A DNA stretch of 64,000 nt, taken from assembly GCA_047495785.1 (NCBI GenBank), contig JBLDXI010000024.1:3782001-3846000 (forward strand). Direction: 5' to 3'. Shown here piece after piece: positions 1-64,000 of this stretch. Origin of the DNA: Lepidodermella squamata. Lineage: Eukaryota > Animalia > Gastrotricha. The notes under the pieces were generated by a model. The model ran no database searches. It was not told the origin of the DNA and worked only from the letters and a program-made list of their open reading frames with translations. The translations under genes and the position numbers were made by a program. The number at the start of each line of letters is the position of its first letter. Position 1 is the first letter of the stretch.

Positions 1-839
1 GAGCGTTGAGTTTGAGTTGAGGCTTTGAAAGCGACGCAGGGTAGTTGGCCTTGAAGGACACGCAGCCACTGTTCGACGACTTGTTTCGGCACTAGATCGA
101 TTTTATTGAGCACCAAGATCAAACGTTTTCCAGCTGACAAAATCTGAGAAAAGGATAAGTCCACCCTAAAGAATGAAATATATTTGATGATAATTAAATT
201 ACCCTCTGTTCAACATCTTTGCATCGGGTGCCAACAGGATCGCGAGCGTCTATAACCTCCAGAAGCACATCAGACTTTTCAATAACTCTCTTCAAGTCAT
301 GATAATAAGCTGCAGTGGATCGCTCTTTGACAACCACTGCTTTTTCTGAACCGTTTTCTCCCTGCATTTTCGCCTTTTTCGCCTCGAATTCGCGATTGCG
401 GTTTTCGGCGTTTTTAGCAAGGGCAGCTAACGGGTTATCATTCACTGCAGCGGCGGAAGCGGCGCGCTTTCGTTTCGCAGCCAATTCCTTCTCTTTAAGC
501 CGATCTTCTTCAGCCTAAAATTAAGTGAAAAATTAATAGTCGAATTTTCAAAGTTATTCTCTGCAAACCTTGGCTTTCGCTGCAAGTGCTTCTGCAACAA
601 CTTTATCACGGTAAGGTAGCATGCGGGGAATTCCTGGATCCTTAGCACCCTTATTTTTCGAGGGTCCACGTTTTTTCGCTAATTTTTTCAATTTTCGGTG
701 ATGCTCTCGGACTTTTCGCTCGACCTTGTACCGCTGACCCGCCTTGACGCGCTTACTGCGCTTTTCTAAATTCAAAACATTCCTCTCAATCTGGATGAAA
801 TTATCAGCTGAAAAACCTACTCATAAACTTCTTGACCAT
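1..839 (-). CDS. GNL3: Nucleostemin/GNL3(L)-family circularly permuted GTPase, 5' part (runs off window start); exons approx 839-821, 765-569, 515-202, 143-1
   Basis: Spliced N-terminus [41 protein letters not shown] (GN3L_Grn1 domain), then [18 protein letters not shown] and [10 protein letters not shown] (G4 NKID); GT-AG introns. Confidence 0.9.
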
Positions 840-1014
840 TTCCGAATCAACTTTATTTAGATAAAAACTCTAATAAAGGCAAAAATACACCATTACCAAT
901 ATTGCGTCGCTTAGTAAAATTAGTTTCTGATCTTTTGTTAGTGAACCGGAACAAAATAATATTTTTAATATAATTTTTCAGTGTGTTTGTATCAATTTCA
1001 GTACCATATGTCGC

Positions 1015-2310
1015 TTATTTCTTGCTCGTAACAGTGGTGAAAGCCTGCAGTCCAGTAATCGCACGTCCGAGAATCAAAGCGTGAACATCAGCCGTGCCTT
1101 CGTAAGTATTAACAGTTTCCAAATTCACCATATGCCTAATAATGTGGTACTCGTCCGAAATTCCGTTTCCGCCCAAAATGTCGCGGCAATGGCGAGCGAT
1201 GTCAAGTGATTTTTGACATGAGTTGCGTTTGATGAGAGAAACCATTTCCGGGACAAGAAGGCCTTGTTCCTTCAACCGACCGACCTGATGGCAAGCTTGT
1301 AGACCAATGCTAATTTCGGTCGCCATATCGGCGAACTTCTTTTGGATCAACTGCATCTGAGCGAGGGGCTGGTTAAACTGAATGCGGTCCAATGTATACT
1401 GCCTTGCAGCGTGGAAGCAAAACTCGGCAGCTCCGAGAGCTCCCCAAGCAATACCATAGCGAGCTTGATTTAAACATGAGAAGGGTCCGTTCAGACCTTT
1501 GGCGGTGGGAAGAAGCGAGCTTTCCTCATCAACAACCACGTTATCCATCACGATCTGACCAGTAATGGACGCCCTCAGAGACATTTTACCATGAATGGTT
1601 GGAGTTTCGAAGCCTTTCATACCGCGCTCGAGAATAAAGCCTCGAATAGGTTTGCCGGGTTCAGAAACACTCTTAGCCCAAACGACTGCGATATCGGCAA
1701 TAGGTGAGTTTGTGATCCAAGTTTTCGATCCGCTTATTTTGTAACGACGTTTACCGCTCGATTCATCCAGAACAGCGACTGTTTCCATGCCACTTGGGTT
1801 TGAACCATGGTTGGGTTCAGTAAGACCAAAACAGCCAATCAGCTCACCACGAGCAAGGCCGGGGATGTATTTGTTCTTCTGAGCATCTGTCCCGAAGGTG
1901 AAAATTGGGTACATCACGAGGGAAGACTGGACGGACATCGCGCTACGATAACCACTATCAACGCGCTCGATTTCCCGTGCCATCAACCCGTACGCGACAG
2001 GAGAGACGCCGGCGCAACCGTAGCCAGTTAGAGATGCACCAAGCGCGCCAACTTCCCCTAGTTCTTTCATAATTGCTTTGTCGAAATGCTCATTGCGGTT
2101 AGCTTCCACAATGCGAGGCATCAACTTCGATTGACAAAATCCTCGGAACTGATCTCGGGCAAGCTTTTCCTCCTCAGTCAGAACAGTTTCGAGATTCAAT
2201 GGGTCCAAATAGCTAAAGGAGAGGCCAGATTTTGATGACAGGGCTCGGCTCATTTTGCCGGCCAACGATAGCTTGCTGCTGAAGCTTCCGAGAGCCTTCA
2301 TCGACATCAT
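1015..2310 (-). CDS. GCDH: Mitochondrial glutaryl-CoA dehydrogenase (intronless CDS; start Met uncertain among 2310/2307/2301)
   Basis: [74 protein letters not shown]; Ser/Lys/Arg-rich transit-peptide-like N-terminus. Confidence 0.95.
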
Positions 2311-3576
2311 CGCGGAAACTGCTTTGATATGAAACCTAAGAAACATCAATTTATATGGAAAACCTGAATTCTAGGATCTGCGAGTTAAGAATCTAGAGCT
2401 GAGCTCGACATCACGGCGAGAAAACACAGAACGCAAGTAGCATAAACACTGAGCTAACAACGTCAATATAAAAATGTTCAGTCGATGAGAAATAATCAGC
2501 ACTTGGGTGAACACTGGGAGGATTTACGCCAAATAGCAATCAATCATAACCACACCCTCGTGAAGCAGGCAACTTAATGTCCCGCTGCCGTCTTAAATCT
2601 AGGTCAACCAAGGTTCAGCAGCGAAGGCAGAAAAGGAAAGAGAACACGCGGTTCATCATTAATCACTAATCACGTGATAAAATTAAAATAATCAATTACA
2701 TATTATCACACAATAAAAAATAAATATTATCGATCTTATTAATTATGCGTGAACTATTAAATTTGCCGGGAAATTTTTTCAATAACGTGGGTTTTAGCGG
2801 TCGCGTGAAAAGCTGAAAAGAGTCCAGAGTCCAAGCGCCCCGAAATAAAGGATCCTGTTTTTTTCATGAACTACGCGAGTAACGTCGATTATTTTGTCTC
2901 TTTAACATGTCGCTTGTCTCGATGTCTTCTTTTTTCTCTTAATGTTGACCGCATCTGGGTCACACGCCACTGATAAAATCCAGTCAATACACAGTAACAA
3001 CTGCTCTTGACTCTTGAGTTTCAAGCATTCGCGACCCTGCCGGCAACTGCCAGGAGAATTTATTGATTTTTTCGTGCCGGACAGGTCCTCGCACCCCCTA
3101 TTAATTCAGCCTACCTATCACTTTCCCGTGCATATCAGACCCAGGTTCAGATTGATTTCAGTTTGCTGATGTTGCGCTTATTAATTGCTCGATGCCAGAT
3201 ACCTATTGTAATCAACTATTGTAATTAGTGTAGGCTAATTCAGCTTGCTATGTTCTCCGATTTGGATTTTTGCGGCTCTTGGGTGAATAGTTACAAGCAT
3301 AGCAATGACCTCTTGCCATGGCGGCTAAGTCAGCGCTACTCCATATCGCCGTTCGCCATTTCTGAATTGCGAATTCCACGATGAAGGTTTTTGTTTTGAA
3401 TGCCTAATCACATACCTGTGAAGCTATTTTTGCCTTCACTGATCACTGATTATTATTTCCCAACTCTCAACTCGTCAACCCGGTTGTATCGTGTATGCTT
3501 GTTTTCTAGTCTTATTTATTATAATTGTATTTAGCCATCCAATAATCATCAGCGAGCTGTTAGCTAAGTTAGCGCA

Positions 3577-6500
3577 ATGGAAATAATTATTGGTCTGATT
3601 GCCGTGGCAGTATCTTGCCTTGTCGTATTTTTCGTTACCAAAGTGGCTCGCCAGCCTGAAGAAGAAGAATCTCAGAATACTGGCGATCAACAAGAAGACT
3701 CCCACAAAAAAGGCAGCAAGAAAGGAAAGAAAGCTCACTCCGGAACTAAAGGCCAGACTAGTCATGGAAACCACAAACAAATCAGCAGTGGTGCCGAATT
3801 CGCAGAAGCTGCGGTGAAGCTTGTCAATGGCGAATCGAAAAAGCAATCTGAGAAGACGCAGACTAAGGAAACGCCCGTAGCTGAAAAACCTGTTGTTCAA
3901 CCACAAGTCCAGCGCGAAGCGCCAGTGCGCCAAGAAACTGCTGCTCCGCTGACTGCCGCCTCTGAGAATTCTAGCGAGCTTCGTCGCCGCAAAGGCTCAG
4001 TCGGTAAGAAGCAAGTCGTCATTGTTACTGAAAATGACGAAAATCAGGAAAACACCGAAGATGACGTTAACATCGCTGACTTGATCAACCGCGCTATGAA
4101 TGCCGAGAAGAAACATGCCGCTGCTGAGAAAGTTGTCCAAGAGTTGAACGCCCGCCTGCGAGAGTCTGAAAACAAGCTCACAGACACTGAGCGCCGTCTA
4201 GTCAAGGTTAAGGAAGATGAGGTTGCTCGTGCGGTAGCCAGCCAAGCTAAAACGCTCAGCGACAAACACTCAGCCGAACTTCGTCGCGTTGAAGCTCAGA
4301 TCAACGATCTGAAGAAGAAGTGCGAAGAAATGGCACAGGACAAGCTTGTTCTTCAAGGTGAAGTTGCGGAAAACGCTCGTCGCAAGATCGCGATGGAAAA
4401 GGAAATGCATGGTAGAGAAGGTCTTTCTGATTCCTTTAATTTTTGTAATTTGTATTTCCTCAGCTTTGAAAGCCGCTGCCGGCCATGGAGCTGCCCCTGC
4501 TAATAACGATCTATTCGAAGGTTTAGTCCGCGAACTGCGCCAGAGCCTGCCGGATTACAATCCTCAGATCAACAACCTTGCCGACTGTTTGCGTACCTTT
4601 GCTCAAAACGCTCGCAAACGCACCGACCCTGAACACGAAAAGGCCTTGGCTCATCTCAAGAAATCGCTCACCGAAGCCGAGGCTGAACTGAATAAGTTTA
4701 AGCACGAATCAGACGATCACAAGCGTCATGCGAAAAAGTTGGACCAGGAACTCAGCCAGGAGCGGAAAAAGTTCCAGGAGCTTCAAAACCGTCTGTCGAA
4801 GTTCGAAACCGAAGGCTCAGCTGCCCAGGCTCAACTTGTCGAGGCTGTTCACATTAAAAACGAGCTTCAGACCAAATACGCCCATCTTGAGGCTGAATAC
4901 AAACAGAAGGGCGCTGAAATCGACCGTTTGTCTCATGAGAAGACCCAATTAGAACGTCAATTAGCCGAAGCTAGTCAAAACAATCGCGATAAGAACGCTG
5001 ATTTTGGTTCGAAGGTCGATCATTTGGAGTCGGAGAAGCGTGAACTTGAAGCTGTTATTCAGAAATTGTCGAGCGAACTTGAGTTGCTGCGACAAAATTC
5101 CGGAGAGAAGCAGCAGGAAGTTGCGGCTATGTTTGACAAAGTTGCATCTGAAAAGCTCGAAATCCAAGGCCAGCTTGAAAAAGTCGGCGTTGAGCTGTCC
5201 GAAAAGGTTCGCGAGATCGAGAACTTGCGTCATGCTGCCGCCGAAAAGCAAGATTTAGAGGCTAAGTTGAACAAAATTTCTTCTGAAATGGAGCACCTCA
5301 ACTCGGAGTTGAATCATAAAAACGATCTGGTAGAACGTTTGAACTCGGAAATTTCAGAGAAATCACGAGAGGTCAATCAACTTCGTCACAACTCTGGCAA
5401 CTCTGAGGCTCAATTGAACCACCTTAACTCAGAGCTGAGCGGTAAAAACGGCGAAATTGAACACCTTCGTAAATCTTTGAACGATTTCGAGGTCCGTTTC
5501 AACCAAATCTCTGGTGAAAAATCGGAAATTGAAAAGCGCTGCCACCAGTTGGACGAAGAGACGAATCAATTGCGCCACACCCTGGCCGAGAAGCAGGAAA
5601 TTGAGCGTAAATTCCATGAAATGACCCGTGAAATTTCGGAGCGCTTGCATGAAATCGAAGACCTGCGGCGTCAGTTGCAGGAAAAACTCGACGTTGAGTC
5701 TCGATTCAACCAAGAGCGCGAAAATTTCGAACGCTCCATGGAAGATTTGCGTAAATCTGCTGATAGCCTACGCGAAGAGTTGGAACGAGAGCGTAATCAT
5801 GCCTCGAATCTCCATTCGTCGAATCAAGATTTATCCCAGCGACTCCAGCATTTGGAGAACCAAATTGGCGAATCTGAACAGATTAAGGCTCAAGTCGGTG
5901 AATTACGGCGATCTGTCGATGACTTGTCGAATGAATTGGCCGGAGAAAAATCACGCGGTCAACAATCGACCGAGGCCCGTGATTTGTTGGAGCGAACCGC
6001 GGCAACGTTGGAATCGCAACTTCGCGAAGTTGAGTCAAATTTGAACGAGACCAAGTCGATGTATTCGAATGAAGTCAACCAGTTGCGGTCACGGCTCGAG
6101 GCCCTTACCAATGAGCTGAATGAAGAGCGGCAATTGGTTGCGAAACTGCGGTCTGAGAACACACAGCCCGAATCGACTGAAAACTGCGCCAGCTCCAAAA
6201 TGTCTAAGGTAAGTTGTAAATTTTGGTCGATAGTAATATGCTGCTTAGCCATTTTTTTCATATTTTAAGCGATATGAGGCAATTTACCTTGCTTGATTTG
6301 CGCTCAATTGAATTTTATCCTGGAGCTTGATTCTAAAGAATTTTGATTTCACGCCGTGAAAGTTAGGGAATTTTGTATTTTCAGGCTCGTAATTCCAATG
6401 CTCTGAGGAAAAATGTTCGATTTAAAAAATATTGTTCACTTTTTCCCGATTTCAAATTTTTCGACCGAGATTGTACTCATTTTTCGGATATTTTAGCGGA

Positions 6501-7061
6501 AATGCAAATTCCTCATTAGTATGTCCAGTAAACATTATGCGCCATATTAGGTCAAAATTATCCTTGTTACCAGCGGTTCTGAAAATGCGTTGAAATATAA
6601 CACAATGAGTCATGTAAGCATTCGCGCTGTGATGAAAAGGTTTTGGTAAATTATGCAGTCGAGTTTACCTAGTTTATGTTCGTAATTTACGATGATGCAT
6701 TTCCTTATTTTTATCATCTACAATTTGCTTGAATTTTTTTATTTCAATTCGAATCTAGCTGGAAAATGGAAGCGCTCATCCCTTCTCCGAAAATGGTAAT
6801 GGCCTCGAAAACGGTGACGAGCTGTCTTATCTCCGTGAAGAGCTGACAAAGGCGAAACTGGCGAACTCTCACGCCGAGGAAGCTCTTCTGGCTTTGCAGG
6901 AAGAACTAAATGTTGCTATGAGCAAAGTCTTGAAAATGGAATCCGACCACGGCGAGCTCAGCTCGTTGATTCGAACGGGCGAGGAAGCGCTAAAAGCGGA
7001 GCAAGCTCGCGTTATGGAGCTCGAAAAACAGGTTGCTAGCATTAGCACACCGGTCCACTAG
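3577..7061 (+). CDS. Kinectin / ribosome-binding protein p180-like ER membrane coiled-coil protein; exons approx 3577-4411(or 4420), 4464-6208, 6759-7061
   Basis: N-terminal hydrophobic anchor (IIIGLIAVAVSCLVVFFV), basic KKGSKKGKK patch, then several hundred residues of heptad coiled coil; phase-compatible GT-AG introns join ORFs 3577 and 4346 and a last exon ending at TAG 7059-7061. Confidence 0.7.
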
Positions 7062-7885
7062 TTTTTTCTCTGTCGGAAAGTAATATTGACTATCAATTTC
7101 TCATAAAATATCATTATTACTATTTAACCTCAATTCATTCCATCGCCATAATTATATTGATAATTCAATAATTTTTTCTCTTTGAAGAAGAGGCGAGGCA
7201 AAAGAAGATCCCTTCTGCGTTTCTGCTGTGCATCATCGCGTAATTCATAATATGTAAGTAAAAGTATATGGGAAAGGTGCTTCCTTAATATCATAAAAAA
7301 AAACTTCTCGCGTGTTTTTTTTCGTCTGCTCAAAATCGCCCCTGTGGAACGATGTCGGGTTATTTTTTTCTCCAGTCATTATAATCTCTTGCGAGTATAT
7401 TTCGATAGTAATTCAGTCAAGTTATCTTGAGTTGAAAAAATTAATGTAAAAATCATCAACAACTCCTATGCTTTCACGATTTTTTCGAGCCGCGTGTTTC
7501 TCGACCCGGTGAAATACATCTTCTGCTGCTGCTGCCGAGAGGGAAGGATCTTTCGCCTTGAGCATTTTCGTCCTTCTTTCGCTTTCGTTGCAGAGAAAAC
7601 CGGCCTTATATTGCATGTCTTGACGGATATTGGTTCTTGCTTGCGTGATATTCCTGGTACAACCAATTATATCAAATATTATTATTATTATTATTGCAAT
7701 TAATATTGTCATGAAATAACGAAATTGGAAGCTTATTCTCAAACTTGACCATTAGCGACGCCGTATTATATATTATTATTATAGAGTACGCAGGTTTTTC
7801 CTGAAAGAAGAAAATAAATTCGGTTGAGCGAGAAAATAACGATGCTAATTTTTCTGAATATTTTAGTGTTTTATTTTGCCGTGCT

Positions 7886-10800
7886 ATGTTCCTGATCGAT
7901 TTGTTCTTGCCGTACCCGCTGCTGCAATTAGGTGGTTTTGCAACGCTGTTTGTCCTGCTGAAATATTTCTGGAAGCCACGACGCAGTCACTTTCGAAAGG
8001 CCTTTGTTGACGATGCCAGGCGACCGCGCGAGCCGATTGTTCATGACCAGAAAGTTCGAGCGCAACGACTGAAGCAAAGTAAATATTGATGAAAATAATA
8101 TAATTTGAAAATCTCAAAGATTAATTAAAAATAATTTGAGCAATGATTGAGGCACGAGAAAAAATAGAAAATATTGAAAGAGTAGACGGAGGGAAAGATT
8201 TTACCTAGAATATTTGAATTCCACTTATTTTCGCGGATAAATCAGCCGCAGCTATTCCCTCTCAGCGGCTGCCGGGAGCATTTGAAGGCGTAGGTTCCTG
8301 CTTACCTATTGATTGAGGTCTTTTTGGTTGCGGTGATCCTATCTGCCAGTAAGAAAACCGCTGGTTTCAAATACTAGTTTTTTCGCGCTTCAAATAGAAT
8401 TTACTTCAAATAATTCGCCTCGAACAGGCCAGGCCAGAAATACATATCTAAATTCTGACACAGTTCGACTAGCTTTAAGAGATCTCATAGCAAGATTTGC
8501 TTGCTTATTACTGCTGTAAACACGCTTGCGAGTTGATTCTCCGAGTGCTGTTTAAAATAGGTATGTGTAAAACTCACCATGGCTTCGAAGACTACTTCCT
8601 TCGCCGTCCATAATTTGACCCTTCCTAATCGCCAAAAGTTCAGATCCACCAAAAGCCAGTTCCAATCAAGCTTAATGCCCGCATAACGACATCGGGGAAT
8701 TCCTCGTCATCGTCGGATCTGACTCCGGTTTTGCCAATGCCCAGAAGTCCCTTGCCAGGTGTGACAGATTCAGGGTACGTGTGGTTTTCGGGCGGGGCAG
8801 CGACACTGTATGATTGAGCTAGTCACCGATGTGGACGCGTGCTAAATCGGGAATGCCAAGCACTAGATGAGATAACGACGCACGGTAGCAAGAACATGAG
8901 CAACGTGTTCCTCGGCAAATCTGCTGATCGCAGTGTTGCGAATCTCAGGGCGATATCGCAAGGCCAGAAAGTGGGGCTTGAATGCGCTGGCGTTAATGCT
9001 CAAAGCCTTTCGATTTGCCGAGTGAGCACCACGCAAGGTGAAACTGCCAACACCCAATTGATCACCCAGAGTTTAGTGTAGTAATATTGCGATATGGATG
9101 CAGATATAAATAAGATAATTTCCTTTTCGGAAAGGGGATAGCTGTCTGTGAAAGCATTTTTTGTCGAATTCGATGCTATCGTGGGAAGATGAGTGGTGGT
9201 TAATCAGAAGCTGAATCGTACTTTAAGTATAATTCCTTCGCGGAATTTCATTATGTTATCAGTAAAAAGTATTGAATCATGCAAAGAAGCGTGATTAAGA
9301 TCCATCCAGTGTGCCCTAGGCACAATCTAAGTGCCCCTTTCACAAATGGGATAGCCCTATGAATATCAAAGTAATAATAAGGCATTAAGATCGCTAGAAA
9401 TTGCGTGGAAATCGTCAAAAACCTCAAATCGAGCTTACCACTAGAACGGACCAGAGTGAAATAGGTAGTGATTAAGCGTTGCTTCTCAGGCTTCTTCGTT
9501 CGAGCCATCAATTGGTGAAAATTGTCGATATTATTAGTTCTATGTAGAAAATATACCCACAGATGCCATACCATCAAATTGTTAGGCTATTAAATGATTT
9601 CTTGTGCTCTCGGTGATACCTTCTAATTTCTAATTTTTCTTGTAGGATTCTCCGCTTCAGCTGTGCCTAGTGATTTGGATGCGATTGTAGTTGGCTCAGG
9701 AGCCGGTGGTCTCGTCACCGCCGCCATTCTCGCCAAATCCGGCCGCAAAGTGCTGGTCCTCGAGCAGCACGACCAGGCCGGCGGGTGTCTACACACCTTC
9801 GTCGAACAGGGTTACGAATGGGACGTTGGCATCCACTACATCGGCCAAATGGGCCCGACTCATTTCGATCGTTTCGTCCTCGATCAAATCACCGAAGGCC
9901 AATTGGACTGGGCTGAAATGGACGAAGATTTCGATAACGTAAATTTTATTTCATTTCATCGTGATAAACAATTAAGGTGGATTCCAAAAAATCGCGAAAA
10001 ATTTATTTTCAATTTTACAGGTTGTCTTGGTGAATTCACCCACTGAACGCGAAATTATTCCAATGTGGAGAGACCGTACGTTCCTAATCGATGAACTCTG
10101 CAAACGTTACCCGCAGCACGATGCTGGAATTCGCGAATTTTTTGCAACAATGCGAAAAGTTTCGGGCGGTTTCTCAATTTTCGCCATCATCAAAGTGCTG
10201 CCCTACTGGCTGGCCTGGCTCGTCGTCCGCCTCAAACTATACACATTTTTCACATCCGCCATCAACGCGTTCAATCAGGTCACGCTGAAGTCTGAGTTCG
10301 ATCGTTTATTTGGCGATAATGAGGAGTTGAAAGCAGTTTTGGGCTATTGTTGGGGCGATTACGGGGTCGAGCCGGCTCGTGCTGGTATTGGCATGCTGTC
10401 GATTTTGTACGGCCATTACGCTCGCGGGGCTTACTACCCAGTCGGCGGAGCCTCCGAAATCACCTACACCTTGATTCCGACTATTGAACACGCCGGCGGT
10501 CGAGTTTTGGTCAACGCTATGGTGAAAGATGTGATTTTGGAGGGCAACAAGGCTGTGGGAGTGAGGGTTGAGACCAGCTCTGGCCTTGTCTCTATCAGAG
10601 CCCCGATTGTGGTATCAGACGCTGGAGCGACTAATACTATGAGGAAATTACTGCCGAAGGAGGTTGCGTCCCAAACCAGTCTGGGCAAAATGTTGGATTC
10701 TGGCCGGTTGCGGCCGGGTGTTGGCACTCTGTCGGTTTTTGTAGGTCTGAAGGGCTCGCAAGCTGAGCTGAATTTACCGAAGAAGAATCTCTGGGTCTAT

Positions 10801-11845
10801 TACGACAAAAATGTTGACGAAGGTTCGACTGTTTTTTTAAGATAGCGTAGATGATTAGGGTCTAGGTCGACAAATTAATTTTGCTGATACTTTGAAATTC
10901 TGAATTTTTCCGAATTTTTTGAATTTTTTGGAATTCTCAATAAATTGCATAAATTATGTATCAAATTAAAAAATTTAATTTTAGCAGAGATCTCATTTTC
11001 AACATTGACTGTTGTCCCCAGGTATCTATTTGAAAATTTTCGATAGACTTAATTGAAAAATGTTTGCATAAAATCGTAATCTTTAATTAATGAAGTTTCA
11101 ATTTTTTGTTAATTTATTAAATTAAAAAAAAATGAAAAGCAGATTTTGATATATTGAAATTTTTCCTTCAGGTATGAAGAAGTGGTGTTCTCTGGATTTG
11201 GACTCGGCCGCTGAGGGTAGCCACGACATTCCCTTCCTATTCGTCGGCTTCCCAAGCGCGAAAGACCCGACTTACAACGAGCGTTTCCCCGGCAAATCCG
11301 TGTGCACAATCATCACAGTCGCGCCTTTCGAATGGTTCCAGAAATGGGAGAACGACCCGGTGAAAAAACGCTCCGGCGACTACGAAGCCCTGAAAATGCG
11401 CCTCGCCCGCCGCTGTTGGGAATCAGTCGTCGATATGTACCCGCAACTCGGCGATAAACTCGAATATTTCGACGCTGGCTCCCCCCTGAGCTGCCAGTAC
11501 TACATCAACGCGTTTGCGGGTGAAACGTACGGCCTTGACCAGGATTTGGAGCGATTTTCAAGCGACGCGATTCTCGCGCTACGCCCGAAGGTGCAAGAAA
11601 TTGAGAATTTGTACCTAACTGGGCAGGATGTGTTGACTTGCGGCTTTGCGGCTGCGTTGTACTCCGGTTTTCTGACTGCTCACGCGATTATGCAACCGGC
11701 CGGTGAAACTTCGAATTTGTTGGGCGATGTCAAGGCGCTGTATCGCAAATTCCGCCGCGAACGCCCGGAGACAAATGGCAAAACGAATCATCACCACGAA
11801 GGCAATGGCCATGTTCAACATGCTGATAAATCACATGAAGAATGA
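7886..11845 (+). CDS. RETSAT: All-trans-retinol 13,14-reductase-like FAD oxidoreductase, copy 1; exons approx 7886-8078, 9647-9938, 10021-10822, 11172-11845
   Basis: N-terminal TM plus F..DARRP..P motif, [12 protein letters not shown] Rossmann fold, [50 protein letters not shown]. Confidence 0.9.
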
Positions 11846-12143
11846 GCGAAAAATCTGAATTTTTCCGAAAAAACTTGTGAATTATTTACAATTAATCTGA
11901 AAAAACACTCGTGTTGTTATTAGTGGCTCACTTCCTCTGAAACCCTCCCCAGTTTTGTTTCTGATTGAAAAAATGTACTGTGATGTTCTAATTATTATCT
12001 TCAAATATAGCAAGGCCATGTAAAATTTCGGCATGCGAAATGGCCTTGGAAAAAATTCAGCCGGAATATCACTATTTTTATGAGTAAAAAATCTGAATAG
12101 TTTTGACATTTCGCCATTTTTTTACGCAATAGAGGTTTAGAAA

Positions 12144-14578
12144 ATGTTGTGTTGTCTTGTTGACTATTTATGGCTACTCGGTGGATTGTGTGGTGTGGCG
12201 CTGGTTTCAGTTGTTCTCAGCTTCTTCTGGAAGCCGAAACGGACTAATTTCAAGAGGGCGTTTGAAAGCGATGCCAGGCGACCCCGAGAACCGATCGAAC
12301 ACGAACAGAAAAAACGAGCCCTGAGATTGAAACAAAGTCAGTATGAAACTCAATAATACATTATTATTATTGTTCAAATCGAGAACTCAACCAAATTTTG
12401 ACATCGAGAAAAATGGCTGATTGGAAACTCAAATTTTACCGAGAAAACAAATTTGTTAATTTTTAGTATTAAGGATGTATTTTTCAATTTCTTTTGGTTT
12501 TCTTTTGCAAATAATTCACCGTTGAGTAACACTTTTTTGAGAACTTGATAATCCGAGAAATAAGCGCCATGCGGATTAAATTTGCATTCACCTTTTCGAT
12601 ATTTGCGCTCATGTCGAATCAATTTTTGCGACTCTTGCTTAAGAGATCTTGTGGATTTTATTCTATTTTTTTTTTATTTTTTTCCGTCTTGCCTTAGGGT
12701 TTTCTGCATCAGCCGTGCCGAAAGATCTCGACGCTATTGTCATCGGCTCAGGCACAGGCGGCCTTGTTACAGCCGGAATTCTAGCCCAAACCGGTCGAAA
12801 AGTACTGGTACTTGAACAGCATGATCAGGCTGGTGGTTGTCTACACACGTTCATTGAACAAGGCTATGAATGGGACGTTGGCATTCACTACGTTGGCCAA
12901 ATGATGCCGCACACGTTTGACCGCTTTGTTGTCGATCAGGTGACAGAGGGCCAAGTTGATTGGGCCGAGATGGATCCTGATTACGATCATGTAATTTATA
13001 AATTCTTCAATTTAGCCTTGTTGAGGTTAAACGTTTAGGGTCAATTTTCGAAATCAAATATTTGAAAATTTATGTTATTTTGAGAAGGAAAATTTTTTGG
13101 TCTATTTTGCTGAAATAATATATTTCCGACGGCCTTGATGTGTAAATTTGTTTATTTTTTATCAGGTAATTTTGGCTAAAAATCCAGCGAAGCATGACGT
13201 GGTCAAAATTTGGAACGATCGCAAGCGTCACATGGCCGAGCTTATCGAAAGATACCCGCAACACGAAACCGGGATACGCGAGTTCTTCAAGCTAACCCAA
13301 GGCGTAAGAACCGTCACATTTTTCGCCGTCATCAAAGTCTTACCTTACTGGCTGGCGTGGTTTGTCCTGAGATCCGGAATCTACTCTCTATTCACAAAGG
13401 TCGTATCAGCCTTCCATAAAGTTACCCTCGGGTCTATTTTAGACAGACTATTCAAGGACGATGACGAAATTAAGGCGGTTTTAGGCTACTGCTGGGGTGA
13501 TTACGCCGTCGAACCCGGCCGGGTCGGTTTCGGAATGATCTCCATTCTATACGATCATTACGGTAAAGGCGGCTTCTACCCGGTCGGCGGCGCTTCGGAA
13601 ATTTCCTATAATTTGATCCCACCAATTGAAAAATCAGGCGGTCGAGTTCTGGTTAACGCCCCAGTCCAACGAATTTTGATCGAAGACAACAAAGCTGTCG
13701 GGGTTGAGGTAAAAACCAGTTCCGGTTCAATCGAAATCAGGGCTCCGATCGTAATTTCCGACGCTGGGGCTTCGAATACCTTCCGAAAGTTGTTGCCGAA
13801 AGAAATCGCCCTTAAAACTGATTTGGGCAAAATGTTGGAATCCGGTGAACTGCACCCGAGTTTAGGCACCCTGTCTATTTTTGTGGGCCTAAAAGGCGGC
13901 CAATCTGAGTTGAAACTGCCGAAACGTAATTTCTGGATCTACTACAATTACAACATTGACGAGGGAATGGAGAAATGGTGCTCGTTAGACCTTGACGCCG
14001 TGGCTTCTGGCCAGGGGCAAATTCCGTTCATGTTTGTCGGTTTCCCGAGTTCGAAAGACCCGACCTATGAGCAGCGATTTCCTAATAAATCAGTTGTTAC
14101 GATTCTGACCGCCGCACCTTATAAGTGGTTCAAACAATGGGAAAACGACCCGGTTAAGAAGCGGTCGGGTGACTATGAAGCGCTGAAAATGCAACTAGCC
14201 CGCCGGTGTTGGGACAGTTTTGTAGAATTGTACCCTGAATTGGGTGATTCTTTGGACTATCTCGACGCAGGTTCTCCACTGAGTTGTCAGTATTATATCA
14301 ACGCATTTGCGGGCGAGACTTATGGCTTAGACATGGACACCGGCCGTTTTTCGCCTGATGCTCTGTTGGCCTTGCGGCCGAAGGTTCGTGAAATCGACAA
14401 TTTGTACCTAACCGGGCAAGATTTGCTATGTTGTGGATTTACGGCGGCCTTATTTGCTGGTGTCATCACGGCTCATTCGATTATGGAACCACTGGGTGAA
14501 ACGGCGAATATTTTCAACGATATGCAGGCGTTGTACCGGAAATGCCGGAAACAACAGAAAAAATCTCACGCGGAATGA
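12144..14578 (+). CDS. RETSAT: RETSAT-like oxidoreductase, copy 2; exons approx 12144-12336, 12698-12990, 13166-14578
   Basis: Same motif set as copy 1 with high similarity to it; lacks the intron copy 1 has at about 10823-11171. Confidence 0.9.
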
Positions 14579-14905
14579 TCTGTCTAATTATCGAATTATC
14601 GAGACAGTATTGCTAAATTTTCGCCACATATTTTTTAATGAAAAATATGGTTTTTCTATTGGATTTCGGTGATGGGTACTTAATGATATATTCCTGCCTT
14701 CACTATGCAATTTCAGGCACGACCAAATATGAATAGTTTGAAAAACAGAACGATTTTCGCGAATTTTTTATATAATCGCCGTAAAATTACTTCCAATTGC
14801 TATTTTTCTGGTTCATGAAAAATAAATTACTGAAATAAATTATTATAATATTTCTAATACCGTTTGCTATTTTATATAGTAATTTATACAAGACCAAATT
14901 TTAGA

Positions 14906-17900
14906 ATGGTCGTGATTTTCAGTAAGCCGTTTGAAGATAGCGTGGCCAAAGTAGCAGTGGCATCTATTGCCGGTGTTGCTGTTGCTTATTTGTTGTCACG
15001 GGCTGCTGGTCACCACGAACCGGCTAAAAAATGGCGAGCTCCTTTCGCGGAAGACGCGCGCCGACCTCGACAACCCATGGAAATCGACAAGAAAAAGCGT
15101 GGGGAACGAATTAAAAAATGTAGGTCCAAAACATAATTTATTAAAATAAAATGAGCATTTTTTCTCAATTATTTTCACAGTATTTTGCCCGAATGAACTG
15201 CCATCTGAGATTGATGCTATAGTCATCGGATCAGGCATTGGTGGCATGACGGCAGCTGCTATACTGGCGAAAACCGGTCGAAAGGTTGTTGTTCTCGAAC
15301 AGCATGGTAAGGTTGGCGGGTGCTGCCACACTTTTTCTAAGGTGAGCTAAATTTTGATAACTAAAGTCTACTAACAAGTAAAAAGTTGAGAAAGCAAAGG
15401 CCATTCTGAATTTCCTTCATGAATATAATTCGAAAATAAAATTCAGGCCGAGTTTTTTTTGAAGATTTACGTACTTTTTAAAAAATAGCCCATAAATAAA
15501 GCCTCGATGGCCGAAGTTAAGAAAATATGAAATTGCCAAATTTCACAAAATTTTGAAATAAAAAGCTAAGATAGAAAAATATGTATTTTTTCCTTTAAGG
15601 ACGAAGCTGAATTCGATGTCGGAATTCACTACATCGGCAAAATGGCGCCGCAAGAGTTCAATCGATTCGTGCTCGACCAAATCACGGAGGGCCAACTCGA
15701 CTGGAGCGAACTCGCCGAAGACTACGACAACGTCGGCCTCGAAGATCCGAAAACAAAAAAAGTGACCATGGTACCCATCTACAAAAATCTCGAAAAATTC
15801 GAGGCAACCCTGGTGCAGAAATACCCGGCGAACGAGGCTGGAATTCGCGAGTATTTCCGCCTGATCCGCGATACTCAGAAATACAGCGATTATATCGGAT
15901 TTTTCAAGGTCGCGCCGCGTTGGCTTGTCAATTTCATGATTGCGCTATCATGGCCGTTTTTCCCCGGAATTCGCAAATTTTTCTACTATTTCAACAAAAC
16001 CAGCACCCAGGCGATTCTGGACAAGGTCGCGCCGGGCAATCAAGATTTGCAGACGATTTTATCGTATTGCTGGGGCGACGCTGGATCTCCGCCGAAAGAA
16101 GCGTCTTTCGGTCTAACCGCCGCTATTTTGAACCATTTCGCCCGCGGGGCTTTCTACCCAGTGGGCGGAGCTTCCGAAATCCCATTCACTATAACTCCAA
16201 TTATCGAGAAAAACGGCGGCAAAGTTTTGATGAAGGCGAAAGTTACCGAAATTTTGTTGTCAGACGATAAGAAAACCGCTGTCGGGGTTCGGGTTGAATA
16301 TGACAAGAAAAAGTCGGTGGAACTGAGGGCGCCCATCGTAATTTCCGATGCCGGCGTACCGAATACGTTCCTTCGGTTATTACCGGGTGAAGTTTCCGAA
16401 AAAACCCAACTAGGCCGACTGGTGCGTAACGGCCGGTTAAAACCGGGTTGCGCCATGTTTCAAGTTTTCATCGGTCTCAACGGGTCCCAGGAGGACCTAG
16501 GGCTGCCCAGCCGCAACTACTGGGTGACCTACGGGTGCTCGGTCGATGATTTGGAAGAGTGGAACAGTCTTGAGTTGAAAGAGGCGGTTAAGCAACGTGT
16601 CCCGATGCTGTTCCTCGGCTTCCCTAGCGCGAAGGACCCGAGCTACGCCGAACGCTGGCCGAACCGGTCGGTCTGCGTTGCGATCACCATTGTTCCGCAT
16701 CGTTGGTTCGAGCAGTGGCGCGGCGAGCCGAAGGGCAAGCGGGGCGAGGAGTACCAGGCGGCGAAAATGGCGTTGGCCGAACAAATATGGGAGCAGTTGG
16801 TGGAAATGTTCCCGCACATTGCCGACCGGAGGCGGTATTTCGATGCCGGCTCGCCCGTCACGGCTGATCACTACATGGCGGCGATGGCTGGTGAGGCGTA
16901 TGGCTTGGATCACAATATGGATAGGTTCTCTCCGGAAATCTTGACAGCGCTACGGCCTGATGTTCGTGAAATCAAGAATTTATACCTTTCAGGTTTGTTT
17001 TTTATTTTAATTAAAAATAATTTTTTTTTAAACAAAATAAATAACGCAAGCAAACAAAATACATGGAAAAGAATGAGAGGTGACGTTATATCTCATGGCC
17101 AAAAAATCCTTGAAAAAATTCAAAATACAACAAAATAGCAATGAAGTATTTCACTTGGATTAAAAAAATCCGGAGAAATTTGGCGCAACTGGGTAAAGTA
17201 CCGAAACCAGTTACCATCGGGATTTGCCGGGTTTTTTCTGGTAATTTTTCTTTTATTTTTCGGTAAAATCGTGGATAAATGATAGAAGATTCTCCTTGTA
17301 GTTATAATTCAGAATATTTGGATGAATTTCCTCGAAAATTCACCGAAATTGAAAAAATTGTTGCGCTACTTATGGGACATGATGTAAAATAATGGTAAAA
17401 ATTGAAATTGAAATTTCATAGTTTGTTTAAAAATAACTGATAACAAGTAGAAAATGGGGATTGAGGCAGGCGGTTTTATAGTGTAGATGTTGATGCCACT
17501 TTCGAAAATGAACGCAAGAATGATGCGAGCTACCGAGTTACAGCCAGCTTAATTGTTCATCGAATTATCGAATGTCATATCAATTGATAAGGATTGATAA
17601 GGAAACTCGTGTGATGACAGGACTAGTCTGGGGTTGTGAGTCGATAAGCCTCAACAAATCCATGGAAACAGCTTCGGCAGATTTTACCTCAAAATATGAG
17701 ATTCTAAATAGAAAATAGAAAATAGATGGTTTAAATGGATTTTATAGCCATTAACAACACGAAAACCCGAGTTGGTCCTAGAAATTACAAAATTAAGAGC
17801 AGAAATTTTCTTGGAACAAAGGCAATCTATAAGTTGACGCTGTCTTTCTATCTGGAAACTGAAAACCCAGTAAAGGTAAAGGACCAGAATTCCTGACGCA

Positions 17901-20411
17901 GGGCGTCATCGAGAGCGTGAAGATGTTTGCATGAAAGCAGAAATTCAACGATTCTCTTCGCATCCATTGATGCCACAACCTCCCGCATATCAAAAAGTTT
18001 CTTTGAGTATAGGCTCTCAGTCGATTCATAAGTAGGCCGAAACGACTTGAAGTTAAGCTGAAATCGAGGAACGTCGCTGGAAGGTCTAGGTATAACCACG
18101 ATTATTTCGTAACCTTGGATAGCAAAAGCTGATATCGCGTCGAGTAGTTTGTTAGGGTCCGGACATTTCTTGGCGCTCGGTTCTGTTTTGGTTGTTCGGT
18201 TTTGGTGTTCGGGATACGCAGTGTAAGTCGTGTATAGCCGTTCCCCTCGCGACTAGGCGACCAGCATAACATGTTGCCTTTAGTTACGGATAGCGCTACA
18301 ACCGCTGCGGATACGGAAAAGGCATTGTGACTTGACCAATGCCGAGAAACATGGCTTCCAGTGCCCGTTTAACGTCACCACCCGATTCAGAAACCAGTTG
18401 ATTCAAACTATCCAATGGTTTTTAGCCTCTGGATATGTTGAGACACTTGACTTTGCAACTAAATCAAAATAATCAACTGGTGCAATCTTAGGGATCAGGT
18501 TCGCGATATGATTACAGCCTCTTCATCCACAGTTTTTCGTTCGACAAATTTTATTGAAATAACGAACAATTTCGTACAAGAAAAAGTCATTTAATTGAGC
18601 AGGTCGTAAAATGATATAAGCTAATACAGTAACTGCTTTGAATCCGTCATCGCTGGAATTAGGCTCAAAAGGAATCGAAAATTCTTCCCCACACAAAATT
18701 GCCCATGCAACATTCAAATGAACTCGAGAAAGGCGATGTCGTTGTTGAGAATGTAAAACGCAGCCATTTGCGCTGAGATTTCCTGGTGATGCGTAATGTT
18801 ACGGAGTATTCTGGCTCGACCATAGCTGATAAGGTGTAGCCCTTGTTCTCAATTTGTTCTCCACGCTTCAGTCTCGATTCAATCGATTTGGCTATACTGC
18901 GCAGTAGACGTTTGAACAGTGTGACTTCTTGAAATGAAGTAAGGCCAAATAGAGAGGCCAAACTTCTCGGGTTAGTGGGTGAAACGTTGGCTTGAGTCTT
19001 TGAAATTTCGTTATTCTGCACTCAATTCACCGTCTGGCATGATCGTGACTATTACTATTATCGATTATCGATTATTGATTATCGATTTTTGCTGAATAAG
19101 TTTAAAGATGATTTTGGGGTGGCGATTAACTATTTCTTTTGTCCAAATGCGTATTCATTAGTTGTTGCTCAGCGCCGCTCAGTCGATGAAAGGGCGGGAA
19201 ATCGACATTCTGATTTATCGATGATGCTCACAGCGGTCTGAGGATTACCGATCGATTTACCATAAACGGCGTTCTCGAATCGCTCGTAAATCGCTAGCAA
19301 GACGTTTTTAGCTGCGTATAATTTTCTCTCCGGGTCATTCTCAAATTTCGCTTTTAAGTCTGGGTGATCGACGGATTTCGTCATGGCGTTAGTGAGCTAA
19401 TGCCCAGAAGCGCTTGTTGGGGTTATACGCGCTGTACCCTATGGTATGGGATGTGATAACCATTGTCTCCGCCTGAGTTTTTCTGAACAGTCGCCAATAC
19501 AGAACACGATTTGCCACATGCTCTTGTGAATAGTCAGATCCGTTATCAGTTGTTAGGAAGATATGAGGCCTCGATTTTGCCGAGAAGAGGCAAAGCTTTT
19601 GGTTGACCTGACAGGAGTAGTCACGTTGACGTAGAGCTGGCGGGAAAGGGGGCCAACAGGAACATGTTCCCAGCTAAACTGAGTGAGTGTCCGCGGGGCC
19701 TGCGCCTTCGGTCGACAAATTGTCTTGTATTTTCTAAATCTTGTCGAGCGTTCCGTAAAGCTTGGTCCCTTGAGAATGAAAAAGAAATGCATTTTCTATT
19801 TTTTTTATTTTCAGGTCGAAAAACTTACATTTGATAATTGTCCATTGATAATGTAGAGATTGAGGATTAGATAAAAAAAATTTGTTAAATGCGCTGGAAT
19901 CTTGAGACTTGAAAGTAAAATGTACGCGCACCATTCTGCCAATCACGCGCGCGTCGGCGTGATCGACAGAGTCATATCAAACAGAACATGCTTGAGGAAA
20001 GAAAATCGAAAATTCTTGTGTTTTGCGAGTTATTCGTATGAATCGGGATTTGGATAGTTTTCAGGCCCATAGCGGAGTGTCTTGCATAGCGGGCACTGAA
20101 TTGAGGGGTTTCGTTTGCTCGTTCAGCGTTTTATAGTTGAACGAACACGGTACAGATTAACTTGCGACACCGAGATGCATCCGTTAAGCTGGAATTTTGT
20201 AAAAATTTCTTTAGCTCCTTACAAAATTATTAGTAATTTTCTCTAATTTTTTAATTATTTTATTTTAGGCCAAGACGTGGTGACTTGTGGCTTCTCGAGC
20301 GCGCTCACCGGCGGTCTGCTGTGCGCGCATGCGATTTTGGCGACGACCGGCGAGGCGAAGAACATGTTCGGCGACCTGGGTCGGTTGTATAAGCGCAGCG
20401 TGAAGCAGTAA
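14906..20411 (+). CDS. RETSAT: RETSAT-like oxidoreductase, copy 3 (more diverged); exons approx 14906-15120, 15181-15341, 15600-16992, 20269-20411
   Basis: [59 protein letters not shown]; last exon GQDVVTCGFSSAL follows a 3.3 kb intron. Confidence 0.88.
17041..17386 (+). mobile_element. Degenerate copy of the ~350 bp TA-flanked MITE family (see 28205)
   Basis: Shares taacgcaa..aaa, atatctcatggcc, accgaa.ccagttaccatcggg and the right end cttatgggaca..tgta with the copies at 25791 and 28205. Confidence 0.7.
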
Positions 20412-21069
20412 TCGGAATGGAACGCATTTTCAGCATGAAGGACGCTTGAATATAGCTACCGGTTGAATATTAATTGTGATGGCGAACAATTATGATGACA
20501 TTCATGCATTCGATTATATATTTTGGTTTTTTTTGTATAATTTTTGAGAGAGAAAAATTGATTTTTGCGATGATTAGAGCGATTGCTTATCCTCCAAACA
20601 TCAGGCTGACATATTTTAGTCTATGAATATTTGAAATATTAAAGGTGGCTGAATTCTGATTTTTGGCTTCAAAATTAACGCAGGAAATAAAAAGAAACTG
20701 TAATGAATAAACGCTTGTTGATTTCTATGCCAAGTGATAAAAGAGAACAACAAAAGACAACTCGCGGATTTTTAGACAACACTTAAAGGCAAGAATTCGC
20801 TGTCCAATCGTTCATGGAAGACGTTTTTAGCAAATTCGTAGATGCCATTTTAGCTGTCGCTGGAAAGCTCTAGTCAATTTAACGTGTGGAAAAATTGTTT
20901 GGCTGTCTGAAGAAACCCTCTGAGGAAATTTACCCAAGTCCATTAGTCACCCCGGGTCATTTGGCATAAAAGGAGCCTTTCTAACAAAACGTGGGTGGAG
21001 AGTTTATTCTAGAAGCTAAGGACGATTCGTGTGGTTGAATTTTTTTCTAAAAGCTACCAAAACAAGCTA

Positions 21070-21255
21070 TGACGTCAAAGCGGGGTCTCTAGCCGCGCAT
21101 GTAACGCCGCAGTGGTTGCTACGTTTAATCTGGAGAATAACAAGCGTAACAACCCGGAAAATTACCTGCAACACGTGATGACTGAATTGATGTGTTTTTC
21201 TGATTTCAGGTAAACAGGTTTCCGAGCCAAATCGTCCGTAGATTCGGCTATAAAA
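21070..21255 (+). promoter_or_regulatory. Putative promoter of the small secreted-protein gene: CRE palindrome (21070-21077) and TATA box (21249-21255)
   Basis: TGACGTCA and TATAAAA about 100 bp upstream of ATG 21351. Confidence 0.5.
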
Positions 21256-21350
21256 TGGAGCCGAAATTGGGCAGAAAAGCATCAGATTCAAACCTTAGAT
21301 AAACATCCAACTCTAACTAAAACTACACACTACTACCTTCAACTTCAACC

Positions 21351-21686
21351 ATGCATTCATCAAAGCTGTTCATTGTAGCCATTGCTGCTGTGCTTCTCGT
21401 CGAGCTGGTCCTGTCAAAGCCTCTCGGAAAAGGAGACTCGAGCCACTCATCCGAGGAGAGAAATTCGACCCAGATTGCTGCAAGAGGAAGATCAGGGCCA
21501 AACAACAAATCCGCTGTCAGAGGGAGCAGCGGTGGATCGAACCGGCCGAAGCGAGCTGCCAGTGACAATGGCGCCAAGAAGCGAGGCAACAGTGGAGCCA
21601 CTGAGGCGACGAATAAAAAAGGCGCCAGCGGTGCAGTTGAAGCCGTCACTACAGCTCGCCCCAGGGGCCACCATAATCACCAATAA
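21351..21686 (+). CDS. Small secreted, basic, low-complexity protein (111 aa); possible peptide precursor
   Basis: Signal peptide MHSSKLFIVAIAAVLLVELVLS-KP; G/S/N/R/K-rich body with KR, KKR and KK sites; upstream TATA box; AATAAA about 21732. Confidence 0.7.
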   Translation: MHSSKLFIVAIAAVLLVELVLSKPLGKGDSSHSSEERNSTQIAARGRSGPNNKSAVRGSSGGSNRPKRAASDNGAKKRGNSGATEATNKKGASGAVEAVTTARPRGHHNHQ

Positions 21687-22111
21687 TCAATTCATTTAAA
21701 CACCGGTTTTTATTTGCTCGCAATAATTTTATAATAAAATGACTTTCATTTTGAAAAAATTTGATCTTGTTTACTCAGAATATCGTACACAATTTGGCGG
21801 AAATACATGTTCATCGTATGGATGCTTATCCGAATTGAAGGTCATGACTTTCAGCAGTCATTATTACTACCTGTGCAGTACCCAGCAGCCCGTATTTCGC
21901 GATGAAGACAGCGCCTATAACTTAATGCCTTAAACTTAACAAGGCTCAAAAATGAAACAAAAGTCAAAAACTTGACGATTTATCTATTTTATTGAAAATT
22001 ATAATCACAAAGGACTGATTAATACAGTTCATAGCGGAGCACATTGAAGAGATAATATAACAAGCACAATAGACAATGTCAGCAAAGTCAAAGTTTAATT
22101 TCGCCGCCATT

Positions 22112-22738
22112 TTAGATGCGATTGACAGTGATCGGAGTCGGAGCGACAATGGCTGGCTGCTGCGGGGGTGCTTCAACCTTGGGTGGCGGCAGCTTTGGCA
22201 GCGGCGCCTCGATGCAGAGCTGGCCGTCGTGGCTCATGCTCGACTGCAGCTCCAGCTTAGCCGGGTCGATGCTGGCGTCGTCGGGCAGGTACAGGTGGCG
22301 CAGGTAGTGGCGCTTCACACTCGCCCGGTTCTGCTCGTCCTTGGTCTCGTGGCTCGCCTCGACCTTGATGCAGCGCTGCTTCGAGTCCAGCGTCACGTTC
22401 ACCTCCTCGGGCTTGAAGTGCCGCAGGTCGAAGGTGCACTTCAGCCGCCGGTTGCCCTCCGCGTCCGTCTCGATCGGGTTCACCAGGCTGCGGTGCTCCA
22501 GCAGACTGCCCGGCCGCGTCGCCATGTTGTTGAGGGCGCTCGCCAGTTGCTGCTGCGAGGCGCGGAAATTGCGGTCCATGTTGCGGCGCAGGCGGTTCAT
22601 CTCGTGGCCGAGGGCCTCGAACGAACGGTCGTAGTCGAGGAAATTCGACAGCGCCATGTCGGCCAGGTGATCATCGACGACCAGCGACGGCCAGTCGAAG
22701 ACGGTTGGGCGAGAATAGTTCGTTAGCCAAAAGCTCAT
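22112..22738 (-). CDS. Small heat-shock protein (HSP20/alpha-crystallin domain), copy A, intronless
   Basis: FDLRHFKPEEVNV, IKVEASHE, RHYLRHLYLPDD..DP..L.SSMSHDGQL.IEAP (alpha-crystallin core); C-terminal I-X-V motif; upstream HSEs. Confidence 0.93.
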   Translation of the reverse strand: MSFWLTNYSRPTVFDWPSLVVDDHLADMALSNFLDYDRSFEALGHEMNRLRRNMDRNFRASQQQLASALNNMATRPGSLLEHRSLVNPIETDAEGNRRLKCTFDLRHFKPEEVNVTLDSKQRCIKVEASHETKDEQNRASVKRHYLRHLYLPDDASIDPAKLELQSSMSHDGQLCIEAPLPKLPPPKVEAPPQQPAIVAPTPITVNRI

Positions 22739-22868
22739 TTTTTACTGATATGTGCAAACAATCGTAAATCTGCAAACTGTTTTGTTAGAAAGAGTTGATG
22801 ATCAGTAGGTATTAGAAGTTCTTGTATCGGCTGAGTAGGAACACACCGCTCCAAATTAATTCAGCAGA

Positions 22869-22996
22869 ATTTATAGTTGCATAGAAATTTCCGGAAAAGA
22901 CCAGCATGCGGAATAGGTTAAACCTCTTGGCCGAAAATAGCATAAGTATTCTGGAAATTTCCTGCGGTCTGATAAGTCCATGGAAGTTTCTGGAAA
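22869..22996 (-). promoter_or_regulatory. Heat-shock promoter of sHSP A: TATA box plus three perfect HSEs
   Basis: aGAAatTTCcgGAAa (22883-22897), aTTCtgGAAatTTCc (22948-22962), gGAAgtTTCtgGAAa (22982-22996); TATAAAT on the minus strand at about 22869-22875. Confidence 0.85.
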
Positions 22997-23369
22997 CTAT
23001 ACAACGACGCCAGTACTGAGGGCCATCAGGCAGCAGGGCATATATGACCTAAAAATATAAAAATATCGCCTTTCAAAATAATCAAATTAATTATCAGCTG
23101 CAGATGATAGTTCTTCGGAAGTTTATTCACCGTGATCAAATTAAGGATTTAGCTGTGCACTGGCATTAGATCCTTGTCACCCTTTTTCATTTGATTGAAT
23201 GAGAATTTCGCATTTAAAGATTAAAGCAAAAAAGATTGATTTTTTACGCGATAAAAAAGAAAAACAAGTTTGAAAATGAATACTGTTAAGCTTGCTGAAT
23301 ATTCAAATTAAATTGGTGTGAAGTTTCCTAGCGTTTAGAGAAAGGCGTCAAAAGATGAAACACTATTGT

Positions 23370-23488
23370 GCACTCTGGTTTCCGCGCAGAACGTACAAAT
23401 CTTTCGCCTTTTACTAAAGATTTCCGTGCGTGGGAACATTCAATGAGCCTTCGGGCGATTTCTTGGGCTTCTCCTTCGACGAGAAGCG
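23370..23488 (+). ncRNA. U5: U5 spliceosomal snRNA, copy 1
   Basis: 5' ACTCTGGTTTC, invariant loop I stem AAATCTTTC-GCCTTTTAC-TAAAGATTTCCGTG, Sm-like GATTTCTTGG, 3' hairpin GCTTCTC..GAGAAGC. Confidence 0.93.
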
Positions 23489-23624
23489 AAATTAAAAAGA
23501 ACAAAATTCCCTCATTATGTCGTAGAACGTATATAATTTTAGCGGCTTCAGACTATCTATACGTTGTTCTCAAATTTTATCTCTTGGATTGGTTGGCCTC
23601 TAGAACAGTTCTCACTTTCATCAG

Positions 23625-23696
23625 GCGTCAGTGGTGTAACGGTCAGCATTGTTGCCTTCCAAGCAGCCGATCCGGGTTCGACTCCCGGCTGACGTA
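23625..23696 (+). tRNA. tRNA-Gly(TCC)
   Basis: 72-nt cloverleaf, anticodon loop CT-TCC-AA, GTTCGA T-loop; G1:T72 variant relative to the 62223 copy. Confidence 0.9.
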
Positions 23697-23781
23697 CAGT
23701 TTTTAGCTCACGTTTGAGGGTAGCAAACACATGACTAGTAAAAAGATTAAAGCTGATCTTCATCAAAGTTCGAGTTCGCGA

Positions 23782-23853
23782 GGTTCCATGGTGTAGCGGT
23801 TAGCACTCTGGACTCTGAATCCAGCGACTCGAGTTCGATTCTCGATGGGACCT
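23782..23853 (+). tRNA. tRNA-Gln(CTG)
   Basis: GGTTCCATGGTGTAGCGG..CTGGA-CTCTGAA-TCCAG..GTTCGA. Confidence 0.93.
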
Positions 23854-23951
23854 TGACATGTTTTTCAAGGAAACTTGGCTCACTGAACCGCTGGAAACCT
23901 TGCGATCATAATAGTTTTACCATGTTGTGAACCTTTTCTTTCACTAGCCTA

Positions 23952-24023
23952 GGGGGCATAGCTCAGTGGTAGAGCGTCTCATTCGCATTGTGAAAGTCTC
24001 GGGTTCAATCCCCGATGCCTCCA
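23952..24023 (+). tRNA. tRNA-Ala(CGC)
   Basis: G3:U70 identity pair, loop TT-CGC-AT; one T-T mismatch in the anticodon stem shared by all three copies. Confidence 0.88.
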
Positions 24024-24077
24024 GTTGGCAATTTTTTCGCGCAACTCCAAGATTAGTGCTAAAAATGGGAAAAGTAG

Positions 24078-24161
24078 TGTCAGAAGTGGGGTTCGAACCC
24101 ATGCCCTCTTTCGAGGACCAGATCTTGAGTCTGGCGCCTTAGACCGCTCGGCCATCCTGAC
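24078..24161 (-). tRNA. tRNA-Leu(CAA), intronless
   Basis: GTCAGGATGGCCGAGCGGTCTAAGGCG-CCAGA-CTCAAGA-TCTGG, long variable arm, 84 nt. Confidence 0.92.
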
Positions 24162-24245
24162 CTCATGACTGAACTTTCAATTGGATTGACATGAACCAGC
24201 GAGCATTCACGGAACTTCAAGTTTTTATAGGCTTTTACTTTATGC

Positions 24246-24293
24246 GAAATCAGATACGGTCTCCACGCTTAGGTTCAAATCCTACTGGCGATG
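24246..24293 (+). pseudogene. 3' half remnant of tRNA-Ser(AGA)
   Basis: gaaatcagatacggtctccacgcttaggttcaaatcctactggcgatg matches the 3' half of the Ser gene at 62066; 5' half absent. Confidence 0.75.
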
Positions 24294-24403
24294 AAAGTTC
24301 AATCTGATCACTTTTATTTTCCCATATATCCGATTTTCTTTGTACAAAAATCAACGTTCGTGCAAGCATGTAATAAAATACTGATTTTTCGTATAAAATA
24401 ATT

Positions 24404-27400
24404 TCAGCCGTAATGCGACGTCCTTGTCTCGCCGGCGTCGTCCGACCGGCGGTGGCGCACGCCGATCATAAATAGGAAAGCTTCCCTGAACGGCCGGTTC
24501 ATGATGAAGCACAAGCTTGACTGGACCGGAAACGTCAACAGGTACAAAATGTTGAGAATTTTCAGCGTCAAATCGAAGCCATAAGCCGCTTCTTCAGATG
24601 TGACGACCAGCCCGAGGCCAGAAAGAATTCCCCAAACAAAGACAAACTGGAAAAAATGAAGGCTCGAGATCAAAATTTCATAAAAAAAAGTTAAATTTTT
24701 AATTTTTAAAATTTTAAGATTTAATCACATTTTAATTTTTAATTTTTAATTCCAATTAAATTTTTTATTTTAAAATTAAAATTTAATTTAAGATGAAATC
24801 GAATTTCGGAAAATTAATTCGGAAAATCCTAAAATTGCGAATTTTGACTTCAAATCAAGACGATTTTGTGACTCACAGCTTGCGGCAGTTGAACTGAAAG
24901 AAACACAGACATGATGACGATGAGCATGGAGGTAATCGAGTACTCCTTCGATTCGCGATTCAACGGCCCGCCGACGCTGTTGCTGCGCCCGTATCCCGAG
25001 CCCGTGCGGGCGCTGACGACACTGGAGCCGGCGATCGACGACGTGCGAGTTGACGCGTCCATTCGCCGCAGGCCGGCGCTGATTGTCCGGCCGAGAGCTT
25101 GCACCGCCCGGCCGAAGGGCGTCGCAGCCGCCATGGTGCTGCGAGCGGGAGCCATCGCGATGTTATCACCCGGGTGATCCGGGCGCCCGCCGCCGCCGGT
25201 TGATGACATTGACGATAGCTGGGTGGTACCGAGGCGGGGCCTTGAATGCGTGTTATTCACAGCGTCGCCCATCGACTCGGCGGTATAGCGTAGGTAGTCA
25301 CCTTGAGGCACCCTACAAAAATAGTAAAATTTAGTTCCAGCACTAAATTTCCCAGATTCTTTGCGATTTCGGCGTTTTCGTTTTTTGATCGCCCTCCCTG
25401 GACCTAGGATTTTTTATTTTAGCTACCAAGTGCCCTAAGCTACCCAGAAAAATTATCGATGTTGGGTTCCTCAACTGCTGATATCGGAAAATCACTGATT
25501 TGTAAAATCGATATTTGGAATCGATATGGGCTCTGAAGGCTGAAATATAATTCGCAAACTGACCGCTTATCGCGCACAGAACGCGCCTTATGAAGATCTA
25601 TCAATTAGGAACGATATCAAAAACTTAAGATTCTAGTGAAATTCGAAAAATTATGTATAGTGGAAATCTAGTGCTGAAGTCTCAGAAGTAGCGCTGGAAC
25701 CCTAAATTTAGGGTGCGCACTTGCCACACCCTTCGCAAAATGGATGCATGAAATTGAAAAACATTCCGAAAAGGTATTTTCCACAAGAAGTACAGCCAGA
25801 AGTAACGCAAGCAAAGAAAATGCACGGAAAAGTTCAGAAACTCTAAAATGAGAGGGGGAATTCATATCTCATGACCAGAAAAATGTTAAAAAATTTAAAA
25901 AAAATCACAAGAATAGTAATCATGTATGCCACTTTTATGGGGTTAAAAATTCCGGAGTAATTTGGTCCAACCGGGTAAAATACTGAAAATTACCGAACCA
26001 GCTACCATCGGGGTTTTCCGGTTTTTTTATCTCTTTCGTTTTCTCTCGGTAGGTTTAAAATAATTAAAATAGTTGAATTTCCTAAAACAAATTTGTCAAA
26101 TTAAATGCGCAACTTCTGGGACACGCTATAAGACCTAAAATAAATAAAAAAATCTTACTGGTTATTCGATGAATGTGAATCAATGCCGGATGAAAACACG
26201 TCATCGGACGATCTGTTCGTCGGCCGGCGCATCATGACGTGCCGCTCGGCGATGGCGTCCAGCAGCGCCTCGTCGACGCGCCCGTCAGTCGGCGTCTCCG
26301 CAAACACCGCCGGCTGCAGCTGCCGCGCGTCTTCGATGTCGATCGACCCGGCGCCGCACGCGCCGATTTCGGCTAGCGTCGGCCGCCGCGGCGCCGTCAT
26401 GCTAATGCTGGGCTTGCCGCCGCCTTCGGGCAGCGGTGACTGCACCTCGGCCGAGGACGAGCCGTCCATTTTCAGGCCCATCGTTACCGTTCGGGTGGTC
26501 GACGCCACGGCTTTCGATAGGCTGTTGGGTTTCAGCAGTTTTCGGCGCCGTTTGTTGGCGACGCGAATTTCTAGAATGAGGGAAACTGTCGCGAATGTGA
26601 CGAGGCAGCACGGCAGCAGGTGGATGAATATTGCACGGATGACGTAGTACGTCGCGTAGATGCTTGTCGACACGTGACGCGCTAACGCTTCGTTAAATCT
26701 GGAAAAAAAGTTCAACAAAATCTTAATATAAAATCCCCGATTGCGATGCAAAATCGAAAATTGATTGATTGATTTTTCCTTTATCGAATCCAAATTTTAT
26801 CCAAATTATCCAGAAAATATTACCTTTCATCAAGATTGAATCTAGCGGAACGAAATTCCAAGCAAATTAAATTTATGCAGATTTATGCAAATTAATCATG
26901 AAATGTGATGGAAATTGCTGGAAAATGATTGAAAATTTCAATAAATTTGGCAGAAATTACTGTTCAAATGAGGCAGCTGAAATTTCGCTGCTCACTAGTC
27001 ATTGAGAATTTCCTGAGAATTCGTATAAAACTAAAACCCCCATCCAAAACTATAATTTCCGAATAATTCAAATTATCGATTGGAATAATGAATCGGCATT
27101 TTCAATTTTTTTACGGTTTTACATGAATTTTCCCATTTTGTTTTAATTTGTACAAAGATTCCGAAAATCGCCATATTAACCAGAAACGCCAAGTTTATTT
27201 ATAGGGATAGCAGCCAAAAATCGAACAATTTCAGTAAAATTCATAAAATTAGATCAAAATCAAACGATAGAGAGATTCAAATTAAAATTCAACTCGAAAA
27301 ATCCAAATGATATGAAGATAAAGGAACAAAATTTTCAAACTAGCCCGAAACAGAACGGTATTCAAAAAATCTGAAAAATTGGGTGTTTTTCCTCGAACTT

Positions 27401-30400
27401 ACAGGGCTTCGAAACTTGATTAGAAATAATTTCGTCCAATAAATCGAGGCGAGAATCGTTAAAATGTTCGGCAATTTCTTACCTGCTACCCAGCCAGCAC
27501 GTGTCGACCTGACCTTCAAGATACTCATCGCCGCCAACGGCCGAAAACTCCTCGGCCGACGTCGAGAAAGTCGGCTCGACAGGCGCCGTCGGTGTCACGA
27601 AAATCGAACTCGACATGAGCAAATCCGGCTGCGTGCTCAAAAACTCGGCCATGATGCCGCTGGTCGGCAGCGTGAGGCTTTCCTCGGACGACGTTTGCAT
27701 GTCGTCGTAAGACTCGGACGTTTCGCTTTCGTACAGAAAATTGGCCTGGTAAGCGGCCCAGTTGGCGGGGCACGTCAACGCGACCGGGTACCGGTCGATC
27801 AGCTGGATCGAGTGGATGAGAACAGATGAGACTAGGATGATCACTATGCATGTATTTGTTCGGTTTTGAGCCACTGAAACGGCGAATGCTCGCAGCCGAC
27901 TCGCGCCTGATTCCATTCGTTTACACACGATCAGGTACCTAGAAACGACAAAAAATATGAAAAAAATTTGTATAAGTAATCAGTTTTTCAAAATAAATTT
28001 GGAAGAATTTCCTAGAGATAACAAGCCAATTGAGACATTACTCAGAATATTTACAATTTTACTGATTAAATTTCAAATTCACCGCAAAAACTGATGATAG
28101 ATGATTTTTTAGTAAATTTTGGTATTTTTCCGATTCGGACAGAATTTTGCGGAATTTTTCATTAAACCTGAAAATTTGAAATCGCCTCGGATTTCTGCGA
28201 TCTACAGCGTGTTTCATAGGTAACGCAAACAAAGGAAATGCACGGATAAGGAATCAGTAACTCTACAATGAGAAGGGAAGTCATATCTCATGGCCCGGAA
28301 AATCCAAAACGCCACAATAATAGAAATCAAGTTTGTCTCTTGTGAATGGAATTAAAAAATCCGAAGAAATTTGATCGAACCAGGTAAAATCCGAAAATTA
28401 CCGAACCAGTTACCATCGGGGTTCTCCGGTAAATTTTCAATTTCTTTGGTAAAATCGTGGATAAAAGATGGAAGGTTACCCCGCAGTGGGCTTAATTTCA
28501 AAAAATTAGTTTAATTTCCTTTGAATTTTTTTGAAATTACAAAATGGTTGCTCAACTTATGGGACACGCTGTAATTCTCTATCAGTACTTTTTTCGACAC
28601 AGTTTACAAGTTCAGCTCGCCCTGCAAAATTTGAACCTTGAATTCGACTAGTTTTTATAGCTCTCCGAAGGGTTCAGTCTAAGTTTTAGATTTTAGGTCT
28701 GGGTGATATATTTTTTTAGCATCTATTATCTTTAGTTAATGAGCTATGGTTTGTTTCTCAGAGCCTTAATTTCAATGTCACGAATCGAATTATTCGGGAC
28801 TTCACGAGTTGTCGCTCGGACTAGAGCACAAAAATATCTGTCATGTTAAGGAAAATTTCATTTAAATTCCGACACTTGTCGATTCGATGCCACTGACTTT
28901 AACAATAAAAATCACTCAATCGTAGTGGGACGGGCAACTGAGCGGCTTCCGTTGAGCAGTCACGGAAGGTTTGCCGATAAAATGAAATTTTCGAAAATTA
29001 TCCCATAACTTAGGGACCTGTTATTCCATGTCCCGAAATAGGTTTTAGAGACGTGCATTCTACACATCCATGTCAGCTTTTGGGCTATCCAACAAAATCT
29101 AAGAAATTCCGGGTTCTGGGTTGGAAGTATTCCTGCAGGCATCCTTTCTTCAAGCCATGAAAAAATTGAAATAAATTGATTTCTTATGATTCTACTAACC
29201 GTTGAACAGCTAGAAACGTGAACAGCCATATCGAGGCGGTGTTGCTGATGGTTGGCACGAGGCGCATGATGAGCTGGCGCAGGTAGCACGTGGCGAAGGG
29301 CAGATAGGCGCGGAAGTACTGCATCGTGTAGAAGTAGATGCAGAAGGGCAGCGGCACGCCGGCCGTTGTCATGTCAACGGCGAATATGAACAGCAGCACG
29401 ACGTGGGACGGCGAGCGGCGGAAAGACTTGTGCATGAGAACGGCGATCGCGCACGAGTTGACGAGCAGCGTGATGAAGGAGAGCGCGGGCGCGAACCAGC
29501 CCATCAGCAGCCGCTCCAGCGAGTCCACTTGCACGGTCGCGTACCATACCTACATTATTTAAACGGCGTTTAGACGCATGCGTAACATCGAGGATAAATA
29601 TTAGTACAAAAATTGCCGGAAATCGGCAAAAATAAGTAGCCAATATTTTTATTAATTTTTCTAAATTAGAAAAAATGTCTGCAAATCCTACATTTAGGGT
29701 TCCTGAAATTAAATTGTAGGATCTAACGCTAGATTTTCCCACAATATTAGAATTTCTCCAAGTTCGCGTTTTCTATAAAATTCCAACTTTTTCGTTATCG
29801 GCGGTCAGTTTGCGAGAGCCGATATCGATTTCAATTATCGATTTTAAAAATTATTGATTTTTTTGACGGTATTTTTAGCAGCCTGGGAAGCAGACGTAAA
29901 AAATATTTCTATAAATGCCATTTCCGTTTATACAAAATTGCCTTTATTGGATAAGAAACTACACAGTCGTAAAAGCGAAAAATCTAAAAATATTTCAAAT
30001 CGCTTCAATTTAGTGATAGAAGCTTCGATTTTATTGATTGAAAATAATTCGATCAATCACAACCTATTTTCCCACAAAACTCACAGAATAACTAACCGTT
30101 TTCGAATCATGAATTATTTTAAATTTTGCTATGCTCCTGAAATTCACCGCAATTTTTTAGCTAAACAATACAGAAAATTAGCGAAAACTCCCTGACTGAT
30201 TTTGCAACTTTAAAGAATTCACAGGAAAATTTTTAGGACCCAGGCTCGAATTTTCCATTCCAAGCGGCACTACGGTTTTGAATATTAGAAGCTTAATTTT
30301 TTTCTCGCAAAATTTTTCCGCTGCCAATCGGCCTTGTTCGCCTGAAACATAGCGGGATTTCCGAAGTCCCAAATTCGGAAAAAAAATCAGCATCCAGATT

Positions 30401-30635
30401 TTAAAGAGTTCATGAACGTGATGAGCTATGAGCTAAAAAATGGGATTTGTAAAAAAATTACCTGGCGACACTGCATGAGCTCTTCCTGCGAGTATTGCGG
30501 TTGTGATTTCGGCGCCAGAGTGGAGGCGGATCGCGTTCTGATCGCGTGATCATCGCCCAGCGTGAAGCTATCGTTGTAAAACACCGTCTCAACGTGGCCT
30601 GCCTGCGAATCCACGGCGTAAATCGGCGTGGTCAT
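24404..30635 (-). CDS. Class A peptide GPCR, sex-peptide/MIP(allatostatin-B) receptor-like; exons approx 30635-30462, 29549-29200, 27937-27483, 26698-26158, 25312-24883, 24647-24404
   Basis: TM1 ..TLLVNSCAIAVL, TM2 SPSHVVLL..AVD..P.P, TM3 NTASIWL..LAVQRYLIVC, TM5 RAIFIHLLPC, TM6 MLIVIMSVFLSVQLPQA, TM7 N..YLLTFP....CFIMNRPFREAF. Confidence 0.85.
25445..25710. repeat. Intronic repeat with an inverted, diverged copy at about 29690-29910
   Basis: Shared blocks (aaaatcgat..aatcgatat.ggctct..cgcaaactgaccgc..aaatctag.g..ggaaccctaaat) occur reverse-complemented at 29690-29910. Confidence 0.5.
25791..26130 (+). mobile_element. MITE copy (same family as 28205)
   Basis: Left end tacagc..aagtaacgcaa, internal atatctcatg and accgaaccag.taccatcggg, right end gcgcaacttctgggacacgctata. 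Confidence 0.75.
28205..28571 (+). mobile_element. Tc1/mariner-type MITE, ~367 bp, TA target duplication
   Basis: TA|CAGCGTGTTTCATAGGTAACGCAA ... TTGCTCAACTTATGGGACACGCTG|TA, imperfect ~24 bp terminal inverted repeats; three copies in the window. Confidence 0.8.
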
Positions 30636-33560
30636 TCGACTCAGCAATCGCAGCCAACAGCTAGCACACAACAGCGCATAGATGACGCCAAGTCAACATT
30701 ATATCTTCGATATTTTAATTTTCTGAGCAAAATAAACTAGATAATAATGATAATATCAATGATTATGGAATACTGAATGAAAATTTCAGGTTCATTATTA
30801 GCCTGTGTAGAAAGATTATCAGATATTTTAACACTGGTGTATGTGATAGTTGCTTATTCAAGGTCGATTTTTTTTAATTAATCAGAGGGAATTCCTCGCC
30901 TAAACAACTGAAAATTTCGAATTTTGAAGAGCCTGAGTAGTTGTACCAAGTTCGAGCATTCAGCGAAGCAATTTTTACATTTTTTATAGCATTTTAGTCT
31001 CGTCATTTATTTGATCGGTAATGATGCACCCTGTAAACCAGGTAAAGTTAGGGCTGGAGCCTGGAGCTCAATATATAGCGCTAGAGCCCTGAATAAACGT
31101 TGTGCACCTGGCACACCCTCTTGCGGCGCACGTAAACTGTACAAAATTGTTTTTTTTTAATAATATCAGCGGACTGCGACCTAATTATGGCCATAGACGC
31201 GCGTTAAAATTTCTAAATCTAGCGTGTTGTTTGAGCGAAAATAGCGCATTATTTCTAGAGCCAGGCGAGTATCATCAAATTTGATACAGTGGCGGTAACG
31301 AAATGTCTATAGAATTGGACATTCAATTATTTGGTTGTCATGAATAAAAAAATAAACTGAAATGTTGAGAAATCTTTCTGGGATCTAGTTAAATATTCAA
31401 AACGCAAATTTGAACCCGCGAAAAGTAAAACCGAATGAGAAATGTTTCAACTAATAAAGAAAGCTAACTCAACTAGTAATCAGCTTTTTTCTCCCCAGGT
31501 AAACGCTAATTAATAGGCGAATCGATATCGAGTGACTGGAAAACTGTGGCTTTAATCTAGTAGTAGGAAGAATGCCGGACTTCCGTTGACAGCAAGTTCG
31601 ACAACTTGGCCTCATTTATTTCGATCGAGGTCGCGAAATCACTACGTAAAGTCAATTTTGAAAGCGTTTAATTCTGCTTTCATCGGAGAAAAACAGAACT
31701 CCTAAGAGTCTATCGAGCTTGAATAATCATGCATAAGCAACCTAGCTCGCATTTTCATCAACCTAATCCTAACGTTAGCAAATTGGAATAGAGATTTTGC
31801 TCGGAGATGGGTAAAACGGAGTTAACTATATTCCGTGATTTAAGGTGAGGTTGCAGATCTACAATGTCGACGAATGCGAGATTGATTATATAGCATTTAA
31901 TGCTCGCGAGCATTCCTAAAATTCAATCAAGTCTGTGTACCGTTTTCTAGCGACGTACGAGGAATTATTCACAGACAATAATTTTAATCAAGTTATACGG
32001 CGGCGTTGAAAATGCGCCATGTTGTAGAAAATTTGCGGGACAAAAGCTTGCTCATCGCATGTTAAAACCGACATAATCGCATGCAAAATTATCGCACGGA
32101 CTCCCGATGCGGATGTGTCTATTCAGTGTTATCCCTTACTTCGCATGTTGTCACTTTTAAAGTTACTCATCATCAATTTGCGAACTATGTATCCTTTAAA
32201 AAATAGAGCATCAAGTACGACATTCTTCGTAGCATATCCTCCAACGGGGACCTGGAATTTTGAATGCAATATTTTTTAAATGGCTATTCGATGATAGCTT
32301 AATATTCGTCTAACACTTAATTTAATCGGAGAAATTTTTCCAAAGAAAAATATTCATAAGAATTTCGTTAAATTTGCTGTTCCATGTTTCTGATGTCTGT
32401 TTACTTGTATTTGGCAATAATAATATAATTCGTTTGGCTAGGACAATAATTGCGGGATAATTATCCGTCTAACCTGAATACCTTTGCAGCCTAGTCTTTC
32501 AGCAAACGTCTGGCGTCTCTGCCTATCATAAAAAAAATTGGCTTATTCCAGATGAATTTATCCGAAACTAGTTAGCGTCGTCTTAAGGTCGTTGACCCGG
32601 GAGCTATTCGTCGAAAAATTAATTCTACACGAGGTAGACCTTGTCTTTCAGTACCGTAGTGATGGGTAACTTTGGACAATATCGTGTTTTCGAAGGCTCA
32701 GACTATTCAGAAATTTGAAAAGAAGTTGTGCAAGGTGATTCCTGAATTTAACTTCGTAAAAATTAAAAACAAATTAGTGATTTCACTTATTTCACCCAAT
32801 TTTAGGCAATAGCCGAGAATTTCTGACGCTAATTTGCACATGGGCCTCGCGAGTTTCAAAACTTGAAATTTAAATTTGGGTCGACTATCGAAAAGTTTGA
32901 AAGAACAGATTGCGCTTCATTTTGAACTACCGTAATACCGAAATAAAGGGCAGGTCCCTTTTATCAATATCCCCAGTGCTTACGGAAATACTCTGAATTC
33001 ATGATTTTTGGAAATTAATCGACAAATGGAAACGGAAAAGGGTTTAGCTGAGCCTCAAGCACCCATTGAAACTAGTAGGAGCTCTTTTGATAGGTTGCCA
33101 AATATTCCAAGTGACATGTCAGTTTTCGGATGAAATAAGACATTAGTCTGATAAAAGAAGACAAGTACGACCGATGATAACCGGTTTTCTCTGAAAAATT
33201 AGTCAGCCGGAAAGCAAGAAATGTCTGATTATGTCAACTATAACCATGCGTACCTTAATAGTACATCCTCTTTTCATATCACAGGTTGATCTTATACTTA
33301 TCCAAGTGTCCAGTTCAGAACTGCACAGAATATATTCCTAAAAATTATGAATACAATTTCTGAAATCCAGAAATTCATAAAATCGCAAAAAAAAATCAGG
33401 TGAAATTTGTTGAAATTGCTAACATTTGCATATAAATCGTAAATAATATTGGTATTGTATCATATTGGTGGTCTGCGATACAAAAATTATAGGAGGTAAG
33501 GTTGCCTTAAAGATAATTTAGAAATAATTTGAATTTCCCAATATAATTACTAGGTTGATA

Positions 33561-33789
33561 TATCGCGAGGTGGGCGACAGAACGACCTGGCTAAAAATGG
33601 CGTAATACTTTTGATGTGTAGAAAAAACTGGCGCACTGTTTTTCCGCCCCGCCAATAACTTCGTGGAGATCATAGATAAATAAATATAGTATTTTTATTT
33701 TTTATTTATCTATGGTGGAGATGCAGCAAATAGTTTCACGCCATTTGTTTCTATATTAAGCAGGTCGTTCTGTCGCCCACCCCGCGATA
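33561..33789. mobile_element. ~230 bp foldback element/MITE carrying a nested short insert
   Basis: TATCGCGAGGTGGGCGACAGAACGACCTG versus CAGGTCGTTCTGTCGCCCACCCCGCGATA (~29 bp inverted repeat, 1 mismatch). Confidence 0.75.
33663..33722. mobile_element. 44 bp CATAG...CTATG insert with perfect 8-bp target duplication (GTGGAGAT); probable DNA-transposon excision footprint
   Basis: GTGGAGAT|CATAGATAAATAAA....TTTATTTATCTATG|GTGGAGAT. Confidence 0.8.
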
Positions 33790-35548
33790 AAATATAGGAT
33801 ATTGATTGTTGGAATAGAGGAGGTGGTGATATACGATTCGGATATTATCCTTAAGGGCTTGTGAAGCGATTTCAATACCAGTGTTGCCGTTGATTTAGCA
33901 ATAAAGAAGAAGCTTTTTATGGCTTCTGTTCTTAGGAATCCACGGGCACCAATATGTAGATCATTTACTTCGATCGAATCAAGGTTATATGCTTTGCAAA
34001 ACAAATTGCTACACGGCTCATAAACTAAGGTCTAATAAAATCCTTAAGATAAAGTTATCCTGCCAACAAATATGGTCCATTTTCAACTACCTAAACAATA
34101 TCTGTACAAATATTTCTGGTAAAAAAAATGTTCGATTCTTTGATGCTGCTAGTCGCAGGAGAAAAATTAGGAGAAGACTTTCAATTTATCTAGGATCTTG
34201 GTAATTTTCTTATATTATTAAATAATTGAGCTCGATACGGCGGGAAACTATAATACTGGCCAAATTTTTCCCGAATGTCGCTTCATTTCAATGTAATATC
34301 ATAAAAAAATTAGTTCATAACAGAATACAAAAATCTACCAACGCGCAATTATGACGATCAGACAGCGCGAAATTGAGCGAAAAAAATTTACTGATAATAC
34401 CATAAAGTCAGTCTATTAAAAATTGAATGAACCGGAACACGCGCATGCATAAGTAACAGCTGGTAAAGTGCATCCCACTAATAATTTGATAACTGCCGAT
34501 GTCGGCCCGCGAGACCGCCGGCTGTTTTTCGCCCCGTTCCCCCGGGTTCGTGTGGATGATGAAAGCGAAAGAGCTATTCGCTCCGAAAAAAGTAATAATA
34601 ACTGGACTGTAGGCAGCTGTAAACTGCTGTGATTTCGACAATAGGCTCTCAAAACTCCTACATACTCGTGTAATATTACGGGCCGGTGAAAATTCAAAAT
34701 ACAGCTGTCCATGGTGGAAAATTGAATAATCAGATTTCTTATATGTTGCTACGGCGAAAAATCGGCGCCATCTAAATTTTATTATAGGTATCAAGCAATC
34801 ATCTACCGATGAGGAAAAGAACCTGATTAGGTGTATGATGTAGAAAAATCGCAACTAGTCCAGCATGCTGTAATTTATTATATTTATTTTCTCCGCCATT
34901 TCCGCGTCATTCGAAGGCAGGAAAAAATGGTCAGTACCAATTTTATACACGAGCGGCGAATAACAATAACTTAATGCGCTTATTTCTACTTCCGCAGTGC
35001 CGATAAAATAGCGATGATTGCAGGTAAAGCAGTGCGCTATTCATTCAAGTTTCTTTGCTGCGTAGAGTGAGAGTGAAAAAAATAAATCTTGTTTTAATGC
35101 ATCCGCGATCAATTTTATCACAAGTCGGTCATAAATTATGAATATCAGATATTTGAATGTTCTGCGCGAGAGCCATTTAGAAAAAATAAATACTGCTTTC
35201 ACGTGTCATTAAATTTTCAGCTGTTTATTCGGCCTAGAAAATGAATATGGAAAAGAAAATCAATGTTTTTCAAAGCGATTTAAAACCGGTAATTCTCGTT
35301 TATTATTGTCTTGGCGCATGTAGATAAAAACTATTATACTTTGTATAAAAATCAACAGAGAGAGATTATAGGCAGCAGTAGAGAGTAACAACAAAGTGAC
35401 TTTGAAAACACAACGACGATTTGCACGGGATGTAAGTTGTAAAATGGCTAAAAATACAGTCGAGATTCGATTCAACAGTCAAAGGTATATCATTTTTGTT
35501 TGAGGTATTCAGTTTGATTTGATTCAAGTTGCCCAAGTCATAATTCGC

Positions 35549-36011
35549 TCATTCTTCTTTAGTAAAATGGGGAGCGAGATGTACGAAAATCGACGGCGTG
35601 GTGCTTGAAGGAAATAGAGATTCGTCGTGGCGAGCCTGAAACCAGTCATAGAACTGCTTCAGACCAACAGCGAGCAAGACGATAGCCACAACTAAGCACG
35701 TAAAAATGGCTACGGCTAAAACAATGACCACAGGCTGCGGTAAACATTAAAAAATGAATAAATAAATTATCGGTCGCGGCAGTATTTACCTGGCTAAACA
35801 GTTCTTGACGTTTCGCGACGACCCGGCTAAGCATGCAGGAAGGCTGCCGGGCATTTGCTAGGTGGTCGCTTTGATTGCTTTCGGTACAGATGCAGCATTG
35901 GTCGCTTTCACTTCTGGCTATTGGAACGGAAAGAGTGGTCCCAGTCGAATGGCCACTTTCGCTAGCTATGTTGAGAGTCGAAACGTCAGTTTCTCTTTCC
36001 ATTCGCATCAT
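35549..36011 (-). CDS. Small single-pass membrane protein, unknown function (2 exons, intron about 35738-35789)
   Basis: ORF 36011 joins via gtaaat..ccgcag to the ORF encoding hydrophobic VVIVLAVAIFTCLVVAIVLLAVGL; CCIC cluster N-terminal to the TM. Confidence 0.55.
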
Positions 36012-36923
36012 AATAATCGCCTAAATTCAGATCAAATGAGTGCATTATGCATCAAATTCTTCTTGCATCAACTGATCCAAGCTCAACGTGCAACAGTTAG
36101 CTGATATTTTTATAATTATTCATCCATTTTATCGGTTGTAAACCAGCTTAATATGTTTGCAAGTAGAATCAACCTAACGGAAAGCTACAATTAAGCAAAA
36201 TTTTCGCATTACGTTGGCTATAATGCGTCACTTTTGCTTCAATGTAAGTTTAAAGACGCCCATCGCATCATAGAGAGCAACTGAGACAACTGCTCGGCTT
36301 TTTCTTCGCCAAAGAAATGCTCGACATGAACGATGTGACTCGTTCCCTCGCCAAGTATTGCAGAAATTCGATAATTCTTAACATTTCAATCATGAGACTG
36401 TTTTGACACATTTGAAAGTTAAGGCATGCAACAGATTAGCGCAATTCAAAAGAGATCTTAATAGCGTGACTCGTCGATGGCACCAAACTATCTTTTGACT
36501 TGATTTACTGTGGCCAACTGTGGCTCGTCCACAGAGGCGAGTTTCAAAGTTAAGGAATACGTGTTTATGATAATTATGATTATGATAAGATGCACAACAG
36601 GCCAACGGATGGATGGATGAATGGAAAATGGACGGATGGGTGTTGGACCTTGACACATATTCTGGTGACAGGGCTTGACAAGTTAGACCAATCACTCATA
36701 ATTCGGTATTAGGCGCAGAGATGGCACAATGGGATACAAAACCAATTATACAAATATATCTATGATCTGTTTGGCCCATTCAGACACCTGCTGCGAACTT
36801 TGATGAGGCATTGCTGCAAGTCGGCGGCTTTACGATAGGCTTTCGAGCTGGCACTTGTACGAGCACTTCTATACAATTTGTAGGGACACATACTACCGAT
36901 AGTTCTTACAGACATTTCCAATA

Positions 36924-37046
36924 CACTGTGGCTAAAGTAACGCGTCTCTGGTTTTTAGGCGTTACTTTTGCCGAAATAGCGCGATACTTCAAGGTTTTTT
37001 CAGTAACGCACTACTTGGAGTAGAACGCGTTACTTTTGCCACAATG
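36924..37046. mobile_element. 123 bp MITE, TA-flanked
   Basis: TA|CACTGTGGCTAAAGTAACGCGT ... ACGCGTTACTTTTGCCACAATG|TA (22 bp inverted repeat, 2 mismatches). Confidence 0.7.
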
Positions 37047-37707
37047 TAGCGAGAGCTCCACAACAAGGGCGAAAAGAAAAACAGGTGAAGGAAGCGGTGT
37101 AAGTCGGAAGGAAAAAACCACGTGCGCGACCAGCTGATCGATCGACCTTGGGTTTTTCGAAAATTCGCGGTTATTACATAATCTTGCAACAATACTGATT
37201 ATTTTAAAATGTAGCTTTACAACACATATTCAACAGTCATAGGACAATTCGGTCAAAACCACATTAATTTTGGCGCGTTAGTTTTTGCCGCTGGATGCTT
37301 TTTGTCTCTTTTTTTCGCTGAGTTTTATCGTTGAAACCCTGGTTTGAACCCGCTTGAGTTTCGTGCCTAGCTTCTTTTGTGTCCTCCGTAGAACAATGCT
37401 AACATGCCGTCACGCTCGTAAAATACGATCCAGATAATGACGGAAGGTTATATTTAGCTGATGACAGGCTATTTTTGTATCTCTTAATTGCTCGAAACGT
37501 GAGTTCTATTCCCCTTCAGGTGAAGGTAAACCCACGCGCGAAGCGTGCTAAATGCTAAATAACCAAACTCGCAATTAAAATCTCTCGTTTATGCATGCTG
37601 TTATGACCGCCTGTATTTCGACGCGCTTTAAATAATAGCTCTGTGTTGAACTTATGAATTTTTTGTCTGGGCCAGGGTTATAACGCTAGCGTACTTATTT
37701 GTGCTAA

Positions 37708-38086
37708 ATGGCGGCGAATACTTTGATTGGAGATCCTGAACGCGGCAAGCAAGTTTTCATGAAAGCTTGTGCCCACTGCCACTCCATTGAGCTAGGTGGC
37801 AGAACAATTTTCGGCCCAAATTTATTTGGAATGTATGGCAAGAAAGCCGGATCGGTCGAAGGCTATAATTACACGCAAGGGCACAAAAATCTTGATTTGA
37901 CATGGAACAAGCAGTTATTAGACATCTACTTGGAAGGTAAATTGTGTAACTTATGACGATGCAAGCACTAAATATATGAAATCAGATCCTTATAAAATGG
38001 TGCCTGATACCAAGAAACATTATCATGGTCTCAAAAACGAACACGACCGCGCCGACGTCATCGCTTACATGGAACAAAAGAAGTGA
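37708..38086 (+). CDS. Divergent cytochrome c paralogue 1 (109 aa; exons 37708-37936, 37986-38086); Lys at the Met80 position
   Basis: GDPERGKQVF..CAHCH, GPNLFG..GKKAG, W59, YLE, D-P-Y-K-M-V-P-D-T-K-K-H-Y-H-G, RADVIAYM; 49-nt GT-AG intron keeps the frame. Confidence 0.92.
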
Positions 38087-38259
38087 TTCTGTTGTAACTT
38101 GTCGTTCTCACTTTCATATCAACCATAGCTCACCAATAGGGGTTACGGTCATTACGTCGTGCTTTGAAACGCCCACTCGATTCGATTTGAATCGGCCTAA
38201 GGTTCTCAATTGAATAAATTATTGTGATTTCATAGGCATTTAAAGTATACTTTTGCTAA

Positions 38260-38644
38260 ATGGCGGCGAATGCTATGATTGGAGATCCTGAGCGCGGCAA
38301 GCAAGTTTTTATGCAATTTTGTGCCCACTGCCACACCATTGAGCGACACGGCGGAAATATTTTCGGCCCAAATTTATTTGGAGTGTATGGGAAGAAAGCC
38401 GGATCGGTTGAATACTATAATTACACGCCAGGACACAAAAATCTCGATTTGACATGGAACAAGCAGTCATTAGACATATACTTGGAAGGTAAAATATGTA
38501 ACTTATGACGATTCAAGTACTAAATATATGAAATCAGATCCTCATAAAATGGTGCCTGGTTCCAAGAAATATTATTTCAAATGGGGTCTGCAAGACGAAC
38601 GCGACCGCGCCGACGTCATCGCTTACATGGAACAGAAGAAGTGA
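38260..38644 (+). CDS. Divergent cytochrome c paralogue 2 (111 aa; exons 38260-38488, 38538-38644); Lys at the Met80 position
   Basis: Tandem ~550 bp duplicate of paralogue 1; CAHCH; D-P-H-K-M-V-P-G-S-K-K-Y-Y-F-K-W-G. Confidence 0.92.
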
Positions 38645-38787
38645 TTCTGTTGTAACTTGTCGTTCTCACACTCTTATCAAGTATAGCTCACCGATAGAGG
38701 TTTTAGTCATTACACCGTGCCTTGAATCGCCCACTCATAAGGTTCTCGATTGAATAAATTATTGTTATTTCATAGGCATTTAAAGTA

Positions 38788-41418
38788 ATGGCGAACAGCC
38801 AGGAAGCAGCGAAAGTTTACTACAATGAAACCTATGGTGCTAGTTTGTTGAAATCTTTATCTTCCATTTTGGAAGACAAGCATCTTTGTGATGTCACCAT
38901 TGTTGTAAGTCAGATTGATTATTATTGAATGCATCAATTGCATTCGATACTTTAGGTTGGAGATCGTGAATTGCAGTGTCACAAGGTGATTCTAGCGGCC
39001 AGCATTCCATATTTCCGCTCAATGTTTACATACAATATGTTGGAATCAACCATGTCGAAAATCACTCTGCAAGAACTCGACCCCACGACAGTTGAAAGCC
39101 TGATTCACTACGGCTATTCAGGGCAGTTGCGAATTACGACTGATAACGTCGTGCAGCTGCTTCACGACTCGACTTTTCTGCTGCTGAATGACGTTCAAAA
39201 CGCGTGCTGTGACTTTTTGACCAATCGCCTGAGCAAAGACAATTGTTTCCGCTTACTGCAAATCGCACAAGACTTCGCGTGCATCAAACTACGCGAATCT
39301 TGCCTGCGTTTCATCTACAAAAATTTCATTCAACTATCACAGTGTGAAGAATTCCGCCAATTAGACTTCAACCAAGTGAAACAACTCTTCGGCTCAGATC
39401 TACTTGAAATTGTCTCAGAAGAGCAGGTTTTCGATGCCTTGATGGAATGGGTCCGTTTCGATGAAGACCTACGCAGAGATCACATTGCTGAGCTATTTTC
39501 GCTTGTCAGACTGCCTTTGATCTCGCCAAGCACGCTGGCTGATCGAATCGGCAAAGAGCCTCTCATCCAGTCGAATTTGATGTGCCGCGATTTGTTGGAC
39601 GAAGCTCGAGATGTTCATTTAATGCCAGAGCGGCGGAGTCGGATTGAGGCGTACAAAATCACGCCCCGTTGCTGCCAGAGCCCACTTGGTATTATCTATG
39701 TAGCCGGTGAAGTGACCCTGGGCCGTGGGTCCATTCTCGAGTCATACGATCCGGTTGTTAATCGCTGGACGCCAGGTCTAGCGCTGCCGAATCTAAGAAC
39801 AAGGGCGGCTTTGTGTTCTCTGGACAAGGTTATTTATGCAATTGGCGGCGTTGATGGCCGAGACCGAGTTCGGACCGCTGAAATGTTCGATACTCTCAAA
39901 GGTATTTTCGAGAAAAATATTTGGAGATTGCAAATTTGCTAGATTTTGTGGGAATTATCTATGCACCTTTCTCTATAGCATTTTCATTATGTTGAAAATT
40001 TTTAGCGGTGTTAGTCACGTGCCCAGTTTTTTCTGCTGTTTGTGTGCAGCGGCATATGAATCAGCAAACAAAAGGAAAAGTAAAGAAAGTTAAGCAGAAT
40101 CCTCTTGGGAAACAAGTGAACAAAATGAATTGGCAGAAACAATTGGGCACGTGACCAAAATCACTTGTAAAATTTGTTTTGAACTAAGTGAAAATGCGTA
40201 AAAAGGTGTAGAAAGCCATTGAGCTTAAATTAAATTTATTTTAATTTTTGATATTTTAAAAGAAAACTAAGGAATAATTTAGAAGTAGTTTATATTCGTG
40301 ATTTCTTGGTTTGTGTTATACTTGCATTCAAGAATGGCTCCTGGATTCTCCATTCGCAATATTTCTATCGTTTTTAGGCGATTTTCATGCCTGTTTTTGT
40401 TGAATTCATTAGATTCAAGTGATGATGATTTTTCAGGCGAATGGCGGCCGCTGCCGATGATGGCGACCCAGCGATCGGCCCTGAGTGTCGCCGCTGTCGA
40501 AGACCTCGGCATTTTCGTGCTGGGCGGCTACTCCGGGGCTGTTTCGCTCAACCAATGCGAACTGTACCGGTTGTCGACGAAACGCTGGGAATCACTACCG
40601 TCACTTTCGAAACAACGCTCCGCCTCGGGCGTCGTCTCTTTCAACGACCGCGTCTTTGCTATTGGCGGCCATGATGGCGTTTCGATCTTTCACTCGTGCG
40701 AGTTTCTCGCCTCGTCATCTCTAGTCGAAAATCAGGTAAGAAAATTTAAAAATTGCAAATTAGTATGCAATTCGAGTTTTTCCTCATTTTATAAAAAATC
40801 TTCTTGTCCAGTGTTCTCATTTTTTTCTCGAATTTTCTCGAAAATTAGGGTAACGGAAATTCTACGACGAACTCTGGCGCGGCGCACTGGATCGAACTGG
40901 CGCCCTTGACAATGAAGCGATGCCGGCTGGGCGCGGCGTGCATCGGCAACAAAATCTACGCAGTTGGCGGCTACGACGGCTCGCAATTTCTCACATCGGT
41001 CGAGTATTTCGACCTTGAAAAGCAACGCTGGTTCGAGGCGAAACCGCTCATGGCCAAGCGCTGCCGACTAGGTAACCACAATTAAAAATTTAATTTTAAG
41101 AAAATATGAATTTTTGTCATCGAAATTTGAAAAATTGGTCTGATTTTCTATTTTCTATTTAATTTAATTTAAATTGAATTTCAAGTTTAATTTTATTATT
41201 TTTTTCTTAATAAATTCGTTGATTTTTTTTAATTTATTGAAATAATTTTGTTTTAAGGCGTGGCTGCGTCTGGCGGTTTGATGTATGCAATGGCCGGTTG
41301 TGAAAACAACACCAATCTAGGCACGGTCGAGTGCTACGACCCGCGCGCCGATCGCTGGCACACCGTCGCGCCGTTGTCGAGCATTTCCGGCGGCTGTTCG
41401 GCCACAACCGTGTGCTAA
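38788..41418 (+). CDS. KLHL18: BTB-BACK-Kelch protein, KLHL18-like; exons approx 38788-38903, 38956-39901, 40437-40735, 40849-41071, 41258-41418
   Basis: LCDVTIV, CHKVILAASIPYFRSMFT (BTB), BACK domain, CRDLLDEAR..HLMPERR, kelch repeats incl. IGGHDGVSIF, GGYDGSQFL.SVE; gene symbol is a best guess within the KLHL family. Confidence 0.8.
39961..40210. repeat. Degenerate inverted-repeat element in a KLHL intron
   Basis: gcacctttc..gcattttca / tgaaaatgc..aaaggtgta and gtcacgtgccca / tgggcacgtgac pairs. Confidence 0.5.
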
Positions 41419-42056
41419 TGATTGTGTGTCCTTTCTTTCATCTTTATTGTCTTATTCTCGAACATCTTTCACGTGTCCAATTTTACCGAGTTTTTCCTCG
41501 CTTTTACCAAAATGCCTATCGAAGTTCGAACCGCACGTGGGACCTTTTATCACCGCAATAAACGAGTAATTTTGTGGCCAGTATTTTCAATGAATTGAGG
41601 AAACTTTTTTGCTACAATAATAATAATATTTTATTGGCCATTTCTTGTGCGTTGAGAGCCATTCCCGGGGACAATCTCGTCTGTTTACCTGAAACACAAA
41701 ATCAGATTGAAATTACGGCCGGCTTTTGTCTGTACAGTTTTCATGTTGCATACTTCGATGTGAGATATATTATGAAGAATTTCGAATAAAATAAATAATT
41801 TTGTTGAGAAACGAGTCGTGTTTCTAGCGCATAAAAGATCGTAACGTGGCGCATGAGAAAATAGACCGCGGAAAATCAGGACTGCGTGCAATCTCCAAGC
41901 AAGCAAATTGGCAAGTACAGGTCGTTCATAAGAGTGAAAGAACGTACTAGCCTGCTAGCCTGCCTACGAGACGGCGTTATTTGCTGAGCCGCAGTCTCCT
42001 CATTTCAGCCTTTCATATCTTAATTGATAATCTTACTCGCAAGACGAAAAAAAGTT

Positions 42057-42129
42057 TGGAGGATACGGGCGTCGATCCCGTTACCTCTCGCATGCTAAGC
42101 GAGCGCTCTACCATTTGAGCTAATCCCCC
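42057..42129 (-). tRNA. tRNA-Ala(AGC), intact
   Basis: GGGGGATTAGCTCAAATGGTAGAGCGCTCGC-TTAGCAT-GCGAG..GGGATCGAC; G3:U70. Confidence 0.93.
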
Positions 42130-42213
42130 TTCGCAGTCAACGCCACGGCAAGTGATTTGACGAAGCGGCGAAAACAGCCGAATGCAGCAGAAGTGAGCAA
42201 GGAAAGAAACTTG

Positions 42214-42278
42214 CGCCCTCTGGGGGACTCGAACCCCTGACCCTGTGACACATGTTTTACCGACTGAGTTAGGAAGGC
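42214..42278 (-). pseudogene. tRNA-Lys(TTT) pseudogene with the anticodon loop deleted
   Basis: Aligns to 63054-63126 but lacks ACTTTTAA (catgtg|tcacagg) and has D-stem substitutions. Confidence 0.85.
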
Positions 42279-42361
42279 CATTGTGATTATTCTTGACAGC
42301 TTGACAGATTATATTCTGCTGCTGATAACACCTCAGCCGAAAACGGCAACAAAAATAGAGC

Positions 42362-42477
42362 CGAAGTTGATGGGACTCGAGCCCATAATCTTCGGATCCG
42401 AAGTCCATAGAAATCAGATCAGATTAATCTGATCTCTATGCCGAAGTCCGACGCGATAGCCATTTCGCCACAGCGCC
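42362..42477 (-). pseudogene. tRNA-Arg(TCG) pseudogene interrupted by a 35 bp CATAG...CTATG insert with 8-bp duplication
   Basis: CCGAAGTC (42398-42405) | CATAGAAATCAGAT..ATCTGATCTCTATG (42406-42440) | CCGAAGTC (42441-42448); T54C change and mismatched acceptor stem. Confidence 0.85.
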
Positions 42478-42587
42478 TGTCACAGGAAGTGCCGTACGGT
42501 ACAGCCTATACAAGATTTGAGGTTTAATGAATGCTCGAAGCTGAACACGCTGGTTTATCTAAATCCGATTGAAAGTTCGGTCAGGCA

Positions 42588-42671
42588 GTCAGGATGGCCG
42601 AGCGGTCTAAGGCGCCAGACTCAAGATCTGGTCCTCGAAAGAGGGCGTGGGTTCGAACCCCACTTCTGACA
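42588..42671 (+). tRNA. tRNA-Leu(CAA)
   Basis: Same sequence as the 62713 copy; 84 nt. Confidence 0.93.
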
Positions 42672-42758
42672 CTAATTTTCACATTTTTCAGCGGAATTTT
42701 CGATCATTTTGACCGATATGAACATATCTTCGAGAGGTTGCGCGAAAAAATTGCCAAC

Positions 42759-42830
42759 TGGAGGCATCGGGGATTGAACCCGAGACCTTCACAATGCGAA
42801 TGAGACGCTCTACCACTGAGCTATGCCCCC
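42759..42830 (-). tRNA. tRNA-Ala(CGC)
   Basis: Reverse complement of the 62550 copy. Confidence 0.88.
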
Positions 42831-43004
42831 TAGGCTAGTGAAAGAAAAGGTTTGAATGGTAACGAATATTCTGATCGCAAGTTTCCAGCAGTAGAGAGTG
42901 AGCTAAGTTGGATTGGAAAAACTTCAAAACGTAAAGCTTCAAAACGTTATAAAGTTGTTATGATCGAAAGCAGTGAGAAGTGAGTTTGTTTGAAAAAACA
43001 ATCA

Positions 43005-43076
43005 AGGTCCCATCGAGAATCGAACTCGAGTCGCTGGATTCAGAGTCCAGAGTGCTAACCGCTACACCATGGAACC
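43005..43076 (-). tRNA. tRNA-Gln(CTG)
   Basis: Reverse complement of the 23782/62384 copies. Confidence 0.93.
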
Positions 43077-43444
43077 TATCGGCATCTATATGGATCCCGG
43101 GAACCTCTCGAACCCTGGTTTGATGAACATCAGCTTTAATCTTTATAAATAGTCTGAATGAAACCACTAAAATTTGCAACGTTCCATGACGCAACAATCC
43201 GATAATTTTGTTATTTTATAGCCCCGTTTTCATTTGACACGTTCTTACCAATAGACACTTGGTTATAGCAATGCTTATCAAATAAAAAGGGTAATATCTC
43301 AATAAGACGACTATTTTAACAAAACAGCCAACTGAGTGACTCAATAATTAATTCCCGGCAAATTTTCTTCCAGAAATACATGATCGCAAACGATTCTGAT
43401 ACTCGTAACTAAAGTTTTATTTAGAGTTTATCTCAAGGCCACAT

Positions 43445-43560
43445 TTTCTAGAAAATTCTCTTAGGACTGATGGCGGAATTTTCTAGAAACGTCTGAAACG
43501 TCTGCATTTTCTCGAACACTCTATGTTGCTTATTCCAGAATGTTCCATTCGGCTTTATAT
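43445..43560 (+). promoter_or_regulatory. Heat-shock promoter of sHSP B: three perfect HSEs plus TATA-like box
   Basis: tTTCtaGAAaaTTCt (43445-43459), gGAAttTTCtaGAAa (43475-43489), aTTCcaGAAtgTTCc (43532-43546), TTTATAT (43554-43560). Confidence 0.85.
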
Positions 43561-43698
43561 CACTCGAACTCCACAAAGTCTCTGTGTATCTGAAAAAGCC
43601 TGAAAAAGCAAATTTGAAATCGATTATCAACTCTCTTACTTTGAGTTTCAAGTCATCTTCGCTGTTGTTTATTATCATTCCGTCACCGAGCAATTGAA

Positions 43699-44325
43699 AT
43701 GAGCTTCTGGCTTACGACCTATCCCCGCCCAGCCGTCTTTGACTGGCCATCGCTCGTCTGTGATGACCACCTGGCCGACATGGCGCTGTCGAATTTCCTC
43801 GACTACGACCGCTCGTTCGAGGCCCTCGGCCACGAGATGAACCGCCTGCGCCGCAACATGGACCGCAATTTCCGCGCCTCGCAGCAGCAACTGGCGAGCG
43901 CCCTCAACAACATGGCGACGCGGCCGGGCAGTCTGCTGGAGCACCGCAGCCTCGTGAACCCGATCGAGACGGACGCGGAGGGCAACCGGCGGCTGAAGTG
44001 CACCTTCGACCTGCGGCACTTCAAGCCCGAGGAGGTGAACGTGACGCTGGACTCGAAGCAGCGCTGCATCAAGGTCGAGGCGAGCCACGAGACCAAGGAC
44101 GAGCAGAACCGGGCGAGCGTGAAGCGCCACTACCTGCGCCACCTGTACCTGCCCGACGACGCCAGCATCGACCCCGCCAAGCTGGAGCTGCAGTCGAGCA
44201 TGAGCCACGACGGCCAGCTTCACATCGAGGCGCCGCTGCCAAAGCTGTCGCCACCCAAGGTTGAAGCACCCCCACAGCAGCCAGCCATTGCCGCGCAGAC
44301 TCTGATCACTGTCAATCGCGTCTGA
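43699..44325 (+). CDS. Small heat-shock protein (HSP20), copy B; inverted paralogue of 22112-22738
   Basis: 208 aa with alpha-crystallin domain; central region essentially identical to copy A. Confidence 0.93.
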   Translation: MSFWLTTYPRPAVFDWPSLVCDDHLADMALSNFLDYDRSFEALGHEMNRLRRNMDRNFRASQQQLASALNNMATRPGSLLEHRSLVNPIETDAEGNRRLKCTFDLRHFKPEEVNVTLDSKQRCIKVEASHETKDEQNRASVKRHYLRHLYLPDDASIDPAKLELQSSMSHDGQLHIEAPLPKLSPPKVEAPPQQPAIAAQTLITVNRV

Positions 44326-44598
44326 AATGGCGCCGAAATTAAACTTGGACTTATTGGCTGACATTTTCTAGTGCCTGTTATTAGCTCTTCAATGTGCTCC
44401 GCTATGAACTGTATCGATCAGTCATTTGTGATTATAATTTTCAATAAAATAGATGAATAATCAAGTTTTTGCTTCATTTTTTTGAGCCATGGTAAGCTTA
44501 AAGTCATTAGTTTATTGGCGCTGTCTTCGATGCGATGAGATCGCGAAATACAGGTTTTTGGGTACTTATCTGAATCAAATTGAAATTTCAGCCAGGCA

Positions 44599-44682
44599 GT
44601 CAGGATGGCCGAGCGGTCCAAGGCGCTGCGTTCAGGTCGCAGTCAGTTTCTACTGGCGTGGGTTCGAATCCCACTTCTGACA
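44599..44682 (+). tRNA. tRNA-Leu(CAG)
   Basis: GTCAGGATGGCCGAGCGGTCCAAGGCG-CTGCG-TTCAGGT-CGCAG, long variable arm, GTTCGAA. Confidence 0.93.
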
Positions 44683-44792
44683 CTAATTTTTTGACAGTCT
44701 TCACTTTCGTGTAATTTGTTTATGCAAATGACTACTTAGGAGTAGCAACATCTTCCTCGCGAAAGGGCTTGAAGTGGGGGTATGCATTTCGT

Positions 44793-44911
44793 TCACTCTG
44801 GTTTCCGCGCAAAACGTACAAATCTTTCGCCTTTTACTAAAGATTTCCGTGCGTGGGAACATTCAATGAGCCTTCGGGCGATTTCTTGGGCTTCTCCTAT
44901 GACGAGAAGCG
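44793..44911 (+). ncRNA. U5: U5 spliceosomal snRNA, copy 2
   Basis: Near-identical to 23370-23488, including loop I GCCTTTTAC and the 3' hairpin. Confidence 0.93.
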
Positions 44912-45214
44912 AAAATCAAAAAAACAAACTTTGATTACTATTGGGAGTACCGATAGGATGTTTGGTCTTTGCTTGGCAGCAAGGAGCGCCGACGCTCATG
45001 GCAGCAACTTGACAACTTTTCGAATATCGAACTGCTGCTAGCCCCCCTCCGGATCGCTTGAGAATCGCGGGTTGCGTATGAACAGAAAAGAAGTCATCGA
45101 GCAATATCGTGAATCCCATTTATTATATTCAATTTAATTTTAGCAACTTAAATCTTCGAAACAAACGAATGCTGTATGTTGCGGTCTGTGAGTAAGCAAA
45201 GAAAATGAACCACG

Positions 45215-46232
45215 TTAGCAATTCATTGAAGAGCGCCAAGCTCCGTGCGAAATGAGCAGCTGCGTTATCAACTGGGGATAATATCCGCACACCGCAATGT
45301 CAAATGCCGTTTTGCCATCATTACCGATCACATTAACAGCCGCGCCCCTCTCGAGCAGCAAAATAACAAAATTGACGTCACCAGCCCAAACCGCATACAT
45401 CAAGGCCGTCGATTTAAGGTTGTCTATCTCATTGACTGATGCGCCATTTTCGAGCAACAAATGCGCAGCTTCTATTCGACCTTTCATTGCCGCTCGGATA
45501 AGTGGCGTTTGCTTCAGGTAATTTTTCGCATTGACAAAGGCACCGCTCTGCAGCGACGTTGCCACAACTTCAACGTGGCCGTTTTCAGCTGCCCATATCA
45601 ACGGCGTCGTATCAAATCGATCAGCGAAATTGACGTTGGCGCCGCGTTCGAGTAACATCTTTACAATGTTTAGCCGTCCATCGCCAATAAGAATTGAACC
45701 TCTTGTAGTTTCGATAACGTGGCTGAATAGTGTGTTGGCTTGGTAATCGGTAGCGCAAAACCCGTAGAGAGGCCTAATCCAGTTCGGGTCGAATTTGCCT
45801 CCAGTGACAACATCGATTTGTTTAATCAATTCGGCAACATCTGCCGAATTGTCAGAGTGCCAGAGTAGTTGCCAGAGTTTCTCATACAGAATTTCGTCTT
45901 GCGGCTGTGAAAAGCGGCATTAAAAAGCTTAGCAGGTTCTATCTATCTTACTTCAACTGGTTCGTCATAATCAGACTTCATTTGAACTTCTTGCTTTAAC
46001 GTCGATGGATCGCTGTTCTGTACTTCCGCGTTGTCTTGCAAGGCCGCCTGCAATACCGTGAGAGCACTTGAAACTGCAGCTATGATGGCTAAAGTCAGTT
46101 TCATGCTGTCAAAAGACTGCACAACGATTAGGAATAGAAAAATTGGAACATTCGTCTATGGAAACTTGGAAGCTGGGTTAAATCGCATTCGCGAAAACTT
46201 CTGGCGCTCTGATAGCAGATGGAGACAAACAT
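45215..46232 (-). CDS. Ankyrin-repeat protein (main exon 45215 to about 45905; upstream exons and start tentative)
   Basis: Four to five repeats of TPL..AA..G....V..LL..GA.VN. Confidence 0.75.
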
Positions 46233-47528
46233 GACATGCACGAGTTTGTGAAATGCTGAACTTTGCAATCAACTCAAACTGCTTTTTCTAGGTACAATTT
46301 TCAGATTTCAAGTTCAGTTCCTAGATCAGTTTGTTAATGTGTCGAATTAGTTGGATATAAATGCTTTATTTGAGGCCAAGGAAGTATACAAACAAATTAT
46401 TGTTTCCTTTTGCTGAGATTAAATCTTGATGGGCAAAATCTAACCGAATGTTTGCGAATGTTGCGCTGAAAAAATTCTCACACTCAGTTACCATTTGGTC
46501 GCATCCAGTCGCACCCTTGAAATAACAGTAAGGTAAGGCTCGAATTAGTAGAAATGAAATCGATACGACCAAGTGACCAATGAGCCTGCGCGTGATTTTC
46601 AAACTTACAACATCAAGTGCGCTTTGAAAAGTTTACAGCTTCTTATGTACAAATCAATCCTCATTTTTCGATTTTTCTGTTCATCGGCCAAACACCCGAA
46701 TCTGCGCCGATTTCGCCCTGATCGATTTATTTGGCGTTATAAAAATGTGTTTGCGCCCAGAATCCATTGCAAGGAAAGGCCCAATGACAGTGTGACATTT
46801 CGAGAAGGATATGATGTCAGAAAATAACGTAGTTATGCACTGGCTATCCAAGCTTTAATTGTCGCCAGTCGCCAGTTACAGTCAGGTAATTCACGGCACC
46901 CAGAATGCAAGTACTTATCAGGCACGAGAAACATTTGGGAGATTTTTCTCATGCCTGAAAATGACTTCGAACACTGCCCAACGGTCAGGGACGGCGGCTG
47001 CAAATGCTGAATGCTCAAACCCGTTATATCCTGTTTAACCTCATCGAGCCTGGGCAACTAAGCGAGCTCAGTGTTGCATTTTGGTCCAAAATATTGCCTG
47101 ATACATCCAACTGAACAATATATGCAGTCAAGATAAACTTTATTGGCTTCACGGCTCATTTTTCGGTTTTTCCGGTAGGTTTTGACAGCATCAAAAGCTT
47201 GCGTTGGATCAAATAAATATAGTTTATAACCAAACAGCAAATGGGAGAAAACTTCAGTCGCAAATGCTGGTTAATAATGCACGTAGCATCTTTGTTAGCG
47301 TTAACCGTCAAAAACCTCCATTGTCATCAGGTAAATAAATTATATGATGCAGTTAAACTCGATTTCTCTCGTTACAAGTCGGTAGATACAAAAACAAGAA
47401 GATTAAAGTAGAGGCAGAGAGAGAGATGACAACAACAAGCAAAGGGCGGTGTGGCAGAAGACTGTTGAAATGAAACAATAATGAATGACTCGCGATATGT
47501 ACTTGGAATTCGACACTTGACGAGCACA

Positions 47529-50420
47529 TCACCGCCTGGTCGAAGACTGCTGCGGTTTCTTGCCGCCGCCGCCCGCCTGTGCCGCTTGCTGCATCGGCAG
47601 CTGGATCGACGTGATCGGTGCGATGGTCAGCATCGTCAGTGGTGGGTTGTCGCCATTCGACCCGTTCGATGCAACGCCGCCATTGGTTCTGAAACAAATG
47701 CATACAAGAATTATTATGAGGTGACATTTAAAAGGACACGACCGATTCATTCACCAGTTCAACTTCAAAATTGGAGGTAAAATTCAATCATTGAGATAAT
47801 TTGACTAGTCCTATGACCGTGAACAAATGAGAAGTATGGTTTGAAAAAATTTCCACCACACCATGAGAAACGCGTCCACTAGTAAAAGGGGAACCGAGCA
47901 GCTCGAAAATCGAGGTTGTAATAGGGTGTGCTCGTAATTAGGGTATAAGCGGCCTCTAAATCTGAAAAATAATCACTATCAACTAAAATATAGGTGAAAT
48001 TTGCAGCCAAAATTTGCAAAACATGTCGTGCATTTTATATTTTTCATTTAACCTCGCAGGAAAAGTGTCTCGTGTGTAATTCTGCCGATCATTCAAGCAC
48101 AATTAATGCTAGAATCGTTCTTTTCAGTCGCAGCTTGGGCTTGTGAACCCTTTGCCCTACCCTTACTTCATGCATCCCAACTTCCTCGAAGCATTTTCCG
48201 CTTTAGTAGGGGGCCAGTTATCAAGTTATCAATGTGGTCGAACGGCTATGATCGAATAAACTAGCAAAAACAAACCTACAAAACGGTATTTCACCGTATA
48301 TCAGTTGGAGTGAAGACATCGGCTTAAATTGCACGAAGATTTATGAGGTTCAATAACTCAATGTGAAATCAAAATATAAATTCCTTTGAACTATGAGGCG
48401 GATGATCAATCGGAGCAAAAGAAATTAAAGAAATGAGCACAAATCGAATTGGTTCAAATTGAGTCAATTTTCGAAAAAAAAATCAACAGACTATGAAGGA
48501 GAAAGCGCGCCTAATCCTCAATTTATTTTGTTTCAGCGCAAAAAACGGGTAGAAATCCTAAATTATAAACTCACATAGCGATGAAAGCCGTAGTGCTCGT
48601 TGTTTTGCTCCGCCCATTGCTCGTCGGACTCGCGAATTGTATCACTTGAGGCGCCGAATTACTGCCGGCGGGAAGAATTTGCCGAGGAGGCGGCGCCGTT
48701 TTACCAGCTATCAGCCGCACCTGACCCTGGCCCGCATTAGGCGCCAACCGAGGCTGTTTTATTGCACCTGTAGCCGCAAGCAACACGACCTGCTGCGGCG
48801 CAGGAGGCGGAGGCGGTGGAAGAGGAGGCGGCGGCCGTTTCGCCCCAGTTTGATTCGAATTTTTTGGTAAAATAACCGGCAGTGGTTTTGCAGGTTCGTT
48901 AACCGGCAAATTTTGTTGATAATTGATCAACACCCCGTTTTGCTGCTGAGCAGGAGACTTCTTACTCGAGCTGCCCCGCAGAATCGTCGGACGACTCGGC
49001 GGTGGGCCTAAAACGGGTATTTTTGGCGCGATTTTCGGTGACTTTTTCGTCGATTTCGGCAGTTCTTCCACGCTCTCCTCTTCGTAATCGTAAAGATCTA
49101 AGCCATTTTTAACCGGAGCTTGTTTCTTTGCAGAATTGTTATTGTTATTATTGCTATTTCTTTGCCTCTTTTTCGAATTTTCAACATCTGTTTTAATACT
49201 GACTTTTTCGATACTTCCATTTTTGTCAGGTGCTGGCTGAGTTTCCAACGGTTTTTGCCGCTCTTTCCGCAGTTTCATCTGCTGATCGTACAGCCGGCTT
49301 AAAATGTAGCGATCTCGCGAAGAAATGTGATGCAACGACAAAGATCTAGACTTGAGCCCGTTCAAAAATTGCGGGCTCAATTTTTCGAGTTTCGAGCTCA
49401 GACCGCCGGTTTTATTCGCTGCCGCTAGTCCAAATAACTTTTCGATCGAAGATTGTAAATTCAGTTTTCCGTTCAACTCCGGCGTTGTAGGTTTAACCTC
49501 GCAGCTGTTAATACTATCGACAAGGCGAGACAACGCACTCCTCGCGAAATCGAAACGATGATTGGCGAAAATTGAGTAAGCATCGCCAGTTTGAACAAGG
49601 AAATCCGGCACTGAAGTCGATAAACTGATTGGACGAGGCAGTTGAAGTGAATGCCAGTAAGGAATTCGGTCATTTCGAGGTATTAATTCGATCAAATCTT
49701 CCTCAGGTTTTCGACCTGCCGAAATGTAGGGATAAGTCGTTAAATCACAGCTTTCTTCACGCGTTAGCGCTTCTTCTTTTTGTTCTTGATCTTCGTCACA
49801 ACCGTTTGACAACATCGACATCACTAGGCTCATCTCTCGCTCTTCATCTTCGCATAAATCGTCGTCAAACTCTAGTTTTAAAGGAGTTTGAGGTGGTTCC
49901 TGTTGTGATTTCTGGTTTACAGCAGCGGCTTTTGTTGTCGAAGACGAGTTGACGTTATTGTTGTTATTATTATTATGCCCGATAGCGAGATGGCGCTTGA
50001 GTGCATGGGGCCTCAATATTCCACCACACAACTCACACAACACAAAATAAGATTCATCCGTGGTTTGGTAATGCCCGAATATAATCATATCTAAACATGT
50101 AAAATTGTGCTTTTCTGTACCGCAATTCCAAGCAAGCTTACCCTCGGGCTTTAGAAGTATTGAGCATGATCCTGATGGTGCTTTAGCAGAATGGTTTGAA
50201 TTGTCGCTCTCGCCATTGGTCGAAGGCTTCAACTGGTTGTTAAAGCCACCTCCGTTATTTGAGCTTTCTTGATTGACTGAAAAGAAATTGAACTCGAGCC
50301 ATAGACTTCACAGCGCCAACAAAACGTACCTAATAAGCCACTAAGTTTGTCAAGGTGCTGCTTCCAGGCGCTCCATGCCTGACCGGAAAATAATGACGGG
50401 CTGTCAAACCAACCCGCCAT
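47529..50420 (-). CDS. ATXN7: Ataxin-7-like SAGA deubiquitinase-module protein; exons approx 50420-50330, 50278-48577, 47690-47529
   Basis: N-terminal F.GQAWSAW motif and zinc finger IFGHY..DE.YFVLCELCG.ILRPHALKRHL..GH (ATXN7/Sgf73 type); N/Q/P-rich tail. Confidence 0.7.
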
Positions 50421-51122
50421 GTAATTTTATGTAGAAAACTCGGTTTCTTCAAGCAGCATGCACACGAATCGACCCAATCGTACTTATATAGGTTAATAAA
50501 TAACAGTTTACATAAATTCCTAAATGAAATATACAATCTTTTAAGTAAGACAAATGTGATAAGAAAAGGAATAAAACACGAACCAAGTCAAAATTGGCTC
50601 AATACTTTTAGTGGATGTAAACATATCAGAGATACTGAAAAGGGTATGAAACTATCAGCTTAAATCTCTATTCTTAGGGTAAAGATGGAAACATACCGAT
50701 AAACGGACCACTTCTACCAAAACCGCAGAAAATTATTGCGGTTAAGATTATCATAGCTGACTGATGATCATCGGTCGATCATTGACAGATGAGTAGCAAA
50801 GCAAGCTATGACTTATGAGGACAATAAACACCGCTAAGTTGTTAATAGCTAATGCATGGTGTTACCTGCGAGTCATTAGTCTGACATAAAAATTGACCGT
50901 TAGGTGGGGGTGAAACAGTGAGTAGCTAGAATCGAGTGGATAGAAAATGCGATGTTAATAACAGCTTGGTAACAGATTGGATTCCCGGATTTTCCAATTT
51001 CCAATCTAAGTGATAACTAAGCAGTTAAAATCGGAATAAATATATTAATTGCAGTGTAGAAAGAATAACCACAACTTCCAAGTTCCTACTTTGTGCTCTG
51101 AGAGTCTTACAGGCTGCATTCA

Positions 51123-52184
51123 TTACCTTCGTGCTTCGTGCACCAGAGTGCGACGTGTGAACAAGAGACTCGAGCCAAAAATCAAGCCTTCGTTGAAAAC
51201 ACAAAAAATGCGATGTAAAACAATTAGGGCATTCAAACTCCCATTCGACCTGGGCAGTAATTCATAAACTATCACGAATTATTTATTTTTACATTTAACC
51301 GTTAAACCTTCAAAATAAATAATTTTTAAGCGGGAAATTTGAAAAAACCTGGACCACGCGTCTTGGGCGGGCGCAGCTTAACACCGATGTTTCTCTGCTT
51401 CGGTTTTGAGAAGCGCAGGTGGTTCAGTTGTATGGGGTACACACACCCTGCGGTTTCAAGGTTCAAAGGCCCGCTTCTCCCTTACTGACAGCTACACGCA
51501 GAAGTGGCTTTGAATTATTTTTAACTTGATACCCCGGAGTCACCTTCAGCCTTCCGCCAGCGGCGAAGATCCGCGATGTCATAGGTCATAGTAGACAGAA
51601 TCTAAGATTTCGCATCGCATTTATTGCTGCCGGTCGTCATGAGGGTGTTAGAAAAAGCTGAAAGCAAACATGCATGTCAGGTTTTTCACGGGTATTTCTT
51701 ACGAATCGTGTGGCGAGAAATGGATGAAGCGTTAAGGGTAACAGCACACAGCACGAGTCGATAGATTGGAAATGAGGACGGGAGTTCTGTTAAATAGTGA
51801 AAACTACACAAAGGTGAACGTGGAGGCAAGATAAGGATGCAAGTTTGTTATTCAGGATTGCCATGAAAGAAAGAATGTGGCGCTGAAGATGTATATGCTC
51901 ATCCCGAATCCGAGGTAAGAATCCCTACTCACTCATAATTATCTCATATCGCCGCATTTCGACGTAATACAGACTATCTTGATCTATCTGCAGCTAAACT
52001 ACAGCGTGTGAAGGCTATGAACACAGCAAACTGAACGTCCCTGATTCAGCACCATTCTATGACTGCTCACCTCACTAAATATTATCCTCCCACGTTGATG
52101 AATGCGTAGTTTGTCCGATTCTATTTGGCTATGAAACAGTTTCACCCTATCTTTTTCTCTTTGGCGGCCGCAGGGCCTGGACAT
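51123..52184 (-). CDS. Possible small multi-exon gene of unknown function, divergent from HAUS7
   Basis: Short open segments bounded by GT-AG with compatible phases (e.g. ILSTMTYDIADLRRWRKAE-AVSKGRSGPL...PPKTRGP); no recognised domain. Confidence 0.3.
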
Positions 52185-52265
52185 TTTCAAGTATTTTCCA
52201 TTGAAAATACTTCGCTCTCTTGTACCAATTACTAAACATATTTTATTTAGACTTCAGTAAAACTA

Positions 52266-53474
52266 ATGTTATCGGTAACTCGTAACTTCAAAACCAAGCT
52301 TGACGTGAGTTAATCACTTGGAATCACTTGGAAAATCGTTCATCTGTCTATTTTTTTCCAGGTCCTAGGATGTCCTTTCGTAGAGAACTCTAACAATGAA
52401 GAAGTTGTCAAGGAGCTGATGTTTTCACCCGGCGAGCACCGCGTTCGTCTTTTGCAATGGATTTTTGGTAAAATCGACCCCAACATTTACAACCACATTG
52501 ATAGACAGCCGAAATACACTGGATCCGACGACTGGCGATGGAACAGTAAGCTAAAAATAGAAGCTACGAATCGTTTGTATTCTCTTTTTATCAATAGATA
52601 TGTTATCAGCTGGGGTAGCTCTTGGTTTAATTGGTCGCTCTGACCTTGATGTTATTGCTGGAACTGCTTCTGAAGAGAAACAAGCTAGCTTCTACGATAA
52701 ACTTCTAAATATCGCCATTGTGATGGACCGAGTTGAATCAAGAGATCGTCAATCTGGGTAAATTGTGATAATTTTTTAATGTCACTTAACTTGTAGTCAA
52801 TTTTTAGGCAAAATGAGTTGAAGGAACAGTTCGTCCGCGATTCATTGTTTCTCACTCAAACAATTTCATTGAATGCGAAGACAAACGCGTTTCCTCTGAA
52901 CGCCTCCATCTTACCTATGGATCTCAATCGTCTCGTTCAGGAAAATTGGAAAGAAAAGGCGTGGAAACAGGGTGACCGCGTGCCGATCCCGGATCGCAAG
53001 AATCTTAACCAGCAAATCACAGAACTACACGAGAGATATACAAAAGAACGCCAATGTTTCATCGATTTGAAGAAATCGTCAAATTACACGCAAGATTCTC
53101 TGGATGAAACTGCACGAGCCTGCATTCGATCTCGCTATTCGTTGATTCTGAGCAGTTTATCGCAAATTCTCACCGATTTTTCGTACTGTTTCGCAAATGA
53201 TATGGAAGTTTGGTGTTCAAAAAACGTCGATCTAGACGAGCCCAATTCATCGAGTGGCGAATTGGGGCCGCTCATCAAACAAGGCAATCGACTGCTGCAG
53301 GCTTTGGCTTCGCTCGTTCAAGATCTGAAAAATCTTGCTTGTTTACCGGCTGAGTTGCGGAATTGCAGTGAATTGGACGCGATTGATAAACAGCTATCTG
53401 AACTTGATGCGATTAAACGAAATTTTGAGTACAGCAAAATTATTGCCCGTGAGCGAAAAATTCTCGACGAGTGA
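52266..53474 (+). CDS. HAUS7: HAUS augmin-like complex subunit 7; exons approx 52266-52304, 52362-52545, 52598-52757, 52808-53474
   Basis: LGCPFVE..ELMFSPGEHRVRLLQWIF..I.P, then D.DVI.G.AS..KQ.SF.DKLL, matching the HAUS7 N-terminal pattern. Confidence 0.75.
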
Positions 53475-53570
53475 TTTCACCAAAAATGATCTGATTTTAT
53501 TGCACTTGTGTTTGATAATAAACTGTTTGTTTTTCATCTCAAATGTAGAGAGTAAATTTTAGCTGAAATT

Positions 53571-56500
53571 ATGGTGATCAAATCTGCACCTGAAATCGCG
53601 CGGCTGTTCCAGTTGAGCGGTCTTATCATCAAATTGTGAGTGGTTTAAAAACACGGTTTTGCTACAGATAATTGTTTCGATGGATATTAAGAAAAATAAT
53701 TAGAATGGAATTTTTCCGAATGTTGATTCGAATAGGTTGTTTTGAGGCTGAAATTTGCGTTACGTGGTAATATTAAACAAGCTTCACCTAAAAGAGTTAA
53801 TGTTTCAGCGAGTTTAACCGCGTTTCGAACAACTGCGAACACTGAAATTTTTCGAATTGTTTAAATACGGGTCAATTCAAGGACAAATGGGCTGGCTTTG
53901 ACTCGCAATTTTTCAATCATATTTTTCTTTGTGATTTTTAGTGACGCTGCTGAATATTTGTTTGACGTCCTACCGCAACTGGTTCGTCAAACAAAATCCA
54001 GCTCTGAAGACAGTCTCGTTGATTTTATCGAAAATTTAAAACGAAGCCCCTCAGCCACCGCCCTGCCGTTGATCGATCGGCGGCTCTGCGAAGTTGTTTT
54101 CACTGAAAATTACAAAGACAACCCACAGCAGCAACAACAACAACCGCAGCGAAAATCAGCCGTTGGAGCGTCAGTTTCACGGCCGAATAATAGCGACGTG
54201 GGCGTCAGTGATGATTTCATCGTGATTTCAGCCTTCGACTGTCCTCGGTTCAAATTCGACCACGAACGAGGCCGGTACCACCGGCTGCCGAATCGGCCAG
54301 ATCCGTTTCCGGAGGCGACGGCCGATGCGAAAATCGACTTGTACGTTGGCAGGTATCACGTGCTGATGGAGCGGTTGAAACGCAGCGAGGTGTTTGCGCA
54401 AACAGCGAAAAGCACAGGTTGGTAAAGCCCTGTTTCGAGATTGATTTTGGAATATCAATTTAGCAAGCGTATGAATCTATTCGATTTAGGACTGAATTTG
54501 TTTTTTTACGAATTTCAAGGTTAAAGGTAGCAAGAATAAATATTTTTGGAGTTCGGAAAAAATAATAGCCTTGGCTATTATTCGATATACGGTGATAAAA
54601 TACGGTGATGATATTAATCTAATTTACAAAATGACGGATTATTGAAATGAATTCGTGGCCTTGAAGAAACTGTTACTGGAGAATTGTTTGAAATTCAGAG
54701 TCTTCAGAATCTGCCTAAATTTTTTCGAAAATTCCGGAAAATCCGCTTGTGTTGTGAAATTTGTTCTGTTAAAATTCAGACCTTGAAATAATTTTAATTC
54801 TCTTGATTTGAATCAAAGTAGAGCAACTACAAAATGAATTTCCAACCAAAATAATGAATGAATGAATGACCTATGAACTTGAATGAAGGACTTGAAAAGA
54901 AAATTAAAACCGGAAAATAATTAAAGAAAACCTGCTCGAAACTTGATAAATTGGATTCAGTTGGTAAATTTTCATTGCTTATCAGGTGGAAACACGACGG
55001 CTAAATTGTTGGGGGAAGGCGATGACAACGAACAACAGCAGGCTGGTGCGAAGAAGTCGACGAAGCGCTTCGTCCTGACAACAGTCGAGTGCCTGCTCGG
55101 CTCGGCGGTTGATGCGCACAAGCAGCAACAACAGGGCGAGCAACAGGCTGGCGAAAAACTCGTCATCGTATGCTTTGGCCTGCTGACGCGGATGAAAGAC
55201 GGCCAGTGGTACCTGGAAGACCCGACCGGCTTCGTTCGCCTCGATCTCAGCCAAGCCGCGTTTCAGGTAACAAAAAGACCAGTATTATACGTCGCATTGC
55301 GTTCGGAATATAAGCTGCTGTTCTAAATAATAATGCTGCATTTGTAATGAATAATTGAAGCTGGGCAATTTATGAACACCTACCCAAATAGGTGAAAAAT
55401 TCAACATTGTATTTTTTTGCTGAGAAAGTTGGTATTTTCCACACAATTGAAGCTACGGGAAGATATAGATCCATTGTCTAAGATTCATACAAGGCAGAAA
55501 ACCTGAAAAACCCGAAATAATCAGAGTCGGGGCGAAAGAATGAAACATAGTAAAGCTTTTCTTCCTGGCGGATGGTGCGATTCCCGATATTCTTCGTATC
55601 TCCGCATAGCAAAGCTCCCTCAGGGTGCCTCGACGGCGCTTAATAGCAGCTGTTTTCGCCGGTGCCAGGACTATTGACCAATCTTGTATCAGCAGTTTTG
55701 GATCTCCTTTGTAACAGGGAGTGATTAAGTAGCACTAGTATAATATATGAGAGAAATTTTACTGAGGTTCTCGCGAAACATTCGCCCGAAAACCCGCGAA
55801 TCTGATACCGCTCTGGTACCGCTTAGAGCCGACCTGGCCGGAAAAAGTTCCGGAAAACCGTTACAGATCATTCGTCCAATTGTACTGTCAAGCTCGCCGC
55901 GTCAAATCGCACCTCGGAGGCAGGCGGAGGACAAGCAATCCTCTATCGAGAGCAGTAGCCAAATAACATTACCTCACATTTTTTCGGGTCTTCGGCGAGG
56001 TAGTTCTGAGTATGCAGACTGACATTTTCGGGGAACTGTTGCCGGAAGCATGCGTTGACACAAATAAATTTATCCATGTCAACCCAGTGTGATCGAAGGC
56101 AGCCCTAAATTTTGCCTACGAGCGCACATGTACAGAGGAACGAAATAGTCGACGAAATGTTGAAGATTTGATCGTTTCGATTCAACCCAATCGACCCAAT
56201 CGTCCATACCACTTCCGGGATTATTTGTTCGGTTTTTTCTTTTCTGGTCATCGTTGTCCGAAATGTGTGCAAACCATTAAGAAGAGCACAGCTTACTCCG
56301 GCGACATTCGAGCAAAGTCATTATTATACAGACATGTTGCAGGCAAATTTATTATAAATTCGCGATTTTGGATCGAGTGTTTGTTATGAAGTCCTGCATT
56401 GACTTGATGATCGCTTTTGCGGCCACGAAACAGCCGAATAGGAATGAAAACGCAGTGATTAATATGAAGGATAGTCCTACGAGGAAGAGTTGAAATTCTG

Positions 56501-59500
56501 TCATATTAACATCAATTAGGAACGGGTTAGGAGCGCTGGTGGGTGTTGAGTCGAGCTAGGCAAGGGTCGGAACATTGCGTCAGGGTAAATTAAACTTGCG
56601 TATCAAAAAGTCTATAGCAATCACTCTCGATAGGAGCGCTTCGGGTAGAGCATGCCAAAGTTATGAACAGAACGTTATCTATGGCTGGTTATTAGAAATT
56701 TGAGGTTATTAGCGGATTTGAGGATTTTCGGTTTTATACACCTTGTTCCTATTTTTTATTTTTTTAGTCTGGTCTAATTGGCGAGCATTGCTTCGTGCTG
56801 GCGGAGGGTCGGTACGACGATGGCGACCAGGTATTCCGAGTACGAGGCATGGGCCTGCCGCCTCCCGAGCCAGCGCAGACCAGTCGAAATGTAGGCCCAG
56901 CCGGCGAGATGAACATGTTCGGTGGCCCACCGCATCAAACCACATCCGTGACGACGTCGAGCCTGCTGGCGGAGCGGGTGCGGCGCCACCCCGACGACAT
57001 GGCTGTCATTGTTGCCGATGTTTGGCTCGACATTCCAGCTGTTATCGAGAAGCTGCGTCTTCTTTTTGCCGGTAAGAATAAACTTTAATTCCAGACTGGT
57101 TAGGCAAACCTAAATAGCGCAGTTAGATTTGAACATCTGATCCTACCAGTTACTAATTACTCGAGTGTTTTTGACGCAAATGTTTTACTGAGAGGAATCT
57201 ACCAGAAATCGGAGTGTTTGAGAGTGTACGGTCAACGCCCTTGACCATATTTTCAGGTAGAAGAGAGACCGCAAGTTTCATTGAGGAGTACGGTATCCTC
57301 GATTTCTTCAGATGTGAAACAGATGGCGAACAAATCGCGAAGGGGGTCCAGCGATTTCTTTCGATTGCAATGACAGGCCATGCCGGTTCGGCTGTCAGGC
57401 AGCTGAAATGAAGCGAACCTCAACGACGGTAATTTTCTTCACCTTCACACCCGATGGAAAACTTAGTCAACAATCATTCCGAATAGAATTGAATAAATCA
57501 ACGTGCGTAGGCTCACTGACCGCCGGAATAATCAGATCAATTACAAACGTTTTTGTCGTCCCATTCCAACATTTGACTTAATTCGGGTTGGCTAAAAATG
57601 CCATGCCACCAATGCGTAACTGTGACTCGTAATACATAATGTGGGACGCGAGAAAAACTTCGTTATTGAATCGCAGAAGGAAGTAGATCTTCTTTTGTTG
57701 GCCAACCAACTTTTCACGTAGCCTAGTGGCTCAATCTTGGGATATCTTGAGAAGTTGCTCTTTTCTGGGTCAAGTGAGGCTGAGTCCATTTTGCAGAGAA
57801 AGATAGGTGCATTCGCGCAGGGAGTCATGTATCAGACAAAGTTGGCTCAGCATTTTGAAATCGGTCAAGCTCGTGAGCAAAGAAAGCATCCTTTACGTTA
57901 AATTGCCCTCGTTGCGCTAATTGCACCAGCAACGTTCGCGCTGACCGGAAAAACTGCTCAACAGCATAACTTTCTGTCACCACCGCGAAGTCGTCAGCAA
58001 AGAAATTTAGCTTTTTTCTTTCTCGGACTTCTTTTTCGATTTGAACTATCTATTATCTGTTGAGGGTGAACATAGATGGCTGGTAATTTGTTCAAAGGAG
58101 AAGACAGAGACGAGTAACTTGAAAAGCCCATCTGACTTCGAAATGTGCCGCATTGCCTTTACTTCTACGCCGAGAGTTTCAGCTACCTGCTTGCTCAGTT
58201 CACGCAAAGCTTTCTTCGAACGAGAATAGTAGCTCCTCATGCAGCGATAAGGTTTTACGAACATTTGCCTGACGCGGTCGCCGTCCTCCAAACAAATGGT
58301 ACGTGAGACAGACATAAGATAACAAGATACGATGCAATACAATACGAGGGTACTGCCGACAGACACGACGTCCTCGAGGTGAACACGGCGAGGCCATGTT
58401 TCCGAGAAACGATAAGTGTTACATTCGCGCTCGCCGTGCTCTTATGACCAACTCTGAAAGGAAAACCCGTCGATCAGCGCCTTCGATTCTTCGGGCGCGC
58501 ACCAATCACACGGCCCCATGCGGAAACGGCATCGCCTTATGTTCCAGCCAGACTGCGGCGTGCAGCTAGAGACATATATCGAGCTGGGTCTCAAAGATCG
58601 CCGTCCGAGACGGATTCTTCGCCTTCTAAGACTTGATCGTTTTGGCTTGCTTGAGACGGGACTTGATGGCTGGAACGCCGTGTTTCAAGTGCTGAGTTCC
58701 TCACTCACCGTCAGAAACACACTCATGCCGTAGTTGTAATTGATGCTGATACTGATTTTACTTCGCGTTTCGCTCTGAGTCTGAGCCGGTGCCAGATTTC
58801 CACTCTGTTTTAGGGCTTTTTCAGCTGGGCTCTTCCATCAAGCACCGTTTTTTTCGGAATGATTTCAACCTTAGAAATTTTTTAAGCTATTTTCTAGTTT
58901 TCTGAATTGGTTTGATACAAGCTTTTAATTTCTGTAGGCTATGCGGACTCTCCACCGTCAGCGTTCATATTTTTCGGCAATTTTCTATCGACGCACTACG
59001 GCGAGCGGCAGTCGGCGGTTTTCCGCGAGAAATTCGCCGATTTCTACGCCATGCTGTCCGCCTCCTTCAAGCAACTACTCGCCACGAGTCGGTTCGTTTT
59101 CGTACCTGGCTCAGACGATCCAGGCCTTGCAGACACCCTACCGCGATTTCCACTCCTGAAATGCCTACTACCACCGGCTATGGTAGCATCGCCGAAAGTT
59201 ATTCTTGGTGAGCTGAAGTTTAAAACATTTTAATCCATAAATCCATTTGATGTTCTTTCAGCATCGAACCCGTGTCGACTGGCGTGGTTCAACCGAGAAA
59301 TCGTGCTATTCCGGTCTGACCTGGTGCAAAAACTCGCCCGCCACACCGTCAACTGCGCAACAGTCACCGAGGAGATGCCCCTCTCGAAGCATCTAACAAA
59401 AACCCTGGCCTCGCAGGCCCACCTGTGCCCGCTGCCGGTCTACGTGCAGCCCGTTTCGTGGCCCTACGACCACTCGCTGGCGCTCAACCCGCTGCCGGAC

Positions 59501-59698
59501 GTGTGCATTGTCGCCGATCGGTTTTCGCCGTATGTGGACGCGGCGGCTGCGTGTCGATTCGCGAATTGCGGCTCGTTCGTGCTGAGTAACTACCACTTTC
59601 TGGCGTACTACCCGGCGTCGAACGAACTCGAAGACTGTCAAGTCGTCGATCTCAACCAGACGAATGCGGCCGCTGATTCTAGTGCTATGGTCGGCTGA
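53571..59698 (+). CDS. POLE2: DNA polymerase epsilon subunit 2; exons approx 53571-53635, 53942-54417, 54986-55266, 56768-57071, 58938-59208, 59262-59698
   Basis: F.L.GL...DA..YL N-terminus, VISAFD.PRF.FD, GLLT..K.G.WYLEDPTG.V.LDLS, ADVWLD, FVFVPG.DDPG, SNPCR, SQAHLCPLP..VQPV.W.YDH.L.L.PLPD. Confidence 0.93.
57250..58800 (-). pseudogene. Decayed antisense coding sequence inside a POLE2 intron (unknown, possibly mobile-element derived)
   Basis: One reading frame runs from about 58800 to 57830, broken only by a few scattered stops; less AT-rich than neighbouring introns. Confidence 0.35.
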
Positions 59699-60074
59699 TT
59701 CGAGGCTATTTCACGGCTGGATCAAGTCATCCTCTTAAATTATATCAGGTAATAATTTTTGTAGTCGTGTAACTTAATCAGTATCTCAAGAAAATACAGT
59801 GAACGTTGTATAAACCCGAATCTGGCAAAATGGTCCGGTTGTAGACGAAGTCCGAATTACTTTATACCCAAGTCCGAAGTGGAAAAAAATTGACCCCTTT
59901 TCATACCTAAACTATAGACTCAGACCCTAAAATCAGTCCGGTTTTGATCATAAAATTAATTTATATTGCGGGCGAGGTTGGCGGGTTGCGAGTAGATTCA
60001 CGGCTCTAGCACAAAGTGTCTCTTAACTTCTAGGTTAAGCAGGTTTTATTATTAGTTTTTCGCGGTTTTGCAAA

Positions 60075-61020
60075 TCAAAATAAAAAAATATTAGTCAGCC
60101 AGAGCGTGTGCAGAGGGAAATGTGGGCCATATGTGATGTTATCGTCCTCACGTTTCCAATGGTGGCGTGATGATGGTAGGAGGTTGCTGTTCAGGTTATT
60201 TGGGTGGCACACGCCCTGGGGAGCGCAAGAAAAGCCGTTTAGCAGCATCGTCATCTTGAGGATTAGGGCGGAATCTGTCAATGTACATCGTCATTCGACG
60301 ATCCAGCTCGGGGTCAACGATCACAAATGGGAAATTTCGTTTAGAAGCCTTGACCTTATCCACTCTCATGGTCTTCTTCTTGCCAACATTTTCTTCTCGC
60401 TGTTGGATGATTTCGCTATCGGCTCGAAAACCAGTCGCAACTCTTTCGGGGCAGCAGTAAAGGATGGCTGAAACGTTGTACGATTTGAGTTTATCAACAG
60501 ACCAATTTTGCCATGAGAAATGGCCGATTATGTCGTTAGCTCTTAAATCGTCGAACACGAGTACCGATTTACTAACCAAAGGTTTGCACGTAAATGCAAG
60601 GTCATCTGGGCGTTGTCGCCTCGTTGTTACTTTGCTGACGCCTCTGCAGTAATGAAGCCTGAAATAGGTAATATCATTATGAACAGAAACCATACACTGG
60701 ATCCTCGCTAACTTCCAAAGTTTCATCCCAGTCGTACTCAACGCCAGCTGCGTTTTATCAGGATTGGCCCAAAAATCCGGCTGATTGGCGATGTCTTCTA
60801 TAGCTATATCGTCAGCTAGTTCGGGTATCATCGGCAGCTGGCTGGTTATAGGCTTTGGTTACGCCTTTGCTCGCTTCAAATGGCGAATTGGGGCTGATAG
60901 TATGGGCACCTCCTCGCCAGTTTAGAGGTTGAAGTTATCCTGCACTTCGGTATTGGAAGAAGAGCAGCTTCAGATCGCCTCAGGCACTCCCACCCAAGTC
61001 CTCCAAGTAACCGGGTTTTC
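60075..61020 (-). mobile_element. Decayed tyrosine-recombinase-like ORF (Crypton/YR-element-like)
   Basis: ORF 60196-60831: ILYCCPER (box I-like Arg), MRVDKVKASK (Lys hairpin), VIVDPEL...M..YIDRFRP.....RLFLRSPG; upstream stops and a probable 3' frameshift. Confidence 0.5.
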
Positions 61021-62065
61021 TTTGTGAAAAAAGGGCTGAAACTAGTCTAAGCCTGCGATTATTGAGAGCACGTGGCACAAGCCATGAGTTATGGGCGTTG
61101 TCACGGAAACGACCTTGACTGTCAACGTTGTAAACGACAGATCACAGATAATTGTTTTTAATTAGAGAGGAGGCTGTTGTTTCATTATTTACAATTTAGT
61201 TCATATCTTAATAAATTTTGGTATCCGGAAGGTCAACATCTTCGGGAAATTGCGTGGCCACAGCCAGTTGCCGTTGAAAAAATTCAGAGCAAAGTAACTT
61301 TCAAAAATCACATTAAAATGGGTAAAATAGCGAAAAGTAAAATAGTTTTAATTGTTCATGATCATTTTCAATTTGGTAATTGATTTGTATTTTTCTCATT
61401 ATTAGATTGTTGGCGACCTGGGTGAAGCTGGTCGAGAAATCGCTGCCTTTTTTCTGCCATTTCTACACAACTATAGCCGGTATTAATGACTAACATTATA
61501 TACCTATATTCTATATTATAATCTCATTATACCACTATTTATCTTTTTTCTTTCGATTATACACGCAGCATGCGGCTTATTAAAAGAGATGTCACTGTAA
61601 TGCTGAAATTATGCTAAATTGTACCAAGATATGGTGAACGGAATGCGATATTATGTCTCTGATACGGCCTGGAAAAAGAACGAAGAAAGAGTAAAAAATA
61701 AATTATTGCCATGAAAAGAAGTTTTTCCTGCCTTGTTTACGCCCGAAAAAAACAATTCGTCGGATTATACTCTATAGCAGTAGTGGTGACCACGTAGGCT
61801 CAAAACAGGTACTGTGTTCGGCCAATAAGCAGAATCCACTTGCTGTATTAAAGGAAGGAAGTATTACAAGCTCATGGCCTTATTATGACCATCCAACACC
61901 TCAATGGTACTTTCGGTTTTATTATAGCAGTTGCATCGGTCGGTTTCTAACAACGATGCCGGAACTGCCGGAAGGCGCGAGGAACAAGAACAAGGTGATA
62001 TTGCTGCAGTCGTTTTCGGTGTCGAGCAGGGTGTATCGTTTATAAACCGCTGAAGGAGCACTCAA

Positions 62066-62147
62066 GTCGCTATGCCCGAGTGGTTAAGGGGTCTGACTAG
62101 AAATCAGATGCGGTCTCCGCGCGTAGGGTCAAATCCTACTGGCGACG
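62066..62147 (+). tRNA. tRNA-Ser(AGA); B-box variant (GGTCAAA), possibly impaired
   Basis: 82-nt cloverleaf with long variable arm, loop CT-AGA-AA; T54 replaced by G. Confidence 0.75.
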
Positions 62148-62222
62148 ACATTTATTTTTGCATTATAACGACTGAAACTCAGTTCTGTAGTTAGCCTCCA
62201 GAACAGTCCTCACTTTCATCAG

Positions 62223-62294
62223 GCGTCAGTGGTGTAACGGTCAGCATGGTTGCCTTCCAAGCAGCCGATCCGGGTTCGACTCCCGGCTGACGCA
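62223..62294 (+). tRNA. tRNA-Gly(TCC)
   Basis: Complete cloverleaf; flanks homologous to the 23625 copy. Confidence 0.93.
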
Positions 62295-62383
62295 CACGTT
62301 TTTAGCTCACACGTTTGAGAGAAACAAACACATTTTACTAGTAAATAGATTGAAGCTGATCCTCACCAAACCAGGGTTCAACA

Positions 62384-62455
62384 GGTTCCATGGTGTAGCG
62401 GTTAGCACTCTGGACTCTGAATCCAGCGACTCGAGTTCGATTCTCGATGGGACCT
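62384..62455 (+). tRNA. tRNA-Gln(CTG)
   Basis: Same sequence as the 23782 copy. Confidence 0.93.
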
Positions 62456-62549
62456 TGATTTTTCAATCAAACTTGGCTCACTGCTCACTGCTGGGAACCT
62501 TGTGATCATAATATTTGTTACTATTCAAACCTTTTCTTGCACTAGCCTA

Positions 62550-62621
62550 GGGGGCATAGCTCAGTGGTAGAGCGTCTCATTCGCATTGTGAAGGTCTCGG
62601 GTTCAATCCCCGATGCCTCCA
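62550..62621 (+). tRNA. tRNA-Ala(CGC)
   Basis: G3:U70, anticodon CGC. Confidence 0.88.
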
Positions 62622-62712
62622 GTTGGCAATTTTTTCGCGTATCCTCTCGAAGATTAGTTGCTATATCGGCGGTGAAAGTGACCGGAAATTACTCTAAAAA
62701 TGTGAAAAATAG

Positions 62713-62796
62713 TGTCAGAAGTGGGGTTCGAACCCACGCCCTCTTTCGAGGACCAGATCTTGAGTCTGGCGCCTTAGACCGCTCGGCCATCCTGAC
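62713..62796 (-). tRNA. tRNA-Leu(CAA)
   Basis: 84-nt type II tRNA. Confidence 0.93.
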
Positions 62797-62915
62797 GAGA
62801 TGTAGCTTCAAAAGGAAGTTTTTGTAATCCACTCATTTCCGCGTAGAAAAACTCACCTCCATGTGGAAGCTGCCGTTGACAGGATGGGCGTATTGCATTG
62901 CTACATCTATCGATA

Positions 62916-62988
62916 GGCGCTGTGGCGAAATGGCTATCGCGTCGGACTTCGGATCCGAAGATTGTGGGTTCGAGTCCCATCGATTACT
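62916..62988 (+). pseudogene. tRNA-Arg(TCG) with a defective 3' acceptor strand
   Basis: D, anticodon (TCGGA-CTTCGGA-TCCGA) and T arms intact, but GGCGCTG faces CGATTAC. Confidence 0.75.
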
Positions 62989-63053
62989 TTTGTAACAGGT
63001 GAAAGTGCCAGCTAAATGTAACGAAGCTCTCAGAATAGCTGTCATTTGCAATG

Positions 63054-63126
63054 GCCTTCCTAGCTCAGTCGGTAGAGCATGTGACTTTTAATCACAGGGT
63101 CGGGGGTTCGAGTCCCCCGGAGGGCG
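63054..63126 (+). tRNA. tRNA-Lys(TTT), intact
   Basis: GCCTTCCTAGCTCAGTCGGTAGAGCATGTGA-CTTTTAA-TCACA..GTTCGAG. Confidence 0.93.
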
Positions 63127-63197
63127 CAAGCTTTTTCAAAGCAATACACCGAAGTCACTGTTTTAATCATAGCAATAAATCGTCTAGTTACTACTAC

Positions 63198-63263
63198 GGG
63201 GGATTAGCTCAAAGCGCTCGCTTAGCATGCGAGAGGTAACGGGATCGACGCCCGTATCCTCCA
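63198..63263 (+). pseudogene. tRNA-Ala(AGC) with a 7-nt D-arm deletion
   Basis: Matches the 42057 copy except for a 7-nt deletion removing the D-loop TGGTAG. Confidence 0.85.
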
Positions 63264-63339
63264 ATTTTTCTCGCAGAATCTCATAACCTGGCTAGACTTC
63301 TCTACGAATAATGCTACTGCTGCAGAAATACCCAGCCTC

Positions 63340-63409
63340 GGCTCAGTAGCTTAGTGGTAGAGCGTCTGCCTAGTAAGCAGAAGATCGAGGGTTCGATCCC
63401 CCCGAGCCT
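63340..63409 (+). pseudogene. tRNA-Thr(AGT), probably defective (about 2 nt missing at the T-stem/acceptor junction)
   Basis: TCTGC-CTAGTAA-GCAGA anticodon arm; 3' end CCCCCCGAGCC is too short to pair both stems (could also be a homopolymer sequencing error). Confidence 0.65.
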
Positions 63410-63484
63410 TGCTTGACTTTTTCGGCGGCAAGCTATCTTTTTTCGTGCCAAAACATACAATTGACATTGCAAAGCTCAAAAACT

Positions 63485-63556
63485 TTCCCTGACCGGGAAT
63501 CGAACCCGGGCCGCCGCGGTGAAAGCGCGGAATCCTAACCACTAGACCATCAGGGA
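63485..63556 (-). tRNA. tRNA-Glu(TTC)
   Basis: TCCCTGATGGTCTAGTGGTTAGGATT-CCGCG-CTTTCAC-CGCGG..GTTCGATT. Confidence 0.93.
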
Positions 63557-63632
63557 GCTGCTCATGCGATTTCGTTTGCGCGGTATCTCAGACGTACACC
63601 ACAAAAGCCAAGTTCTGAATGTAAAAATCTTT

Positions 63633-63704
63633 GGGCCCGTTCGGGAATTGAACCCGAGACCTCTCGCACCCGAAGCGAGAATCATACCCCTAGACCAACG
63701 GGCC
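63633..63704 (-). tRNA. tRNA-Pro(CGG)
   Basis: GGCCCGTTGGTCTAGGGGTATGATT-CTCGC-TTCGGGT-GCGAG..GTTCAATT. Confidence 0.93.
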
Positions 63705-64000
63705 TTAGTTGCGAGTCATCGACGGTCTGTCATTTGGCGAGTTCGCTACAGTTGAAGTCTGGTTGAGCTCACTAGTTGTGCATAAATTAGGGCACATCAC
63801 AAATCCGACTTCCACATTGCTGTGAAATGAAGACATTTGAATCAGACCTCTGTTATCGCAAGCCCCGCATCAACTACCGCCAAGGCCCGTGAAAATCAGT
63901 GAGTGAAGAGAAAGTATAAAAAAATCGATATCATCTAATCACACGCTTTGTCATTCACAAAAAGTCAATACGCTCTTAGAGCAAGATTTCGAGGATCTTA

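What the first reader, a model, noticed from the sequence alone, without database searches (positions are those of the whole stretch)
37708..38644. Two intact cytochrome c paralogues with Lys in place of the Met80 heme ligand
Seen: after splicing out the 49-nt intron, both genes encode full-length class I cytochrome c with CAHCH, GPNL.G, W59, Y67, R91 and Y97. The canonical loop NPKKYIPGTKM80IFAG instead reads DPYKMVPDTKK-HYHG (copy 1) and DPHKMVPGSKK-YYFKWG (copy 2). The codon is AAA in both copies, two changes from ATG, which argues against a sequencing slip. Established: Met80 is the near-invariant distal axial ligand of mitochondrial cytochrome c; loss of Met80 ligation (alkaline His/Lys conformer, Met80 mutants) sharply lowers the redox potential, and an open distal site promotes peroxidase activity and ligand binding. 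Inference: these are not respiratory electron carriers but a natural His/Lys-, bis-His- (H81/H83 in copy 1) or five-coordinate heme c protein family with another role, such as peroxidase, gas/redox sensor or apoptosis regulator.
Basis: partly seen in the sequence, partly recalled or inferred. Interest (0 to 1): 0.85.

Follow-up and report, generated by a model that had tools for sequence, protein, structure and literature searches.

The report
Lysine-80 cytochrome c gene pair
Two neighbouring animal genes encode mitochondrial-type cytochrome c in which the textbook-invariant iron-binding methionine (Met80) is replaced by lysine; one copy has been kept by selection across species, so it is probably a working heme protein that no longer carries respiratory electrons.

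Summary
Two tandem genes (37708-38086 and 38260-38644, + strand) each have one 49-nt GT..AG intron and encode 109- and 111-aa mitochondrial-type cytochromes c. Both keep CAHCH, W59, Y67, R91 and Y97 but have Lys (AAA) at position 80.

Copy 1 is not decaying. A syntenic orthologue in another species (L001, also followed by the Kelch-like gene) has an intron at the same codon and the same KKHYHG loop. Synonymous sites are saturated there (pS 0.85 vs pN 0.21).

Copy 2 is a young tandem duplicate. It has 11 private amino-acid changes against 1 in copy 1, so it may be changing function or decaying.

In 106 canonical eukaryotic cytochromes c, M80, N52, Q16 and K72 were invariant. All five K80 sequences found (the two window copies, L001, a copepod protein, a metagenome protein) also carry N52H. 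Asn52 belongs to the hydrogen-bonded triad next to Met80. Most have also lost docking lysines.

The best reading is a His/Lys-type, low-potential heme c protein with a non-respiratory role. I found no paper describing this.

The parts
37708..37936 (+). Copy 1, exon 1 (residues 1-76 plus the first base of codon D70). Holds the N-terminal helix, CAHCH at 37768-37782 and the H52 codon CAC at 37882-37884.
   Evidence: Pfam PF00034 39.7 bits against a cut-off of 21.3. Best solved relatives are animal mitochondrial cytochromes c, E about 1e-19.
37937..37985 (+). Copy 1 intron, 49 nt, GT..AG, phase 1.
   Evidence: Its removal is the only splice that restores the conserved cytochrome c YLE|DP junction and a full-length cytochrome c. 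The orthologue L001 has an intron at the same position and phase.
37986..38086 (+). Copy 1, exon 2: DPYKMVPDTKKHYHGLKNEHDRADVIAYMEQKK plus stop. The K80 codon AAA is at 38015-38017; H81 is at 38018-38020 and H83 at 38024-38026.
   Evidence: The loop is 14/16 identical to L001.
38213..38235 (+). AATAAA (38213-38218) followed by a tttcatag acceptor-like site (38228-38235), 24 nt before the copy 2 ATG. Read as a possible intercistronic signal, not shown to be one.
   Evidence: Read directly. The same arrangement is duplicated before the Kelch-like gene (alignment). First-stage notes on this genome report spliced-leader/operon signatures (unchecked).
38260..38488 (+). Copy 2, exon 1. CAHCH at 38320-38334; H52 codon at 38434-38436.
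   Evidence: Pfam PF00034 36.6 bits.
38489..38537 (+). Copy 2 intron, 49 nt, 45/49 identical to the copy 1 intron.
38538..38644 (+). Copy 2, exon 2: DPHKMVPGSKKYYFKWGLQDERDRADVIAYMEQKK plus stop. The K80 codon AAA is at 38567-38569. A 6-nt in-frame insertion adds K and W.
38753..38775 (+). Second copy of the AATAAA (38753-38758) plus tttcatag (38768-38775) element, 12 nt before the Kelch-like gene ATG.
38788..40909 (+). Downstream BTB-BACK-Kelch (KLHL-type) gene. It is the synteny anchor and not part of the cytochrome function.
   Evidence: Pfam BTB, BACK and Kelch hits. L001 1233-1421 matches window 38803-39042 at 65-86% amino-acid identity.

Best explanation
Copy 1 is a selectively maintained derivative of mitochondrial cytochrome c. 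It still binds heme c through CAHCH/His18 and keeps the heme pocket (G29, P30, L32, Y48, W59, Y67, L68, T78, R91). The distal ligand Met80 is replaced by Lys80, and Asn52 of the Asn52-Tyr67-Thr78 hydrogen-bond triad next to residue 80 is replaced by His.

Inferred mechanism:
- The protein is imported into the intermembrane space and given heme by holocytochrome c synthase like any cytochrome c; K7, F10 and CXXCH are kept.
- Lys80 (or the adjacent Lys79) ligates the ferric iron, giving a low-spin His/Lys heme with a midpoint potential several hundred mV below the roughly +260 mV of the His/Met form.
- The exposed heme-edge face is also remodelled: K13 to A/F, Q16 to H, K27 to I, T/V28 to F, K72 to Y/H, V/I81 to H/Y, F82 to Y, K87 to N/D.
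- It therefore cannot shuttle electrons from complex III to complex IV. It would work as a low-potential redox, ligand-exchange or catalytic heme protein with a different partner.

Copy 2 is a recent tandem duplicate of copy 1. It is evolving about as fast as neutral sequence, so it is either taking on a new function or starting to decay.

Shown: gene structure, K80 and H52, orthologue conservation, the rate asymmetry between the copies, and loss of docking residues. Inferred: heme attachment, Lys ligation, low potential, non-respiratory role.
For: Gene models and K80. Family: PF00034; best solved relatives are animal mitochondrial cytochromes c.

Orthologue L001:
- Same intron position and the same KKHYHG loop.
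- The Kelch-like gene follows it, as in the window.
- pN 0.206 vs pS 0.851, Fisher p about 1e-21.
- Nucleotide similarity is confined to coding sequence.
- Loop 70-85 is 14/16 identical vs 56/91 for the rest.

Position-by-position table: canonical set M80, N52, Q16, K72, F82, K86 and K87 all 106/106. K80 set: H52 5/5, H16 4/5, aromatic residue 33 5/5, A/S40 5/5, S/T42 5/5, K72 1/5, hydrophobic residue 27 4/5. pI is 8.5 vs 9.6-9.7.

Literature:
- Asn52, Tyr67 and Thr78 form a hydrogen-bonded triad next to Met80 that stabilises Met ligation; Lys-ligated cytochrome c conformers sit near -137 mV (PMC12188557).
- In TsdA heme 2, His/Lys is -129 mV and His/Met is +266 mV (PMC6879331).
- Plasmodium cyt c-2 shows that a divergent heme crevice can make a dispensable, non-respiratory cytochrome c with an open site (PMC10175771).

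Copy 2: 11 private amino-acid changes against 1 in copy 1 (Tajima p 0.004); terminal branch 0.29 vs 0.055.
Against:
- A canonical cytochrome c in the same genome is known only from an unchecked note.
- Met74 is conserved in copy 1, copy 2 and L001 and could supply a Met ligand after loop refolding.
- Lys must be deprotonated to ligate, so an open or water-bound site is equally allowed by the sequence.
- The family is tiny in public data: one orthologue and two distant K80 proteins.
- Whether the K80 proteins share one origin is unresolved (p-AU 0.45, long branches).
Confidence: 0.58

Rival explanations
1. The distal site is open. Lys80 does not ligate; it stays protonated and hydrogen-bonds within the Y67/H52/T78 network. 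The heme is then five-coordinate, water-bound or, in copy 1, transiently His81/His83-bound. The protein would act as a peroxidase-like or small-ligand-binding (NO, sulfide, peroxide) heme enzyme, with His52 as a second-shell acid-base group.
For: Plasmodium cyt c-2 is pentacoordinate and binds imidazole and peroxide through crevice divergence alone (PMC10175771). His appears at positions 52, 16 and 81 around the heme in most K80 proteins. Triad-destabilised yeast variants populate a water-ligated state at lower pH (PMC12188557).
Against: In engineered and alkaline cytochromes c, a lysine in this loop readily takes the sixth position at neutral pH. H81 and H83 are absent from copy 2 and from the copepod protein. 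There are no activity data.
Confidence: 0.2
2. The protein is still a Met-ligated, high-potential electron carrier. Met74, conserved in the window clade, or a redox-linked Lys-to-Met switch as in A. vinosum TsdA heme 2, restores Met ligation. The genes would then be lineage-specific respiratory isoforms.
For: M74 replaces the otherwise conserved Y74 in copy 1, copy 2 and L001. A Lys/Met ligand switch exists naturally in TsdA (PMC6879331).
Against: - The two other K80 proteins lack M74 (Y and T).
- Residue 74 is six positions from the ligand site, so ligation would need a refolded loop.
- K13, K27, K72 and K87, invariant or nearly so in canonical proteins, are lost.
- The stem branch is very long (1.1 substitutions per site) compared with canonical cytochromes c.
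Confidence: 0.12
3. These are decaying duplicates. Both genes would be young non-functional copies of cytochrome c whose reading frames have not yet been broken.
For: Copy 2 shows about the neutral rate: pair dN/dS is 0.5 overall, with nearly all replacements on the copy 2 branch. By my rough estimate, not a tool result, an intact 111-codon frame after this much neutral change is not improbable (about 0.3). No expression data exist.
Against: For copy 1 this is contradicted by the syntenic orthologue. Synonymous sites are saturated while only 21% of replacement sites differ, and the intron position and KKHYHG loop are conserved. All heme-pocket residues are kept in both copies. The indel in copy 2 is in frame and its splice sites are intact.
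Confidence: 0.06

Closest known systems
Canonical mitochondrial cytochrome c (animal CYCS type; Pfam PF00034)
   Same: About 46% identity to vertebrate cytochrome c over exon 1, and the same length. Shares CXXCH, His18, G29-P30-N31-L32, Y48, W59, Y67, L68, P71, P76, T78, K79, G84, R91 and Y97. It is an intron-bearing nuclear gene. Best solved matches are horse, human and rat cytochrome c.
   Different: M80K, N52H and Q16H, where 106/106 canonical proteins have M, N and Q. Also loses K13, K27, K72 and K87, has F82Y and V/I81H, a lower pI and a very long stem branch.
Plasmodium falciparum cytochrome c-2 (PF3D7_1311700; PDB 7TXE)
   Same: A second, highly divergent cytochrome c paralogue beside a canonical one. 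It has a rewritten heme-crevice loop and has lost Lys72. It is given heme by HCCS but is dispensable and unsuited to the respiratory chain (PMC10175771).
   Different: Cyt c-2 keeps the Met80 equivalent (Met112) and is pentacoordinate through loop divergence. The window proteins have lost the Met itself and are much less divergent overall. No common origin is implied, and direct homology to cyt c-2 was not tested here.
Lys-ligated (alkaline) conformers and triad variants of yeast or horse cytochrome c
   Same: Lysine from the 70-85 loop replaces Met80 as sixth ligand, giving low-spin His/Lys heme near -137 mV. The Asn52-Tyr67-Thr78 triad controls the Met/Lys balance (PMC12188557).
   Different: Those are pH- or mutation-induced states of a Met80 protein, using Lys73 or Lys79 after loop refolding. 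Here Lys sits at position 80 itself in a natural, conserved gene, with His at 52.
Heme 2 of Allochromatium vinosum thiosulfate dehydrogenase TsdA
   Same: A natural c-type heme with His/Lys ligation, with measured potentials of -129 mV (His/Lys) and +266 mV (His/Met) (PMC6879331).
   Different: It is a bacterial di-heme enzyme in which Lys switches to the neighbouring Met on reduction. The window proteins have no Met next to Lys80.
Eurytemora 'cytochrome c-like' XP_023342656.1 (P0067) and the metagenome protein P0143
   Same: These were the only other eukaryote-type cytochromes c with K80 found. Both also have H52, an aromatic residue at 33, A/S40 and S/T42.
   Different: Only 40-50% identical to the window proteins. 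The Eurytemora gene has introns at other positions, and P0143 is intronless on its contig and groups with a canonical protein. A single origin is neither shown nor rejected (p-AU 0.45). Neither protein is described in any paper I could find.

Membership tests
Class I / mitochondrial-type cytochrome c (PF00034) | CXXCH heme-attachment motif with the proximal His | tested here: met
   CAHCH at 37768-37782 and 38320-38334.
Class I / mitochondrial-type cytochrome c (PF00034) | Profile match above the curated cut-off, with nearest solved relatives being mitochondrial cytochromes c | tested here: met
   PF00034 at 39.7 and 36.6 bits against a cut-off of 21.3, for exon 1 alone. PDB best hits are animal cytochromes c at E about 1e-19.
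Class I / mitochondrial-type cytochrome c (PF00034) | Conserved heme-pocket residues (G29, P30, L32, Y48, W59, Y67, L68, P76, T78, K79, G84, R91) | tested here: met
   All are present in copy 1. Copy 2 differs only by T78S.
Class I / mitochondrial-type cytochrome c (PF00034) | Three-dimensional cytochrome c fold | not tested
   The spliced protein cannot be handed to the structure tool by reference. The fold is inferred from about 46% identity to solved cytochromes c.
Respiratory cytochrome c (electron carrier between complexes III and IV) | Met80 as distal axial ligand | tested here: not met
   Lys (AAA) in both copies and in L001. The canonical set is M in 106/106.
Respiratory cytochrome c (electron carrier between complexes III and IV) | Ring of docking lysines around the heme edge (K8, K13, K27, K72, K86, K87) | tested here: not met
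   Copy 1 has Q8, A13, I27, Y72, K86 and N87. Copy 2 has Q8, F13, I27, H72, Q86 and D87. K72, K86 and K87 are 106/106 in canonical proteins.
Respiratory cytochrome c (electron carrier between complexes III and IV) | Midpoint potential near +250 mV and activity with complexes III and IV | not testable with these tools
   Needs recombinant holoprotein.
Natural His/Lys-ligated c-type hemes | A lysine placed to reach the distal iron position | tested here: met
   Lys occupies the ligand position itself in an ungapped alignment, with Lys79 beside it.
Natural His/Lys-ligated c-type hemes | Spectroscopic His/Lys signature (EPR, MCD, NMR) and low potential | not testable with these tools
   Reference values come from PMC12188557 and PMC6879331.
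Processed or decaying cytochrome c pseudogene | Frame disruption, loss of the intron, or a neutral substitution pattern | tested here: not met
   Frames and splice sites are intact and the intron is kept. Copy 1 vs L001 gives pN 0.21 vs pS 0.85. For copy 2 alone the rate test is inconclusive: it is near neutral.

The most novel reading that the evidence does not exclude
M80K together with N52H (and usually Q16H, an aromatic residue at 28 and 33, and loss of K72) defines a previously unrecognised class of invertebrate mitochondrial cytochrome c-like proteins. The class is either ancient and mostly lost, or has evolved repeatedly. In it the Asn52-Tyr67-Thr78/Met80 unit has been rebuilt as His52-Tyr67-Thr78/Lys80, giving a stable low-potential His/Lys heme, possibly with a redox-linked ligand switch, and a new docking face. 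Its job would be something other than respiration, such as peroxide or small-ligand chemistry in the intermembrane space.
Probability: 0.35. Interest if true: 0.8.

Novelty: new variant of a known kind. Interest (0 to 1): 0.68.

Why it matters
Met80 ligation is the textbook invariant of mitochondrial cytochrome c. It sets the high potential needed for respiration, and its loss is the switch studied in apoptosis-related peroxidase work.

Here the Met is replaced by Lys at the ligand position itself, in a natural gene conserved across species. The paired change is in Asn52, one of the three residues that tune Met ligation. Such a protein would give biophysicists a native His/Lys cytochrome c to compare with alkaline and engineered forms. 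It would also show what a cytochrome c scaffold is used for once it is freed from respiration.

The N52H/M80K pairing is a concrete hypothesis that can be tested at the bench. It also gives a simple sequence signature for finding more members in invertebrate genomes and transcriptomes.

Tried and rejected
- **Expression check:** There is no RNA-seq evidence either way.
- **More orthologues:** the word-indexed search with exon 1 gave only P0001 and a bacterial protein. The exhaustive profile search gave P0001 as the only close relative, and most of its top 150 were multi-domain bacterial cytochromes. The JGI metagenome scan gave only matches of up to 46% identity over the full exon, apparently bacterial.
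- **P0285 (Nucella):** it looked like the nearest relative of P0143, but it is a canonical cytochrome c with a partial duplication.
- **Orthology with the Eurytemora K80 gene:** its intron positions differ and the tree join is a long-branch pairing, so orthology is not claimed.
- **Alternative Met-bearing exon or other splice forms:** none found.
- **Organism identity:** the GCDH homologue list and tree place the window, with an ENA metagenome contig, beside eutardigrades only weakly (aLRT 91; no nematodes in the set). The Atlas search, Rfam and a paper search for the sample accessions gave nothing decisive. The organism is left as an unidentified small invertebrate.
- **Canonical copy in the same genome:** only an unchecked note exists, and the look-up by sequence was blank.
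- **Structure prediction:** not run. The spliced protein has no reference and the tool gives no coordinates for ligand geometry.
- **Literature:** four searches found no report of a natural Lys80 mitochondrial-type cytochrome c.

Full report
**What is there.**
The + strand between 37708 and 38644 carries two tandem genes about 550 bp apart. Removing one 49-nt GT..AG intron from each (37937-37985 and 38489-38537) gives the only reading frames that join the conserved YLE to DP. The products are 109 aa (copy 1) and 111 aa (copy 2).

Exon 1 of each matches Pfam Cytochrom_C above the curated cut-off. The nearest solved structures are animal mitochondrial cytochromes c, at E about 1e-19.

Both proteins keep CAHCH, GPNLFG, Y48, W59, Y67, L68, P71, P76, K79, G84, R91 and Y97. 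Both have Lys, codon AAA, at position 80 (38015-38017 and 38567-38569). No Met-bearing alternative exon exists anywhere in the window. The gap drawn after KK is unnecessary: copy 1 aligns without gaps as K79 K80 H81 Y82 H83 G84. Copy 2 has a two-residue insertion before G84.

**The duplication.**
The repeated unit runs from about 12 nt before the ATG, through the coding sequence and the 3' flank, to an AATAAA followed by tttcatag. This element sits just before the copy 2 ATG and again just before the ATG of the downstream BTB-BACK-Kelch gene. The layout looks like short intercistronic spacers. First-stage notes on other pieces of this genome report spliced-leader and operon signatures (unchecked). 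A copy 1 - copy 2 - Kelch operon is therefore possible, but not shown.

Divergence between the copies:
- Introns are 45/49 identical and the 3' flanks are 88% identical.
- dS is 0.20 and dN is 0.10.

**Is it alive?**
The word-indexed protein search with exon 1 returned one close relative, P0001. It lies on a 1.4-kb Logan contig (L001) and is a read-through of an intron. Spliced at the same codon and phase (56-nt intron), L001 encodes a 107-aa protein whose loop reads DPYKMAPGTKKHYHG.

L001 is the orthologous locus. Its cytochrome gene is followed by the start of the same Kelch-like gene, at 65-86% amino-acid identity. It carries one cytochrome gene there, so the duplication is specific to the window's lineage.

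Between copy 1 and L001:
- 85% of synonymous sites differ, against 21% of replacement sites (Fisher p about 1e-21).
- Nucleotide similarity is confined to coding sequence.
- The rewritten 70-85 loop is the best-conserved segment, 14/16 identical against 56/91 elsewhere.

Copy 1 is therefore under strong purifying selection with Lys80 in place.

Copy 2 is different. With L001 as outgroup it carries 11 private replacements against 1 in copy 1 (p 0.004), and its terminal branch is five times longer. Its changes include A13F, G45Y, T78S, H81Y and H83F. Its replacement rate is close to its silent rate. It is either changing function or beginning to decay, and its intact frame does not discriminate.

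**How unusual is Lys80?**
I aligned 106 single-domain eukaryotic cytochromes c returned by the searches. They span insects, mites, crustaceans, molluscs, flatworms, an annelid, an echinoderm, a frog and fungi. M80, N52, Q16, K72, K79, F82, K86 and K87 were each invariant.

Only two other eukaryote-type proteins had K80:
- P0067 is annotated 'cytochrome c-like' in the copepod Eurytemora.
- P0143 comes from a JGI metagenome contig.

All five K80 sequences also have His at position 52. Four of five have His16, a hydrophobic residue at 27 and an aromatic residue at 28. All five have an aromatic residue at 33, A/S40 and S/T42. Only one keeps K72.

Asn52, Tyr67 and Thr78 are described as a hydrogen-bonded triad next to Met80 that stabilises Met ligation (PMC12188557). 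The paired change N52H + M80K therefore falls inside one structural unit.

Whether the K80 proteins share one origin is open:
- The window clade joins the Eurytemora protein on the tree, but that is a long-branch pairing.
- P0143 groups with a canonical protein.
- Monophyly of the K80 set is not rejected (p-AU 0.45).
- The Eurytemora introns are at different positions.

**Mechanism.**
These points are established from the literature:
- Lys-ligated cytochrome c conformers have potentials near -137 mV.
- In TsdA heme 2, His/Lys sits at -129 mV against +266 mV for His/Met (PMC6879331).
- Plasmodium cyt c-2 is a divergent paralogue that keeps its Met but has an open heme site. It receives heme from the synthase yet is dispensable and unsuited to the respiratory chain (PMC10175771).

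From these I infer that copy 1 is imported and given heme like any cytochrome c. K7, F10 and CXXCH, the features named as important for the synthase, are kept. Lys80 would provide the sixth ligand, giving a low-spin, low-potential heme that cannot accept electrons from cytochrome c1.

The heme-edge face used for docking is remodelled (positions 13, 16, 27, 28, 72, 81, 82, 83, 87), and the pI drops from about 9.6 to 8.5. That points to another partner or substrate.

Three rivals remain:
- An open or water-bound site with peroxidase-like chemistry.
- Met ligation rescued by Met74, which is conserved in the window clade but absent from the other K80 proteins.
- Decay, which is excluded for copy 1 and still open for copy 2.

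**Limits.**
- The presence of a canonical cytochrome c in this genome rests on an unchecked first-stage note (s1-380129).
- The organism is unidentified. Its glutaryl-CoA dehydrogenase is 89% identical to genes on environmental metagenome contigs and sits weakly beside eutardigrades in a tree that lacks nematodes.
- No structure was predicted, because the spliced protein has no reference.
- Four literature searches found no description of a natural Lys80 mitochondrial-type cytochrome c. The library does not cover subscription journals.

**Verdict.**
This is a real, conserved and so far undescribed variant of mitochondrial cytochrome c. It is defined by M80K coupled with N52H, sits beside a fast-evolving young duplicate, and has a well-founded but untested His/Lys low-potential mechanism.

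Noticed in passing
window 23370-24161, 42057-44910, 62066-63704: There are three dense tRNA gene clusters, about 21 tRNA hits in all. Two near-identical-scoring U5 snRNA genes (23370-23487 and 44793-44910) each sit beside a cluster. These may be segmental duplicates of a small-RNA gene block.
   Followed up: no
window 1015-2349 (- strand): An ORF of 444 codons encodes a glutaryl-CoA dehydrogenase with no intron inside it. It is 89% identical to genes on two ENA metagenome contigs (L004, L005), and no named species exceeds about 73%. The source animal or a close relative therefore occurs in environmental samples but lacks an annotated relative in the database.
   Followed up: partly
window 38213-38235 and 38753-38775: AATAAA is followed within 10-15 nt by a tttcatag acceptor-like site, directly upstream of the next gene's ATG. 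This suggests that copy 1, copy 2 and the Kelch-like gene form a trans-spliced operon.
   Followed up: partly
L002 7987-8721 (Eurytemora contig KZ485197.1): The intron before exon 3 of the copepod K80 cytochrome c-like gene holds more than a dozen tandem, degenerate copies of an exon-3-like fragment (NSGLQWTESNLNMF).
   Followed up: no
P0150 / L028 (Logan ERR4677226): This is a further eukaryote-type cytochrome c without Met80 (PGTKTFFKP, Thr at position 80). It has a roughly 45-residue N-terminal extension, His16 and Phe28, and it groups with the K80 clade on the tree.
   Followed up: partly
P0009 cluster and P0022 (bacterial di-domain cytochromes c, metagenomes): These are two-domain periplasmic cytochromes c. 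The first domain has GTKM, but the second has Ala at the Met80 position (KGTKARFPG or KGNKANFPG), conserved across 14 cluster members.
   Followed up: no
P0285 (Nucella lapillus ACOMHN_021740): This annotated 157-aa protein is a canonical cytochrome c followed by a partial second copy of its N-terminal half. It is probably a gene-model or assembly artefact at a tandem duplicate.
   Followed up: no
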